Source of the DNA: Pseudomonadota bacterium
GTDB lineage: Bacteria > Pseudomonadota > Alphaproteobacteria > Rhizobiales > Xanthobacteraceae
DNA length: 64,000 nt
Direction: 5' to 3'
NCBI GenBank assembly: GCA_041694745.1
Contig: JBGFSD010000060.1
Span: 10,812 to 74,811, forward strand
Below are positions 1 through 64,000 of this stretch, piece after piece (positions within the stretch are counted from its first letter, which is position 1; each line of letters opens with the position of its first letter). The notes under the pieces were generated by a model that did not search any database, had not been told where the DNA came from, and saw only the letters and a list, made by a program, of their open reading frames with translations. The position numbers and the translations under genes were made by a program.

Positions 1-541
1 GATATTTCTGCGCAAGATTCTCGGCGGTGTCGCCCATGGTCACGCTGGCCGCGGGATCGAGCAGCGCTTCCCAGAGGAAGTCCTTGAATTCGATCTGCCC
101 CATTCGGAAGCCGTTACGCGAGGTATAGCTCGCAACCGGATTACGGCTCATCGATTCCGCGCCGACGCACAGCGCAAGATCGACGCCGCGATGCGTGATC
201 GCGTCCGCCGCCTGCATGATGACTTCGATGCCGGTGCCGCAGACGCGCTGCACCATGTGCGCAGGCACCTCGATCGGCACGCCGGAATAGAGCCCGACAT
301 GACGCGGCAGCATGTAGGCGTCGAAGCTCGCCTGCGCCATGTTGCCGGTGACCACGATGCCGACATCCTCCGGCGGGAGTTGCGTCTTCGCGAAGGCCTC
401 GCGCGCAACCTTGATGCCCATGTCGATCGGCGAGACCAGCGACAGCGCGCCGGTGTAATCCGCGAACGGCGTGCGGACGCCATCGACAATGAAAACGTCG
501 TTCCAGCTCGCGGTCAGTGCTTTTGCGTTCGCCATCTTCAT
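1..541 (-). CDS. acetyl-CoA acyltransferase (thiolase), N-terminal part; gene runs off the left edge
   Basis: My translation from ATG 541-539 gives MKMANAKALTASWNDVFIVDGVRTPFADYTGAL...MVQRVCGTGIEVIMQAAD, a thiolase N-terminus with the nucleophile Cys context. It is absent from the ORF track because the window truncates it. ATGA start/stop overlap with the upstream CoA ligase. Confidence 0.8.
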   Translation of the reverse strand, partial: MKMANAKALTASWNDVFIVDGVRTPFADYTGALSLVSPIDMGIKVAREAFAKTQLPPEDVGIVVTGNMAQASFDAYMLPRHVGLYSGVPIEVPAHMVQRVCGTGIEVIMQAADAITHRGVDLALCVGAESMSRNPVASYTSRNGFRMGQIEFKDFLWEALLDPAASVTMGDTAENLAQKY

Positions 542-2421
542 TTTCCTTCCGCAACGATGACCCGCGCAGACGGCGGGTTCGCGTAGAGTTCCTTGACGAG
601 TTCGGCGCGGCGCGAAAGCACCGCGCGCTGGTTGATCGAGCCCTTGTCGGTCATCTCTCCGGCATCCATCGACGGCGGCTCATCCATCAGGAGCACGCGC
701 GTGAGGCGGTTCGAGCTGCCGGTACTTTCGCGCATGAAGGCGCCGAGGCGCTCCTTCACTTCCGCGCGCACGGCGCCGGCATTCAGGACCTCCGCGTCGG
801 AAAGATCCTTTGCGAGTTCCGGATGCAGCGCGCGGATCGCGGGCAGGTCGGGAATGCCGAGCGCGGTGACTTCGTTTTCGTTCTCGCCCGCAAGCACCAC
901 GTCGCGCATATAGGGCTGAAACCGGTTGATGATCTGCGTCCTGAGCGGCCCGACGCTGACCCAGGTGCCGGTCGAGAGCTTGAAGTCTTCGGTGAGGCGG
1001 CCGTCGAACAGGAGACCTTTGCGGGGATCGTTCGGATCTTCGAATTTCAGCGCGTCGCCGAGCTTGTAGAATCCTTCCTCGTCGAAGGCCTTCGCGGTGA
1101 GTTCGGGCTGGCGCCAGTAACCCGGCGTAATGTTCGGTCCGCGCAAACGCGCTTCGAGCTTGCCCTGCACCGGCACGAGCTTCAGCTCAATGCCGGGCGC
1201 CGGCAGTCCCATGTTGGTCGAGTAATCGCTGTCCCACATCCGGCCCAGCGCCATGGGCGCGGTTTCGGTCGAGCCGAGCCCGGTAAGAAACGGAATGCGC
1301 TCGCCGCAGGTTTCCAGCGCGATCTCCTTCATCGCATCGAACACCGGCTGCGAGAGCGCGGCGCCCGCGAACCAGAGCACCTTCAGTCTGCTGAAAAAGT
1401 TTTCGCGCAACGCGCGATCGGCGCGCAGGAACGGGATCAGCGCTTCGTAGCCCTTGGGGACGGTAAAGTACCAGGTCGGCGCGACCTCGCGCAGGTTGCG
1501 CACGGTCGCTTCGATCGCGCCGGGCGCGGGCTTGCCCTCGTCGATATAAAAGGTGCCGCCGTTGTAGAGCACGAGGCCGACATCGTGATTGCCGCCGGCG
1601 GTGTGATGCCACGGCGCCCAATCGAGGATCACGGGCGGCTCGTCCTGAAAGTATTGCAGCGAGGAGCGCAGCATCACCTGGTTCGAGCAAAGCATGCGCT
1701 GGGTGTTGATCACACCCTTCGGCACGCCGGTCGATCCCGAGGTGAACAGGAATTTCGCAATCGTATCGCCGGTGATTTTCGCGTTCGCCTGTTCGATCGC
1801 GGCAGTCGGCTTTGTCTGCGCAAGGTCCGAAAGCAACGTCGATTTGCGGCTCTTCAGCGGGTTTCTGGCAACGACGACTTCGATGTCGCGGGGGACGACC
1901 GCCTCGATCGCCTTTTCGAAAGGCGTACCGTCGGCGACGAAGACCATGCCCGGCGTCAACAGCTTGAAGATGTCGCGCAGCTTGCCGAAGTCGGCCGAAA
2001 TCAGGGAATAGGCTGGCGAGACCGGTGCATAGGCGATGCCCGCGTACATGGCGCCGAGCGACAGCATCTGGTGATCGACGCTATTGCCGGAAAGAATGAC
2101 CAGCGGGCGTTCCGCCGAAAGATTGCGCGTGAGCAGCGCCTCGCCATAGCGCTGCGCCAGCGCCAGCGTTTCGGCATAGGTGATCTTGCGCCACGCGCCG
2201 CGCTCATCGCGCTCGGCCATATAGACGCGATCCGGCGCTTCCCTCGCCCAGTGCTGGAGCCGTTCGGTGATTTTTTCGGGATAAGGTGCGAGCGTGTCCC
2301 GGCACTTCATATAGATCGTGCCATCGGCCCGCTTCTCGACAACCGGCTCGAGCCGGCTCAGGCGAACCTTGCGTACCGGAATTTCCGCGGCAGAATCTTT
2401 CTGCCGCATCGCATTGGACAT
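538..2421 (-). CDS. AMP-dependent acyl-CoA synthetase (feruloyl-CoA synthase-like, about 627 aa class)
   Basis: Track ORF of 627 aa with the AMP-binding motif FLFTSGSTGVPKGV and later GYW/DG motifs. The length and N-terminus are typical of proteins annotated feruloyl-CoA synthase. The substrate is not determinable. Confidence 0.85.
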   Translation of the reverse strand: MSNAMRQKDSAAEIPVRKVRLSRLEPVVEKRADGTIYMKCRDTLAPYPEKITERLQHWAREAPDRVYMAERDERGAWRKITYAETLALAQRYGEALLTRNLSAERPLVILSGNSVDHQMLSLGAMYAGIAYAPVSPAYSLISADFGKLRDIFKLLTPGMVFVADGTPFEKAIEAVVPRDIEVVVARNPLKSRKSTLLSDLAQTKPTAAIEQANAKITGDTIAKFLFTSGSTGVPKGVINTQRMLCSNQVMLRSSLQYFQDEPPVILDWAPWHHTAGGNHDVGLVLYNGGTFYIDEGKPAPGAIEATVRNLREVAPTWYFTVPKGYEALIPFLRADRALRENFFSRLKVLWFAGAALSQPVFDAMKEIALETCGERIPFLTGLGSTETAPMALGRMWDSDYSTNMGLPAPGIELKLVPVQGKLEARLRGPNITPGYWRQPELTAKAFDEEGFYKLGDALKFEDPNDPRKGLLFDGRLTEDFKLSTGTWVSVGPLRTQIINRFQPYMRDVVLAGENENEVTALGIPDLPAIRALHPELAKDLSDAEVLNAGAVRAEVKERLGAFMRESTGSSNRLTRVLLMDEPPSMDAGEMTDKGSINQRAVLSRRAELVKELYANPPSARVIVAEGK

Positions 2422-2517
2422 TTCCGCACTCCCGATTTCGAACCGTTGACCGGTTGATTCTTATTGAAGCTGTACTCCCGCGAAACCGCTTTGCGATCTC
2501 CGGGAGCGCGCTCTTGC

Positions 2518-3324
2518 CTAGCGAACGACTTTCGGGCCCCGCTTCTCCAGGAACGCACGCAGGCGCTCCTTCGCCTCCTCATCCGAGGAAGCAACCGACG
2601 AGATGATCGATTCCACGACATAGCCGCCCGCGGTATCGAATTCGGCGATGCGCGGCAGCACGTTGGTGATCGCAAAATTCGTGAGCGGCGCGTTCTCGGC
2701 AATGCGCCTGGCAAGCGCGATGCCCTTGGCGAGCCCCTCCCCGTTCTCGACGAGATAGTTGGAGACGCCCATCTGCTGGCCTTCCTCGGCACCGAAGATG
2801 CGGCCCGTGAGCATCATGTCCATCATCTTGGCGGTGCCGATGAGCCGCGGAATCCGCACGCTGCCGCCGCCGCCGACATAGATGCCGCGGCTGCCCTCTG
2901 GCAGCGCGTAATAGGCGGACTTCTCGGCCACGCGGATGTGGGTCGCGCAGGCAAGCTCCAGCCCGCCGCCGACCACGGCGCCGTGCAGCACCGACACCAC
3001 CGGCGCACGCCCGAACTCGATGCGCTCGAAGGCGTAGTGCCACATGCGAGAGTGGTGGTAGCCCGCGGTGAAGTCGGTTTCCGTCAACGACGACAGGTCA
3101 AGACCGGCGGAGAAGTGTTCGCCGTCGCCATGCAGGACGACGGCCTTCACCTCGGCCGGCAGTTCTATGAAGAAATTTTCTAGGCCGCGGACGATCGCGT
3201 CGTTCAATGCGTTGCGCTTGTCGGCACGCGAAAGTTTCAGAATCGCGATCTCGCCGTCGAACTGCACGGACAGTTCGCGCGGCAAGGCCTGCGCCAGCCG
3301 GCTCTGGGCGGAAGTAGCGGCCAT
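2518..3324 (-). CDS. enoyl-CoA hydratase/isomerase (crotonase) family protein
   Basis: 268 aa. Crotonase hallmarks: LSRADKRNALN, HFSAGLDL, and an oxyanion-hole region GAVVGGGLELA. Confidence 0.85.
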   Translation of the reverse strand: MAATSAQSRLAQALPRELSVQFDGEIAILKLSRADKRNALNDAIVRGLENFFIELPAEVKAVVLHGDGEHFSAGLDLSSLTETDFTAGYHHSRMWHYAFERIEFGRAPVVSVLHGAVVGGGLELACATHIRVAEKSAYYALPEGSRGIYVGGGGSVRIPRLIGTAKMMDMMLTGRIFGAEEGQQMGVSNYLVENGEGLAKGIALARRIAENAPLTNFAITNVLPRIAEFDTAGGYVVESIISSVASSDEEAKERLRAFLEKRGPKVVR

Positions 3325-3345
3325 TTCTGCTCCCCAAACTTATTT

Positions 3346-3360
3346 GTTATACAATATAAC
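3346..3360. promoter_or_regulatory. AT-rich palindrome GTTATAcaaTATAAC just upstream of the crotonase gene (candidate operator)
   Basis: Perfect 6-bp arms with a 3-nt spacer, about 20 nt upstream of the RBS (GGGGAG) and ATG of the 2518..3324 gene. It stands out as AT-rich in GC-rich DNA. Confidence 0.35.
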
Positions 3361-3424
3361 TTTCTGACGCCGCCAGCAAGCCATGCTTTTCAGAAGCAAA
3401 AACAAAAGGTTAGCGTTCGGCCCG

Positions 3425-3877
3425 CTAGAGCACCTCGAACAGATCGAGCTTCACCTTCATCTTCTCCCGTGCGCCGATGGCGATCGTGAGCACGCGATTC
3501 AGCCAGTCCGCCTGCGGATCGGCAGTTTCGAAGCGGACGCAGGTGCGGAAATAGTACTGCTCGCGCGGCACCGCTTCGCCTTTCGCAAGCCGTGCGATCA
3601 CCTCGGGCGGGCCGTGACGCAGGCCGGCACTGGTCACGAGCACGAAGCCGCCGCCGTCAATCTGAAACGTATATTTCGCGAAGATGTCGGCGACGCCGTC
3701 GGTGCGGATGATCTGCCAGTCCGCTCCGCCGGGAAGAATCTTTCCGCGCAGGCGCGGTCCGGAAACCGTTCCTCCGAGAATGTTGATCACGCGCCGCTCG
3801 CCGTAAGGCGTGCTGCCGAAGAGTTGCGGCTCCGCAAGATCGGCTTCGATGCGGATGATCGGATCCTTGGACAGCAT
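3425..3877 (-). CDS. DUF3237 (UPF0311) family protein
   Basis: Part of the track ORF 3425..4093. I prefer the internal ATG at 3877 (MLSKDPIIRIEADL...), which is preceded by GGGAG. The family-like stretch is GERRVINILGGTVSGPRLRGKILPGGADWQIIRTDG. The upstream 72 codons look non-protein-like. Confidence 0.6.
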   Translation of the reverse strand: MLSKDPIIRIEADLAEPQLFGSTPYGERRVINILGGTVSGPRLRGKILPGGADWQIIRTDGVADIFAKYTFQIDGGGFVLVTSAGLRHGPPEVIARLAKGEAVPREQYYFRTCVRFETADPQADWLNRVLTIAIGAREKMKVKLDLFEVL

Positions 3878-4060
3878 TTCTGGCTCCCGAATGGCGCTGC
3901 TGCTCACAATTACCGCGCGGAGATGTTGGACGATATCACCGCGGTTTGTTGCGACTCGCTCGCGACTTCGAGCTCGCAATAGACGCAATCTATTATTTTC
4001 AGCGAGTCGATTCAAAAGCTCGCACTCGCAGCATGAGGATTCGTGCACTGCATCGACGAT

Positions 4061-4079
4061 TTCCACGACTTCCGTGGAA
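4061..4079. promoter_or_regulatory. inverted repeat TTCCACG-acttc-CGTGGAA in the tctC upstream region (candidate operator)
   Basis: 7-bp perfect arms. A third half-site CCGTGGAAG lies about 25 nt downstream. It sits in the 300-nt divergent intergenic region. Confidence 0.3.
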
Positions 4080-4180
4080 TAATGTATGCACAATTCGCTG
4101 GACTCCGTGGAAGTTCGGGTTAGCCTTCCCTAGTCCCAACGCGACGTCAGATCGCGCGGGACCACTCTAGGGAGGACGGG

Positions 4181-5185
4181 ATGATCCGATCAAAAAGAAA
4201 TTCTTTGTTTGTTGCGGCTACGGCTCTCGGCTTGGCGCTTGGCGCGTCAGCCGCGCAGGCGCAGACCTGGGAGCCGGAGCGTACTGTTGAAATCATCGTA
4301 CCGGCCGGCACCGGCGGCGGCGCCGACCAGATGGCGCGCGCCATTCAGGGCATCGTCGCCAAACACAACCTGATGAAGCAGTCGATGATCGTCGTGAACA
4401 AGGCCGGCGGCGCAGGCTCGGAAGGCTTCCTCGACGTGAAGAATTCCGCCGGCAACCCTCACAAGATCATCATTACGCTGTCGAACCTCTTTACGACCCC
4501 GCTCGCGACCAATCAGCCCTTCAGCTACAAGGACTTCACGCCGATCGCGATGCTCGCGCTCGACGAGTTCGTGCTCTGGGTGAACGCCGAGAAGCCCTAC
4601 AAGAATGTGAAGGAGTTCCTTGAGGCCGCGAAGAAGGGCGGCTTCAAGATGGCCGGCACCGGCTCCCGTCAGGAAGACCAGATCATCACCGCGGCGATCG
4701 AAAAGATCGCGGGCGTGAAGTTCACCTATGTTCCGTATCGCGGCGGCGGTGAAGTCGCGGTCCAGCTCGTCGGCAATCACGCCGATGCGACAGTGAACAA
4801 CCCGATCGAAGCGGTCGCGCACTGGCGCGGCGGCAAGCTCCGTCCGCTGTGCGTCTTCGACTCCAAGCCGATGCCCTACAACGAGAAGGTCGCGGGCGAC
4901 CTCGCCTGGAGTTCGATTCCGACCTGCAAGTCGCAGGGTCTCGACGTCGAGTACCTCATGCTCCGCGGCTTCTTCATGACGCCGGGCGCCACTCCCGCGC
5001 AGGTCAAGTTCTATGTCGACCTGTTCCAGAAGGTTCGCGCCACGCCGGAGTGGAAGGACCTGATGAACAACGGCGCGTTCAACCAGACCTTCATGACCGG
5101 CAAGGAGTATGTGGACTGGGTCTCGAAAGAGCACACCCGCCACTACAACCTCATGAAGGAAGCGGGCTTCCTCTCGACCAACTAA
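4181..5185 (+). CDS. tctC: tripartite tricarboxylate transporter substrate-binding protein (Bug/TctC family)
   Basis: 334 aa with a signal peptide (ALGASAAQA) and a Bug-family N-terminus EPERTVEIIVPAGTGGGADQMAR. It is followed by tctB and tctA. Confidence 0.85.
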   Translation: MIRSKRNSLFVAATALGLALGASAAQAQTWEPERTVEIIVPAGTGGGADQMARAIQGIVAKHNLMKQSMIVVNKAGGAGSEGFLDVKNSAGNPHKIIITLSNLFTTPLATNQPFSYKDFTPIAMLALDEFVLWVNAEKPYKNVKEFLEAAKKGGFKMAGTGSRQEDQIITAAIEKIAGVKFTYVPYRGGGEVAVQLVGNHADATVNNPIEAVAHWRGGKLRPLCVFDSKPMPYNEKVAGDLAWSSIPTCKSQGLDVEYLMLRGFFMTPGATPAQVKFYVDLFQKVRATPEWKDLMNNGAFNQTFMTGKEYVDWVSKEHTRHYNLMKEAGFLSTN

Positions 5186-5191
5186 ACCCTG

Positions 5192-5221
5192 CGCCGGCGG
5201 AGCAATCCGCCGGCGTTTTTT
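5192..5221 (+). terminator. intrinsic terminator/attenuator hairpin between tctC and tctB
   Basis: CGCCGGCGGA-gcaa-TCCGCCGGCG (10-bp perfect stem) followed by TTTTTT, 7 nt after the tctC stop. Confidence 0.7.
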
Positions 5222-5248
5222 CATTCTTCGCTGACAAGGACAAACGTC

Positions 5249-5749
5249 ATGAGTGGTGACGGAAACGCCGCAAGCAATGGGCCTGCGCATCGCACAGTTG
5301 AACTTGCCGTTGCTGCCGGCATCGGACTGTTCGGAATTGTCGTGGTCTTCGGCGCGCTCCAGGCCGGCATCGGCTGGGGCTTCGAAGGGCCGAAGGCGGG
5401 ATTCTTTCCCTTCATCATGGGATCGATCCTGATCGCCGCCACTGCAATCAATCTGTGGCACGCCTGGCAGGGCAGCAAGACCAAGGTCTTTGCCGAAATG
5501 GACCAGCTCAAGCAGGTCTGGCTGGTCACCTGGCCGATTGCGGTCTTCGTCGCACTGGTTCCCTTCATCGGCATCTATGTCTCCGCGATGCTCCTGATCG
5601 CATGGTTCATGATGCGCATCAGCGCCTACGGCCTAGTGCGCACCGCGCTGATTTCGATCGGGATTCCGCTCATCACCTTTGTCGTGTTCGAACGCTGGTT
5701 CCTGGTGGCGCTGCCCAAGGGCCCGATCGAAAGAATGCTCGGCTACTGA
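5249..5749 (+). CDS. tctB: tripartite tricarboxylate transporter small membrane protein (TctB family)
   Basis: 166 aa, about 4 hydrophobic helices, positioned between tctC and tctA. Confidence 0.7.
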   Translation: MSGDGNAASNGPAHRTVELAVAAGIGLFGIVVVFGALQAGIGWGFEGPKAGFFPFIMGSILIAATAINLWHAWQGSKTKVFAEMDQLKQVWLVTWPIAVFVALVPFIGIYVSAMLLIAWFMMRISAYGLVRTALISIGIPLITFVVFERWFLVALPKGPIERMLGY

Positions 5750-5788
5750 TCACCAGTCCTCGCAACCGCAAGAAAACGAAGTATCGTC

Positions 5789-7339
5789 ATGGCTGAATTC
5801 GCAAATCTGTTCCACGGCTTCGCGACGGTGCTCGCGTTCCAGGACGTCAACATTTTCGGAACGACGATCAGTCTTCCGTTCAATGTCTTCATCATGATCG
5901 TCGGCATCGTGCTCGGCGTGATCATCGGCGTGCTGCCGGGCCTCGGCGGCGCCAACGGGGTTGCGATCCTGCTACCGTTGACGTTCTCGATGCAGCCGAC
6001 CTCGGCGGTGATCCTGCTCTCCTGCATCTACTGGGGAGCGCTGTTCGGCGGCGCGATCACTTCGATTCTCTTCAATATTCCCGGCGAGCCGTGGTCGGTC
6101 GCGACCACCTTCGACGGCTACCCGATGGCGCAGCAGGGCCGCGCCGGCGAAGCGCTGACGGCGGCCTTCACGTCGTCCTTCATCGGCGCGTTCTTCGCGG
6201 TCATCATGATCACGCTGCTCGCGCCCTTGGTCGCGGCCTTCGCGCTCAGATTCGGCGCCGCCGAGAAATTCGCGGTCTATTTCCTTGCGTTTGCGAGCTT
6301 CGTGGGCCTGTCGAAAGAGCCGCCGTTCAAGACGCTCGCCGCCATGCTGATCGGCTTCGCGCTGGCAACCTTCGGCACCGATCATATGACCGGCACGCTG
6401 CGCCTGACCTACGGCACGGAGTATCTCCTGCCCGGCTTCGACTTCCTGATCGCCGTGATCGGCCTGTTCGGGATCGGCGAAATCCTGCTCACGATGGAGG
6501 AAGGCCTGAAGTTCAAGGGCAAGGACGCGAAGATCAACCTGGGTATCGTGCTGCAAACCTGGAAGAAGCTGCCGCAATACTGGTGGACCTATATCCGCTC
6601 CTGCCTGATCGGCTGCTGGATGGGCATCACGCCCGCGGGCGCGACGCCGGCCTCCTTCATGAGCTACGGCATCGCCAAGCGCGTGTCGAAGAACGGCAAG
6701 AACTTCGGCAACGGCGAGATCGAAGGCGTGATCGCGCCGGAAACCGCGGCGCACGCCGCCGGCAAGTCGGCGCTCTTGCCGATGCTCGCGCTCGGCGTGC
6801 CCGGCTCGCCGACAGCGGCGGTGCTGCTCGGCGGGCTCCTGATCTGGAATCTGCAGCCCGGCCCCATGCTGTTCGTGGAGAATAAAGAGTTCGTCTGGGG
6901 ACTGATCGCGTCCATGTATCTCGGCAACGTCGTCGGTCTTGCCATCGTCTTGACCTGCGTGCCGATCCTCGCCGCGATCCTGCGGATCCCGTTCGGCATC
7001 ATCGCGCCCATCATCCTGATGTTCTGCGCGATCGGCGCCTACACGGTCCGCAACAGCTTCTTCGATGTGGTCATGATGCTTGCGTTCGGCATCCTCGGCT
7101 ATCTCTTCAAGAAGACGAGCTACCCGCTCGCGCCGCTGGTGCTTGCGATGGTGCTCGGCGACCGCGCGGAGGAAGCGTTCCGTCAGGCGCTGGTCGGCTC
7201 GGGCGGCAGTATCGGCGTCTTCTTCTCGAACGGGCTGGTGAGCACGATCATGGCGCTCGGTTTCATCGCCCTGTTCTGGTCGGTGATCTCGGCGGGCATC
7301 AGCCGCATCCGGGGTACTCGCCCCGCAACAGCCGGGTAG
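5789..7339 (+). CDS. tctA: tripartite tricarboxylate transporter large permease (TctA family)
   Basis: 516 aa polytopic protein. TctA-like segments include GVLPGLGGANGVAILLPLTF and GWMGITPAGATPASFMSYG. Confidence 0.85.
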   Translation: MAEFANLFHGFATVLAFQDVNIFGTTISLPFNVFIMIVGIVLGVIIGVLPGLGGANGVAILLPLTFSMQPTSAVILLSCIYWGALFGGAITSILFNIPGEPWSVATTFDGYPMAQQGRAGEALTAAFTSSFIGAFFAVIMITLLAPLVAAFALRFGAAEKFAVYFLAFASFVGLSKEPPFKTLAAMLIGFALATFGTDHMTGTLRLTYGTEYLLPGFDFLIAVIGLFGIGEILLTMEEGLKFKGKDAKINLGIVLQTWKKLPQYWWTYIRSCLIGCWMGITPAGATPASFMSYGIAKRVSKNGKNFGNGEIEGVIAPETAAHAAGKSALLPMLALGVPGSPTAAVLLGGLLIWNLQPGPMLFVENKEFVWGLIASMYLGNVVGLAIVLTCVPILAAILRIPFGIIAPIILMFCAIGAYTVRNSFFDVVMMLAFGILGYLFKKTSYPLAPLVLAMVLGDRAEEAFRQALVGSGGSIGVFFSNGLVSTIMALGFIALFWSVISAGISRIRGTRPATAG

Positions 7340-7353
7340 CGGCAAATAAAACG

Positions 7354-7383
7354 GCGGAGGCGGCAAAGAAGAGTCGCCTCCGC
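7354..7383 (+). terminator. stem-loop after tctA (GCGGAGGCG-N12-CGCCTCCGC)
   Basis: 9-bp perfect GC stem 15 nt after the tctA stop. The T-tract is weak (tgtaatt). Confidence 0.45.
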
Positions 7384-7401
7384 TGTAATTATGTATTACA
7401 G
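7383..7401. promoter_or_regulatory. palindrome CTGTAAT-tatgt-ATTACAG, candidate GntR-type operator
   Basis: 7-bp perfect arms containing the GT...AC core typical of GntR/FadR-family operators. It lies about 40 nt upstream of the GntR-family gene start. Confidence 0.45.
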
Positions 7402-7438
7402 TAAAGGTATCATGCGTTTAGCATGAAGGTTAGCGAGT

Positions 7439-8164
7439 ATGAACACACCGGCTACCGGCGCCAGCGCCACCCAGCAAACGGCCGAGCGGATCACGGCGGA
7501 ACCGCTCGAAGGCACGGCCACGTTCAAGGACCGCGCCTATAACGCACTGAAGGAAGTTCTGCTTTCGCTCGACATCTACGGCCGGCGCGGAGAAATCCGT
7601 CTCGACGAGCGCGCGCTCGCGCTCCAGTTCGGAATCAGCCGCACGCCGGTGCGCGAGGCGATGGCGCAGCTCGAGCGCGAAGGTTTTGTGCGCTCGGTGC
7701 CGCGCCGCGGTATCTACATCGTACGCAAGACCAAGCGCGAGGTCGTGCAGCTGATCGAGGCGTGGGCCGCGCTGGAGAGCATGGCGGCCCGGCTGATCAC
7801 GGAAAACGCGTCGGACGAGGAAATCTCGCACCTGCGCGAGATGTTCGCGAAATTCGAGAACGGCAAGCTGCATGTCAGACTCGACGAATATTCCGAGGTG
7901 AACATTCAGTTCCACCAGACCATCATCGCCATGAGCAAGAACGAGGTGCTCATCCGGCTTGCGGAGAACCTCTTCACGCACATGCGGATGATCCGCCGCA
8001 AGACCATCGTGGAGAAGAACCGCGCCGACCGTTCGATCCACGATCACCTGAACATCATCGAGGCGATCGAGTCGCGCGACACCGCGCGCGCCGAGACGCT
8101 CGTTCGCCAGCACGCGCTCGGCCTCGCCGATCACGTCGCCAAGAACGCCGACTATCTCGACTGA
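7439..8164 (+). CDS. GntR family transcriptional regulator (FadR/FCD subfamily)
   Basis: 241 aa with an N-terminal wHTH ([30 protein letters not shown]) and a helical FCD-like C-terminal domain. Confidence 0.85.
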
Positions 8165-8189
8165 CGAACAAGAATTCCTGGAGGAGACG

Positions 8190-9914
8190 ATGGCAGACGC
8201 GGCCCTGAAGGCAGCCGGACCGGAAAAAGAACTGACCGACGGCTTCAACCTCATCATCGACGCGCTGAAGCTGAACGGCGTGAAAACGATCTACGGCGTG
8301 CCCGGTATTCCGATCACGGATTTCGGCCGCATGGCGCAGGCTTCCGGAATCCGCGTGCTTTCCTTCCGCCACGAGCAGAACGCGGGCTACGCCGCCTCGA
8401 TCGCGGGATGGCTCACGAAACAGCCCGGCATCTGCCTCACGGTTTCCGCGCCGGGCTTCCTGAACGGCCTCACCGCGCTCGCGCACGCGACCACCAACTG
8501 TTTCCCGATGATCCTGATCTCGGGCTCCTCGGAGCGCGAAATCGTCGACCTGCAGCAGGGCGACTACGAAGAGATGGACCAGCTCGCGGTCGCCAAGACC
8601 ATGTGCAAGGCGGCCTACCGCATCCTGCACGCGCAGGACATCGGCATCGGCATCGCCCGCGCGATCCGTTCGGCGGTCTCGGGCCGCCCCGGCGGCGTCT
8701 ATCTCGATTTGCCGGCGAAACTGTTCGGCCAGGTGATGGGCGCGGAAGCGGGCAGGAAGTCGCTCGTCAAGGTCATCGACGCAGCACCCGCGCAGATTCC
8801 GGCGCCGGACGCGATCAAACGCGCACTCGATGTAATCAAGAGCGCGAAGAAGCCGCTGATCATTCTGGGCAAGGGTGCGGCCTATGCGCAGGCCGACGAG
8901 GCAATCAAAACCTTCGTCGAGAAGTCCGGCATTCCGTTCCTGCCGATGTCGATGGCGAAGGGCCTGCTCCCCGACACGCATCCGCAATGCGCGGGCGCGG
9001 CGCGCTCGCTCGTACTCAAGGAATCCGACGTCGTCATCATGATGGGTGCGCGCCTGAACTGGCTGCTTTCCCACGGCAAGGGCAAGACCTGGGGCGATGC
9101 GCCGAAGAAGTTCGTGCAGCTCGACATCGAGCCGCGCGAAATGGACTCGAATGTCGAGATCGCGGCTCCCGTGGTCGGAGACATGGGCTCCTGTGTGGAC
9201 GCGCTGCTCGCCGCAATGGGCAGCAACTTCCCCAAGGCCAGCAGCGACTGGATGGCGACCGTCGCCAAAAAACGCGACGAGAACGTCGCCAAGATGGCGC
9301 CGAAGCTCATGAACAACAACGTGCCGATGGATTACCACGGTGCGCTCGGCGTCATTAAGAACGTGATCAAGGAGCGCCCGGATACGATCCTCGTCAACGA
9401 GGGCGCGAACACGCTCGATCTCGCGCGCGGCATCATCGACATCTACAAGCCGAGGAAGCGCATCGACGTCGGCACCTGGGGCATCATGGGCATCGGCATG
9501 GGCTATTCGATCGCCGCCGCGGTCGAAACCGGCTGCAAGGTGCTCGCGGTCGAAGGCGATTCCGCGTTCGGCTTCTCGGGCATGGAGGTCGAAACCATCG
9601 CCCGCTACAAGCTCCCGGTCTGCATCGTCATCTTCAACAACGACGGCATCTACCGCGGCACCGATGTGAACCCTGCCGGCGACGACCCGGCGACCACCGT
9701 GTTCGTCAAGGGCGCGCGCTACGACAAGATGATGGAAGGCTTCGGCGGCGTTGGCGTGAACGCGACCTCGCCCGACGAGCTCCGTCAGGCGATCAACGCC
9801 GCGCTCGACTCCGGCAAGCCCACGCTGATCAACGCAGTGATCGACCCGCAGGCGGGCTCGGAATCCGGGCGCATCGGCAATCTCAATCCGCAAAGCGCAC
9901 TCAAGAAAAAGTAA
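8190..9914 (+). CDS. oxc: oxalyl-CoA decarboxylase (ThDP-dependent)
   Basis: 574 aa. The N-terminus [31 protein letters not shown]...[10 protein letters not shown] and the ThDP motif [14 protein letters not shown]...NN both fit. It lies immediately upstream of frc. Confidence 0.9.
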
Positions 9915-9932
9915 TTCTCTGAACGAGCGAGA

Positions 9933-11330
9933 ATGGTCATGGCAAAAGCAAAGAAGAAATCGAAACTCAAAGTCGTGAAGAAGGCGAAGAAGGCGGCCGC
10001 GAAGAAGGCGAACGGCCTGCCCTCGCCCTCGAAAAAACCGTTCGGCCAGGCCGGCCTCGCGCTCGAAGGCGTGCGTATTCTCGATTTCACCCACGTCCAG
10101 TCCGGCCCGACCTGCACACAGCTGCTCGCGTGGTTCGGCGCGGACGTGATCAAGGTCGAGCGTCCGGGCGTCGGCGACATCACGCGCGGACAGCTCGTCG
10201 ACGTGAAGGGCGCGGACAGCCTCTATTTCACGATGCTGAACCACAACAAGCGCTCGATCACGATCGACAGCAAGCACAAGAAGGGCAAGGAAATCCTCGA
10301 TCGGCTGATCAAGGAATGCGATGTGCTGGTCGAAAACTTCGCGCCTGGCGCGCTCGACCGCATGGGCCTGACCTGGGAGCACATCCACAAGCTGAACCCG
10401 CGCATGATCGTGGCCTCCGTGAAGGGCTTCGGCCCCGGACCCTACGAGGACTGCAAGGTTTACGAGAACGTCGCGCAGTGCACCGGCGGCTCGGCCTCGA
10501 CCACCGGCTTCCGCGACGGCCCGCCGCTCGTGACCGGCGCGCAGATCGGCGACTCCGGTACCGGTCTCCATCTCGCGCTCGGCATCGTGACCGCGCTCTA
10601 TCAGCGCAACCGCACCGGCCGCGGCCAGAAGGTGCTCTGCGCTATGCAAGACGGCGTGCTCAACCTCGCGCGCGTGAAGCTGCGCGACCAGCAGCGCCTC
10701 AAGCACGGTCCGCTCACCGAGTACTCGCAGTACGGCGAAGGCATTCCATTCGGCGACACGGTGCCGCGCGCGGGCAACGACTCCGGCGGCGGCCAACCGG
10801 GGCGGATTCTGAAGTGCAAGGGCGCGCCGGAAGACCCGAACGCCTACATCTACTTCATCACGCAGGCGCCGGTCTGGGAGGCGATCTGCGACGTGATCGG
10901 CGAGCCGGCATGGAAGACCGATCCGGAATTCTCGACGCCGAAGGCGCGGCTGCCGAAGCTCAACCAGATCTTCAGCCGCATCGAGCAGTGGACCATGACC
11001 AAGACCAAGTTCGAGGCCATGGATATCCTGAACAAGTACGACATTCCGTGCGGACCGATCCTGTCGATGAAGGAACTCGCGGAAGACCCGTCGCTCAGGA
11101 AGACCGGCACGGTGGTCGAAGTCGACCACCCGAAGCGCGGCAAATATCTCTCGGTCGGCAACCCGATCAAGATGTCGGACTCCATTTCCAAGGTGAAGCG
11201 CTCGCCGCTCCTGGGCGAACATACCGAAGAAATCCTCAAGGACGTGCTCGGGTACTCGGCCAAGGAGATCGCCGACATCAAGCTGTCGGGCGCGATCACC
11301 GCGCCGGAGAAGAAAGAGAAAGCGGCTTAA
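9933..11330 (+). CDS. frc: formyl-CoA:oxalate CoA-transferase with a Lys/Ala-rich N-terminal extension
   Basis: 465 aa. The core from [36 protein letters not shown] onward matches Frc (class III CoA-transferase). The first ~40 aa are [37 protein letters not shown]. Confidence 0.9.
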
Positions 11331-11340
11331 CGAAGTTGTG

Positions 11341-11432
11341 TCGTCCCCGCGAAAGCGGGGACCCGTAACCATCAGTCGTGGTTATGGATCCCGGCTCGCG
11401 TTCGGCTATCGCCTCGTTTGGCCGGGATAACG
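11341..11432. repeat. REP-like element made of three consecutive hairpins
   Basis: Three hairpins: GTCCCCGC-gaaa-GCGGGGAC, TAACCA-N7-TGGTTA, and ATCCCGGC-N25-GCCGGGAT. I recognise it as the intergenic repeat type common in Bradyrhizobiaceae genomes (from memory, not searched). Confidence 0.6.
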
Positions 11433-11452
11433 ATGCAAAAGGGGATTAGAAA

Positions 11453-12379
11453 ATGCGTATCGTCGTGCACGGCCAGCAGGCTTTCGGTAAAGCCGTTCTC
11501 GAAGCGTTGCTCAAGCGCGGCGAGAATGTCGTCGGTGTCTATGTCGCGCCGGAAAAGCCCGGACAGAAGCCGGACCCGCTGAAGGAAGCGGCGCTCGCGG
11601 CGAAGCTGCCGGTGTTTCAGCCCGACTCCTACAAGAAGCCGGAAGTCTGGGAACAGTTCAGATCGCTGAAGCCCGACCTTCAGGTCATGGCCTTCGTGAC
11701 GCTGTTCGTGCCGGAAGAGTTTCTCAACATCCCGACGCACGGCTCGATCCAGTACCACCCGTCGCTCCTGCCGCTCTATCGCGGCGCGTCGGCGATCAAC
11801 TGGCCGATCATCAAGGGCGAGAAGGAAACCGGCCTTTCGATCTTCTGGCCCGACAACGGGCTGGATACCGGCGACATTCTCCTCCAGAAGAGAACGCCGA
11901 TCTCCGACAAGGACACGCTCGGCACGGTCTATTTTGACCGGCTGTTTCCCATGGGCGTGGACGCGATGATGGAGTCGGTCGACCTCGTCAAAGCCGGCAA
12001 GGCGCCGCGCATCAAGCAGGACGAATCGAAGGCGACCTATGAAGGCCGTTGCGGCCCCGACAACGCGCGGATCGATTTCGGCAAACCATGGGAGCAGATC
12101 GACCGCCTGATCCGCGGCTGCAACCCGGCACCCGCCGCCTGGGCCACGATCAACGGCGCGAAGCTGAAGATCCTCGAAGCCACGCCGCTGCCAGCGAAAG
12201 ATCCGAAAGGCATCGCCGGCAAGATCGGCGAAGTCGTCATCGTCGACAAGGACAGTGTCACGGTCGTCTGCGCCGACGGCCGCATGAAGCTCACACGCGT
12301 GCAGGCCGACGGGCCGAAGATCTCCGCGGGCGAGTGGGCGGCCGCCGCGAAGATCGAAAAAGGTGCGCGCTTTACATAA
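11453..12379 (+). CDS. formyltransferase-fold protein, stand-alone homologue of the N-terminal hydrolase domain of 10-formyl-THF dehydrogenase (Fmt family)
   Basis: 308 aa. IQYHPSLLPLYRGASAINWPII and GLSIFWPDNGLDTGDILLQK resemble the ALDH1L1 N-terminal domain (HPSLLPRHRGASAINW / FWADDGLDTGDLLLQK) more than Fmt does. A C-terminal Fmt_C-like barrel is present. Confidence 0.75.
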   Translation: MRIVVHGQQAFGKAVLEALLKRGENVVGVYVAPEKPGQKPDPLKEAALAAKLPVFQPDSYKKPEVWEQFRSLKPDLQVMAFVTLFVPEEFLNIPTHGSIQYHPSLLPLYRGASAINWPIIKGEKETGLSIFWPDNGLDTGDILLQKRTPISDKDTLGTVYFDRLFPMGVDAMMESVDLVKAGKAPRIKQDESKATYEGRCGPDNARIDFGKPWEQIDRLIRGCNPAPAAWATINGAKLKILEATPLPAKDPKGIAGKIGEVVIVDKDSVTVVCADGRMKLTRVQADGPKISAGEWAAAAKIEKGARFT

Positions 12380-12388
12380 CCCCTGCCG

Positions 12389-12473
12389 CGTCATGGCCGG
12401 GCTTGTCCCGGCCATCCACGCCTTGCTGTGCGGCAAAGACGTGGATGCCCTGCACAAGGCCGGGCATGACGAG
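12389..12473. repeat. REP-like imperfect palindrome (CGTCATGGCCGGGCTTGTCCCGGCCATCCACGCC ... inverted partner ... GGCCGGGCATGACGAG)
   Basis: The same unit recurs at 22995..23128 and 52357..52544. All copies are intergenic. Confidence 0.75.
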
Positions 12474-12515
12474 AAGATAAATCAGCGAATCTGAACTTTC
12501 ATTGGATCGAAGAAC

Positions 12516-14213
12516 ATGCCCGCCTCCCAGCACCAAAATCCGAAATCGGACATCGAAATCGCCCAGGCCGCGAAAATGCGGCCGATCATGGATGTCGCGA
12601 AAGAACGCCTCGGTATCGATGCGAAGAACCTCGAGCCTTACGGCCACTACAAGGCCAAGGTCTCGCTCGACTACATCAAGTCGCTGAAGGACAAGAAAGA
12701 CGGCAAGCTCATCCTCGTCACCGCGATTTCGCCGACGCCGGCGGGCGAAGGCAAGACCACGACGACCGTAGGCCTCACTGACGCGCTCAATCACATCGGC
12801 AAGAAGGCGATGTGTGCGCTGCGCGAGCCTTCGCTCGGCCCCTGTTTCGGCGTCAAGGGCGGAGCCGCCGGCGGCGGCTACGCGCAAGTGGTGCCGATGG
12901 AAGACATCAATCTCCACTTCACCGGCGACTTCCACGCAATCACCTCTGCGCACAACCTGCTCTCCGCGCTGATCGACAATCACATCTATTGGGGCAATGC
13001 CGCGGGTCTCGATTCGCGCCGCGTTGCCTGGCGCCGCGTCATGGACATGAACGACCGCGCGCTGCGCGAGATCGTCTGCTCGCTCGGCGGCGTCGCCAAC
13101 GGCTACCCGCGCGAAGCCGGCTTCGACATCACGGTCGCCTCCGAAGTCATGGCGATCTTCTGCCTCGCCAAGGATCTCGACGACCTGAGAACGCGCCTCG
13201 GCAACATCATCGTGGGCTACACCCGCGAGCGGAAGCCGGTGCGCGCGAAAGAGATGAACGCGCATGGCGCGATGACGGCGCTCCTGAAAGACGCGATCGC
13301 GCCGAACCTCGTGCAGACACTCGAGGGCACGCCTGCCTTCATTCACGGCGGCCCGTTCGCCAACATCGCGCATGGCTGCAACTCGGTGTCGGCCACGACC
13401 GCGGCGCTGAAGCTCGCCGATTATGTCGTCACCGAAGCCGGTTTCGGCGCCGATCTCGGCGCGGAGAAATTCCTCGACATCAAGTGCCGCAAAGCCGGGC
13501 TGAAGCCCGATTGCGTGGTGATCGTCGCGACCATCCGCGCGCTCAAGATGCACGGCGGTGTCGCCAAGAACGATCTGAAGAAGGAAGACCTGAAGGCGCT
13601 GGAAGCCGGCATGTCGAACCTGCAGCGTCACATCGAGAATGTGAAGAAGTTCGGCCTGCCGGCGGTCGTCTCGATCAACCGCTTCTCGGCCGACACCGAC
13701 GCCGAAATCAAGCTCGTCAAGGACAAGTGCAAGGCGCTCGGCGTCGAAGCCTTGATGGCCGATCACTGGGCGGAAGGCGGCGCCGGTGCGGCGGAGGTCG
13801 CCAAGGCCGTAGTCAAGATCTGCGACGAAGGCAAGGCGAACCTGAAGCTGCTTTATCCCGACGAGATGCCACTGTTCGACAAGATCCGCACCATCGCCAA
13901 GGAAATCTATCGCGCGGACGACGCCACCGCCGACAAATCGGTGAAGGATCAGCTCAAGGCCTGGGAGGAAATGGGCTTCGGCAAGCTGCCGGTCTGCATC
14001 GCGAAGACGCAGTATTCGTTCTCCACGAATCCCGACGCGAAAGGCGCGCCGACCGGCTTCAACATTCCGGTGCGCGAGGTCCGGCTCTCGGCGGGTGCGG
14101 AGTTCATCGTCGCGATCTGCGGTGAGATCATGACCATGCCGGGCCTGCCCAAGATACCCTCGGCGGACTCAATCGACGTCAACGCCGAAGGCCGGATCGT
14201 CGGTCTGTTCTGA
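12516..14213 (+). CDS. fhs: formate--tetrahydrofolate ligase
   Basis: 565 aa. The P-loop region [19 protein letters not shown] and conservation across the full length are typical of FTHFS. Confidence 0.95.
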
Positions 14214-14335
14214 CGATCCGGAAATGGTGCGCTGGCCGGCGGCACTCATCCCGTCCCCGCTGGCCAGCCACCGTCTTTCCGTCCTAACATCCCGCTCGGG
14301 AAATTGATGCAGCCGCGCTCGCGGCTGCTGCGCGT

Positions 14336-15814
14336 TTGGGGGCGGGATTGCGGGGCGTTTCGAACGGCGGGGCCGCTGAAAGCAAGGGGAGCTTTCCGGG
14401 CAGCATTCGCACTCTTCGAACCTTCGCAGCCGCCGCGGGCATCGGCAGCGCGATCCTGTTTGTGTTCGTCGGCGTCTGCTTCCGGTTTCAGCTTTTTGGC
14501 GACGCGTCGCTGTTCTCCTATGCGATTGCGGTGCAGGACTCGTGGGCTTTCCACTGGCACAACATCTCCAGCCGTTCGACGGTTTATCTTTACGCCCATG
14601 TGCCCGCCGAGCTGTATGGGCGGATCACCGGGGATGCCTCGGGCGCGATACGGATTTACGGCATTCTTTTCTATGGCGTGCAGCTTATCGGGCTCGCGCT
14701 TACCTGGCTGTTCGACCGCTCGGCGGAACGGACCGTTTTCATCTTCGCCTGCGCTTCCACCGCCGCTATCTGCCCGCTGATATTCGGCTCGCCGAGCGAG
14801 ATGTGGGTCGCGCACGCGCTGTTCTGGCCTGCGCTCGCGGCCGCGCATAGTACCGGACCGCGCTGGAACGCCGTTGCCGCCTTCGCAACATTTCTGCCGC
14901 TGTCGTTCGCACATGAAGGTGCGCTTGTCTTCATAGCTGCCATTCTGGCGACGATTCTGCTGCGAGACGGCGAACGACGCAGATTCCTGCACGGCCTCGG
15001 CGCGGCCGCCGCGGTGCTGTGCATCTGGATTTTCGTGCGCATCACCTTTGTGCCCGACGACTACACGGGCAAGGTGCTTGCCTCCGCAGCAATGAATGTC
15101 TTCGACCCGGCAATCCTGGCCAACCGAATGCTGGTTCTCCTTGCCGCGACGGCAGGCGGATTCATGACGCTGTTTCTGGTTCTGCGCAGCGCGAACATGC
15201 GTCACGCGCCCGAAACTTCCGCTGCCGCCGCCCTGGCTGCCCTCGTCCTCTACTGGCTATTCGGTGACCCAGCTCTTCACGCCTCGGACCGCTACTATCT
15301 CCGGACGGCGCTGATCGTTCTTACTCCCGCGCTGGGCGTCGTCGCCGTCTGTGCCGCCTATGAAGGGCGGCTCATTCGTCTCGCGGAGAAAATTTACGGC
15401 GTTGCGCGAGGCCTGTTCGTGAACGTCGGTGTACGAGGCGTGGCTGTCGCGCTCCTGCTGGTCTTGCTCATTCATGGCGCCGAAACGGCGAGATTCGCCG
15501 CCGCCTGGGACGATCACCTGGTCATGTTCAAGAAAATCGTCACCGAGCCTCAGCCGCAGTCTCCGGGAATCGTAAACATCGATCCCGAACGGCCCGAGTT
15601 CGAGGAGCTGCCGTGGTTCTCGACGCTCCCTTATCTTTCGGTGCTGGTCGCGCCCGGCTTCAGGCCGGCGCGTCTCGCGGTCGACCCCAAGTCCGATTAT
15701 TTCTGGATTTCCTGCGCGACCGCCACGGCGAGCGTGCGCAAGGCGGGGCCGCACGGCATACCGGCGCAAAGCCGCGCGATGATCCGCGACCTCAACTGCA
15801 AGCACCGGCCCTAG
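14336..15814 (+). CDS. polytopic membrane protein of unknown function
   Basis: 492 aa track ORF, about 10 hydrophobic segments plus a C-terminal soluble region. I recognise no family motif and the start codon is uncertain. Confidence 0.5.
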   Translation: MGAGLRGVSNGGAAESKGSFPGSIRTLRTFAAAAGIGSAILFVFVGVCFRFQLFGDASLFSYAIAVQDSWAFHWHNISSRSTVYLYAHVPAELYGRITGDASGAIRIYGILFYGVQLIGLALTWLFDRSAERTVFIFACASTAAICPLIFGSPSEMWVAHALFWPALAAAHSTGPRWNAVAAFATFLPLSFAHEGALVFIAAILATILLRDGERRRFLHGLGAAAAVLCIWIFVRITFVPDDYTGKVLASAAMNVFDPAILANRMLVLLAATAGGFMTLFLVLRSANMRHAPETSAAAALAALVLYWLFGDPALHASDRYYLRTALIVLTPALGVVAVCAAYEGRLIRLAEKIYGVARGLFVNVGVRGVAVALLLVLLIHGAETARFAAAWDDHLVMFKKIVTEPQPQSPGIVNIDPERPEFEELPWFSTLPYLSVLVAPGFRPARLAVDPKSDYFWISCATATASVRKAGPHGIPAQSRAMIRDLNCKHRP

Positions 15815-15850
15815 CGCGAAGGACTGCGCCGCTTCGAAAGCCGGCGGTAT

Positions 15851-16264
15851 CTACAGATCCAGCACGATCTCGACGCGGCGGTTCTGCGGTTCCCGCACGT
15901 TCGGGCCGGTTCTCACCAGCGGCGACGAGGTGCCGTTTGTCAGCACGTTGAACCGTACCCTGCTCAGCGACGGCTTGCGCAGAAAATGTTTCAGCACGGT
16001 GTTGCCCCGCGTGTATGAGATCCGGTCGGGATGCGCTTCAGCGGTGTCGGCGTTCCCGGCGAGGATAACGCGCGCATTGGGCAGCATTTGTTGCGCGATC
16101 CTGTCGGCGAGTTCGGTTGCGGCTTCGGACATCTCCGTACTCTCGAAATCGAAGAAGATGTTGAACGCGGGCTGCCGGTATCCCGCGAACACAGGGGTCG
16201 CGCAGACAAGACCGAAGGCGGCGGCACATTGCAGAACGCTGCGGCGGTTTGGTGCGTGTCGCAT
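15851..16264 (-). CDS. small OmpA-like (peptidoglycan-binding C-terminal domain) protein
   Basis: Internal ATG of track ORF 15851..17047 gives MRHAPNRRSVLQCAAAFGLVCATPVFA (signal-like), then FDFESTEMS...ILAGNADTAE...NRRVEIVLDL, which matches the OmpA_C pattern. The long upstream extension overlaps the LysR gene and is Arg-rich, so I treat it as spurious. Confidence 0.6.
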   Translation of the reverse strand: MRHAPNRRSVLQCAAAFGLVCATPVFAGYRQPAFNIFFDFESTEMSEAATELADRIAQQMLPNARVILAGNADTAEAHPDRISYTRGNTVLKHFLRKPSLSRVRFNVLTNGTSSPLVRTGPNVREPQNRRVEIVLDL

Positions 16265-16317
16265 GATCCACCTCTGCTGCATCCCGGCCCGTAAGCGGCA
16301 AGCAGCCTGCAACCACG

Positions 16318-17277
16318 CTAGACGCCGCTCTCCGTCAGCTTGCGGGCCTCGATGTCGAGATCGGAGCCGATTCTGCGCGCCTCCGCAACGAGCGCCGCAG
16401 CAAGAGGCGTCATCGGCTCCCGCGGCGGCACGACGAGGCCGATGGTATGCACCGCTTCGGGTTCCGTGATCGGAATCGCACGGATGGTCTCGGTGAGGCC
16501 GAGCGTCTCCGCGAGTTTCTCCGGCATCACGCTCGCCCATTGTCCCGTTCGCACATGCGCGAACAGCACGATCATGGAGTTCGATTCCAGCATCGGCCGC
16601 GGCTCGCCGCCGGCCGCCCGCAGCAAGCCTTCGATGATGCGCCGATTCTGCATGTCCGGCGTGAGCAGGCAGAGCGGAACGCGGGAAACCTCCGCCCAGG
16701 TCACGCTGTCGCGGTTGCCGAGCGCCGCGTGCGAGGACGTGAGCAGGCAATAGCGTTCGCGATAGAGCGGCACCATGTTCACGCGGCCCAGCGGCTCGTT
16801 GTCGAGGTAGGTGATGCCGGCGTCGATCTCGAGATTCTCGAGCGCGGTCAGAATCTGGATCGAGGTCATCGAGAAGATCGTGAAGCGCACGTCGGGATGC
16901 CGCTCGCGGTAGGGGGTGGTGAGTTCGGCGACCATCGCGAGCGCGGTCGGAATCGCGGCAATCCGGATCTGGCCGGCGAGCCCCGATTTCAGCGCGCGCA
17001 TTTCCTCGTGCAGCGTGCGGCTGTCGGCGAGAATACGCCGCGCCCAATCGAGGGTGCGCTCGCCTTCCGGCGTGAACCCGATGAAGCGAGAGCCGCGCTG
17101 GACCAGGAGCACGCCTAGCTGGGCCTCGAGCTGCTTGACGCCCGCCGAAAGCGTCGGCTGGGTCACGCCACAGGCTTCAGCGGCGCGACCGAAATGGCGC
17201 TCGCGGGCCAGGGCCATCAGATATTCGAGCTTGTCGATCAACAGCTTACCTCTGGTATACCAGAGTAACCGCTGCAA
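16318..17277 (-). CDS. LysR family transcriptional regulator
   Basis: HTH LEYLMALARERHFGRAAEACGVTQPTLSAGVKQLE plus a LysR substrate-binding domain. The true start is probably the TTG at 17241 (LIDKLEYL...). Confidence 0.85.
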   Translation of the reverse strand: MQRLLWYTRGKLLIDKLEYLMALARERHFGRAAEACGVTQPTLSAGVKQLEAQLGVLLVQRGSRFIGFTPEGERTLDWARRILADSRTLHEEMRALKSGLAGQIRIAAIPTALAMVAELTTPYRERHPDVRFTIFSMTSIQILTALENLEIDAGITYLDNEPLGRVNMVPLYRERYCLLTSSHAALGNRDSVTWAEVSRVPLCLLTPDMQNRRIIEGLLRAAGGEPRPMLESNSMIVLFAHVRTGQWASVMPEKLAETLGLTETIRAIPITEPEAVHTIGLVVPPREPMTPLAAALVAEARRIGSDLDIEARKLTESGV

Positions 17278-17346
17278 TAGGAATTTTCAATCGTTCTGTG
17301 GCGCCGCGCGCCTGCATCGCCTAGGCACTAGCCTGCCATACAATAG

Positions 17347-17377
17347 AAAAGCCCCGCGCTTTCGCGCGGGGCTTCAA
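17347..17377 (-). terminator. intrinsic terminator downstream of the 17397..17765 gene
   Basis: On the minus strand: AAGCCCCGCGC-gaaa-GCGCGGGGCTT followed by TTCTATT. Confidence 0.65.
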
Positions 17378-17396
17378 ACCTTAGCCTTTTAGAAGT

Positions 17397-17765
17397 TTAC
17401 CACCAAAGAAAGGCGGCGCGCTTCGGGCCGACGTACTTGCCGTTCTTGCAGCCCTTGCCCTGGAAAAGGGCATGGAAGCCCGTGCAGGGCGTGGTCAGCG
17501 CATGGATGGTGGCGATGGTCGCAACACCGGCGATGAAACCCGCGGTTGCGGCACCCGCGCCCGAGTTGGCAATCGTGTTCGCCTGGATGGAATTGGAGAA
17601 CCAGCCCTCATAGAGGCCGATGCCGACGAGGGTGCCGACAACCACGCCGGTGACGATCAACGGCTTGTGCGGGTGCTTCTTGAGGATGCCGCCGGCATTG
17701 GCCGGCGAGGAAACGGTAAAGGCGACCGCGAGCACGGCCACCAGCGTCAAAATCGTCTTGCGCAT
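17397..17765 (-). CDS. secreted Gly-rich two-Cys small protein, paralogue 1 (122 aa, unknown function)
   Basis: Internal ATG at 17765 preceded by AGGAG. MRKTILTLVAVLAVAFTVSSPANA is a signal peptide. It has glycine-zipper-like hydrophobic segments and a C-terminal CTGFHALFQGKGCKNGKYVG. It is a paralogue of the 18081..18449 gene. Confidence 0.6.
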   Translation of the reverse strand: MRKTILTLVAVLAVAFTVSSPANAGGILKKHPHKPLIVTGVVVGTLVGIGLYEGWFSNSIQANTIANSGAGAATAGFIAGVATIATIHALTTPCTGFHALFQGKGCKNGKYVGPKRAAFLWW

Positions 17766-17823
17766 TTCTGCACTCCTGAAAGATTGCGTCGCCCTCCCTG
17801 TAGGAAAGACGCGCGACAGAGGC

Positions 17824-17842
17824 GCCATTGGGCTCCAATGGC
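17824..17842. promoter_or_regulatory. perfect palindrome GCCATTGG-gct-CCAATGGC upstream of paralogue 1
   Basis: 8-bp arms, about 60-75 nt upstream of the 17765 start on the minus strand. Candidate operator. Confidence 0.35.
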
Positions 17843-18019
17843 AAAGTTCCATTTCATGCCGCGTGGGTGAGAAACCTGATTCTTGGGCAGAATGCAAAAG
17901 GAAAAGGCGGGACCGCCGTCACGTTTGGTTGACACGCTGAAAGCGTTCCGACTGCGAGGCTGACCAGACACCCGTAGATTCCCGGGGGGCTGTCCGGCCA
18001 GGCGTTTCCACCAAGAAAT

Positions 18020-18047
18020 AAGGGCCCCGCGGTATGGCGGGGCCCTT
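18020..18047 (-). terminator. intrinsic terminator downstream of the 18081..18449 gene
   Basis: On the minus strand: AAGGGCCCCGC-catacc-GCGGGGCCCTT followed by ATTTCTT. Confidence 0.6.
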
Positions 18048-18080
18048 GGGTGCCGTTACGTCAACCGGGTCGCCCGGGTG

Positions 18081-18449
18081 CTAGCGGCGGTAGACCACAC
18101 GCTCGCCGACATACTGGCCGTTCACGCAGCCCGAACCGCCGAAGAGGGCATGAAAGCCCTGGCACTTCGCCGTCGCCGCATGAACGAGGGCCAGCGTACC
18201 GACGCCGGCGATGCCGCCGGCCGTCGCGGCACCCGCCGTCGAGGTCGCGAGCGTACCGGCCGCGGCGGTCGTCGAAGCGCCGAACCAGCCGTGATAGAGG
18301 CCGACGCCCACGACCGTGCCGGTCACCGCGCCTACACCCGGCGCAACCCACGAATGATCGTGGTGATGGTGACGCGGATTGGAGAGCGCCGGAGAGGCCG
18401 CCGCGGCAAGCGCGGCAGCAGCCGAAAGCGCGATCAGAGTCTTACGCAT
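18081..18449 (-). CDS. secreted Gly-rich two-Cys small protein, paralogue 2 (122 aa, His-rich N-terminus)
   Basis: Internal ATG at 18449 preceded by GAGGAAA. The signal peptide MRKTLIALSAAAALAAAASPALS is followed by NPRHHHHDHS, Gly-rich hydrophobic segments and CQGFHALFGGSGCVNGQYVG. Confidence 0.6.
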   Translation of the reverse strand: MRKTLIALSAAAALAAAASPALSNPRHHHHDHSWVAPGVGAVTGTVVGVGLYHGWFGASTTAAAGTLATSTAGAATAGGIAGVGTLALVHAATAKCQGFHALFGGSGCVNGQYVGERVVYRR

Positions 18450-18664
18450 TTTGATTTTCCTCACGTTGAGTCGCCCTCCGCCGAAAAGAAAACGCGGGGG
18501 TTTTAACTGCGTTCCTGTGAAATGCAGGTGGCCGGACATTGCCGCAAAGCCGGCATCAACGTGATCATTCTGCGGCGAAGCGAACGGACGCGCTCACGAG
18601 AGGCGCAATCGAGCAACACTTTTTTACCGGGACCTGTGCAACAAAGCCGCAGCGGCGCGGCGGG

Positions 18665-19135
18665 CTAGCGAATGCCGGGCGCTTGAACCACACGAACGGT
18701 CCTGTCGAGCAGATCGTACAGCGTTTTCAACTCGCGCGAGCCGATCCGTTGCTCGATCGAGGCATAGATCTGTTCGGACTCCTTCGCCACACGCCGGAAC
18801 AGCACCTTGCCTTTCGCAGTGATCGAAACGATCACGTAGCGCTGATCGTCCCGGCTTGTGCGACGCTCGATGCGGCCTTCGTCCTCGAGGTTGGGCAGCA
18901 TCCGCGAAAGACTGGCCGGATGAATCTGACACATCTCGCCGAGCGCATTGATATCCATGGAGCCGGCCTCCGCAAGCGCACGCAGCACGCGCCATTGCTG
19001 CTCGCTAAGCCCGTGCTTTCTCAAATGCGGGCGAAACTCCTGCATCAGCGCCTCGCGCGCGCGCATGAGCTGCATCGGCAGCGAGCGTGCGAAGGGGCGC
19101 ATAGCGAGACCGCTGGAGGATTTTCTGTCCGTCAT
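18665..19135 (-). CDS. hpaR: MarR family regulator, HpaR-like (homoprotocatechuate operon repressor)
   Basis: Internal ATG at 19135 (MTDRKSS...) forms an ATGA overlap with the upstream FAH-family gene stop. The MarR wHTH is LSEQQWRVLRALAEAGSMDINALGEMCQIHPASLSRMLPNLEDEGRI. It sits in an hpa gene context. Confidence 0.75.
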   Translation of the reverse strand: MTDRKSSSGLAMRPFARSLPMQLMRAREALMQEFRPHLRKHGLSEQQWRVLRALAEAGSMDINALGEMCQIHPASLSRMLPNLEDEGRIERRTSRDDQRYVIVSITAKGKVLFRRVAKESEQIYASIEQRIGSRELKTLYDLLDRTVRVVQAPGIR

Positions 19136-19968
19136 TGCTCGGCCACGACCCTGTTCGAGAGCAGGCCGATGCGGGGCACCTCGACCTCGACGACATCGCC
19201 GGCTTTCAGCCATTTCGGGGGATCGAAGCGGGCACCCGCGCCGGTCGGCGTGCCGGTCACGATCATGTCGCCGGGCTTCAGCGTCGTGAAGGTGGTGATG
19301 TAGGCGATGAGATCGGCGAAGGCGAAGATCAGATTCTCGGTGGTGTCGTGCTGGCGCACTTCCCCGTTCACGCGCGTCGTGAGCTCGAGCCGATTCGCGG
19401 GATCGAGTTCGTCACGCGTCACCATCCAGGGGCCGATGCTGCCGGTAGCGTCGAAATTCTTGCCCTGCGTCACGTTGAACTTTCCGTGCCGCAGCCAGTC
19501 GCGGATCGAACCCTCGTTGCAGAGCGTGAGGCCCGCGACGTGGTCGAGCGCGCGCTCGCGCGGGATGCGGCGTCCGCGCTTTCCGATCACGAGCACGATC
19601 TCGCCTTCATAGTCGAACTGGTCGGACTCGCGCGGCTTCACAAGCGGCGTATTGTGGCCGACGAAAGAGCCCGGCGTACGCATGAACAGGCTCGGATATT
19701 TCGGCCGCTCGGACCCGTCTTTATATTCCTCGTTGCGGTTCGCGTAGTTGACGCCGACGCAGATGATCTTTTCCGGCGCGGTCACGGGCGACAGCAGCGT
19801 GACCTCGGCAAGCGGATATTCGGCCCCGCCGGCTTTGAGCGCGCCGAGGGCATTCTCCTCCAGCACGCCGCGCAGCGACGCCCCCTGCCCGCCGCAATCC
19901 GCGATCCGGTCTCCGGTGACAATGCCGAAGCTCTCCGTTTCGCCTCTGCGGAAACTCGCGATTTTCAA
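19132..19968 (-). CDS. fumarylacetoacetate hydrolase family protein (HpaG-like isomerase/decarboxylase)
   Basis: FAH-domain motifs: IICVGVNYANR, DYEGEIVLVIGKRG, and PGDMIVTGTPTGAG. The probable start is the TTG at 19968 (LKIASFRRGE...) with AGGA upstream. The longer track ORF start would cross the divergent promoter. Confidence 0.8.
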   Translation of the reverse strand: MKIASFRRGETESFGIVTGDRIADCGGQGASLRGVLEENALGALKAGGAEYPLAEVTLLSPVTAPEKIICVGVNYANRNEEYKDGSERPKYPSLFMRTPGSFVGHNTPLVKPRESDQFDYEGEIVLVIGKRGRRIPRERALDHVAGLTLCNEGSIRDWLRHGKFNVTQGKNFDATGSIGPWMVTRDELDPANRLELTTRVNGEVRQHDTTENLIFAFADLIAYITTFTTLKPGDMIVTGTPTGAGARFDPPKWLKAGDVVEVEVPRIGLLSNRVVAEQ

Positions 19969-20010
19969 TGCCTGTCCTTTCCGCTTGACGGGAGGCCGCT
20001 CCCGCCAGAT

Positions 20011-20026
20011 ACTTAACATGTTAAGT
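20011..20026. promoter_or_regulatory. perfect 16-bp palindrome ACTTAACATGTTAAGT in the divergent hpa promoter region (candidate HpaR operator)
   Basis: The sequence is exactly self-complementary. It is centred between the FAH-family/hpaR operon and the hpaF-E-D operon. Confidence 0.5.
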
Positions 20027-20062
20027 TTATCGGCGAGGCGGGTCAACCGCCCGGGAAACGCC

Positions 20063-20458
20063 ATGCCCCATTTCGTGATCGAATACTCCGCCAACTTGGA
20101 TCCGGACATCGACCCGCGCGCGATCGTCGAAGCCGTGCACAAGTCCGCCGTGGATTCGGGACTGTTCAAGATCGGCGGCATTCGCGTCCGCACACTCAAG
20201 CACGACATCTACAAGATCGCGGACGGAAATCCGGAGCATGCCTTCCTGCATGTACGTGCGAACATCCTGGAGGGCCGCTCCGCGGAGGATCGCGAGCGGC
20301 TCGGCAACGCAACGCTTGCCGCGGTTGATGCGCTGCTTTCGAGCGCACGAAAAAAGCGCGGCATTGCGCTGTCGGTCGAGATCGGGGAGATCGACCACAA
20401 CATGAGCTTCAAGAAGAACTCGCTGCACGCGCAGGTCGAGAAAGGCAGCGCGGCATGA
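20063..20458 (+). CDS. hpaF: 5-carboxymethyl-2-hydroxymuconate isomerase
   Basis: Internal ATG at 20063. MPHFVIEYSANL... (131 aa) matches the CHMI family N-terminus (E. coli HpcD begins MPHFIVECS). Confidence 0.8.
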   Translation: MPHFVIEYSANLDPDIDPRAIVEAVHKSAVDSGLFKIGGIRVRTLKHDIYKIADGNPEHAFLHVRANILEGRSAEDRERLGNATLAAVDALLSSARKKRGIALSVEIGEIDHNMSFKKNSLHAQVEKGSAA

Positions 20459-21963
20459 GCGCTTTCGACGACGCGCTCGCGCGTGCGCGGCAATATCTTG
20501 CGCGCTTTCGCGGCAAGACACTCCATCACTGGATCGACGGCAAGCCGGCAATCGGCAGCGGGGGCACCTTCGAAACGCGCTCGCCGGTGGACGATTCCCT
20601 GCTCGCGACGGTCGTGCGGGGCACTGCCGACGACATCGACCAGGCCGCGAAGACCGCGAAGCGCGCCTTCCTGCCCTGGCGCAAGACCAGCGGCGAACAG
20701 CGCCGCGAAATCCTGCACCGGATCGCGGATGCGATCGAGGCGCGCGCCGAGGAGATCGCGCTCACCGAGTGCATGGATACCGGCCAGCCGATCCGCTACA
20801 TGAGCAAGGCGGCGCTCCGGGGCGCGGAAAATTTCCGCTTCTATGCCGACCGCGCACCTTCGGCCGCAGACGGCCTGTCGCTGCCGACCGCGACACATCT
20901 GAATTACACGCTCCGCGAGCCGATCGGCCCGGTCGGCGTGATCACGCCGTGGAACACGCCGTTCATGCTTTCGACCTGGAAGATCGCGCCGGCGCTCGCG
21001 GCCGGATGCACCGTCGTGCACAAGCCCGCGGAGTGGAGCCCGCTCACGGCAGCGCTGCTCGCGGAAATCGCGCTCGAAGCCGGGCTGCCTGCGGGCGTAC
21101 TGAATGTCGTGCACGGCTTCGGCGAGGACGCCGGCCGCGCGCTCACCGAGCACCCGGACATCAAGGCGATCGGCTTTGTCGGCGAAACCTCGACCGGCAG
21201 CGCGATCATGGCGCAGGGGGCGCAGACGCTGAAGCGCGTGCATTTCGAACTCGGCGGCAAGAACCCGGTGATCGTGTTCGACGACGCCGATCTCGAGCGT
21301 TCGCTCGACGCGGTGCTGTTCATGATCTACAGCCTGAACGGCGAACGCTGCACCTCATCGAGCCGCGCGCTCGTGCAGGCCTCCATATATAAAGAGTTCG
21401 CGGCCAAAGCCGCCGCGCGCATCAAGAAGATCAAGGTCGGCCACCCGCTCGATCCCGCGACCGAGATCGGCCCGCTCATTCATCAGCGGCATGTGCAGAA
21501 GGTGATGTCCTATGTGGATGCCGCGCGCAGCGCGGGTGCCACCGTTGCGGCCGGCGGCGTACGCTCCTCGCTCGGCGAAAACTACGTGGAGCCCACGCTT
21601 TACACGGGCGCGAACAACACGATGAAGATCGCGCAGGAAGAAATTTTCGGGCCGGTGCTGACCATGATCCCCTTTGCCGACGAGCAGGAGGCGCTCTCGA
21701 TCGCAAACGACGTGCGCTACGGGCTGACCGCCTACATCTGGACGCGCGATGTCGGCCGCGCGCATCGCATGGCGCAGGGCGTCGAAGCCGGCATGGTCTG
21801 GGTGAACTCGGAGAACGTGCGGCATCTGCCGACGCCGTTCGGCGGCGTGAAGAACTCCGGCATCGGCCGCGACGGCGGCGACTACAGCTTCGATTTCTAC
21901 ATGGAGACGAAGAACATCGCGATCGCGCTCGGCGATCACAAGATTTCCCGTCTCGGCGTCTGA
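20455..21963 (+). CDS. hpaE: 5-carboxymethyl-2-hydroxymuconate semialdehyde dehydrogenase (aldehyde dehydrogenase family)
   Basis: 502 aa. ALDH motifs FELGGKNP and the catalytic NGERCTSSSR region are present. ATGA overlap with hpaF. Confidence 0.85.
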   Translation: MSAFDDALARARQYLARFRGKTLHHWIDGKPAIGSGGTFETRSPVDDSLLATVVRGTADDIDQAAKTAKRAFLPWRKTSGEQRREILHRIADAIEARAEEIALTECMDTGQPIRYMSKAALRGAENFRFYADRAPSAADGLSLPTATHLNYTLREPIGPVGVITPWNTPFMLSTWKIAPALAAGCTVVHKPAEWSPLTAALLAEIALEAGLPAGVLNVVHGFGEDAGRALTEHPDIKAIGFVGETSTGSAIMAQGAQTLKRVHFELGGKNPVIVFDDADLERSLDAVLFMIYSLNGERCTSSSRALVQASIYKEFAAKAAARIKKIKVGHPLDPATEIGPLIHQRHVQKVMSYVDAARSAGATVAAGGVRSSLGENYVEPTLYTGANNTMKIAQEEIFGPVLTMIPFADEQEALSIANDVRYGLTAYIWTRDVGRAHRMAQGVEAGMVWVNSENVRHLPTPFGGVKNSGIGRDGGDYSFDFYMETKNIAIALGDHKISRLGV

Positions 21964-21978
21964 AGGAAAGCCTGCGCC

Positions 21979-22959
21979 ATGCCGATTCCGAAGCCCGTAT
22001 TCAACCCGCCCTTCAACGTCGTTCGTGTCTCGCATGTCGAGTTCGGCGTCTCCGATCTTTCGCGTTCGCGCGCCTTCTATGTCGATTGCCTCGGCTACAC
22101 GGTCACCGCGGCCTCCAATGACGCGATCCGCCTGCGCGCGATCGAGGAACGCAATCACCACTCGATCATCCTGAAGAAGGCGGACGCGAAGGCGCGCGTG
22201 CTCGGCTTCAAGCTCGCGAGCGAGGAGGATCTGGAGCGCGCAAGGCACTGGTTCAACAAGAAAGGCCTGCCCGCGAAGTTCGTCGAAATCCCGCATCAGG
22301 GCCGCACGCTGCATGCGGCCGACATTCACGGCATGCCGCTCGAGTTCTATTTCTCGATGGATCAGGCGCAATCGCTGCTGCAAAAATACGGCGAGCATCG
22401 CGGCGCGCGCATCCAGCGCATCGATCACGTCAACTGCTTCACGCCCGACGTGCAGGCGAGCGTCGACTTCTATACCGAGCTCGGCTTCCGCGCGACGGAA
22501 TACACCGAAACCGAAGACCCGGATCCGAAACTCTGGGCGGTGTGGATGCACCGCAAGGGCAACGTGCACGACCTCGCCTTCACCAACGGCTACGGCCCGC
22601 GGCTCCATCACATCGGCGTCTGGACCGCGACACCGATGGACATTCTCAACATCTGCGACGTGATGGCGACGACGGGATTTCTCAAGAACATGGAGCGCGG
22701 GCCGGGCCGTCACGGAATCTCCAACGCCTTCTTCCTCTATGTCCGCGATCCTGACGGGCATCGGGTCGAACTCTTCACGAGCGACTACCTGACCGCCGAT
22801 CCCGATCACGCGCCGATCCGCTGGACGCTGCGCGATCCGCAGCGGCAGACGCTGTGGGGCCATCCGGCACCGCAGTCGTGGTTCGAGGAGGGTTCGGAGT
22901 TTCCGGGGGTCGCGGTGCGCGAGCCCGCACTCAAGGCGCAGCCGATCGTCGCGCGGTAA
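21979..22959 (+). CDS. hpaD: 3,4-dihydroxyphenylacetate (homoprotocatechuate) 2,3-dioxygenase, type I extradiol/VOC fold
   Basis: 326 aa with two VOC modules (VSHVEFGVSDLSRSRAFY and IDHVNCFTPDVQASVDFY) and metal-ligand His/Glu contexts. It sits in an hpa context. Confidence 0.8.
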   Translation: MPIPKPVFNPPFNVVRVSHVEFGVSDLSRSRAFYVDCLGYTVTAASNDAIRLRAIEERNHHSIILKKADAKARVLGFKLASEEDLERARHWFNKKGLPAKFVEIPHQGRTLHAADIHGMPLEFYFSMDQAQSLLQKYGEHRGARIQRIDHVNCFTPDVQASVDFYTELGFRATEYTETEDPDPKLWAVWMHRKGNVHDLAFTNGYGPRLHHIGVWTATPMDILNICDVMATTGFLKNMERGPGRHGISNAFFLYVRDPDGHRVELFTSDYLTADPDHAPIRWTLRDPQRQTLWGHPAPQSWFEEGSEFPGVAVREPALKAQPIVAR

Positions 22960-22994
22960 TTTCCTAGAAGGAACCGGTTACCTGACAAGCTAAA

Positions 22995-23128
22995 CTCGTC
23001 ATGGCCGGCACTCGGGTCCGGCTTCGCCGGCCCGAGCACATTCCTTGTGCCGGGCATCCACGCCTTTGCTGCGCGAAAAACCCTAAAGACGTGGATGGCC
23101 GGGACAAGTGTTCAGCCCGGCCATAACG
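22995..23128. repeat. REP-like imperfect palindrome, same family as 12389..12473
   Basis: CTCGTCATGGCCGG...GTGCCGGGCATCCACGCC...GACGTGGATGGCCGGGAC...CCCGGCCATAACG. Confidence 0.7.
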
Positions 23129-23151
23129 ATTGAACTTGAGAATACCCCTGC

Positions 23152-23787
23152 TCAGCGCGCGTTGCGGATCGAGTCTTCCAGAAGATCGATGTTGTTCTGG
23201 ATGTACTTGTTGCCGGGATCTTTCGCCTTGGCGGCGGCGAGCTTGATGCGCGCGTTCTTGTAGTCCCCGCGCAAAATGTACGAGTAGCCGTGGTTGTTCA
23301 GCAGTTCCGGCGTCGGTCCGCGAATTGCCAGGGCCTGCTGGTACGCGCGGTCGGCGAGATCGAAGCGGCGCAGCTTGTCGTAGGAAGCGGCGAGACCCAT
23401 CCAAGCTTCGGCATTTTGCGGAGCGGCCTCGACGGCGCGGCGGAAGTGGCGCTCCGCAAGGCCGAAGTTCTGCTCGCGATAGTGCTTCTTGCCGAGCTTG
23501 ATGTCGTCGGCGGGGTTGTTGCCGGTGAGCGCCTCGCCGCGCGGCGTGTTGTTCAGCGGATTGTTGTAGACCGGACGCTCCTCGGCTGCCTGCGGCGGCG
23601 GGACTTCCTGCTCGTCGAAGCTGTTTGCCTGCGGAGCCGGCGGATGATCGAACGCCGCATTATTGTTCGCCGGCGCCGGCGGTTCGAACGAGCCGAACAG
23701 ATCGAACGAGCCGTCGGTCTTGCAGCCGGCAAGCGTCAGCGCCATGAACGCTGCAAGGAGGATCGAACGCGCGGCTACGATACGCAT
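23152..23787 (-). CDS. TPR-repeat lipoprotein (TadD-like position at the end of the tad cluster)
   Basis: Internal ATG at 23787. MRIVAARSILLAAFMALTLAGC is a lipobox. A Pro/Asn-rich linker is followed by TPR repeats (AEAWMGLAASYDKLRRFDLADRAYQQALAI). Confidence 0.7.
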   Translation of the reverse strand: MRIVAARSILLAAFMALTLAGCKTDGSFDLFGSFEPPAPANNNAAFDHPPAPQANSFDEQEVPPPQAAEERPVYNNPLNNTPRGEALTGNNPADDIKLGKKHYREQNFGLAERHFRRAVEAAPQNAEAWMGLAASYDKLRRFDLADRAYQQALAIRGPTPELLNNHGYSYILRGDYKNARIKLAAAKAKDPGNKYIQNNIDLLEDSIRNAR

Positions 23788-23921
23788 GTGCAAACTACCC
23801 GGGTCCTCGAAGCGATACGCACTCCGTGCCTTCGCGCCGCGGTGCGGCGAACTCGAGCGGACCCTCGCCGGAACGAGCCTAAAAGCGGACGGTAAACAAA
23901 CCATTGCGGGCGCGTTCCTCT

Positions 23922-24902
23922 CTAGAAGGGGCCGTATTTCACACGAATGTAGGCGGGCAGCATGGTGACGATGACGAGCACCGGGAAGATGCAGAGCACG
24001 AGCGGCACCGAGAGCTTCGCAGGCAGGCTGTAGGCCTTCTCTTCCGCGGTGGAGAGCCGCTTGTGACGCATGTCGTCGGAGTAGACGCGGAGTGCCTCGG
24101 TGAGACTCGAACCCAGTTCGGCCGACTGCTGCAGGAGGGTCGCGAAGGCCCGCGCCTCCTCGAGGCCGAGGCGGTCCGCGAGATGCTCGAGCGCCTCGCT
24201 CAAGGTGCGCCCGGCGCGGATTTCGAGCGTCGCCATGTGGATGTTGGCGCTGAGCGACGGGTAGGAATCCGACAGTTCGCGGCCGACGCGATCGAGCGAG
24301 GCCTCCATCGAAAGTCCCGCGTCGGCGCAGACCACCAGCAGATCCATGAAGTCCGGAAAGCCGGCGCGGTGCTCGTGCTGGCGGGTCTTGATGCGCCGGT
24401 CGAGATAGAGACTGGGCGCCATGTAGCCCATCATTCCGGAGCAGAGCACGCACATCCAGAACCAGGTCGGCGTCAGTTCGGGCAGCAGCATCGGCACGGC
24501 CGGCATCGCGACCGCCGCGAAGACAATGGCGAGCGCGGTCCGCGCGATGAAGAAGAATCCCGGCGCGCGCGGATCGAGCAGCCCCGCCTCGATCAGCTTG
24601 CGGCGGAGCATCTTCATATTGGTGTTGTCGGCGGATGCGTAGTGTTTCGTCGTATACTCGATCAGTCTCTGCGCGGCGGCGATGCTTGCATAGCGCAGCG
24701 AGCGCTTGTCGGAGGCCTCGTTGACGCGGCCCGGCACGTCCGCCGTGATCGCCGACGCGCGCCGCTTCAGCTCGGCGCGGTTTCTCACGACCGACATGAT
24801 GCCGAGCGACAAGGCAGCCGTCGCAAAGAAAATCAGCGCGCTCACGAGCGTCACGGGGTTGTTGCCCACCAGCGGCGACAGCGCGGAGTAAAGAGCTTCC
24901 AT
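23922..24902 (-). CDS. tadC: Flp pilus assembly membrane protein TadC (T2SS F-domain)
   Basis: 326 aa with a GspF/T2SSF-like domain, positioned after tadB. Confidence 0.8.
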   Translation of the reverse strand: MEALYSALSPLVGNNPVTLVSALIFFATAALSLGIMSVVRNRAELKRRASAITADVPGRVNEASDKRSLRYASIAAAQRLIEYTTKHYASADNTNMKMLRRKLIEAGLLDPRAPGFFFIARTALAIVFAAVAMPAVPMLLPELTPTWFWMCVLCSGMMGYMAPSLYLDRRIKTRQHEHRAGFPDFMDLLVVCADAGLSMEASLDRVGRELSDSYPSLSANIHMATLEIRAGRTLSEALEHLADRLGLEEARAFATLLQQSAELGSSLTEALRVYSDDMRHKRLSTAEEKAYSLPAKLSVPLVLCIFPVLVIVTMLPAYIRVKYGPF

Positions 24903-24906
24903 CGCG

Positions 24907-25875
24907 CTAGATCCTGAAGTTCACGAGACGCCACATGATGTAATTTCCGGTCAGCATCCAGGCTCCGGCACAGGCAAGCACGATCTTCGTCAGGTCGATG
25001 TGCCAGACCTTGCCGTAGAAGTCCGGCGTCATGGATTGCAGAATCGCGAACATCGCGATCGGCAGACCGGAGAGAATGATCGCGGAGTATTTGCCCTCGG
25101 CGGCGAGCGCCTTGACCTTGCGCCGCATCTTGAAGCGCAGCCGGATGATCGCCGAAAGGTTTTGCAGGATTTCGCTCAGGTTTCCGCCGGTCGAACCCTG
25201 AATGGCCACCGCGGTCACGAACAGCGGCAGATCGTCCTGCCCCACACGGAAATAGAGCGAACGCATCGCGGTCTCGAGGTCGGCGCCGTAGGTGACCTCG
25301 TCCGACACCATGCCGAACTCGGAGCCTATGGGATCGGGCATTTCACGCGCTACCATCGAGATCGCGACCGGCACGGGATGGCCGGCCTTCAGGCTTCGCA
25401 CGATGATGTCGATCGCGTCCGGGAACTGCGCACCGAAGGCCTTGTGGCGGCGGCTGCGCCGAATGCGCAGCGCCAGAAGCGGCAGGAAAATCGAGCAGAG
25501 CAGCGCCGCGATCGCCGCCTGAAAAAAACTCTCACGCAGCACCCAGACGACGGCGAAGCATGCCACGAAAAGTATCGCACAGATCGCGGCAAGCCTGCCG
25601 ACCGAGAGCTTCAGTCCTGATTGCAGCACCAGCCGGTTCAGGGACGTGAACGCGCTCGAATAGGTGCCGGCCGCGGTGAGCGAACGCTCGCGCCGGAGCT
25701 GCACGAGAATCTGCTCGCGGTTCGGCTGATGCTTCATCAGGCGCAGGCGCCGGTTCAGCGTACTGCGGTACGACGCCTTGTTGTAGAAAAACAGATAGGT
25801 CGCCTCCGCGACGAGAATCGCGGAGACCGCCGCCAGAAAATAGAACAGGTGAAGCTGATCGATCTCGAACGGCAT
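24907..25875 (-). CDS. tadB: Flp pilus assembly membrane protein TadB (T2SS F-domain)
   Basis: 322 aa with a T2SSF-like domain, immediately downstream of cpaF. Confidence 0.8.
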   Translation of the reverse strand: MPFEIDQLHLFYFLAAVSAILVAEATYLFFYNKASYRSTLNRRLRLMKHQPNREQILVQLRRERSLTAAGTYSSAFTSLNRLVLQSGLKLSVGRLAAICAILFVACFAVVWVLRESFFQAAIAALLCSIFLPLLALRIRRSRRHKAFGAQFPDAIDIIVRSLKAGHPVPVAISMVAREMPDPIGSEFGMVSDEVTYGADLETAMRSLYFRVGQDDLPLFVTAVAIQGSTGGNLSEILQNLSAIIRLRFKMRRKVKALAAEGKYSAIILSGLPIAMFAILQSMTPDFYGKVWHIDLTKIVLACAGAWMLTGNYIMWRLVNFRI

Positions 25876-25881
25876 CGCGCG

Positions 25882-27309
25882 TCACAAGTGCTGCGAGGGA
25901 TCGAAATAGGAGCCCGGGATATTGATCCCGCGCGCGGTCAGTTCCGCGAGGAAGCGCGGCCGCACGCCGGTCGCCTGGAAGTGACCTTCCACCGAACCGT
26001 CGGCGGCGGTGCCGGTACGAACATATTTGTAGATTTCCTGCATCTGCAGGATGTCGCCTTCCATGCCGGTGATCTCGGCGATGCTCGTAACCTTGCGCTT
26101 GCCGTCGGAGAGGCGCTGCAACTGAACGATCAGCTTCACGGCCGAAGCGATCTGGCCGCGGATGCTCGCGATCGTCATCGGCATTCCGGCCATGCCGATC
26201 ATCTGCTCCAGACGCGAAATCGCCTCGCGGGGGGCGTTGGCGTGAATGGTCGCCATCGAGCCTTCGTGGCCCGTATTCATCGCCTGCAACATGTCGAAAG
26301 CTTCCTCGCCGCGGCACTCGCCGAGGATGATGCGGTCGGGGCGCATACGCAGCGCGTTCTTCACGAGTTCGCGCTGTCGAATCTCGCCTTTGCCTTCGAT
26401 ATTCGGCGGCCGGGTTTCCATGCGGCCGACATGCGGCTGCTGAAGCTGCAATTCGGCGGCGTCCTCGATGGTGACGAGACGCTCCTTCTCCGAAATGAAG
26501 GCGGAGAGCGCGTTCAGCATCGTGGTCTTGCCGGAGCCGGTGCCGCCGGAAATGAGAAGCGTCACGCGCGCCTTCACGGCGGCCGCGAGCACTTCCGCCA
26601 TCTGCGGACGGATCGCACCGATGTCGATCAGCTTGTTCAGATTGAATGGCTTCTTGGAGAATTTGCGGATCGAGACCAGCGGCCCGTCCACCGCGATCGG
26701 GCGGATCGCGACGTTGACGCGCGAGCCGTCCAAGAGGCGTGCGTCGCAGAGCGGATGCGACTCGTCGACGCGGCGGCCGACCGCGGACACGATCTTGTTT
26801 ACGATGCGCAGAAGGTGCGGCTCGTCCTTGAAGCGCACCGGGGTCGCTTCCAGCATGCCCATGCGCTCGACAAAGACGCATTCGGGGCCGTTGATCAGAA
26901 TGTCGTTGATGGTCGGATCCTTGAGCAGCGGCTCGATAGGACCGAGACCCGTCATCTCGTCGATGATCTCGCTCACGAATTCGTCGAGCTCGTTCCCGTT
27001 CAGGGCGATGCGCTCCGCCTTCGTGAACTGGGACACCATGTTGTAGACCTGCCGGCGGACCTCTTCCTCCGGCAATTTTTCCATCGCGGAAAGATTGAAC
27101 TCCTCGATGACCTTGCGGTGCAGGCGCACCTTGGCATCGAGCATCCGGCTCGTGAGCAGAAGGTTCTGTGCGCCGGCGGGCTCGGGCTCGGGCGAGTTCG
27201 CGAGATTGTCGAGCAGCGAAGGCTCGAGCCGCGGCGCTTCGACTTCCGGAAGCGGCGCCGGTGCGGGCTGCGGCGCCGTTCGCGCACTGAAACGTCCGAG
27301 CACGGCCAT
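25882..27309 (-). CDS. cpaF: Flp pilus assembly ATPase CpaF/TadA
   Basis: 475 aa. Walker [17 protein letters not shown], plus Asp/His boxes of the T2SS/T4SS E-type secretion ATPases. Confidence 0.9.
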
Positions 27310-27315
27310 GATCCC

Positions 27316-28530
27316 TTATCCCGCCTTCCTGAAGAGGCGCGACAGGGCGCCGGTCTGTTTGGATTCTTTCGCCGCCGGAAGGATCAGCTTCTTCAGCGCG
27401 AGCACGACGTTGTTTCCGGGCTTCACCTCCTCAAGCGGAATGCCGCGGTCGATCGCTTCGCGAACGATGCGGAAATTGTTGGGTACCGATCCTGCGAAGG
27501 CACCGCCAAGGGCGCTTTCGATATCCGCAAGCCGCAGCCCGGGTGCGAACATGCGCGACTCGAAGCGGTTTACGATCACCTGCGGATTCGCACTCTCGCC
27601 AAGGCGCTCGTTGATCGCGGACACGAGCTTCTTAGCGTGACGCAGACCGGGGATCGTCATCTCGCTCACGATAAAGAGCTTGTTCGAGCCCAGGAGCACG
27701 CTGTCGGTCCACGGAAACCAGGTGCGCGGCATGTCGATCACGACGTAGCGAAAATGCGACGAAACGAGATCGAGCAGGCGCGTGACCATGACCGGGTCGA
27801 AGGAGCGCATCTCGGCCGGGCGGTTCGGCGCCGCGATCACGGAAAGTCCGGAGGAATGATGCGTCAGCATCACTTCGAGCAGATGCCGGTCGAGGCGCTC
27901 CGGACGCGGCTCGATCTCGCTCAAATCGAGGCGGGGCTCGATATCGAGATAGTCGGCGACCGCGCCGTGCTGGAAATCGAGATCGACCAGACAGGTCGAG
28001 GAGCCTCCGCGCGTGGAACCTTGCAAGAGGAGCGCGGCCTGAATTGCGATCGAGGTTACGCCGACGCCTCCGGCCGAAGGCAGGAAGGTGAAAATCTCCG
28101 CCTCCGCTGCGTTCTCGCCTTGCGCCGGCTTCTTGGCGGCGCGAGCGCAGGCGCGCACGAGTTCGATCGGCGCGACGGGCTTCACAAGAAAATCCGCGAC
28201 GCGAATTTGCAGCAGCCGGCGCGCGACGTTCTCGTCGAAGAACTGCGTCACCACCACCGCGGGCGCGCTGCCCGACTTTGCGGTTAGACGCGCCAGCGCG
28301 GCAATCTGCGCCTCGTCCGACGCGTCGAGATCGACGATAACGACGGCGGCCCCGCCGACCGGCGCATCATCGACCTGCGTGAGATCGCTTTCCACCATCT
28401 CAAGCGAAATCTGCAGCTGCGACGAGAACGTCGTCTCGACCATCTGCCGGAATTGCCGGTCAGACGAGATGGTCACGACATGCGTCGTCCCGCTTTTCCT
28501 GCTGTGATCGTTCATCGCTCTCGTCCGCAA
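27316..28530 (-). CDS. cpaE: Flp pilus assembly protein CpaE/TadZ (receiver-like N-domain plus MinD/ParA-like ATPase fold)
   Basis: 404 aa with an atypical P-loop region SAGGVGVTSIA, in the conserved position upstream of cpaF. Confidence 0.8.
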   Translation of the reverse strand: MRTRAMNDHSRKSGTTHVVTISSDRQFRQMVETTFSSQLQISLEMVESDLTQVDDAPVGGAAVVIVDLDASDEAQIAALARLTAKSGSAPAVVVTQFFDENVARRLLQIRVADFLVKPVAPIELVRACARAAKKPAQGENAAEAEIFTFLPSAGGVGVTSIAIQAALLLQGSTRGGSSTCLVDLDFQHGAVADYLDIEPRLDLSEIEPRPERLDRHLLEVMLTHHSSGLSVIAAPNRPAEMRSFDPVMVTRLLDLVSSHFRYVVIDMPRTWFPWTDSVLLGSNKLFIVSEMTIPGLRHAKKLVSAINERLGESANPQVIVNRFESRMFAPGLRLADIESALGGAFAGSVPNNFRIVREAIDRGIPLEEVKPGNNVVLALKKLILPAAKESKQTGALSRLFRKAG

Positions 28531-28663
28531 GTCCCCATGCTTCCCCGCTCATTCGCGTGGCACTTTGGGTATATTTGTAGCGCCTGCGAGTTTCGTCCGA
28601 ATGAAATTGCGAGGTTGAATTGAATAGAACTTTACGGATTGCCCTCAGAAACGCGAAAGCAGA

Positions 28664-28689
28664 ACCCGCCCGCATTCGTGCGGGCGGGT
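28664..28689 (-). terminator. hairpin inside the tad cluster, between the lipoprotein gene and cpaE
   Basis: ACCCGCCCGC-N6-GCGGGCGGGT (10-bp stem) about 35 nt after the lipoprotein stop. The T-tract is weak. It lies in a ~190-nt AT-richer gap. Confidence 0.4.
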
Positions 28690-28723
28690 CTATGCGACCG
28701 GTCTGCTTCGCGGAGCGGAGAGC

Positions 28724-37767: not shown

Positions 37768-37791
37768 ACTCCCCGCCTTTCGGCGGGGAGT
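37768..37791 (-). terminator. intrinsic terminator after the first Liv-type ABC operon
   Basis: On the minus strand: ACTCCCCGCC-gaaa-GGCGGGGAGT followed by TTCTCTTTTC, about 30 nt after the binding-protein stop. Confidence 0.7.
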
Positions 37792-37820
37792 CCTTATATA
37801 TGCAGATCGGCGCAGGGCGC

Positions 37821-39041
37821 TTAGCTGCCGCGCACTTCTCCGGAGATGATCGGGCCGAAGAATTCCCACTTGCCGCCCTTGAAGCGCATCATCTGGTTCT
37901 GCTCGATCGGATAGAAGTCCGTCGGGCTGGTGTTGACCTTGATGCCGGGCAGCAGGAGATCGAGCTCGAGGTCCTTCATGTTGGCCGCGGCTTTCATGAC
38001 GCCTTCTCGGGTCAGGTTCTTGCCGGCCGCGAGCAGCACCTTGTGCAGGTTCTGCGCGACGGTATAGCCGTAGACGTTGAAGCTCGAGGTCTTGTCGCCT
38101 TCCGGATAGTACTTGTCCATGAAGGCAAACCACTTCTTCATGCCGGGATCGTCCTTCCACTGCGGGTCGTTCTGATCCTTCAGATAGCCGGTGGAGAAGA
38201 TGCCTTCCGCATTCTCGAAGCCGGCCGGCTTCAGCACGCCACCCACCGAGTTCGAAACCTGGTTGAGGAAGTGCGCCGGCTTCCAGCCGATCTCCGCCAT
38301 CTTCTTGATCGACTGCGCGGCGAATTTCGGCGTGCTCGCATTGAAGAACACGTCGGCGCCGGAAGCCTTCAGTGCGATGATCTGGCTGTCCACGGTCGGG
38401 TCCGCGACTTCGTAGGGCTGCTCGGACACGATCATGGTCTTGGCCTTGGCGCCGAGACCGTCCTTCAGGCCCTTGACGTAGTCCTTACCGTAGTCGTCGT
38501 TCTGATAGAGAATGCCGATCTTCGCGTTCGGGTAGTTCTTCAGAATGTAGTCCGCATAGATGCGGCCTTCGCTCTGGTAGTTGGGTTGCCAGCCCATGGT
38601 CCAGGGGAACTTCTTCGGGTCACCCCACTTGGTGGCGCCGGTCGCGACGAAGAGCTGCGGCACTTTCTTGCCGTTGAGATAGCCCTGGATCGCGGTGTTG
38701 CCCGGCGTGCCGAGCGGCTGGAACACCAGAAGCACGTTGTCCTGCTCGACCAGCTTGCGGGTCTGCTCCAGCGCCTTCGGCGGCGAGTAGCTGTCGTCGT
38801 AGGAGATGAAGTTGACCATGCGGCCGTGAATGCCGCCTTCGGCGTTCACCATCTTGAAGTAGGCGGCGATCGACTTGCCGATCGTGCCGTAAGCGGAAGC
38901 AGGCCCGCTATACGGATTGATGTTGCCGATCTTGATTTCCTTGTCCGTAACGCCCGGCGTCTGCGCGGAGGCGGAGCCGGCCATTGCTACGGCGAAGCCC
39001 AGCGCGAGCGCCGGGACCATTCCGTATTTCTTGATCGTCAT
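37821..39041 (-). CDS. ABC transporter substrate-binding protein (LivK/branched-chain amino acid-type, family 4 SBP)
   Basis: Internal ATG at 39041 preceded by GGGAGG. It has a signal peptide ending AGSASAQ, then TPGVTDKEIKIGNINPYSGPASAYG. The 1019-aa track ORF upstream part is an off-frame shadow of the permease genes. Confidence 0.85.
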   Translation of the reverse strand: MTIKKYGMVPALALGFAVAMAGSASAQTPGVTDKEIKIGNINPYSGPASAYGTIGKSIAAYFKMVNAEGGIHGRMVNFISYDDSYSPPKALEQTRKLVEQDNVLLVFQPLGTPGNTAIQGYLNGKKVPQLFVATGATKWGDPKKFPWTMGWQPNYQSEGRIYADYILKNYPNAKIGILYQNDDYGKDYVKGLKDGLGAKAKTMIVSEQPYEVADPTVDSQIIALKASGADVFFNASTPKFAAQSIKKMAEIGWKPAHFLNQVSNSVGGVLKPAGFENAEGIFSTGYLKDQNDPQWKDDPGMKKWFAFMDKYYPEGDKTSSFNVYGYTVAQNLHKVLLAAGKNLTREGVMKAAANMKDLELDLLLPGIKVNTSPTDFYPIEQNQMMRFKGGKWEFFGPIISGEVRGS

Positions 39042-39067
39042 AGGTACCTCCCTTGGGAAAAGACCGT

Positions 39068-40165
39068 TCAGCCTCTCGCTTGCGCGAGACGCTGCACGGC
39101 CAGTCGAAGCAGCCCGGCCAGGCCGGACGGCATTACGTAGATGAGCAGGATCAGGAACACGCCGTACACGGTGCCGGTGAGTCCCTTGGAGCTCTGCTCG
39201 CCGATTGTCGGAAAGAAAGGAATGAAGCCGCGGACGAAGTCGGAGAAGGCCGCAAGGCCGAAGGCGATGTGCTCGGCGATGTTCGGCACGAACAGAATGA
39301 ACAGCGCGCCTAGGAAAGCGCCCGGGATCCAGCCTACTCCGCCCACGACCATGCCGACGAAAATCGCGACGGCAAGCGTGATCTGGAAGCTGTCGGGCGC
39401 CACGAACGCGATCAAGAGCGCACTCAGCGAACCCGCGACACCGGTGAAAAGCGCGCTCACGCCGAAGGTGAGTGTCTTGAACAGCGACAAATTTATGCCG
39501 GTGACCTTGGCGGCGATCTGGTTGTCGCGGATCGCCTTCATCGCGCGGCCGGAGCGGCTGTTCACGAGGCTGAAGGCGAGGAAGAACATCAGGATCGTCA
39601 CCGCGAAGGTGACGTAGAACGTCCACTGATCCTGATCGAGCGGCAGTCCGAACGGCGCCTCCGGCTTCATGTGGAAGAGCGCAAGACCCTGCACGCCGCC
39701 GGTAAGGTGCTCGATCGGCTTGAACTTCAGAATCTGCGGCGTGGCGATCGCCAGCGCGAAAGTGGCGAGCGCGAGATAGATGCCCTCCAGCCGCAACGCC
39801 GGCAACCCGAACAGGAAGCCGAACACGAAGCAGACCGCCGCCGCGAACGGAATCGTCAGATAGAACGGCATATCGAACTGCGTCATCAGAATCGCGGAAA
39901 CGTAGGCACCGATCGCATAGAAGGCGCTGTGGCCCAGCGAAAACTGGCCGTTGAATCCGGTGAGCAGATTCAGGCCCGCGATTGCGATCGCGTAGATGAG
40001 CAGCTGCGTGATCTGGAACGTGAAGACGCCGGACGCCGTCAGCGGGAAAAGAATCCCGGCGATCAGAATGAAAATGAAGCCGGAAAGTTTCCAGTTCTGG
40101 GCAAGCGTAATCACGGTCGCGCCGATGCCGGCGATCAGGATCGTGACGGGCGAAGTGGTTTTCAT
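39068..40165 (-). CDS. ABC transporter permease, LivM type
   Basis: 365 aa polytopic protein with LivM-like GQFSLGHSAFYAIGAY. Confidence 0.85.
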   Translation of the reverse strand: MKTTSPVTILIAGIGATVITLAQNWKLSGFIFILIAGILFPLTASGVFTFQITQLLIYAIAIAGLNLLTGFNGQFSLGHSAFYAIGAYVSAILMTQFDMPFYLTIPFAAAVCFVFGFLFGLPALRLEGIYLALATFALAIATPQILKFKPIEHLTGGVQGLALFHMKPEAPFGLPLDQDQWTFYVTFAVTILMFFLAFSLVNSRSGRAMKAIRDNQIAAKVTGINLSLFKTLTFGVSALFTGVAGSLSALLIAFVAPDSFQITLAVAIFVGMVVGGVGWIPGAFLGALFILFVPNIAEHIAFGLAAFSDFVRGFIPFFPTIGEQSSKGLTGTVYGVFLILLIYVMPSGLAGLLRLAVQRLAQARG

Positions 40166-40168
40166 GGG

Positions 40169-41044
40169 CTATACCCGGCTCACGATCTTGCGGCCGAACA
40201 GGCCGTTCGGCTTCAGGGTCAGCACGAGAATGATTAGCGCGAGCGCAATCGTGAGCTTCATCTCCGCGCCGAAATGCGGGATCAGCGACGCGAGGTTTTC
40301 GATCACGCCGACCGCGAAGCCGCCGAACACCGCGCCGCCGGGGCTCGTGAGCCCGCCCACCACCGCGCCGGCAAAACCGTAAAGCAGGATCGTCACCATC
40401 ATGTTGGGCTCCAGGAACACGACAGGCGCGATCATGATGCCCGCCACCGCGCCGATCGCCGCCGCCATGCCCCAGCCCAGCGCATTCATGAAGCCTACGC
40501 GAATGCCGACGAGCCGGGCGGAATCCGGATTGGCGGAGGCCGCGCGCATCGCAAGGCCGATCCGGGTGAAGCGGAAGAAGAGATAAAGCAGAACCAGCAT
40601 GATGCCCGTGACCGCGATCATGCCGGCGCCGTGCGCGCTGAGAATTCCGCCGCCGAGCACCGGCTTGGTGCCGAACGGGGTCGGGAACGGCTTGATCGTG
40701 AACTCCCAGATGAAGCCCGCCATCGAATTGATGATGACGAAGAGTGCGATGAAAATGACGATGTGGCTCAGAACCGGCGCGTTGTGCACCGGCTTGAAGA
40801 CCGCGCGCTCGATCGCATAGCCGAGCACGAAGGAGATCGCGATGGTGAGGAAGAACGCACCCCAATAGGGCATGCCCCACTGCATCAGTTGCCAGGCGAT
40901 ATAGGTCGAGAACATCGCCATCTCGCCCTGCGCGAAGTTCAGATGGTCAATGGCCTGGTAGATCATGACGATGGCGAGCGCGATGCAGGCGTAGATCGCG
41001 CCCGTCGCAAGCCCGCCGACGATCTGCTGTACGACTTGTTCCAT
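40169..41044 (-). CDS. ABC transporter permease, LivH type
   Basis: Probable start ATG 41044 (MEQVVQQIVGGLATGAIYA...), 10 nt after the upstream stop, with LivH-like NFAQGEMAMF. Confidence 0.85.
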   Translation of the reverse strand: MEQVVQQIVGGLATGAIYACIALAIVMIYQAIDHLNFAQGEMAMFSTYIAWQLMQWGMPYWGAFFLTIAISFVLGYAIERAVFKPVHNAPVLSHIVIFIALFVIINSMAGFIWEFTIKPFPTPFGTKPVLGGGILSAHGAGMIAVTGIMLVLLYLFFRFTRIGLAMRAASANPDSARLVGIRVGFMNALGWGMAAAIGAVAGIMIAPVVFLEPNMMVTILLYGFAGAVVGGLTSPGGAVFGGFAVGVIENLASLIPHFGAEMKLTIALALIILVLTLKPNGLFGRKIVSRV

Positions 41045-41054
41045 CGCTCTTCCT

Positions 41055-41768
41055 TCAGTATCCGAGATAGGCGCGCCGGATGTTTTCATCCTGGCTGAGT
41101 TCTTTGGCCGGGCCGGACATCACAACGCGGCCGGTTTCCAGAAGATAGGCGTGGTCGGCGAGTTCGAGGGCGAGCGACGCGTTCTGCTCGACCAGGAACA
41201 TCGACACCTTTTCCTTCTCGTTGAGGCGCCGCAGAATCCCGAACATTTCCTGCACGATCAGCGGCGCGAGACCGAAGGAGGGCTCGTCCAAAAGCATCAC
41301 CTTGGGCCGCAGCATCAGCGCGCGGCCGATCGCGAGCATCTGCTGCTCGCCGCCGGAAAGCGTGCCGGCCTGCTGCCGGAAGCGCTCTTTCAGCCGCGGA
41401 AAATACGTGAACACGAGGTCCATGTCGGCGGCGATCTGGCCCGCCGGCTGCGTGATGCCGCCGAGCTGAAGATTTTCCTCGACCGTCTGGCGCACGAAAG
41501 TGCCGCGGCCTTCGGGCACGTGGGCCACGCCGAGACGAACGATATCGGCGGTGTCCTTGTTCGAGATCAGCTTGCCGTCGAAGCGGATTTCGCCGGCGGT
41601 TTTCACCATGCCGGAGAGAGCGCGCAGGGTCGTCGTTTTTCCGGCGCCGTTCGCGCCGAGGAGCGTCGTAATGCCGCCAGCGTGCATATCGAAGTCGAGG
41701 TCATAGAGAATCTGCGTGGGCCCGTAGAAGGCGCGGAGATTCTTCGCGGAAAGCAGCGGCGTGCTCAT
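41055..41768 (-). CDS. ABC transporter ATP-binding protein, LivF type
   Basis: 237 aa with Walker A GANGAGKTT, signature LSGGEQQML and Walker B MLLDEPS. Confidence 0.9.
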   Translation of the reverse strand: MSTPLLSAKNLRAFYGPTQILYDLDFDMHAGGITTLLGANGAGKTTTLRALSGMVKTAGEIRFDGKLISNKDTADIVRLGVAHVPEGRGTFVRQTVEENLQLGGITQPAGQIAADMDLVFTYFPRLKERFRQQAGTLSGGEQQMLAIGRALMLRPKVMLLDEPSFGLAPLIVQEMFGILRRLNEKEKVSMFLVEQNASLALELADHAYLLETGRVVMSGPAKELSQDENIRRAYLGY

Positions 41769-42595
41769 TTCTTGCCGCTCCCGAGATAGGCCCGGATCAC
41801 TTCCGGGTCCTTCTGCACCTGCGCGGGCGTGCCCTCGGCGATCTTCTTGCCGAAATCGAGCGCAACCACCTTGTCGGAGATCGACATCACGAGGCTCATG
41901 TGATGCTCGACGAGGAGCACCGTGACGCCGCGCTCGTCGCGGATCTGCTTGATGAGACTGCCGAGTTCGCCGACCTCGTGATGGTTCAGGCCGGCGGCCG
42001 GTTCGTCGAGCAAAAGCAGTGTCGGTTTTGCCGCGAGTGCGCGGGCAAGCTCGACACGCTTCTGCGTGCCGATCGGAAGTCCGGAGACGAGCGTGTCGGC
42101 GACCTTGCGCAACTCGAGATAGTCGACGATCGCGCGCGCCTGCGCGTCGATCTCGCGCTCCTGCCGCTTCACCCAGGGGAGGCGGAAGGAATCGCTGAAA
42201 TAGTCGCTCTTCGTGACCGGATGAAACCCGACCTTGATGTTGTCGAGCACGGTCATGTTCTTGAACAGCGCGAGGTTCTGGAAGGTGCGCGCGATGCCGA
42301 GTCCCGCGATGTGATGCGGCGCGAGCTTGAGAATCGACTTGCCCTGGAAGGCGATATCGCCCGTATTCGGCGTGTAGAGCCGGCTCAGGCAGTTGAACAT
42401 CGTGGTCTTGCCGGCGCCGTTCGGGCCGATCAGCCCGAGAATCGTGCCTTCGTCCTGGTCGAACGAAACTCCATCCAGCGCAACGATGCCGCCGAAACGA
42501 ACGCCGACATCCCGCGCCGAAAGAATTGGGCCGGAGAATTTCGACTTAAGCGCTGCACCCGCTGCCGGGGTTGCGATTACGCGCATGTCCATCAT
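41765..42595 (-). CDS. ABC transporter ATP-binding protein, LivG type
   Basis: 276 aa with Walker A GPNGAGKTT, a signature region, LLLDEPAAG and a LivG C-terminal extension. Confidence 0.9.
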   Translation of the reverse strand: MMDMRVIATPAAGAALKSKFSGPILSARDVGVRFGGIVALDGVSFDQDEGTILGLIGPNGAGKTTMFNCLSRLYTPNTGDIAFQGKSILKLAPHHIAGLGIARTFQNLALFKNMTVLDNIKVGFHPVTKSDYFSDSFRLPWVKRQEREIDAQARAIVDYLELRKVADTLVSGLPIGTQKRVELARALAAKPTLLLLDEPAAGLNHHEVGELGSLIKQIRDERGVTVLLVEHHMSLVMSISDKVVALDFGKKIAEGTPAQVQKDPEVIRAYLGSGKK

Positions 42596-42665
42596 CGCCC
42601 GTCAAAGCGATGATGCAGTGTCTCCCTGCTGCCCACTTGCCTTCCCCTGTTTCACGCTTCTTCCC

Positions 42666-43541
42666 TCAGCCGCCGCTTAGCGCGGCTTCTATGTTCTTTG
42701 CGAGATTGACGAGACGCGGCCCGATTTCCCCTTCGAGCCGTTCCCGCGACGTCTGGTACACGTTGGCGCCGCAGTTGAATGCGTAGACGCCGGAATCGTC
42801 CGGCGGGATCAGCGGCACGCCGACGGCGTAGACGTCCTTCTCCCATTCGCCGAACGAGGTCGTGAAGCCGCGATCCGCGAGATCGCGGATCGCTTTCTCG
42901 ATGCCGGCCTTCACCTGCGGCCAGTTTTCCGCGGCATGGCGCTTGATGTGGCCCATCAGCCAGTCGCGTTCGTCCTCCGGCAGTGCCGCCACCAGTGCGC
43001 GGCCCATCGCCGTCGTCGAAATCGGAATCCGCGAGCCGAGATTGAGACGCAACAATCCGTCGGATTTCGAACGGCAATGCTCGATGTAAATGAGATGCAT
43101 GCGGTCGCGGCTGCCGAGCGCAACGGAGGCGCCGGCATAGTTCGCGAATTCCTGCATCTGCTTGCGCGCGACCTGGCGGATGCGCAGATTCGCGAGCGTC
43201 GAATAGCCGATCGAGAGCGCAGCCGGCGCGAGCGAATATTTTCCGAGCCGCTCGACATGGGTGAGATAGCCGAGCTTGGTCAGCGTGTAGGTGAGCCGCG
43301 AGATCGTGGTCTTCGGCAGGCCGGTGCGCTCGGCGATTTCGTTGTTGCCGAGGAGCCATTCGCCGGGTGTGAAGGCGCGCAGCACATCCAGTCCGCGCGC
43401 CAGCGCAACTACAAACTTGCGGTCGTTGCCGTCGTCGAGTTCGGAGAACTGACTGTCGGTGCGTTTGGACGCTGCACTCGGACTATGCACGCGTAAACTC
43501 CCCGCTCCTGCGCGCGAACTGATTGACTTCAATCGCACCAC
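42666..43541 (-). CDS. IclR family transcriptional regulator
   Basis: 291 aa with a GTG start in the track. It has an IclR HTH (LGNNEIAERTGLPKTTISRLTYTLTKLGYL) and an effector domain. The exact start is uncertain. Confidence 0.8.
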   Translation of the reverse strand: MVRLKSISSRAGAGSLRVHSPSAASKRTDSQFSELDDGNDRKFVVALARGLDVLRAFTPGEWLLGNNEIAERTGLPKTTISRLTYTLTKLGYLTHVERLGKYSLAPAALSIGYSTLANLRIRQVARKQMQEFANYAGASVALGSRDRMHLIYIEHCRSKSDGLLRLNLGSRIPISTTAMGRALVAALPEDERDWLMGHIKRHAAENWPQVKAGIEKAIRDLADRGFTTSFGEWEKDVYAVGVPLIPPDDSGVYAFNCGANVYQTSRERLEGEIGPRLVNLAKNIEAALSGG

Positions 43542-43560
43542 TTTCTAGCTTTCGCGTCAA

Positions 43561-43612
43561 GAATGCAGAACAGTGTTCCGCAAAGCGGAATTGCTCTTTG
43601 GGCGCTGCATTC
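43561..43612. promoter_or_regulatory. nested inverted repeats GAATGCAG...TTCCGC-aaa-GCGGAA...CTGCATTC in the IclR / fadB-like divergent region
   Basis: The inner repeat has perfect 6-bp arms (43576..43590) and the outer repeat has perfect 8-bp arms. Candidate IclR operator or RNA hairpin. Confidence 0.4.
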
Positions 43613-43692
43613 GTGTCTTGAGTGGGGAACGGCTCGCAGCAAAGCGAAAATCCGCTACGCTTCAGCCAAGAGGAAACGCCAAGGAAAATAAA

Positions 43693-45795
43693 GTGAGCGA
43701 ACCCGTTACGCTGCGCCGCGAAGGCGCAATCGCCGTTATTACCGTCGACAATCCGCCTGTGAATGCGCTGAAGCACGCCGTGCGTGCAGGCTTGCAGAAG
43801 CTTTTCAAGGAGGCGGATGCCGACGCAAGCGTGCAGGCGATCGTGCTCGCCTGTGCGGGCCGTACCTTCATCGCGGGGGCCGACATCACCGAATTCGGCA
43901 AGCCGCCGATGGCGCCTTCCCTGATCGAGGCGATCACCGACATCGACAACGTATCGAAGCCGACGGTTGCCGCGATCCACGGTACCGCGCTCGGCGGCGG
44001 TCTCGAGGTCGCGCTCGGCTGCAATTATCGCGTGGCGAGCAAGGACGCGAAGTTGGGTCTTCCCGAAATCAAGCTCGGTCTCATTCCCGGCGCCGGCGGC
44101 ACGCAGCGCCTGCCGCGCCTGATTGGGATCGAAAAGGCGCTTCCCATTATTCTTTCCGGCAATCCGGTCAGCGCGAGCCAGGCGCTTCAAGACGGTCTGG
44201 TCGACGAAATCATCGAAGGCGACCTTCTCGCCGGCGCGATTGCCTTTGCTAAGCGCCTCGCCAGCGAGCAGCTTTCGCTTAAGCGCGCGAGCCGGATGGA
44301 ACACAAGCTCACCGAGTTTCGCAAGAACCCGGAGAAGTTCGACGAACTTGCTGCCAAGGCGCTCGGCCGCAACAGAGGCCTGAAAGCGCCGATGGCGGCG
44401 GTCGAAGCCGTGAAGATGACGCTCTCCGTTCCGTTCGACGAGGCGGTGAAACGCGAGCGCAACATGTTCATCGAGCTGCTCATGACCGACGAGTCGAAGG
44501 CGCAGCGTCACGCCTTCTTCGCCGAGCGCGAAGCGACCAAGGTGCTCGACATGCCGAAGGACACCAAGGCGCGCGACGTGAAACGCGCGGCCGTGATCGG
44601 CGGCGGTACCATGGGCGGCGGCATCGCCATGTGCTTCGCCAATGCCGGCATCCCCGTGACGCTGATCGAAACCAGCGACGAGTTCCTGAAAAACGGTCTC
44701 GCCAAGATCCGGACGAACTACGAGAACACCGCGAAGCGCGGCGGCTTGAGCGAAGCCGAGGTCGAAAAGCGGATGAACCTGATTACCGGCGCGGTCGGGC
44801 TCGAGGCCGCAAAAGACGCCGACATGGTGATCGAGGCGGTGTTCGAGGAAATGGGACTGAAGAAAGAAATCTTCGGCAAGCTGGACAAGATCACCAGGAA
44901 GGGCGCGATCCTCGCCACCAACACGTCGACGCTGGACGTAAACGAGATCGCAAACTCGACTTCGCGTCCGCAGGACGTGATCGGGATGCACTTCTTCAGC
45001 CCCGCGAACGTCATGAAGCTCTTGGAGATCGTGCGCGGCGAGAAGTCGGCGTTCGACGCGATCCAGACCGCAATCGCGGTCGGACGCAAGATCGCGAAAG
45101 TGCCGGTCGTCGTCGGCGTCTGCTACGGTTTCGTCGGCAACCGGATGCTGCACCGGCGCGGCGTGCAGGCCGACCGCCTCGTACTCGAAGGCGCGCTGCC
45201 GCAGGAAGTGGACGCCGCCACCACCGAATTTGGCTTCCCCATGGGGCCGTTCGCGATGGGGGATCTCGCCGGCATCGACGTCGGCTGGCGCATTCGCCGC
45301 GCACGCGGCGAGAGGAACGAAGTCGCGGATACGCTCGCGGAGGCCGGCCGCTTCGGCCAGAAAACCGGCAAGGGCTACTATATATATGAGAAGGGTTCGC
45401 GGACGCCGATTCCGGATCCGGAAGTCGAGAAGATCATTCTCGATGCATCGGCGAAGAAAGGCATCAAGCGCCGGCCGATCTCGAAACAGGAAATCATCGA
45501 GCGCACGATCTATCCGATGATCAACGAGGGCGCCCGCATTCTCGAAGAAGGGATCGCCGCGCGTCCGGGCGACATCGACGTGATCTGGCTCTACGGCTAC
45601 GGCTGGCCGGTGTGGCGCGGCGGGCCGATGCACTACGCCGACACGGTCGGATTGAAACACGTGCGCGACCGGCTTGCGCATTACGCGAAAGAAAGCGGCG
45701 ACAAGACGCTCGAACCCACGAAGCTGCTGGACCGGCTCGCGAACGAAGGCAAGACCTTCGCGTCGCTGGCTTCCGAAATGAAGAAGGCGTCATGA
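43693..45795 (+). CDS. bifunctional enoyl-CoA hydratase / 3-hydroxyacyl-CoA dehydrogenase (FadB/FadJ-like)
   Basis: Probable GTG start at 43693 (AAGGA upstream), giving VSEPVTLRREGAIAVITVDNPPVNAL. A crotonase domain is followed by the NAD-binding AAVIGGGTMGGGIA of 3HCDH. Confidence 0.85.
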   Translation: MSEPVTLRREGAIAVITVDNPPVNALKHAVRAGLQKLFKEADADASVQAIVLACAGRTFIAGADITEFGKPPMAPSLIEAITDIDNVSKPTVAAIHGTALGGGLEVALGCNYRVASKDAKLGLPEIKLGLIPGAGGTQRLPRLIGIEKALPIILSGNPVSASQALQDGLVDEIIEGDLLAGAIAFAKRLASEQLSLKRASRMEHKLTEFRKNPEKFDELAAKALGRNRGLKAPMAAVEAVKMTLSVPFDEAVKRERNMFIELLMTDESKAQRHAFFAEREATKVLDMPKDTKARDVKRAAVIGGGTMGGGIAMCFANAGIPVTLIETSDEFLKNGLAKIRTNYENTAKRGGLSEAEVEKRMNLITGAVGLEAAKDADMVIEAVFEEMGLKKEIFGKLDKITRKGAILATNTSTLDVNEIANSTSRPQDVIGMHFFSPANVMKLLEIVRGEKSAFDAIQTAIAVGRKIAKVPVVVGVCYGFVGNRMLHRRGVQADRLVLEGALPQEVDAATTEFGFPMGPFAMGDLAGIDVGWRIRRARGERNEVADTLAEAGRFGQKTGKGYYIYEKGSRTPIPDPEVEKIILDASAKKGIKRRPISKQEIIERTIYPMINEGARILEEGIAARPGDIDVIWLYGYGWPVWRGGPMHYADTVGLKHVRDRLAHYAKESGDKTLEPTKLLDRLANEGKTFASLASEMKKAS

Positions 45796-47504
45796 CCTAT
45801 CGCCGCCCCTACCCCTGGGAGAAATCCTATCCGCCGGGCGTGGACTGGGCGGCACCGATCCGCGCAGGCACGGTCAACGATCTGTTCGACCGTGCCGTCG
45901 CAAATTACCCCGAGAACTTTGCGCTCGAATATCGCGACCGGCGCACGACCTATCGCGAGCTGGGCGATCTGGTTTCGCGCGCGGCCAGCGGACTGACCGC
46001 GCTCGGCGTGAAACCGGGCACGGCGGTCGGACTCTATCTTCCGAATACGCCCGTGCATCCGATCCTGTTCTTCGCAGTACTCAAATGCGGCGGGCGGGTC
46101 GTGCACATGTCGCCGCTGGATGCCGAGCGCGAGCTTGCGCACAAGCTCAAGGACTCCGGTGCGCGCATCATGGTGACGACGAATTTTCCGGGCATGGTGA
46201 CCCGCGCGCTGAAGCTCGACGCCGAAGGGCTCATCGATCATCTGATCATCGGAGACGACGCGGAGTTTGGGCCCGCGCCGATTCAATATGACGCGATCCC
46301 GGCAAACGGCCGTACCATCACACTGAAACACCTGCTCTCGCTGGCCCCGCCTCCGGCTGCGTGGCCGGTGGTGACAGAAGACGACATCGCGCTCCTGCAA
46401 TATACCGGCGGCACCACCGGCCTGCCGAAAGGCGCGATGCTCCTGCACCGCAATCTCACCTCGACGAACGCGATCTACAGGAACTGGGCGGCAGCCCAGC
46501 GCGAGCTCAAGTCCGGCGAGAAGGTCATCGTCTGCCTGCCGCTGTTTCACATCTACGCGCTGAGTTCGGTATTCCTGCGCGCGATCGACCAGGGCAACGA
46601 GTGCCTGCTGCGCCCGCGCTTCGATGTCGAAACCACCTTCCGCGACATCGAGGAGAAGAAGGCGAATTATTTTCCCGGCGTGCCGACCATGTGGATCGCA
46701 CTCGTCTCCTCGCCGGGGCTCGAGAAGCGCGATCTCTCCTCGCTCTCGATGTGCGCGTCGGGCGGCGCGCCGCTGCCGGTCGAAATCTTCGACCGCTTCA
46801 AGAAGATCACCGGCATTTCGCTGCGCGGCGGCTGGGGCATGACCGAGACCGCGCCGGCCGGCACCAACCTGCCCTATGACGGCGACGTGCCGCCGGGCAC
46901 CATCGGCCTGCCGCTGCCGGGACTTTACATGGATATCGTGGCCCTCGACGATCCCACGCGCACGCTTCCCTTCGGCGAGACCGGCGAAATGCGCATCAAG
47001 GGGCCGAACGTATTCGCGGGCTACTGGAACAAGCCGGAAGAAACCAGGGCCGCTTTCGTAGACGACGGATATTTCCTGACCGGCGACATCGGCTACATGA
47101 ACGAGGACGGCTGGCTGTTCCTCGTAGACCGCAAGAAGGACATGATCATCTCGGGCGGCTTCAACGTCTATCCGAGCGTGATCGAACACGCTTTGTTCGA
47201 ACACCCCGACATCGAAGGCGCGATCGTGATCGGCGTGCCCGACGACTATCGCGGCGAGGCCGCAAAAGCCTTCATCAAGATGAAAAAGGGTGCGGCGCCG
47301 CTCACCCTTGATGCCGTTAGGGAATTTCTCGCCGACAAGGTCGGCAGGCACGAAATGCCGGCGGCCGTCGAAATTCGCGATACGCTGCCGATGACTTCGG
47401 TCGGCAAGCTTTCCAAGAAAGAGCTTGTCGAGGAAGAGCGCCGCAAATACCAAGCTAGGAAACTTGAGAACTCGTCCGCTCCCGCGGGCGCCGTGAAACA
47501 GTGA
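45792..47504 (+). CDS. long/medium-chain fatty acid--CoA ligase (AMP-binding)
   Basis: Internal ATG at 45792 forms an ATGA overlap with the fadB-like stop. [19 protein letters not shown] is a typical FadD-like N-terminus, and the AMP motif is [14 protein letters not shown]. Confidence 0.85.
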
Positions 47505-47508
47505 GGAA

Positions 47509-48696
47509 ATGAACATGCGCGAGGCCGTTATCGTCTCCACCGCCCGCACCCCGATCGGCAAGGCCTATCGCGGCGCCTTCAACAACACCGAGGGCGCGAC
47601 CCTCTACGGCCATGCCATCGAGCACGCCGTGAAGCGTGCCGGCATCGACGGCGCCGAAGTCGAGGACGTGGTGATGGGCACGGCACTCCAGCAGGGCACG
47701 ACCGGCGGCAACATCGCGCGCAAGGCGCTCCTGCGCGCAGGCCTGCCGGTTTCGGTCGCGGGCACCACGATCGACCGCCAGTGCGCCTCCGGCCTGCAGG
47801 CGATCGCGCTCGCCGCGCGATCGGTGATCTTCGACGGCGTCGAAATCGCGGTCGGCGGCGGCGGCGAGTCGATCAGTCTCGTGCAGAACGAGCACATGAA
47901 CATTTTTCACGCGGTCGATCCCGAACTGAAGAAGATCAAGGGCGACGTCTACATGCCGATGCTGGACACCGCCGAGGTCGTCGCCAAGCGCTACAACATC
48001 TCGCGCGAGGCCCAGGACGAGTATGCGCTGGAAAGCCAGCGCCGCACCGCGAGCGCGCAGCAGGGCGGCCGCTTCAAGGAAGAGATCGCGCCGATGACCA
48101 CCAAGATGGCGGTCGTCGACAAGGCGACGAAGGAAGTTTCTTACAAGGACATCACGCTTTCGCAGGACGAAGGCCCGCGCCCCGATACCAGCGCCGAGGG
48201 CCTGGCATCGCTCAAGCCGGTACGCGAAGGCGGCTCGATCACCGCTGGCAACGCGAGCCAGCTCTCCGACGGCGCGAGTGCCGCCGTCATCATGAGCGCG
48301 GAAATGGCCGCGAAGAAGAACCTCAAGCCGATGGGCATCTTCCGCGGCTTCGTCGCCGCCGGCTGCGAGCCGGACGAAATGGGCATCGGACCCGTCTATG
48401 CGATCCCGCGCCTCTTGAAGCGTCACGGCCTCAAGATCGACGACATCGACATCTGGGAACTGAACGAAGCCTTCGCGGTGCAGGTGATCTATTGCCGCGA
48501 CAAGCTCGGCATCGACCCGGAAAAGCTCAACGTCTCGGGCGGCTCGATCGCGGTCGGCCATCCCTATGGCATGACCGGCGCGCGGCTCGCGGGTCACGTG
48601 CTGATCGAAGGCAAGCGCCGCAAGGCGAAATACGGCGTCGTCACCATGTGCGTCGGCGGCGGCATGGGTGCCGCGGGCCTGTTCGAAATCCAGTAA
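47509..48696 (+). CDS. acetyl-CoA acyltransferase (thiolase)
   Basis: 395 aa with active-site contexts [10 protein letters not shown], a C-terminal [14 protein letters not shown], and CVGGGMG. Confidence 0.9.
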
Positions 48697-48710
48697 GCGG
48701 AGCGCGAGCG

Positions 48711-49910
48711 ATGGATCTCAATTTCACCAAGGAAGAACTCGCGTTCCGCGACGAGGTGCGCGACTTCTTCAAAAAGAACGTGCCCGCGGAAACGAAGAAG
48801 AAGCTGATCGAAGGCCGCAAGCTGGAGAAAGCCGACATCGTCGACTGGCAGCGGATTCTCAATAAAAAAGGCTGGGCAGTGTACCAGTGGCCGAAGCAGT
48901 ACGGCGGCACCGGCTGGACGCCGGTGCAGAAGTACATCTTTCTGGAAGAGTTGCAGCGCGCACCCGCGCCCGATCCGCTGCCGTTTGCGGTCAGCATGGT
49001 GGGGCCGGTGATCTACACCTTCGGCAGCGAAGAACAGAAGAAGCGTTTCCTGCCGCGCATCGCCAATCTCGACGACTGGTGGTGCCAGGGCTTCTCGGAG
49101 CCGGGTGCGGGCTCCGACCTCGCCGGGCTCTCGACGAAAGCCGTGCGCGAAGGCGATCACTGGATCATCAACGGCCAGAAAACCTGGACCACGCTCGCGC
49201 AATATGCCGACTGGATTTTCGTGCTCGCGCGCACCGACCCGAAGGCGAAGAAGCAGGAAGGCATTTCCTTCATTCTCGTCGACATGAAGACGCCGGGCAT
49301 CACCGTGCGGCCGATCCAGCTGATCGACGGCGGCAAGGAAGTGAACGAGGTCTTCTTCGACAACGTGAAGGTGCCCTACGAAAATCTCGTCGGAGAGGAG
49401 AACCGCGGCTGGGATTACGCGAAGTTCCTGCTCGGCAACGAGCGCACCGGGATTGCGCGCGTCGGTATCTCGAAGGAACGTATCCGCCGCCTGAAGGAGC
49501 TTGCCTCGGTCGAAGTCTCCGGCGGCAGGCCGATGATGGAAGACCCGCGCTTCCGCGCGAAGGTCTCCGAGATCGAGGTCGAACTGAAAGCGCTCGAAAT
49601 GACCCAGATGCGTGTCGTCGCCGCCGAGGGAAAGCGCCGCGACAACAAGCCGGATCCCGCCTCCTCGATCCTGAAGATCAAGGGCTCGGAGATCCAGCAG
49701 AACATCACCAATTTGCTGATGGAAGTGGTCGGGCCGTTCGCGCTGCCCTTTGCGGGCGAGGACGAGGCGGGCTCGAAGGAAATTCCGGTCGCGCCCGACT
49801 ACGCCGGGCCGCTCGCGCCGATCTATTTCAATTACCGCAAGGTTTCGATCTACGGCGGGTCGAACGAGATTCAGAAGAACATCATCGCAAAAGCGATCCT
49901 CGGTCTCTGA
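48711..49910 (+). CDS. acyl-CoA dehydrogenase
   Basis: ATG at 48711 (MDLNFTKEELAFRDEVRDFF...), 399 aa, with a C-terminal IYGGSNEIQKNIIAK catalytic-base context. Confidence 0.85.
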   Translation: MDLNFTKEELAFRDEVRDFFKKNVPAETKKKLIEGRKLEKADIVDWQRILNKKGWAVYQWPKQYGGTGWTPVQKYIFLEELQRAPAPDPLPFAVSMVGPVIYTFGSEEQKKRFLPRIANLDDWWCQGFSEPGAGSDLAGLSTKAVREGDHWIINGQKTWTTLAQYADWIFVLARTDPKAKKQEGISFILVDMKTPGITVRPIQLIDGGKEVNEVFFDNVKVPYENLVGEENRGWDYAKFLLGNERTGIARVGISKERIRRLKELASVEVSGGRPMMEDPRFRAKVSEIEVELKALEMTQMRVVAAEGKRRDNKPDPASSILKIKGSEIQQNITNLLMEVVGPFALPFAGEDEAGSKEIPVAPDYAGPLAPIYFNYRKVSIYGGSNEIQKNIIAKAILGL

Positions 49911-49942
49911 GGCCGCGGCGGAAGAAGAAGAAAGACAAGCGT

Positions 49943-51094
49943 ATGGATTTCGAGTTTTCCGAAGAGCAGCAACTTCTCAAGGACAGCATCGAGGGGCTGC
50001 TTACCGACAAATACGGCTTCGAACAGCGCAAGAAGATTCTCGATGGCGCGGACGGCTGGAGCCGCGAGATCTGGAAGCAATATGCCGAGCTCGGCATTCT
50101 CGGCCTGCCGTTCGCCGAAGAGCATGGCGGTATCGGCGGCGGCCCGGTCGAGACCATGATCGTGATGGAACAGATCGGCAAGGCGCTCGCGCTCGAGCCC
50201 TATCTGCCGACGGTCGTGCTCGCGGGCGGCTTCCTCCGCCGCTTCGGCACCGACGCACAGAAGAACAAGTACCTGCCGCAGATCGCCGAAGGCAAGATCA
50301 CCGGCGCGTTTGCGCATACCGAGCGCCAGTCGCGCTACGACCTGTTCGACGTGAAGACCACCGCGAAACCTTCCGGCAACGGATTTGCGCTCGACGGCCA
50401 GAAGAGCGTGGTGCTGAACGGCGATCAGGCGGATTTCGTCGTCGTCACTGCGCGCGTTTCCGGCAACCCGCGCGACCGCGACGGTCTCGGCCTGTTCATC
50501 GTCGATGCAAAGGCACCCGGTGTGACGCGCCGCGGCTATCGCACGGTCGACGGGCTCACCGCCGCCGAGATCCAGCTATCCGGCGTCAAGGTTGACGCAG
50601 ATCAAGCGATCGGCAAGCCGGGCGCGGCATATCCTCTGATCGAGCAGGTCGTGGACGACGGCATCGCGGCGCTGTGCGGCGAGGCGGTCGGCGTGCTCGC
50701 CGCGCTCACGGAAGCGACCACCGACTATCTGCGCACGCGCAAGCAGTTCGGCGTCAACATCGGTTCGTTTCAGGTGCTTCAGCATCGCAACGTGGAAATG
50801 CTGATCGCAGCAGAACAGGCGAAAAGCATGGCGTTTCTTGCCACCATGATGGTCAACGAGAAGGACGCCGTCGCACGCCGCAAGACGATTTCGGCGGCAA
50901 AGACTCAAATCGGCCGCTCGGCGCAATTCGTCGGCGAGCAGGCGATCCAGCTCCACGGCGGCATCGGCATGACCATGGAATTGAAAGTGGGCCACTGGTT
51001 CAAGCGCGCGACCGCGATCGACATCCAGTTCGGCGACGCCGATTATCACCTCGAACAATTCGGAAATATGGGCGGGTTTGAAACCGCGGCCTAA
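49943..51094 (+). CDS. acyl-CoA dehydrogenase family protein (likely partner subunit of the preceding one)
   Basis: ATG at 49943 ([20 protein letters not shown]...), 383 aa with an ACAD fold ([14 protein letters not shown]). Confidence 0.8.
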
Positions 51095-51107
51095 GGGAGA
51101 GAGAAAA

Positions 51108-52334
<1,227 letters not shown>

Positions 52335-52356
52335 TCGCAAGTCTCTAGTAACTCAA

Positions 52357-52544
52357 ACTCGTCATGGCCGGGCTCGTCCCGGCCATCTCGATTCCTGCGC
52401 CGCCTCCCCCTTGTCATCACCGGACGGCCGCGTCCCGCGCAAATCTGGAACTCGTCCTGGCCGGACTCGTCACGGCCATCCACGCCTTAGTGAATTGCAA
52501 CGCGGAAAGGCGTGGATGCCCGGCATAAAGCCGGGCATGACGAG
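52357..52544. repeat. two adjacent REP-like units of the 12389/22995 family
   Basis: ACTCGTCATGGCCGGGCTCGTCCCGGCCATC..., then ACTCGTCCTGGCCGGACTCGTCACGGCCATCCACGCC...GGCGTGGATGCCCGGCATAAAGCCGGGCATGACGAG. Confidence 0.7.
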
Positions 52545-52571
52545 AATAATTCGCAGCCTCACAAAATATTC

Positions 52572-52600
52572 TTGACTCATTCGATTCCTATGATTATATT
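52572..52600 (+). promoter_or_regulatory. near-consensus sigma70-type promoter TTGACT-17 nt-TATATT whose -10 is the IS target site
   Basis: TTGACT is at 52572-52577 and TATATT at 52595-52600. The 8-bp target duplication ATTATATT (52593-52600) overlaps the -10 element. Confidence 0.45.
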
Positions 52601-52757
52601 CGCAGTTATATACTTGACATAGCCACTACCGATTCGTAGTAGGCACGCGACAGGCCGGCGTGCGCGAAATGTCCCGTATATGGCTGCCAACCATAGAAAG
52701 GTTGGCCCATGTCGGGCGAATATTTCCGAGAGCCGACAGAAGAAGAAAAAGCGCTTC

Positions 52758-53426
52758 TTACTCCGCAGGCCCTGTCTGCGGGGGTGTCGGCATATTCGGA
52801 GTTTGTGGGGACAATGGCTCCAGAACTTTTAGTGACTCAAATTGTTCTGGCAGTCGTTCGAGTATCCAAGGATGAAACTCAGGCTTTAGGGGCCACGCCC
52901 AACCCGCCGTCTCGATCTGACAGCGGAAAATAATTCGTACCAGATCGCGCCCGTAGTTGCCGACCATCAGAATATCGTCTGCGATTTTGCGGAGTCTGTC
53001 GCGGTCAACAAAGTATTCGTTGAACTTATGTGGCGTGTCCTTCTTGGGCTTTTGAAGTTTGAGGTGGAAGGTGGTTTCGTTGCCGCTCTCCAGTTTCACG
53101 AGCGTAACAATTGAGTGCATCACAATATTTCGATTGTTGTAGGCTTGGCTGAAAGTCTTGGTGAAATGATTGAGCGCTCCAGCAAGCGGCTCAAATGATA
53201 TTTTGTTTTCGACAAAGCTATTGAAGGTGGCGATTCTCACCTCATTGTTGGCCTTACTGAAAACTATGGCCCCGGTCTTTTCGTCATCGAACCACGTTAG
53301 AAAAAGCGTCCGCAGAATATGCTCCATATAGTTGAACTGGAGCGCTATCATGCCTATTGCGTGGATCAATTCCTGGTGGCTGGTGCTATAGCTGCCATGC
53401 CAACTTTCAAGCTCGGGTTCGCTCAT
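52758..53426 (-). CDS. IS passenger protein A, hypothetical, with a HEPN-like RNxxxH motif
   Basis: I prefer the internal ATG (MSEPELESWHGSYSTSHQELIH..., 222 aa; coordinate derived from the track frame, +/-1). It looks all-helical, with AYNNRNIVMHS at residues 96-106, which fits the Rx4-6H HEPN signature. There is no clear SD and the N-terminus is uncertain. Confidence 0.5.
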   Translation of the reverse strand: MSEPELESWHGSYSTSHQELIHAIGMIALQFNYMEHILRTLFLTWFDDEKTGAIVFSKANNEVRIATFNSFVENKISFEPLAGALNHFTKTFSQAYNNRNIVMHSIVTLVKLESGNETTFHLKLQKPKKDTPHKFNEYFVDRDRLRKIADDILMVGNYGRDLVRIIFRCQIETAGWAWPLKPEFHPWILERLPEQFESLKVLEPLSPQTPNMPTPPQTGPAE

Positions 53427-53586
53427 GGTTAAAGAGACTCGCTCGAAAAAAGAGACTGAAAAGGTACGGGACGCAGCGCTATTGCGAGCGCTAATGAGCC
53501 CGCCCGCGCCCCACCAGCCTACCGCCAAAAAGAAGGTGAGTCGCAAGAAGAAAAAGGCTAAAGTCCTCAGAGGGGGATAGCGCTGG

Positions 53587-54366
53587 ATGGCTGACGCAGA
53601 TCGCGGCGGGATTAGATTCGAACTTAAGAATTCCAAGCCTGTTGATCTGCTCGATCTAACGACGGCACTTTCTGCTTTTGGCGATGCATATCAGGATTAC
53701 GTTGTCCGGTCCGGGTTCGACGGGGATCGGGGAAACGTTCGTCTTTATGTTCAAGAAATAAGAACCGGCTCCATCATCGCCCAGCTTTCGCAGTTGGCCG
53801 ATCAAGCATCGTTTGTGCTCGATCATATTGAGGTGGCCGCTGGCTTCATCTCCAATTTGAACGACGTGCTACAATACTTTCTGGGGCTTCCGAAGCCAGC
53901 CTCAGCCGAGGCTCCCACGAAGCGTCAGGCGCAACAGGCCATGGCAATTATGGAGCCTGTAGCAAAAGACAATGCTTCACAGCTGTTTTTGAACGTAAAC
54001 GTGCAGGGTGACGTACACTATCACCAACATATTTACACCTCGCAACAGGCCAATGCGATTCAGAATAGCGCTCGTCGCTATCTCGGGCCTCAATTGCCAA
54101 CGTCCCAGACCCTGCGCGATCAGTTGCTAACACTGTTCCAGGTTCGAATAGCAAAGGAAAAGGTTGGCTATAGGGGCGTTATTCAAACGGTGTCCTCGCG
54201 CCCCGTAATGCTGACGTGGGCGAGCGACGAGGTGAAGCAACAGATTATCGACTACCCAGAGAACCCGCTTCACAAGGTTTTCTTGGTTGATGTTGATATG
54301 ACGGCAGTGGACGGGAAACCGAGTCTATATCGCGTCCTTGATGTTAAGGACGTTTCCGACCGCTGA
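53587..54366 (+). CDS. IS passenger protein B, hypothetical (259 aa), divergent from passenger A
   Basis: The ATG is preceded by GAGGGGGA. I recognise no domain. Codon usage is AT-richer than in host genes. Confidence 0.5.
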   Translation: MADADRGGIRFELKNSKPVDLLDLTTALSAFGDAYQDYVVRSGFDGDRGNVRLYVQEIRTGSIIAQLSQLADQASFVLDHIEVAAGFISNLNDVLQYFLGLPKPASAEAPTKRQAQQAMAIMEPVAKDNASQLFLNVNVQGDVHYHQHIYTSQQANAIQNSARRYLGPQLPTSQTLRDQLLTLFQVRIAKEKVGYRGVIQTVSSRPVMLTWASDEVKQQIIDYPENPLHKVFLVDVDMTAVDGKPSLYRVLDVKDVSDR

Positions 54367-54410
54367 ACTTTCGCCAGCGCGCAAATCTAAGCGCGTTCTG
54401 CCTTCTGCAC

Positions 54411-55355
54411 TTAATTGCTACCAACTTGTCGATACGTGAGGCGCTTACCTTCAGCACCCTGAAGGGCAGTTACCGCACGTTCTCCATCGGTCACGCCGAG
54501 AGCGGAGCGGTTGTTGTAGCGAAATTCAAATTCGGTGAGGTAACGCTGTAGGTGCTGCTCCGAGCAGAACCCATAGACGCCCTTCATGCCTTTTTTGAAA
54601 TTGCCAAAGAAGTTTTCAACGTGGTTCGTGGTCTGGCCGTCTTTGCCGACATACTCACCACGACCGTTCCAGCCGTGGTGTACGGTTTTGTGATCGGCAA
54701 ACTCTTTGCCGGTCTGGACGTACAGACGGCTTTCGTCCGTATGCAATTCGCTATCACGCGAAGCATTGGTAACAAGAATGTTGCGGACGGTTTCGGCGTT
54801 CGCGGTCTTAACGTGGAACACGCGGGCTTTGCCCTTCGGTTCGACAAGAGCAACGATTGAGCGCTTGTGGCGATGGCCTTTCTTGTAGGACTTAGCCCGC
54901 TTGGAGTTGCCGTAATAGGTTTCGTCGGCCTGTACGATCTTGCCCTTGCCGCCTAGCGGGTCAGAGCCAGCCATACCCGGTTTCATGGCCTCACGGATGC
55001 GGTGAGCCATAAACCACGCGGTCTTGTAGGTAATGCCAAGCTGGCGATGCAGCTGGTGAGCGCTGATACCGCGCTTGCTGGATGCCATGAGGTGGAAGCC
55101 AAGCATCCACTTGGTCAGCGGAATTTTAGAGCGCTCAAAAACGCTGCCAACAGTCACAGTGAAGTGCTGGCGGCATGAATTGCACTGGAACAGACCCGGA
55201 CGGTGAGACTTACCTTCAAGGCGCTTGAGATTAGCGCCATCGGCCTCACCGCAATGCGGGCAGTAAGGACCGTTCGGCCAGCGGATGCCTTCGAGGTGCT
55301 CCCGCGCCTTGTTTTCATCGGTGAAGATCGGGTTGGTCAGTGCTGCGCTTGTCAT
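54411..55355 (-). CDS. IS1595 family transposase
   Basis: 314 aa with an N-terminal zinc ribbon CPHCG...CNSCRQHFTVTVGSVFE and an ISXO2-like DDE domain (VQADETYYG...). The start is 49 nt from the right inverted repeat. Confidence 0.9.
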   Translation of the reverse strand: MTSAALTNPIFTDENKAREHLEGIRWPNGPYCPHCGEADGANLKRLEGKSHRPGLFQCNSCRQHFTVTVGSVFERSKIPLTKWMLGFHLMASSKRGISAHQLHRQLGITYKTAWFMAHRIREAMKPGMAGSDPLGGKGKIVQADETYYGNSKRAKSYKKGHRHKRSIVALVEPKGKARVFHVKTANAETVRNILVTNASRDSELHTDESRLYVQTGKEFADHKTVHHGWNGRGEYVGKDGQTTNHVENFFGNFKKGMKGVYGFCSEQHLQRYLTEFEFRYNNRSALGVTDGERAVTALQGAEGKRLTYRQVGSN

Positions 55356-55924
55356 AGCGATTTTATACCCTCGGAAGGGTGGCTATGTCAAGTATATAAC
55401 TGCGATTATATTCCTATTCATTCCGGCCCATTAAGGGGCACGTCGCGCGGCGTGTTCGATGTGCGGGCCGGAAGCGGTGGCTGCGTGCAAGGCGTAACGC
55501 ACTTTGCGCGCAGCGGCTGAAGTTGCATGGTTCCGGCGAGCCTGCCGCTCGTCACAGGGCCTTTCTTGGCGGCTTTGCCTGGAACGCGTGCCAACGCAAG
55601 TACGGCAAGGCAGAGAAGGCCCGCCAGCGGAGGATAGATCGGTAAGTCCTCCGGGGATCATGCGAAGCAGGCCGTAACCCATCGCGCGCGGGACGCCGGA
55701 AGTGCTCCGGCTTTCGCGGTGACGACAACTCATCTGCACTTTCTCTCCTTTCGTGCAGATGGCCGTGGAGGACGGTAAATCCTCCGGCGTCCCCGCCGCC
55801 CTTAGCGCGCTTGGCACTTACGCCATTCGCGCAAATAGAAGGCGGCGCGAGCAAAACTCGGTGCTAAATGCGCGCGAGAAGGATTTACGCTGTTTGAAAA
55901 ACGAACCAGGAAACAACCGTGGCG

Positions 55925-56692
55925 CTACGGGGCGATCGTGACACCGCCGTCGACCACGATCACCTCGCCGGTGATGTAGCTCGCGGCCGGCGACGCCAGG
56001 AACGCGGCGACGCCGCCGATCTCGTGCGGCTCGCCGATGCGCTTAAGCGGCGTCTTGGTCTCGCGGTCCTTGCGCAGCTGCTCGTTCTCCCACAGCGCTC
56101 TTGCAAAATCGGTCTTGATCAGGCCGGGCGCGATGCAGTTCACGCGGATGTTCTTGTGGCCCCACTCCTGCGCATAGTTGCGCGCGAGCGCGAAATCGGC
56201 CGCTTTCGAGATGCCGTAGGTGCCGATCATCGGCGAGGCGCGCAGGCCCCCGATCGAAGACACGATGATGATCGCGCCGCCGCCCTGCTTCGCCATGTCG
56301 GGGATCGTGAGATTGCATAACCACACGTTGCTCTTCACGTTCGAGCCCATGATCTTGTCGAACGCCTCGTCGGAGATTTCGCTCATCGGGCCGAAGGCCG
56401 GATTGACCGCCGCATTGCAGACCAGAATGTCGATGCGGCCGTATTTCTCCTTGGTGCCTTTGACCAGCGCCTCGACCTCGTTCTTGCGCGAGATGTTGCA
56501 GGGGATGACATGCGCTTCGCCGCCGTCGGCGCGGATCGCCTTCGCGACCTCCTCGCAGGCATCCGCTTTGCGGCTGGACACGACGACCTTCGCGCCGAGC
56601 CCAGCCATGGTCTCCGCGATCGAGCGGCCGATGCCGCGGCTCGAACCCGTAATCAGCGCTACCTTGCCCGCGATGTCGAATGGCGATTTCAT
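55925..56692 (-). CDS. SDR family oxidoreductase
   Basis: Probable ATG at 56692 (MKSPFDIAGKVALITGSSRGIG), with the catalytic YGISKAA and an RBS GGAGG upstream. Confidence 0.85.
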   Translation of the reverse strand: MKSPFDIAGKVALITGSSRGIGRSIAETMAGLGAKVVVSSRKADACEEVAKAIRADGGEAHVIPCNISRKNEVEALVKGTKEKYGRIDILVCNAAVNPAFGPMSEISDEAFDKIMGSNVKSNVWLCNLTIPDMAKQGGGAIIIVSSIGGLRASPMIGTYGISKAADFALARNYAQEWGHKNIRVNCIAPGLIKTDFARALWENEQLRKDRETKTPLKRIGEPHEIGGVAAFLASPAASYITGEVIVVDGGVTIAP

Positions 56693-56842
56693 TCTCCGTT
56701 CCTCCATTGTCGCGGGATTCAATCAGTTTCGGTACGCTTGTCCACTTGCTTGGACCGCGTGCCGCACGGCAGAAGGTTGTGATGGCGCGGCTTCGCCGGT
56801 ACTGTCCGGCACGGCGAAAGCGCTTTCGGGGGAGGGGTTGGA

Positions 56843-58261
56843 ATGCGCAACCTGCGTAACGGTTTTTGCGTGGCTGCGCTCGGCCTCGGTTTCATGGTAA
56901 CGAACCCGGCCCAGGCTGCCGCCGCCGAGATCAACGGCGCCACGCTCGGGCTGGTCTGGGCGCTGCCGTTTGCCGGCATTCTGCTTTCGATCGCGCTGTT
57001 TCCCCTGCTCGCGCATCATTTCTGGGAGCATCACTTCGGGAAGATTTCCGCGTTCTGGGCTGTGCTGGTCCTGGTACCGCTGGCGCTGGTCTATGGCGTG
57101 ACGCCGGCAATTCACGCGCTCTCGCACACGGCCTTTCTCGAATACATCCCATTTATCCTCTTGTTGCTTGCGCTGTTCACGGTCGCAGGCGGTATCGTGA
57201 TCTCGGGCAACCTGCACGGCTCGCCCGCGACCAACACCGCGATTCTGGCCATCGGGACGGTGCTCGCGAGCATCATCGGCACCACCGGTGCCTCGATGGT
57301 GCTGATCCGTCCGATCATGCGGGCGAACGACGACCGCAAGCACAATGTGCATGTGATTGTCTTCTTCATCTTTCTCGTTTCCAACATCGGCGGCTCGCTC
57401 TCGCCGCTCGGCGATCCTCCGCTGTTTCTGGGCTTTCTGCGCGGCGTCGATTTCTTCTGGACCACCACGCATTTGCTTCCGGAAACCATGTTCTGCGCGG
57501 GCGTGCTGCTCGCCGGGTTTTTCGTGCTCGACACGATCATTTACCGGCGCGAAGGCCATCTGCCGAAAGACCCGACGCCGGACCGGGCGATCGGGATCAA
57601 GGGCGGCATCAATTTCGTGCTGATCTTCGTGATCATCGGCGCTATCCTGCTCAGCGCACGGCTGAAGCTCGGTACCGTCACCATCCTCGGCACCGAAGTC
57701 GCGATCCAGAACATCCTGCGCGATCTCACCATGGTCGCCGTCACGCTGGTCTCGCTTTGGCTCACGCCGAAGTCGAGCCACAAGGCGAACGGATTTTCCT
57801 GGGGACCGATTCAGGAGGTCGCGAAACTCTTCGCCGGCATCTTCATCACGATCATCCCGGTGCTCGCGATGCTGCAGGCCGGCCGCAACGGCGCGTTCGC
57901 GCCGCTCGTGGCACTCGTCTCGAACCCCGACGGCAGCCCGAACAACGTCGCCTATTTCTGGCTCACCGGAATCCTGTCGTCGTTCCTCGACAACGCGCCG
58001 ACCTATCTCGTGTTCTTCGAGCTGGCCGGCGGCGACCCGCAGCACTTGATGACCAAGGGCGCGCTGACGCTGACCGCGATTTCGGCAGGCGCGGTGTTCA
58101 TGGGCGCCAACACCTATATCGGCAACGCGCCGAACTTCATGGTCTATGCGATCGCGCGCAACGGCGGCGTGAAGATGCCGAGCTTCTTCGGCTACATGAT
58201 CTGGTCGTGCTGCATCCTCGTGCCGCTGTTCGTCGTCGCGACGTTCCTGTTCTTCCGCTGA
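56843..58261 (+). CDS. ion transporter superfamily permease (sodium:proton antiporter / CitMHS-ArsB-like)
   Basis: 472 aa, about 12 TM segments. The N-terminal signal-like segment and motif SNIGGSLSPLGDPPLFLGF are typical of proteins annotated as sodium:proton antiporter. The substrate is unknown. Confidence 0.7.
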   Translation: MRNLRNGFCVAALGLGFMVTNPAQAAAAEINGATLGLVWALPFAGILLSIALFPLLAHHFWEHHFGKISAFWAVLVLVPLALVYGVTPAIHALSHTAFLEYIPFILLLLALFTVAGGIVISGNLHGSPATNTAILAIGTVLASIIGTTGASMVLIRPIMRANDDRKHNVHVIVFFIFLVSNIGGSLSPLGDPPLFLGFLRGVDFFWTTTHLLPETMFCAGVLLAGFFVLDTIIYRREGHLPKDPTPDRAIGIKGGINFVLIFVIIGAILLSARLKLGTVTILGTEVAIQNILRDLTMVAVTLVSLWLTPKSSHKANGFSWGPIQEVAKLFAGIFITIIPVLAMLQAGRNGAFAPLVALVSNPDGSPNNVAYFWLTGILSSFLDNAPTYLVFFELAGGDPQHLMTKGALTLTAISAGAVFMGANTYIGNAPNFMVYAIARNGGVKMPSFFGYMIWSCCILVPLFVVATFLFFR

Positions 58262-58275
58262 TCAGGGCCGCATAA

Positions 58276-59823
58276 TCACGGGCGCATCGCCGCGGCGCGC
58301 GGGCCGGGCTTTCTGAGTTTCGCGGCAAGATTCGCGAACTCGCACAAGAGCGGCCTGGTCGCGCGCGGATCGATAATTTCTTCCGCCATGAAAGTTTCGG
58401 CGGTACGGAACGGCGATCGGAAGCGGTTGAGCCGCTCTTCAATTTCAGAGAGCAGCTCTTTCGGATCGGAGGATGCTTCAAGTTCGGCGCGATAGGCCGC
58501 CTCGATGCCGCCTTCGATCGGGAGCGAACCCCAGTCTCCCGAGGGCCAGCAGTAGCGGTAATGCAGCCGCGTGTGGTTCATGTGACCCGCGCCGGCAACG
58601 CCAAAACTTTTCCTGACCATGATCGAGCATTGCGGGACCTCGCTCTGGTACATCGCAGCGAGCGCCTTGGCGCCGTGACGGATTGTGCCCGCCTTCTCCG
58701 CTTCCGGTCCGATGATGAAGCCCGGAATATCGACGAAGTTCACGACCGGCAGATGAAAGGTGTTGGCGAGATCGACGAAGCGCTCGGCCTTGCGGGCGGC
58801 ATCCGCGGTCCAGGCGCCGCCATAGAAGAACGGATCGCTCGCCATCACCGCAACCGGCCAGCCGTCGAGACGCGCGAGCGCCGTGATCACCGGCCCGCCG
58901 TACTTGCGGGACATCTCGAAGAGCGAATCCTTGTCCACGACCGCGTTCAGGATCTTGCGCATGTCATAGACCTTGCGGCGGTCGCGCGGCACGGCGGAAA
59001 GCAGCGATTCCTCGCGCCGCTCCGGATCGTCCGATGGCTCGGCCCGCGCCGGCAACTCGTCGACCGACGCGGGAAGAAAGGAGAGGAACTTGCGCGCACG
59101 GGCGAAGGCTTCGTCTTCGCTGGCCACCACATCGTCGACCGCGCCGGCACGCGCGTGAATTTCCGCGCCGCCGAGTTCTTCCTTGGTCATGGTGACGCCG
59201 GTGCGCGCAACCACCGGCGGCCCCGCAATGAACATCTGCGAGATGCCCTGCACCATCACCGAGTAATGGCTCGAGACGAGCCGCGCTGCACCCAGGCCCG
59301 CGACCGATCCAAGGCCCAGCGACACCACCGGCACGGTGCCGAGATTCTTCACGACCCAGTCCCAGCCGGGATTGTGCGCCAAATACGTATAGCCGAGCAC
59401 CTCGATGGTCTTCACCGAACCGCCGCCGCCGGTGCCGTCGATGAGGCGCACGATCGGGAGCCGCAGTTCGTTCGCCATCTGCTCGGCATAGACCTGCTTC
59501 TGCATGATCGCGGCGTCGCCCGCCCCGCCCCGCACCGTGAAGTCGTCGCCGCCGACTACGACCGGCTTCGCATCGATCCTGCCACGGCCGAGCACGAAAT
59601 TCGCCGGCTGGAAATCGATCAGTTCGCCGTTTTCGCCGTATTTGCCCTTGCCCGCGATGGCGCCGACTTCATGAAAACTGTCCTTGTCGAGGAGGCGTCC
59701 GATGCGCTCGCGCACCGTGAGCTTGCCGGCGTCGCGATGGCGCTTCACCTTCTCCGCACCGCCCATCTTCTTCGCGAGTTCTTCGCGGCGGCGAAGCTCT
59801 TCGAGTTCTTTTTCCCAGCTCAT
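58276..59823 (-). CDS. acyl-CoA carboxylase carboxyltransferase (beta) subunit
   Basis: Internal ATG at 59823 (MSWEKELEELRRREELAKKMGG...), 515 aa, with carboxyl-transferase domain duplicates (GGDDFTVRGGAGD, AMYQSEVPQCSIMVRKSFGVAG). Confidence 0.85.
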   Translation of the reverse strand: MSWEKELEELRRREELAKKMGGAEKVKRHRDAGKLTVRERIGRLLDKDSFHEVGAIAGKGKYGENGELIDFQPANFVLGRGRIDAKPVVVGGDDFTVRGGAGDAAIMQKQVYAEQMANELRLPIVRLIDGTGGGGSVKTIEVLGYTYLAHNPGWDWVVKNLGTVPVVSLGLGSVAGLGAARLVSSHYSVMVQGISQMFIAGPPVVARTGVTMTKEELGGAEIHARAGAVDDVVASEDEAFARARKFLSFLPASVDELPARAEPSDDPERREESLLSAVPRDRRKVYDMRKILNAVVDKDSLFEMSRKYGGPVITALARLDGWPVAVMASDPFFYGGAWTADAARKAERFVDLANTFHLPVVNFVDIPGFIIGPEAEKAGTIRHGAKALAAMYQSEVPQCSIMVRKSFGVAGAGHMNHTRLHYRYCWPSGDWGSLPIEGGIEAAYRAELEASSDPKELLSEIEERLNRFRSPFRTAETFMAEEIIDPRATRPLLCEFANLAAKLRKPGPRAAAMRP

Positions 59824-59911
59824 GAATCCTGCCCGTGACGCGGCTTGACAGAAACATTCAGCCGCAAGAATGCTCTGCAAAGCCTACTGCATCCGCTGCG
59901 GGAAATCTAAG

Positions 59912-60133
59912 ATGGCCGAGTTTGAAGTCCGTTCCGAAATCGCCGGGATCGTGCGCAAGATCGAAGTCGCGGCCGGCGGCACGGTCGTGCCAGACGGCGA
60001 GCTGCTTGTTCTCGAATCAATGAAGATGGAAATTCCCGTGCTCGTTCCGCAGGGCGGGAAAGTGAAGACGCTGCTCGTCGAGGAAGGCGCGACGGTTGCG
60101 GAGGGCGAGACGCTCGCGGTGCTGGAGAACTGA
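59912..60133 (+). CDS. stand-alone biotinyl/lipoyl carrier domain protein (73 aa)
   Basis: ATG at 59912. MAEFEVRSEIAGIVRKIEV...LVLESMKMEIPV carries the biotinylation motif (E/A)MKM. Confidence 0.75.
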   Translation: MAEFEVRSEIAGIVRKIEVAAGGTVVPDGELLVLESMKMEIPVLVPQGGKVKTLLVEEGATVAEGETLAVLEN

Positions 60134-60143
60134 GCGGCTGCGC

Positions 60144-60853
60144 TCAGTGCGCAACGCCGAGATAGGCCTGCCGCACGCCGTCGTCGTGCAATAATTTTTC
60201 GCCGGTGCCGGAGAGCACGATGCGGCCGTTCTCGATCACATAGCCGCGGTCGGCGAGCTTGAGCGACATCGCGACATTCTGCTCCACGAGCAGCACCGTC
60301 AGGCCGGTTTCGCGCAGCTTGCGGATGGTCTGAAACAGTTCCTGCACCAGTGCCGGCGCCAGACCGAGCGACGGTTCGTCGAACATGATGAGTTCGGGCT
60401 GCCCCATCAGGCAGCGGCCGATCGCAAGCATCTGCTGCTCGCCGCCGGACATGGTGCCGGCCAGCTGGTCCCTGCGCTCGGCAAGGCGCGGAAACAATGC
60501 GTAGACGCGCTCGATCTCCGCGTTCATTTTCGCACGGGCGCGGGAGAGCAGCGCTCCCATTTCGAGATTTTCCTGCACGGTGAGCGAGGGGAAAATCTGG
60601 CGGCCCTCGGCGACCTGACCGATGCCGAGATTGCAGACGAGGTAGCTCGGCTTGCCGGTGATGTCCTCGCCCTTGAAGCGAATCTTTCCGCCACGCGGGC
60701 GTTCGATGCCGGCAATCGTGCGAATGAGCGACGACTTGCCGGCCCCATTCGCGCCGACGATTGCGACCAGCTCGCCGTTTCCGACTTCCAGCGAGATGCG
60801 ATCGAGCGCCTGGGCGTCGCCGTAGTAAAGGTCGAGATTCTCGATCTGGAGGA

Positions 60854-60857
<4 letters not shown>
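60144..60857 (-). CDS. ABC transporter ATP-binding protein, LivF type
   Basis: Probable GTG start at 60857 (GTGA overlap with the upstream stop). Walker A GANGAGKSS, signature MSGGEQQML and Walker B IMFDEPS are present. Confidence 0.85.
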
Positions 60858-61573
<716 letters not shown>

Positions 61574-61575
61574 TC

Positions 61576-62589
61576 TCAGCTCCCCTTCTTTTCGGTCTCA
61601 CGGTCGAGGCCGAGCTTCTTTTTCATAGGCGGCCACACGCCGTCGGGAAGAAACATCACGACCACAAGCAGGCAAAGACCGTAGAAGACCTGCTTGACGC
61701 CCGGCAGGTCGACGCCGAGACGCAGCATGATCTCGCGCAGGGATTCCGCAAGACCCGTAAGCAGGAATGCGCCGACGATCGGTCCAAATAACGTGCCGAC
61801 TCCGCCGATGATGGGGCCGAGAATGATCTCGATCGAACGCGAGATGTGAAAGACCTGCTCTGGGAAGAGGTTGTTGTAGAAGAAGGCGAAGAACACGCCG
61901 CCGAGCGAGGTGAGCGCCGCCGAAAGCACCACCGCGTACATCTTGTAGCGGAAAATATTGATACCGAGCGCTTCCGCCGCTTCGGGACTTTCGCGGATCG
62001 CAAGCCAGTAATATCCCGCGCGGCTCCTGAGCAACAGATGACAGAGGACGAATACCGCCAGCGTCATGGCGAGCAGGATGTAATAGAACATCCGCTGGCT
62101 GCCCCTCAGATTGAAGAAATCGTTCTGCGTGTAGTTTGCGACCGGAAGAAAGAAGCCGCCGGCACCGCCGACCCAGGTGAAATGATCGAAGCCGATGCGC
62201 GCGAACTCGGCAAACGCGATCGTAAGGATCGCGAAGTAAACGCCGGAGACACCGAAGCGGAACGCAAGGAAGCCGATCACCGCTCCGACCGCGCCTGCAA
62301 TCGCAAGCGCCGGCAGCAGTCCGATCCACGGGCTTATGCCGAACTTCACATAGAGAGCGGCGGTTATGTAGGCGCCAAGGCCGATATAAAGCGAATGTCC
62401 GAGCGATAGCTGGCCCGCGAACCCCATCATGATGTTCCAGCACTGGCCCGCATAGGCAAAATAGAGAATCGTGACGAGCACGACGAGCACATAGTCGTTC
62501 GCGAGGATCGGAGCGAACAACAGCCCCGCGAAGAACAATGCGAGCAGAACAAGCGCGGAGCGCGAAACGCCGTCGAAGAGAAGCTTCAT
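61576..62589 (-). CDS. ABC transporter permease, LivM type
   Basis: 337 aa polytopic protein with GQLSLGHSLYIGLGAY. Confidence 0.85.
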   Translation of the reverse strand: MKLLFDGVSRSALVLLALFFAGLLFAPILANDYVLVVLVTILYFAYAGQCWNIMMGFAGQLSLGHSLYIGLGAYITAALYVKFGISPWIGLLPALAIAGAVGAVIGFLAFRFGVSGVYFAILTIAFAEFARIGFDHFTWVGGAGGFFLPVANYTQNDFFNLRGSQRMFYYILLAMTLAVFVLCHLLLRSRAGYYWLAIRESPEAAEALGINIFRYKMYAVVLSAALTSLGGVFFAFFYNNLFPEQVFHISRSIEIILGPIIGGVGTLFGPIVGAFLLTGLAESLREIMLRLGVDLPGVKQVFYGLCLLVVVMFLPDGVWPPMKKKLGLDRETEKKGS

Positions 62590-63458
62590 GCCGTTCTCTG
62601 CCCCATAATGCCCTGCGGGCGGAACAGAAGAACGAGCACGAGAATCGCGAACGAGAACATGGTTTTCGCCGAAGGCGTGAAGAAGAAGCCGCCGAGCGCC
62701 TCGGTGAGACCGATCAGCACGCCGCCGACAATCGCTCCTGGCATCGAGCCGAGGCCGCCGGTGATCACGATCACGAAGGCGAGAAGCGTGTAAGCCGGGC
62801 CGATTGCAGGTGTCACGTCGGTCACGATCATCAGCATGGTACCGGCAGCACCCACACAGGCCGCGCCGATGCCGAAGGTGAGAGAATAGAGCCGCTTCAC
62901 ATCGAGGCCGACCACGAGCGCGCCGTTATAGTTGTCCGCGCAGGCGCGGATAGCCTTGCCGGTGAGGGTCAGGCGGAAGAATGCGAACAGCGCGACCGCG
63001 ACGATGAGTGCCGCGATCGCCGCATAGACCTTTCCGGCGTCGATGATGATGCCGCCGAGATCGAAGCTGTCGAAGGAGTAAGCGGTGGTGATGCCCTGGG
63101 AATCCGGACCGAAGATCAGTAGCAGGCCGTTCACCATGATGATCGCGATCGCGACCAGCAGCATGAACTGGCTATGCTCGGGACGATTGATGAACGGATT
63201 GATGATCGCTCGCTGCATCAGATAGCCGAGCGCGAACAGCACCGCCGAAATCGGCACCAGCATGATCAGCGGATCCAGTCCGAGTACGGAAAAGAACACG
63301 ATCACGAGATACATCGCGATCGTCATCATCTCGCCGTGAGCGAAGTTGACGACGCGCACGACGCCGAAGATCACCGACAGGCCGAGCGCCATCAGGCCAT
63401 AAACGAGGCCGGTCAGCACGCCGCTGATCGCGATTTTCAGAATGACTTCTGCGGTCAC
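62586..63458 (-). CDS. ABC transporter permease, LivH type
   Basis: 290 aa with NFAHGEMMTI. ATGA-type overlap with the LivM-type gene. Confidence 0.85.
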   Translation of the reverse strand: MTAEVILKIAISGVLTGLVYGLMALGLSVIFGVVRVVNFAHGEMMTIAMYLVIVFFSVLGLDPLIMLVPISAVLFALGYLMQRAIINPFINRPEHSQFMLLVAIAIIMVNGLLLIFGPDSQGITTAYSFDSFDLGGIIIDAGKVYAAIAALIVAVALFAFFRLTLTGKAIRACADNYNGALVVGLDVKRLYSLTFGIGAACVGAAGTMLMIVTDVTPAIGPAYTLLAFVIVITGGLGSMPGAIVGGVLIGLTEALGGFFFTPSAKTMFSFAILVLVLLFRPQGIMGQRTA

Positions 63459-63527
63459 GGATTTGCCCTGTGCAGCAACGCTCCGGCCGCCGTTAAGCGG
63501 CCGGAGCAGACTTGGGACGAGCGCGGG

Positions 63528-64000
63528 TTAGCGCTTGTCGTAAGGCTTCATCGGATGTTCGGGTTTGGCGTTCGAGGCAGATGCCGGCGCGATCGTGACA
63601 AGCTTGCCGCCGCGATTCTGGATCGCCGAGTTCCTGAGCGACGAGTTCTGGCCCTTGGCGTCGAACTGGATGCCCGGACCAGGCGAGACATTGTCCTTGA
63701 TATTGGTCGTGCGGATCGCGTCTGCGAGCGCCTTCGGATCCGTCGACTTGGCACGGTTATAGGCGTCGGCCGCGACCAGGAGCGCTTCGAAGGTGTAAAC
63801 ATGATTCGTATTCATGTTGATGCCCGGATGCGCCTTGGCAAGCGCGGCTTCGAGCGCCTTCGAGAGTTTCTTGTTCGGGTCGTACCACGGCACGAAGCTC
63901 ATCGGACCGTCAGAGAGCTTGCCGAGGGTCTTGAGATACTGGTCTTCGTACCAGCCCGGACCCATCGACAGGATCGCCTTCGGCGACCAGCGCTGCTTGA
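63528..64000 (-). CDS. ABC transporter substrate-binding protein (Liv-type), C-terminal part; gene continues beyond the right edge
   Basis: The reading frame stays open to the window end (...WSPKAILSMGPGWYEDQYLKTLGKLSDGP...KPYDKR). It heads the LivHMGF-type operon. Confidence 0.7.
   Translation of the reverse strand, partial: KQRWSPKAILSMGPGWYEDQYLKTLGKLSDGPMSFVPWYDPNKKLSKALEAALAKAHPGINMNTNHVYTFEALLVAADAYNRAKSTDPKALADAIRTTNIKDNVSPGPGIQFDAKGQNSSLRNSAIQNRGGKLVTIAPASASNAKPEHPMKPYDKR

Follow-up and report, generated by a model that had tools for sequence, protein, structure and literature searches.

The 64,000-nucleotide stretch of DNA analysed here (the window) contains an intact and very recently inserted IS1595-family 'transporter' insertion sequence, 2,804 bp long from repeat to repeat, whose sole transposase gene is accompanied by three intact passenger genes. 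In our judgement it is highly probable that this is an autonomous transporter IS that arrived in one recent insertion and combines a conserved scaffold with exchanged cargo and a payload of conflict genes. Passenger-carrying IS1595 elements have already been described under this name (Siguier, Gagnevin & Chandler 2009, cited by PMC3129680 and PMC4611040), and the element is another member of that kind, the pattern of its payload being the point of interest. The features of the element and of its junctions are as follows.

52572-52600, plus strand: candidate host promoter-like sequence, TTGACT-17 nt-TATATT (promoter scan, 10/12 consensus matches)
52593-52600, no strand: target-site duplication, left copy ATTATATT (twice in the window, once in the empty site of contig L057)
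52601-52626, plus strand: terminal inverted repeat, transposase-distal end (perfect, unique in the window)
52601-52730, no strand: conserved distal end region (repeat plus ~100 bp), right boundary of slot 2 (93% over ~130 bp to sister elements L012, L014 and L022)
52758-53426, minus strand: cargo A, 222 aa, unannotated family with invariant NRNxxxH, HEPN-like (155 relatives by exhaustive HMMER search)
53115-53132, minus strand: codons of the Rx4H motif of cargo A, R99-N-I-V-M-H104 (family alignment)
53425-53580, plus strand: small basic protein, 51 aa, MVKETRSKKETEKVRDAALLRALMSPP plus a Lys-rich tail (conserved ORF, hallmark gene of the lineage)
53587-54366, plus strand: cargo B, 259 aa, phage accessory family phrog_9226 (PHROG profile match)
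54411-55355, minus strand: IS1595-family transposase, 314 aa, intact (Zn_ribbon_IS1595, DDE_Tnp_IS1595 and NCBIfam)
55356-55391, minus strand: putative transposase promoter, TTGACA (within the repeat)-18 nt-TATAAA, with the ATG 6 nt later (read from the sequence)
55379-55404, minus strand: terminal inverted repeat, transposase end (perfect, unique in the window)
55405-55412, no strand: target-site duplication, right copy ATTATATT (twice in the window, once in L057)

Boundaries and family of the element

The left terminal repeat, CGCAGTTATATACTTGACATAGCCAC at 52601-52626, returns as its exact reverse complement at 55379-55404 (26/26 bp), and the window has no further match at three mismatches or fewer; shuffled sequences are expected to give none at all. 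Both ends are flanked by ATTATATT (52593-52600 and 55405-55412). The left copy is preceded by G, identical to the element's last base, and the right copy is followed by C, identical to the element's first base; the same coincidence is seen in every close-clade relative with both ends resolved, so that an 8-bp and a 10-bp duplication are inseparable from the sequence alone. The outward flanks of the close clade have C at +9 in 20/20 ends, and the consensus target from these 20 ends is an AT-rich palindrome, (A)TAGG-AATATATT-CCTA(T). Target sites of the distant relatives are not AT-rich palindromes, and the target preference is therefore limited to the close clade. At the left junction the target copy coincides with the -10-like box of the host promoter-like sequence, which is intact in the empty-site contig; since it sits between two convergent host genes, its function as a promoter stays a candidate only. 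The composition of the element is foreign to the host DNA, with a GC content of 0.526 against 0.623–0.627 in the flanks, and a GC3 of 0.57–0.65 in its genes against 0.86–0.89 in the two adjoining host genes.

The single transposase gene (54411-55355) matches Zn_ribbon_IS1595 (PF12760; E 2.8e-13, 50 bits versus a cut-off of 25.4), the ISXO2-like DDE_Tnp_IS1595 (PF12762; E 1.2e-30, 107 bits versus 27) and the NCBIfam model NF033547, 'IS1595 family transposase' (E 1.2e-55, 188.7 bits versus 75). Its zinc-ribbon motifs are CPHC at residue 32 and CNSC at residue 58, the candidate catalytic residues are D144 (QADET), D207 (HTDES) and E247 (HVENF), and the protein is 95% identical to P0123. Its putative promoter was missed by the promoter scan because the -10 ends in A. 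The element thus has the DDE domain, zinc ribbon, terminal inverted repeats and 8-bp duplication of the IS1595 family. A reading made earlier from the sequence only had proposed this family, perfect 26-bp inverted repeats within an 8-bp duplication, and a DNA richer in AT than that of the host; all three proposals hold, with a 10-bp duplication equally compatible. The ends, CGCAGTTATAT... (GGnAATTATATACTTG in relatives), presumably resemble the 'ggnnatTAT' ends of the ISNwi1 / ISNwi1+ subgroup. That subgroup would also have in common with the element a K after the DDE residues, an 8-bp duplication, alphaproteobacterial hosts and, in its '+' forms, a length of 1.7–4.7 kb. The assignment to ISNwi1(+) is put forward as a lead.

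The empty site and the recency of the insertion

The flanks of the element in the window are matched at 100% identity by L057, a JGI metagenome contig of 764 kb, over 2,602 bp on the left and 3,097 bp on the right (5,699 bp in all, 0 mismatches). At the insertion point, in the intergenic spacer between the two convergent host genes, the contig reads CTTGACTCATTCGATTCCTATGATTATATTCCTATTCATTCC, exactly as predicted for the empty site, with ATTATATT present once; all 2,804 bp are absent, the repeats, the transposase and the cargo missing together. This shows that the whole unit, including its cargo, was inserted very recently, and, as the complete unit is absent at the one-ATTATATT site of an otherwise identical strain, that one transposition event delivered it. 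The three intact passenger ORFs, absent together with the transposase from the empty allele, qualify the element as a transporter IS. As the exact combination of cargo in the window was encountered a single time, the case for its mobility is this one insertion event.

The sequence-only reading had already concluded from the intact repeats and duplication that the insertion was recent, and had asked for the empty site in related strains; the contig agrees on both points. Each of the refuting observations that it had named was looked for, directly or by approximation, and every outcome favoured the reading. Two of these observations were cargo genes at this locus in relatives without the repeats and transposase, and 8-bp flanks belonging to a longer native repeat. 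The former was not found, as L057 lacks all of these together, and the latter is contradicted by its single copy of ATTATATT. Movement of the cassette as a unit likewise stands, while its description as two divergent genes outside the transposase does not, since there are three passengers and the 51-aa ORF between the other two had been missed.

A conserved scaffold with variable slots

Read in the orientation of the transposase, the lineage has a fixed order of repeat, transposase (~1,040 bp), slot 1, small gene, slot 2, conserved distal end (~50–130 bp) and repeat, with the slot 2 gene and the small gene starting back-to-back in a shared CATG. The sister elements L012/L014, L017, L018 and L019 have the same repeats, transposases 85–95% identical and 8-bp duplications of their own, with different cargo. 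The first 24 nt of the terminal repeat are identical in L012, L017, L018 and L021–L025; in L019 they are kept at the transposase-proximal end only, the distal repeat having three mismatches. DNA identity among the sister elements is confined to three blocks, the internal one being the DNA around the small gene, and the genes adjoining the conserved distal end are unrelated among the window, L012, L014 and L022. Near-identical scaffolds hold unrelated genes in both slots, and the cargo of the sister elements includes a ClpP-like protease, a Zn-ribbon-DUF4145 protein and small membrane proteins. Judging from these alignments, the cargo is not fixed and appears to be swapped between near-identical backbones. 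Homologous recombination, with the conserved blocks of two elements as its substrate, would bring about the exchange, as we infer from the mosaic pattern of identity.

Perfect 8-bp duplications were found in 23 relatives, and 21 of the 23 delimited distant relatives carry cargo. Most IS1595-family elements are reported to move with a single ORF (ISfinder); the earlier view that passenger-bearing elements are a minority does not extend to this sub-lineage, where cargo is the rule. The motif R[NDH]xxxH occurs in 14/44 passenger ORFs versus 7/135 flanking ORFs (Fisher p = 1.5e-5), in a survey of distant relatives that drew on viral and prophage contigs and may be biased toward defence-rich neighbourhoods. 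Besides this motif, the cargo is enriched for restriction-modification or toxin domains; Pfam recognised DNA methylases (N6 and N4), a type I specificity domain, Mrr, HSDR_N, PIN and MtlR among the passengers.

The three passenger genes

The ATG of the small gene overlaps that of cargo A in CATG, so that the two form a head-to-head pair. Its frame is open in seven sister elements and the ORF is intact in six of them; in L019 the gene has no ATG and probably starts with TTG. The variable columns number 6/4/22 by codon position, a bias toward the third position that shows purifying selection. The protein is 64–70% identical across close relatives, and homologues in the same head-to-head CATG arrangement occur in the distant elements L036 and L028, whose transposases are 73% and 69% identical. 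Among 21 further, more distant cargo-bearing elements, hmmsearch found it in six. The small basic protein may be a nucleic-acid-binding regulator or a partner of the gene it faces.

Cargo A, in slot 2, has its closest relative (36–39% identical) in the same slot of the sister element L021. The alignment of 61 sequences of its family has invariant G25, E35, R99 and H104, with N100 conserved in at least 90%, and the copy in the window keeps all the invariant residues. The AlphaFold2 model (pLDDT 92) has long helices at residues 15–43, 49–75, 79–103 and 142–172; R99 and N100 end helix 79–103 with H104 just after it, and E35, which in the window forms E-x3-R, lies in helix 15–43. A large beta insertion follows the motif, and a conserved LPxKPxxPxxL peptide lies at the C-terminus. 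HEPN proteins have been described with an Rx4-6H motif in which N, D or H follows R (PMC3710099). Cargo A is likened to them because it has the invariant R99 and H104, the polar N after R, a conserved acidic residue (E35) in an earlier helix and, in the predicted model, the motif at the end of a helix, as in that description. In addition, the partner genes in L014, L017, L018 and L028 are also RNxxxH genes, with sub-threshold matches to HEPN_Cthe2314, HEPN_RiboL-PSP, MtlR and Csx1. No significant similarity to an established HEPN family was found for cargo A by profile or structure: none of the 61 family members matched Pfam, its sequence matched none in PDB, Foldseek gave no match in PDB or BFVD at E <= 0.001, and hhalign against the sister cargo was not significant. 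From the motif and the predicted topology, membership in the HEPN superfamily is nevertheless probable, and cargo A would then be an HEPN-type RNase-like toxin or abortive-infection effector.

Cargo B, in slot 1, matches PHROG 9226 over its full length (E 5.7e-39; residues 10–256 on positions 15–257 of 261). Its AlphaFold2 model (pLDDT 89) gave no fold match in PDB. Among its 138 homologues, some occur in prophages and phages; in Bordetella phage PHB09 the homologue belongs to the accessory region, where its neighbour is a BrnT toxin gene and the terminase follows downstream, and in viral contigs homologues adjoin Abi_C, GmrSD, Bro-N and terminase genes. Others are lone genes among housekeeping genes. 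The copy in the window has Y195 where 52/52 aligned homologues have D (D195Y), besides three further departures from conserved columns. This change at an otherwise invariant Asp implies that the copy may be inactive. Cargo B would be a prophage accessory gene of the sort found beside defence genes, possibly impaired by D195Y.

Possible roles of the payload

These passengers would make up a payload of conflict-system genes. They do not match the models of anti-phage defence systems in PADLOC-DB v2, where the window passengers cargo A, cargo B and orf74 had no match at E <= 1, and the 51-aa protein and nine sister passengers had only weak matches (E >= 0.017) at E <= 0.1. Whether the payload helps the element to be retained, through protection or addiction of its host, is close to an even question, on which we lean slightly to the negative.

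Addiction could also act without any role against phages, the small protein and the faced cargo A being a toxin-antidote module that stabilises the element by penalising its loss or deletion, and cargo B an unrelated hitch-hiker. The head-to-head overlapping starts are kept down to 69% transposase identity, the faced partner is usually an RNxxxH protein, and HEPN proteins are common toxins, also in integron cassettes (PMC3710099). However, a binding antitoxin is expected to co-vary with its toxin, and the strongly basic small protein is 64–70% identical among elements whose partners are too diverged for BLAST or unrelated (L019, L036). Moreover, the two genes are divergent, unlike co-transcribed type II toxin-antitoxin systems, and had no toxin-antitoxin family match in Pfam or NCBIfam. 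On this balance we find such a module unlikely, though worth keeping in mind.

The same conservation lends itself to another explanation, in which the small protein, and possibly its HEPN-like partner, are accessory or regulatory factors of transposition and slot 1 alone holds true cargo. The conservation of the backbone extends to the small gene and its DNA but not to the neighbouring genes, the small gene recurs in distant relatives, and the basic tail suggests nucleic-acid binding. Yet the gene was detected in only the six of 21 more distant cargo-bearing relatives noted above, most of the family reportedly moves with a single ORF, and the small protein has no similarity to known DNA-binding or transposition proteins; we regard a role in transposition as rather unlikely.

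A further possibility, that the passengers are hitch-hikers, neutral or in decay, and at present do nothing for the element or its host, is quite improbable. The D195Y substitution and the three other departures in cargo B would fit decay, as would the lack of a family annotation for any of the three passengers, but all three ORFs are intact, cargo A retains every invariant residue, the small ORF is under purifying selection, the same passenger classes recur across the lineage, and decay in situ would have needed more time than has passed since the insertion. Finally, a plain 1-kb IS beside native or island DNA, its left repeat being solo or due to chance, has practically no probability: no support for it was found, L057 refutes it because the empty site removes exactly the repeat-to-repeat unit and one copy of the duplication, and eight other complete or partial elements share the repeat-to-repeat layout with duplications of their own. 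An internal IS end near 54.4 kb, which the sequence-only reading had named as evidence against itself, was not found either, the best internal repeat-like matches having 10/26 mismatches, the level of shuffles; no copy ends there, and the complete close relatives run from repeat to repeat around their cargo.

Relation to known systems and significance

The element resembles the transporter IS (PMC3129680 and PMC4611040) in its single transposase with zinc ribbon and ISXO2-like DDE domain, its inverted repeats and 8-bp duplication, and in the genes unrelated to transposition that move with it inside the repeats. It differs in that this lineage has a fixed scaffold, where a conserved small gene stands between two slots, and that an HEPN-like passenger recurs in it. 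With HEPN toxins and abortive-infection effectors (ApeA, AbiV and the integron-cassette HEPN PDB 3jrt; PMC3710099), cargo A has in common the Rx4H motif with N after R, the Glu that is invariant upstream of it, a predicted all-alpha core in which the motif ends a helix, and its location in a small mobile element, whereas the lack of a significant profile or fold match, the beta insertion after the motif and the LPxKPxxPxxL peptide set it apart. Small single-gene modules, often for toxins or defence, that are swapped within a conserved mobile scaffold also recall integron gene cassettes (PMC3710099). Unlike integrons, the element has no reading frame for an integrase of the tyrosine-recombinase type, its sole recombinase being the DDE transposase; there are only two slots, and exchange seemingly goes through conserved flanking blocks on a DDE transposon backbone. 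In the alignment the slots are bounded by these conserved blocks and not by repeated sites.

As a tentative and rather doubtful extension, this whole IS1595 sub-lineage might be specialised, as a miniature vehicle, in the transport of conflict genes. Its conserved scaffold would then carry a resident core of two genes, a ~50-aa basic protein and, facing it with adjoining start codons, a fast-evolving HEPN-like RNase, next to a slot for swapping restriction-modification, protease and prophage accessory genes. The core pair might then be a new toxin/regulator (or single-effector defence) module or an unrecognised accessory system of IS1595 transposition, and cargo A and cargo B two new phage-conflict families. 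With its exact empty site known, the element shows cleanly, and in a natural setting, how a small IS takes its passengers along as a unit. For annotation, the conserved 51-aa gene and the boundaries of the IS would escape routine pipelines. The survey suggests that toxin-like genes, restriction-modification genes and accessory genes of prophages are regular cargo of these elements of ~2–4 kb; if this is true, they would be an overlooked and very small vehicle for defence and conflict genes, and a source of candidate new systems such as the NRNxxxH family, the phrog_9226 family and the 50-aa basic protein.

A recent cargo-carrying IS1595 insertion

The 2,804-bp unit at 52601-55404 is an IS1595 element of a known kind, intact, recently inserted and carrying cargo, and the sequence-only reading that proposed this was right. 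Its parts, in window coordinates, are as follows.

Features of the element
52593-52600 and 55405-55412; target duplication ATTATATT, flanking both repeats
52601-52626; left terminal inverted repeat CGCAGTTATATACTTGACATAGCCAC, with its exact reverse complement at 55379-55404
52758-53426, minus; cargo A, 222 aa
53425-53580, plus; small basic gene, 51 aa, a conserved open frame with codon-position bias
53587-54366, plus; cargo B, 259 aa
54411-55355, minus; transposase, 314 aa, IS1595 zinc ribbon plus ISXO2-like DDE domain

The perfect 26-bp inverted repeats, flanked on both sides by the duplication, were confirmed in the sequence, and they are the only two matches to the repeat in the 64-kb window at up to 3 mismatches, where shuffled sequences give an expectation of 0. 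The transposase carries both the zinc ribbon and the DDE domain and scores far over the cut-off of the NCBIfam IS1595 model, which bears out the family assignment; every IS1595 family feature tested was found in the element, whose ends resemble those of the ISNwi1(+) subgroup. The element was also said to be AT-richer than the host DNA, in agreement with a GC content of 0.526 versus 0.623-0.627 in the flanks and a GC3 of 0.57-0.65 versus 0.86-0.89 in two neighbouring host genes. There is one copy in the window, and exact-repeat scans gave 2 further loci in the genome collection and 4 in the metagenome collection, the source genome being outside the species representatives. No plasmid matched the whole element by megablast, and the best plasmid match of the transposase by tblastn was 61% identical and carried no ISfinder-style name. 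Rfam had no match over 52000-56200. A 'subterminal repeat' at 52663 was discarded as its similarity is at chance level, and a 74-aa ORF that runs antisense to cargo A at 52709-52933 was rejected as a gene, only its first few codons lying within conserved end DNA. Imperfect palindromes that are GC-rich and REP-like, such as CTCGTCATGGCCGGGCTCGTCCCGGCCATC, occur in the spacer directly left of the insertion site (52358-52544).

Exact-sequence lookup of the short-chain dehydrogenase encoded next to the element (55925-56692, minus) led to a 764-kb metagenome contig, L057, which is 100% identical to window 50000-52601 and 55404-58500. The two alignments abut in this contig, and the predicted empty site is present there as the exact string, with a single copy of ATTATATT. 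Since L057 lacks all 2,804 bp while its flanks are identical, the element including its cargo is one insertion, very recent relative to an otherwise identical strain, in line with the recent insertion proposed in the sequence-only reading. The same empty site removes two alternatives, namely that the 8-bp flanks belong to a longer native repeat and that the left repeat is a solo copy beside native genes; as for an internal end of the element, a scan of the interior gave no repeat-like match above chance level. Three short, independent contigs from metagenomes (L058, L060 and L061), 100% identical to the window, all end at 55640, 228 bp right of the element, and this shared stop may reflect a repeat or a strain polymorphism.

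Target site and promoter-like signals

In the 20 outward flanks of the close clade, the IS is followed by AATATATT and then by CCTA(T), with C at +9 in 20/20, C at +10 in 17/20 and T at +11 in 15/19. The close-clade target is thus palindromic, (A)TAGG-N8-CCTA(T), a preference not shared by the distant relatives. In the window, the base preceding the duplication is G, the element's last base, and the base following it is C, the element's first base, and this coincidence recurs at every close-clade relative with both ends resolved. Therefore a duplication of 8 bp and one of 10 bp are inseparable by sequence alone. At L025:1330-1443, an element with the window repeat type directly abuts another, distinct member of the IS1595 family, whose transposase is 54% identical, showing that two related IS share the TATATATT target. 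The window empty site contains a promoter-like TTGACT-17-TATATT, which carries no implied function because it lies between two convergent genes. Both junctions (52593-52620 and 55385-55412) contain outward promoter-like sequences, ATGTCA-16-TATAAT and ATGTCA-16-TATATT, in which the -35-like box comes from the repeat and the -10-like box from the preferred target. Upstream of the transposase ATG, the sequence reads TTGACA, which lies inside the repeat, then 18 nt, then TATAAA, then 6 nt, and an mRNA started from such a signal would be nearly leaderless.

Two cargo slots in sister elements

Close transposase relatives were located on contigs and compared with the window element.

Sister elements, each with its own 8-bp duplication and a transposase in the 85-95% identity range (repeat mismatches are relative to the 26-bp repeats of the window element)
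L012 / L014; 2,910 bp; 26-bp repeats with 0-1 mismatch; small proteins (104 and 114 aa) and one of 257 aa
L017; 2,486 bp; 26-bp repeats with 0-1 mismatch; ClpP-like protease and a 202-aa protein
L018; 2,503 bp; 26-bp repeats with 0 mismatches; ClpP-like protease and a 188-aa protein
L019 (Xanthobacteraceae MAG); 2,620 bp; repeats with 0 mismatches at the transposase end and 3 at the distal end; Zn-ribbon-DUF4145 protein and a 184-aa protein

DNA identity between the window element and its sisters is confined to three blocks, namely about 1,040 bp at the transposase end, which are 85-92.5% identical, a stretch of about 75-130 bp in the interior that corresponds to the small gene (window 53423-53549), and a distal block of 50-137 bp (window 52595-52730). 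The cargo therefore occupies two slots, each bounded by conserved DNA, and from this mosaic of identity we infer that the slots have probably been shuffled by recombination between elements. The closest relative of cargo A anywhere, protein P0242 (36-39% identical), sits in the same slot of another element, L021. Metagenome contigs L015, L016 and that of P0128 (1,080 bp), which carry close transposase relatives, break just past the transposase gene, the assembly outcome expected where a single sample contains more than one cargo variant.

A conserved small basic gene between the slots

The two divergent passenger ORFs of the sequence-only reading, cargo A and cargo B, stand, but their count does not, as there is a third gene of 51 aa. 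Its ATG and that of cargo A overlap on opposite strands within CATG, and its stop lies 6 nt ahead of the cargo B ATG, which is preceded by GAGGGGGA. The frame is open in 7 related elements, with the ATG start kept in 6 of them (L019 has no ATG), and among 29 aligned codons the variable columns number 6, 4 and 22 at codon positions 1, 2 and 3. The protein begins M-x-K-D/E-T-R-x-K-K-E-T-E-K-V-R-D-A-A-L-L-R-A-L-M-S-P-P and ends in a basic tail, whose Lys/Arg-rich composition is kept while its sequence changes. The open frame, the third-position bias and the kept tail composition support that this is a real gene, and the latter two rule out that the internal block is non-coding DNA or RNA. The protein had no match in Pfam, NCBIfam, PADLOC or PDB. 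The small basic gene also stands start-to-start with a partner in CATG in two more distant elements, L036 (2,078 bp, transposase 73% identical) and L028 (1,965 bp, 69% identical).

Cargo A is probably HEPN-like

Word-based protein search with cargo A returned only itself, while exhaustive HMMER search brought up 155 relatives, about 200 aa long and roughly 25-39% identical. Across 61 aligned sequences, G25, E35, R99 and H104 are invariant and N98 and N100 nearly so, giving the motif NRNxxxH, and this conservation supports the 222-aa gene model. A longer TTG-start version (292 aa) was ruled out, since family members begin at the ATG and neither L017 nor L018 keeps the extension open. The C-terminus of the family (window 52758-52860 for cargo A) has a conserved proline-rich peptide, LPxKPxxPxxL, which could be a docking motif. 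The confident AlphaFold2 model (pLDDT 92) has long helices at 15-43, 49-75, 79-103 and 142-172 and a three-stranded insertion past the motif; helix 79-103 has R99 and N100 at its end, with H104 just beyond. HEPN RNases are characterised by an Rx4-6H motif with which helix 3 ends, a polar residue (N, D or H) next to the R, a conserved acidic residue further upstream and tolerance of inserts past the motif (Anantharaman et al., PMC3710099). All four features are seen in cargo A, the helical ones in its predicted model, but no profile or structure search gave a confirming match to a HEPN family: there was no significant match in Pfam, NCBIfam, PADLOC or PDB sequences, none for the model by Foldseek against PDB and BFVD at E <= 0.001, and none significant when the cargo A profile was aligned with proteins of the sister elements by hhalign. 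We consider cargo A to be probably HEPN-like, its membership being left unassigned. The sister-element partner genes have the same motif (FRNFITH, IRNKFAH, NRNTLFH and LRNVFTH); the L018 partner matches the cargo A profile (E 6e-8, small database), and others have sub-threshold matches to HEPN_Cthe2314, HEPN_RiboL-PSP, MtlR and Csx1.

Payload in the wider lineage

Viral contigs scanned with the transposase yielded 80 loci at 40-63% identity, 23 of which could be delimited by a 16-nt inverted repeat (<=2 mismatches) and a perfect 8-bp duplication; their ends read GGnAATTATATACTTG. Passengers are carried by 21 of the 23, these 21 being 2.1-4.2 kb in size, and 13 of them have an R[NDH]xxxH passenger of at least 100 aa. 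With the caveats that the loci come from viral or prophage contigs and that the ORF calls are mechanical, the motif occurs in 14/44 passenger ORFs versus 7/135 flank ORFs (Fisher p = 1.5e-5). The cargo A profile was matched by six passengers, and the small basic gene was found in six distant elements, both with the relative placement seen in the window. Among the passengers, Pfam recognises N6 and N4 DNA methylases, a type I specificity domain, Mrr, HSDR_N, an inactive-REase domain, PIN and MtlR.

Cargo B is a phage accessory gene

Cargo B matches phrog_9226, a PHROG family without assigned function, over its full length, and this was the sole significant match in searches that also covered Pfam, NCBIfam, PADLOC and PDB sequences; its predicted model, although confident (pLDDT 89), had no Foldseek match in PDB at E <= 0.001. 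Its 138 homologues come mostly from alphaproteobacterial metagenome bins. On contigs L009 and L010 they are lone genes amid housekeeping genes, and on L011 one adjoins a portal gene. In Bordetella phage PHB09 the homologue lies in the accessory region next to a BrnT toxin gene, with the terminase downstream. IMG/VR contigs hold 20 homologues, with Abi_C, GmrSD, Bro-N, an IS5 transposase and the large terminase among the sampled neighbours, and on viral contigs L046 (5789-6550) and L042 (5864-7540) homologues are immediate neighbours of an Abi_C-domain protein and a restriction enzyme of the GmrSD type. These contexts mark cargo B as an accessory gene of the prophage 'moron' type that occurs in the company of defence genes. 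A phage structural protein, to which a weak NCBIfam LAPAL match and the portal neighbour in L011 might point, is unsupported given the accessory-region position in PHB09 and the other viral contigs. Position 195, within the most conserved stretch of the family, is Tyr in the window copy versus Asp in 52/52 aligned homologues; a 1-aa deletion falls in the same stretch, and there are three further departures from conserved columns, versus 0-1 in the closest relatives. The window copy may be inactive or altered.

Relation to known elements

Passenger-carrying IS1595-family elements ('transporter IS') were described in 2009, according to the passages of PMC3129680 and PMC4611040 that cite them, so the kind of element is already known. 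In the literature library searched, no paper was found that links IS1595 to HEPN or defence genes. The features at issue for novelty are the scaffold with its two slots, the conserved small gene whose start meets that of its partner in CATG, and the recurrent HEPN-like and defence-type payload, and it is this payload pattern that merits focused follow-up.
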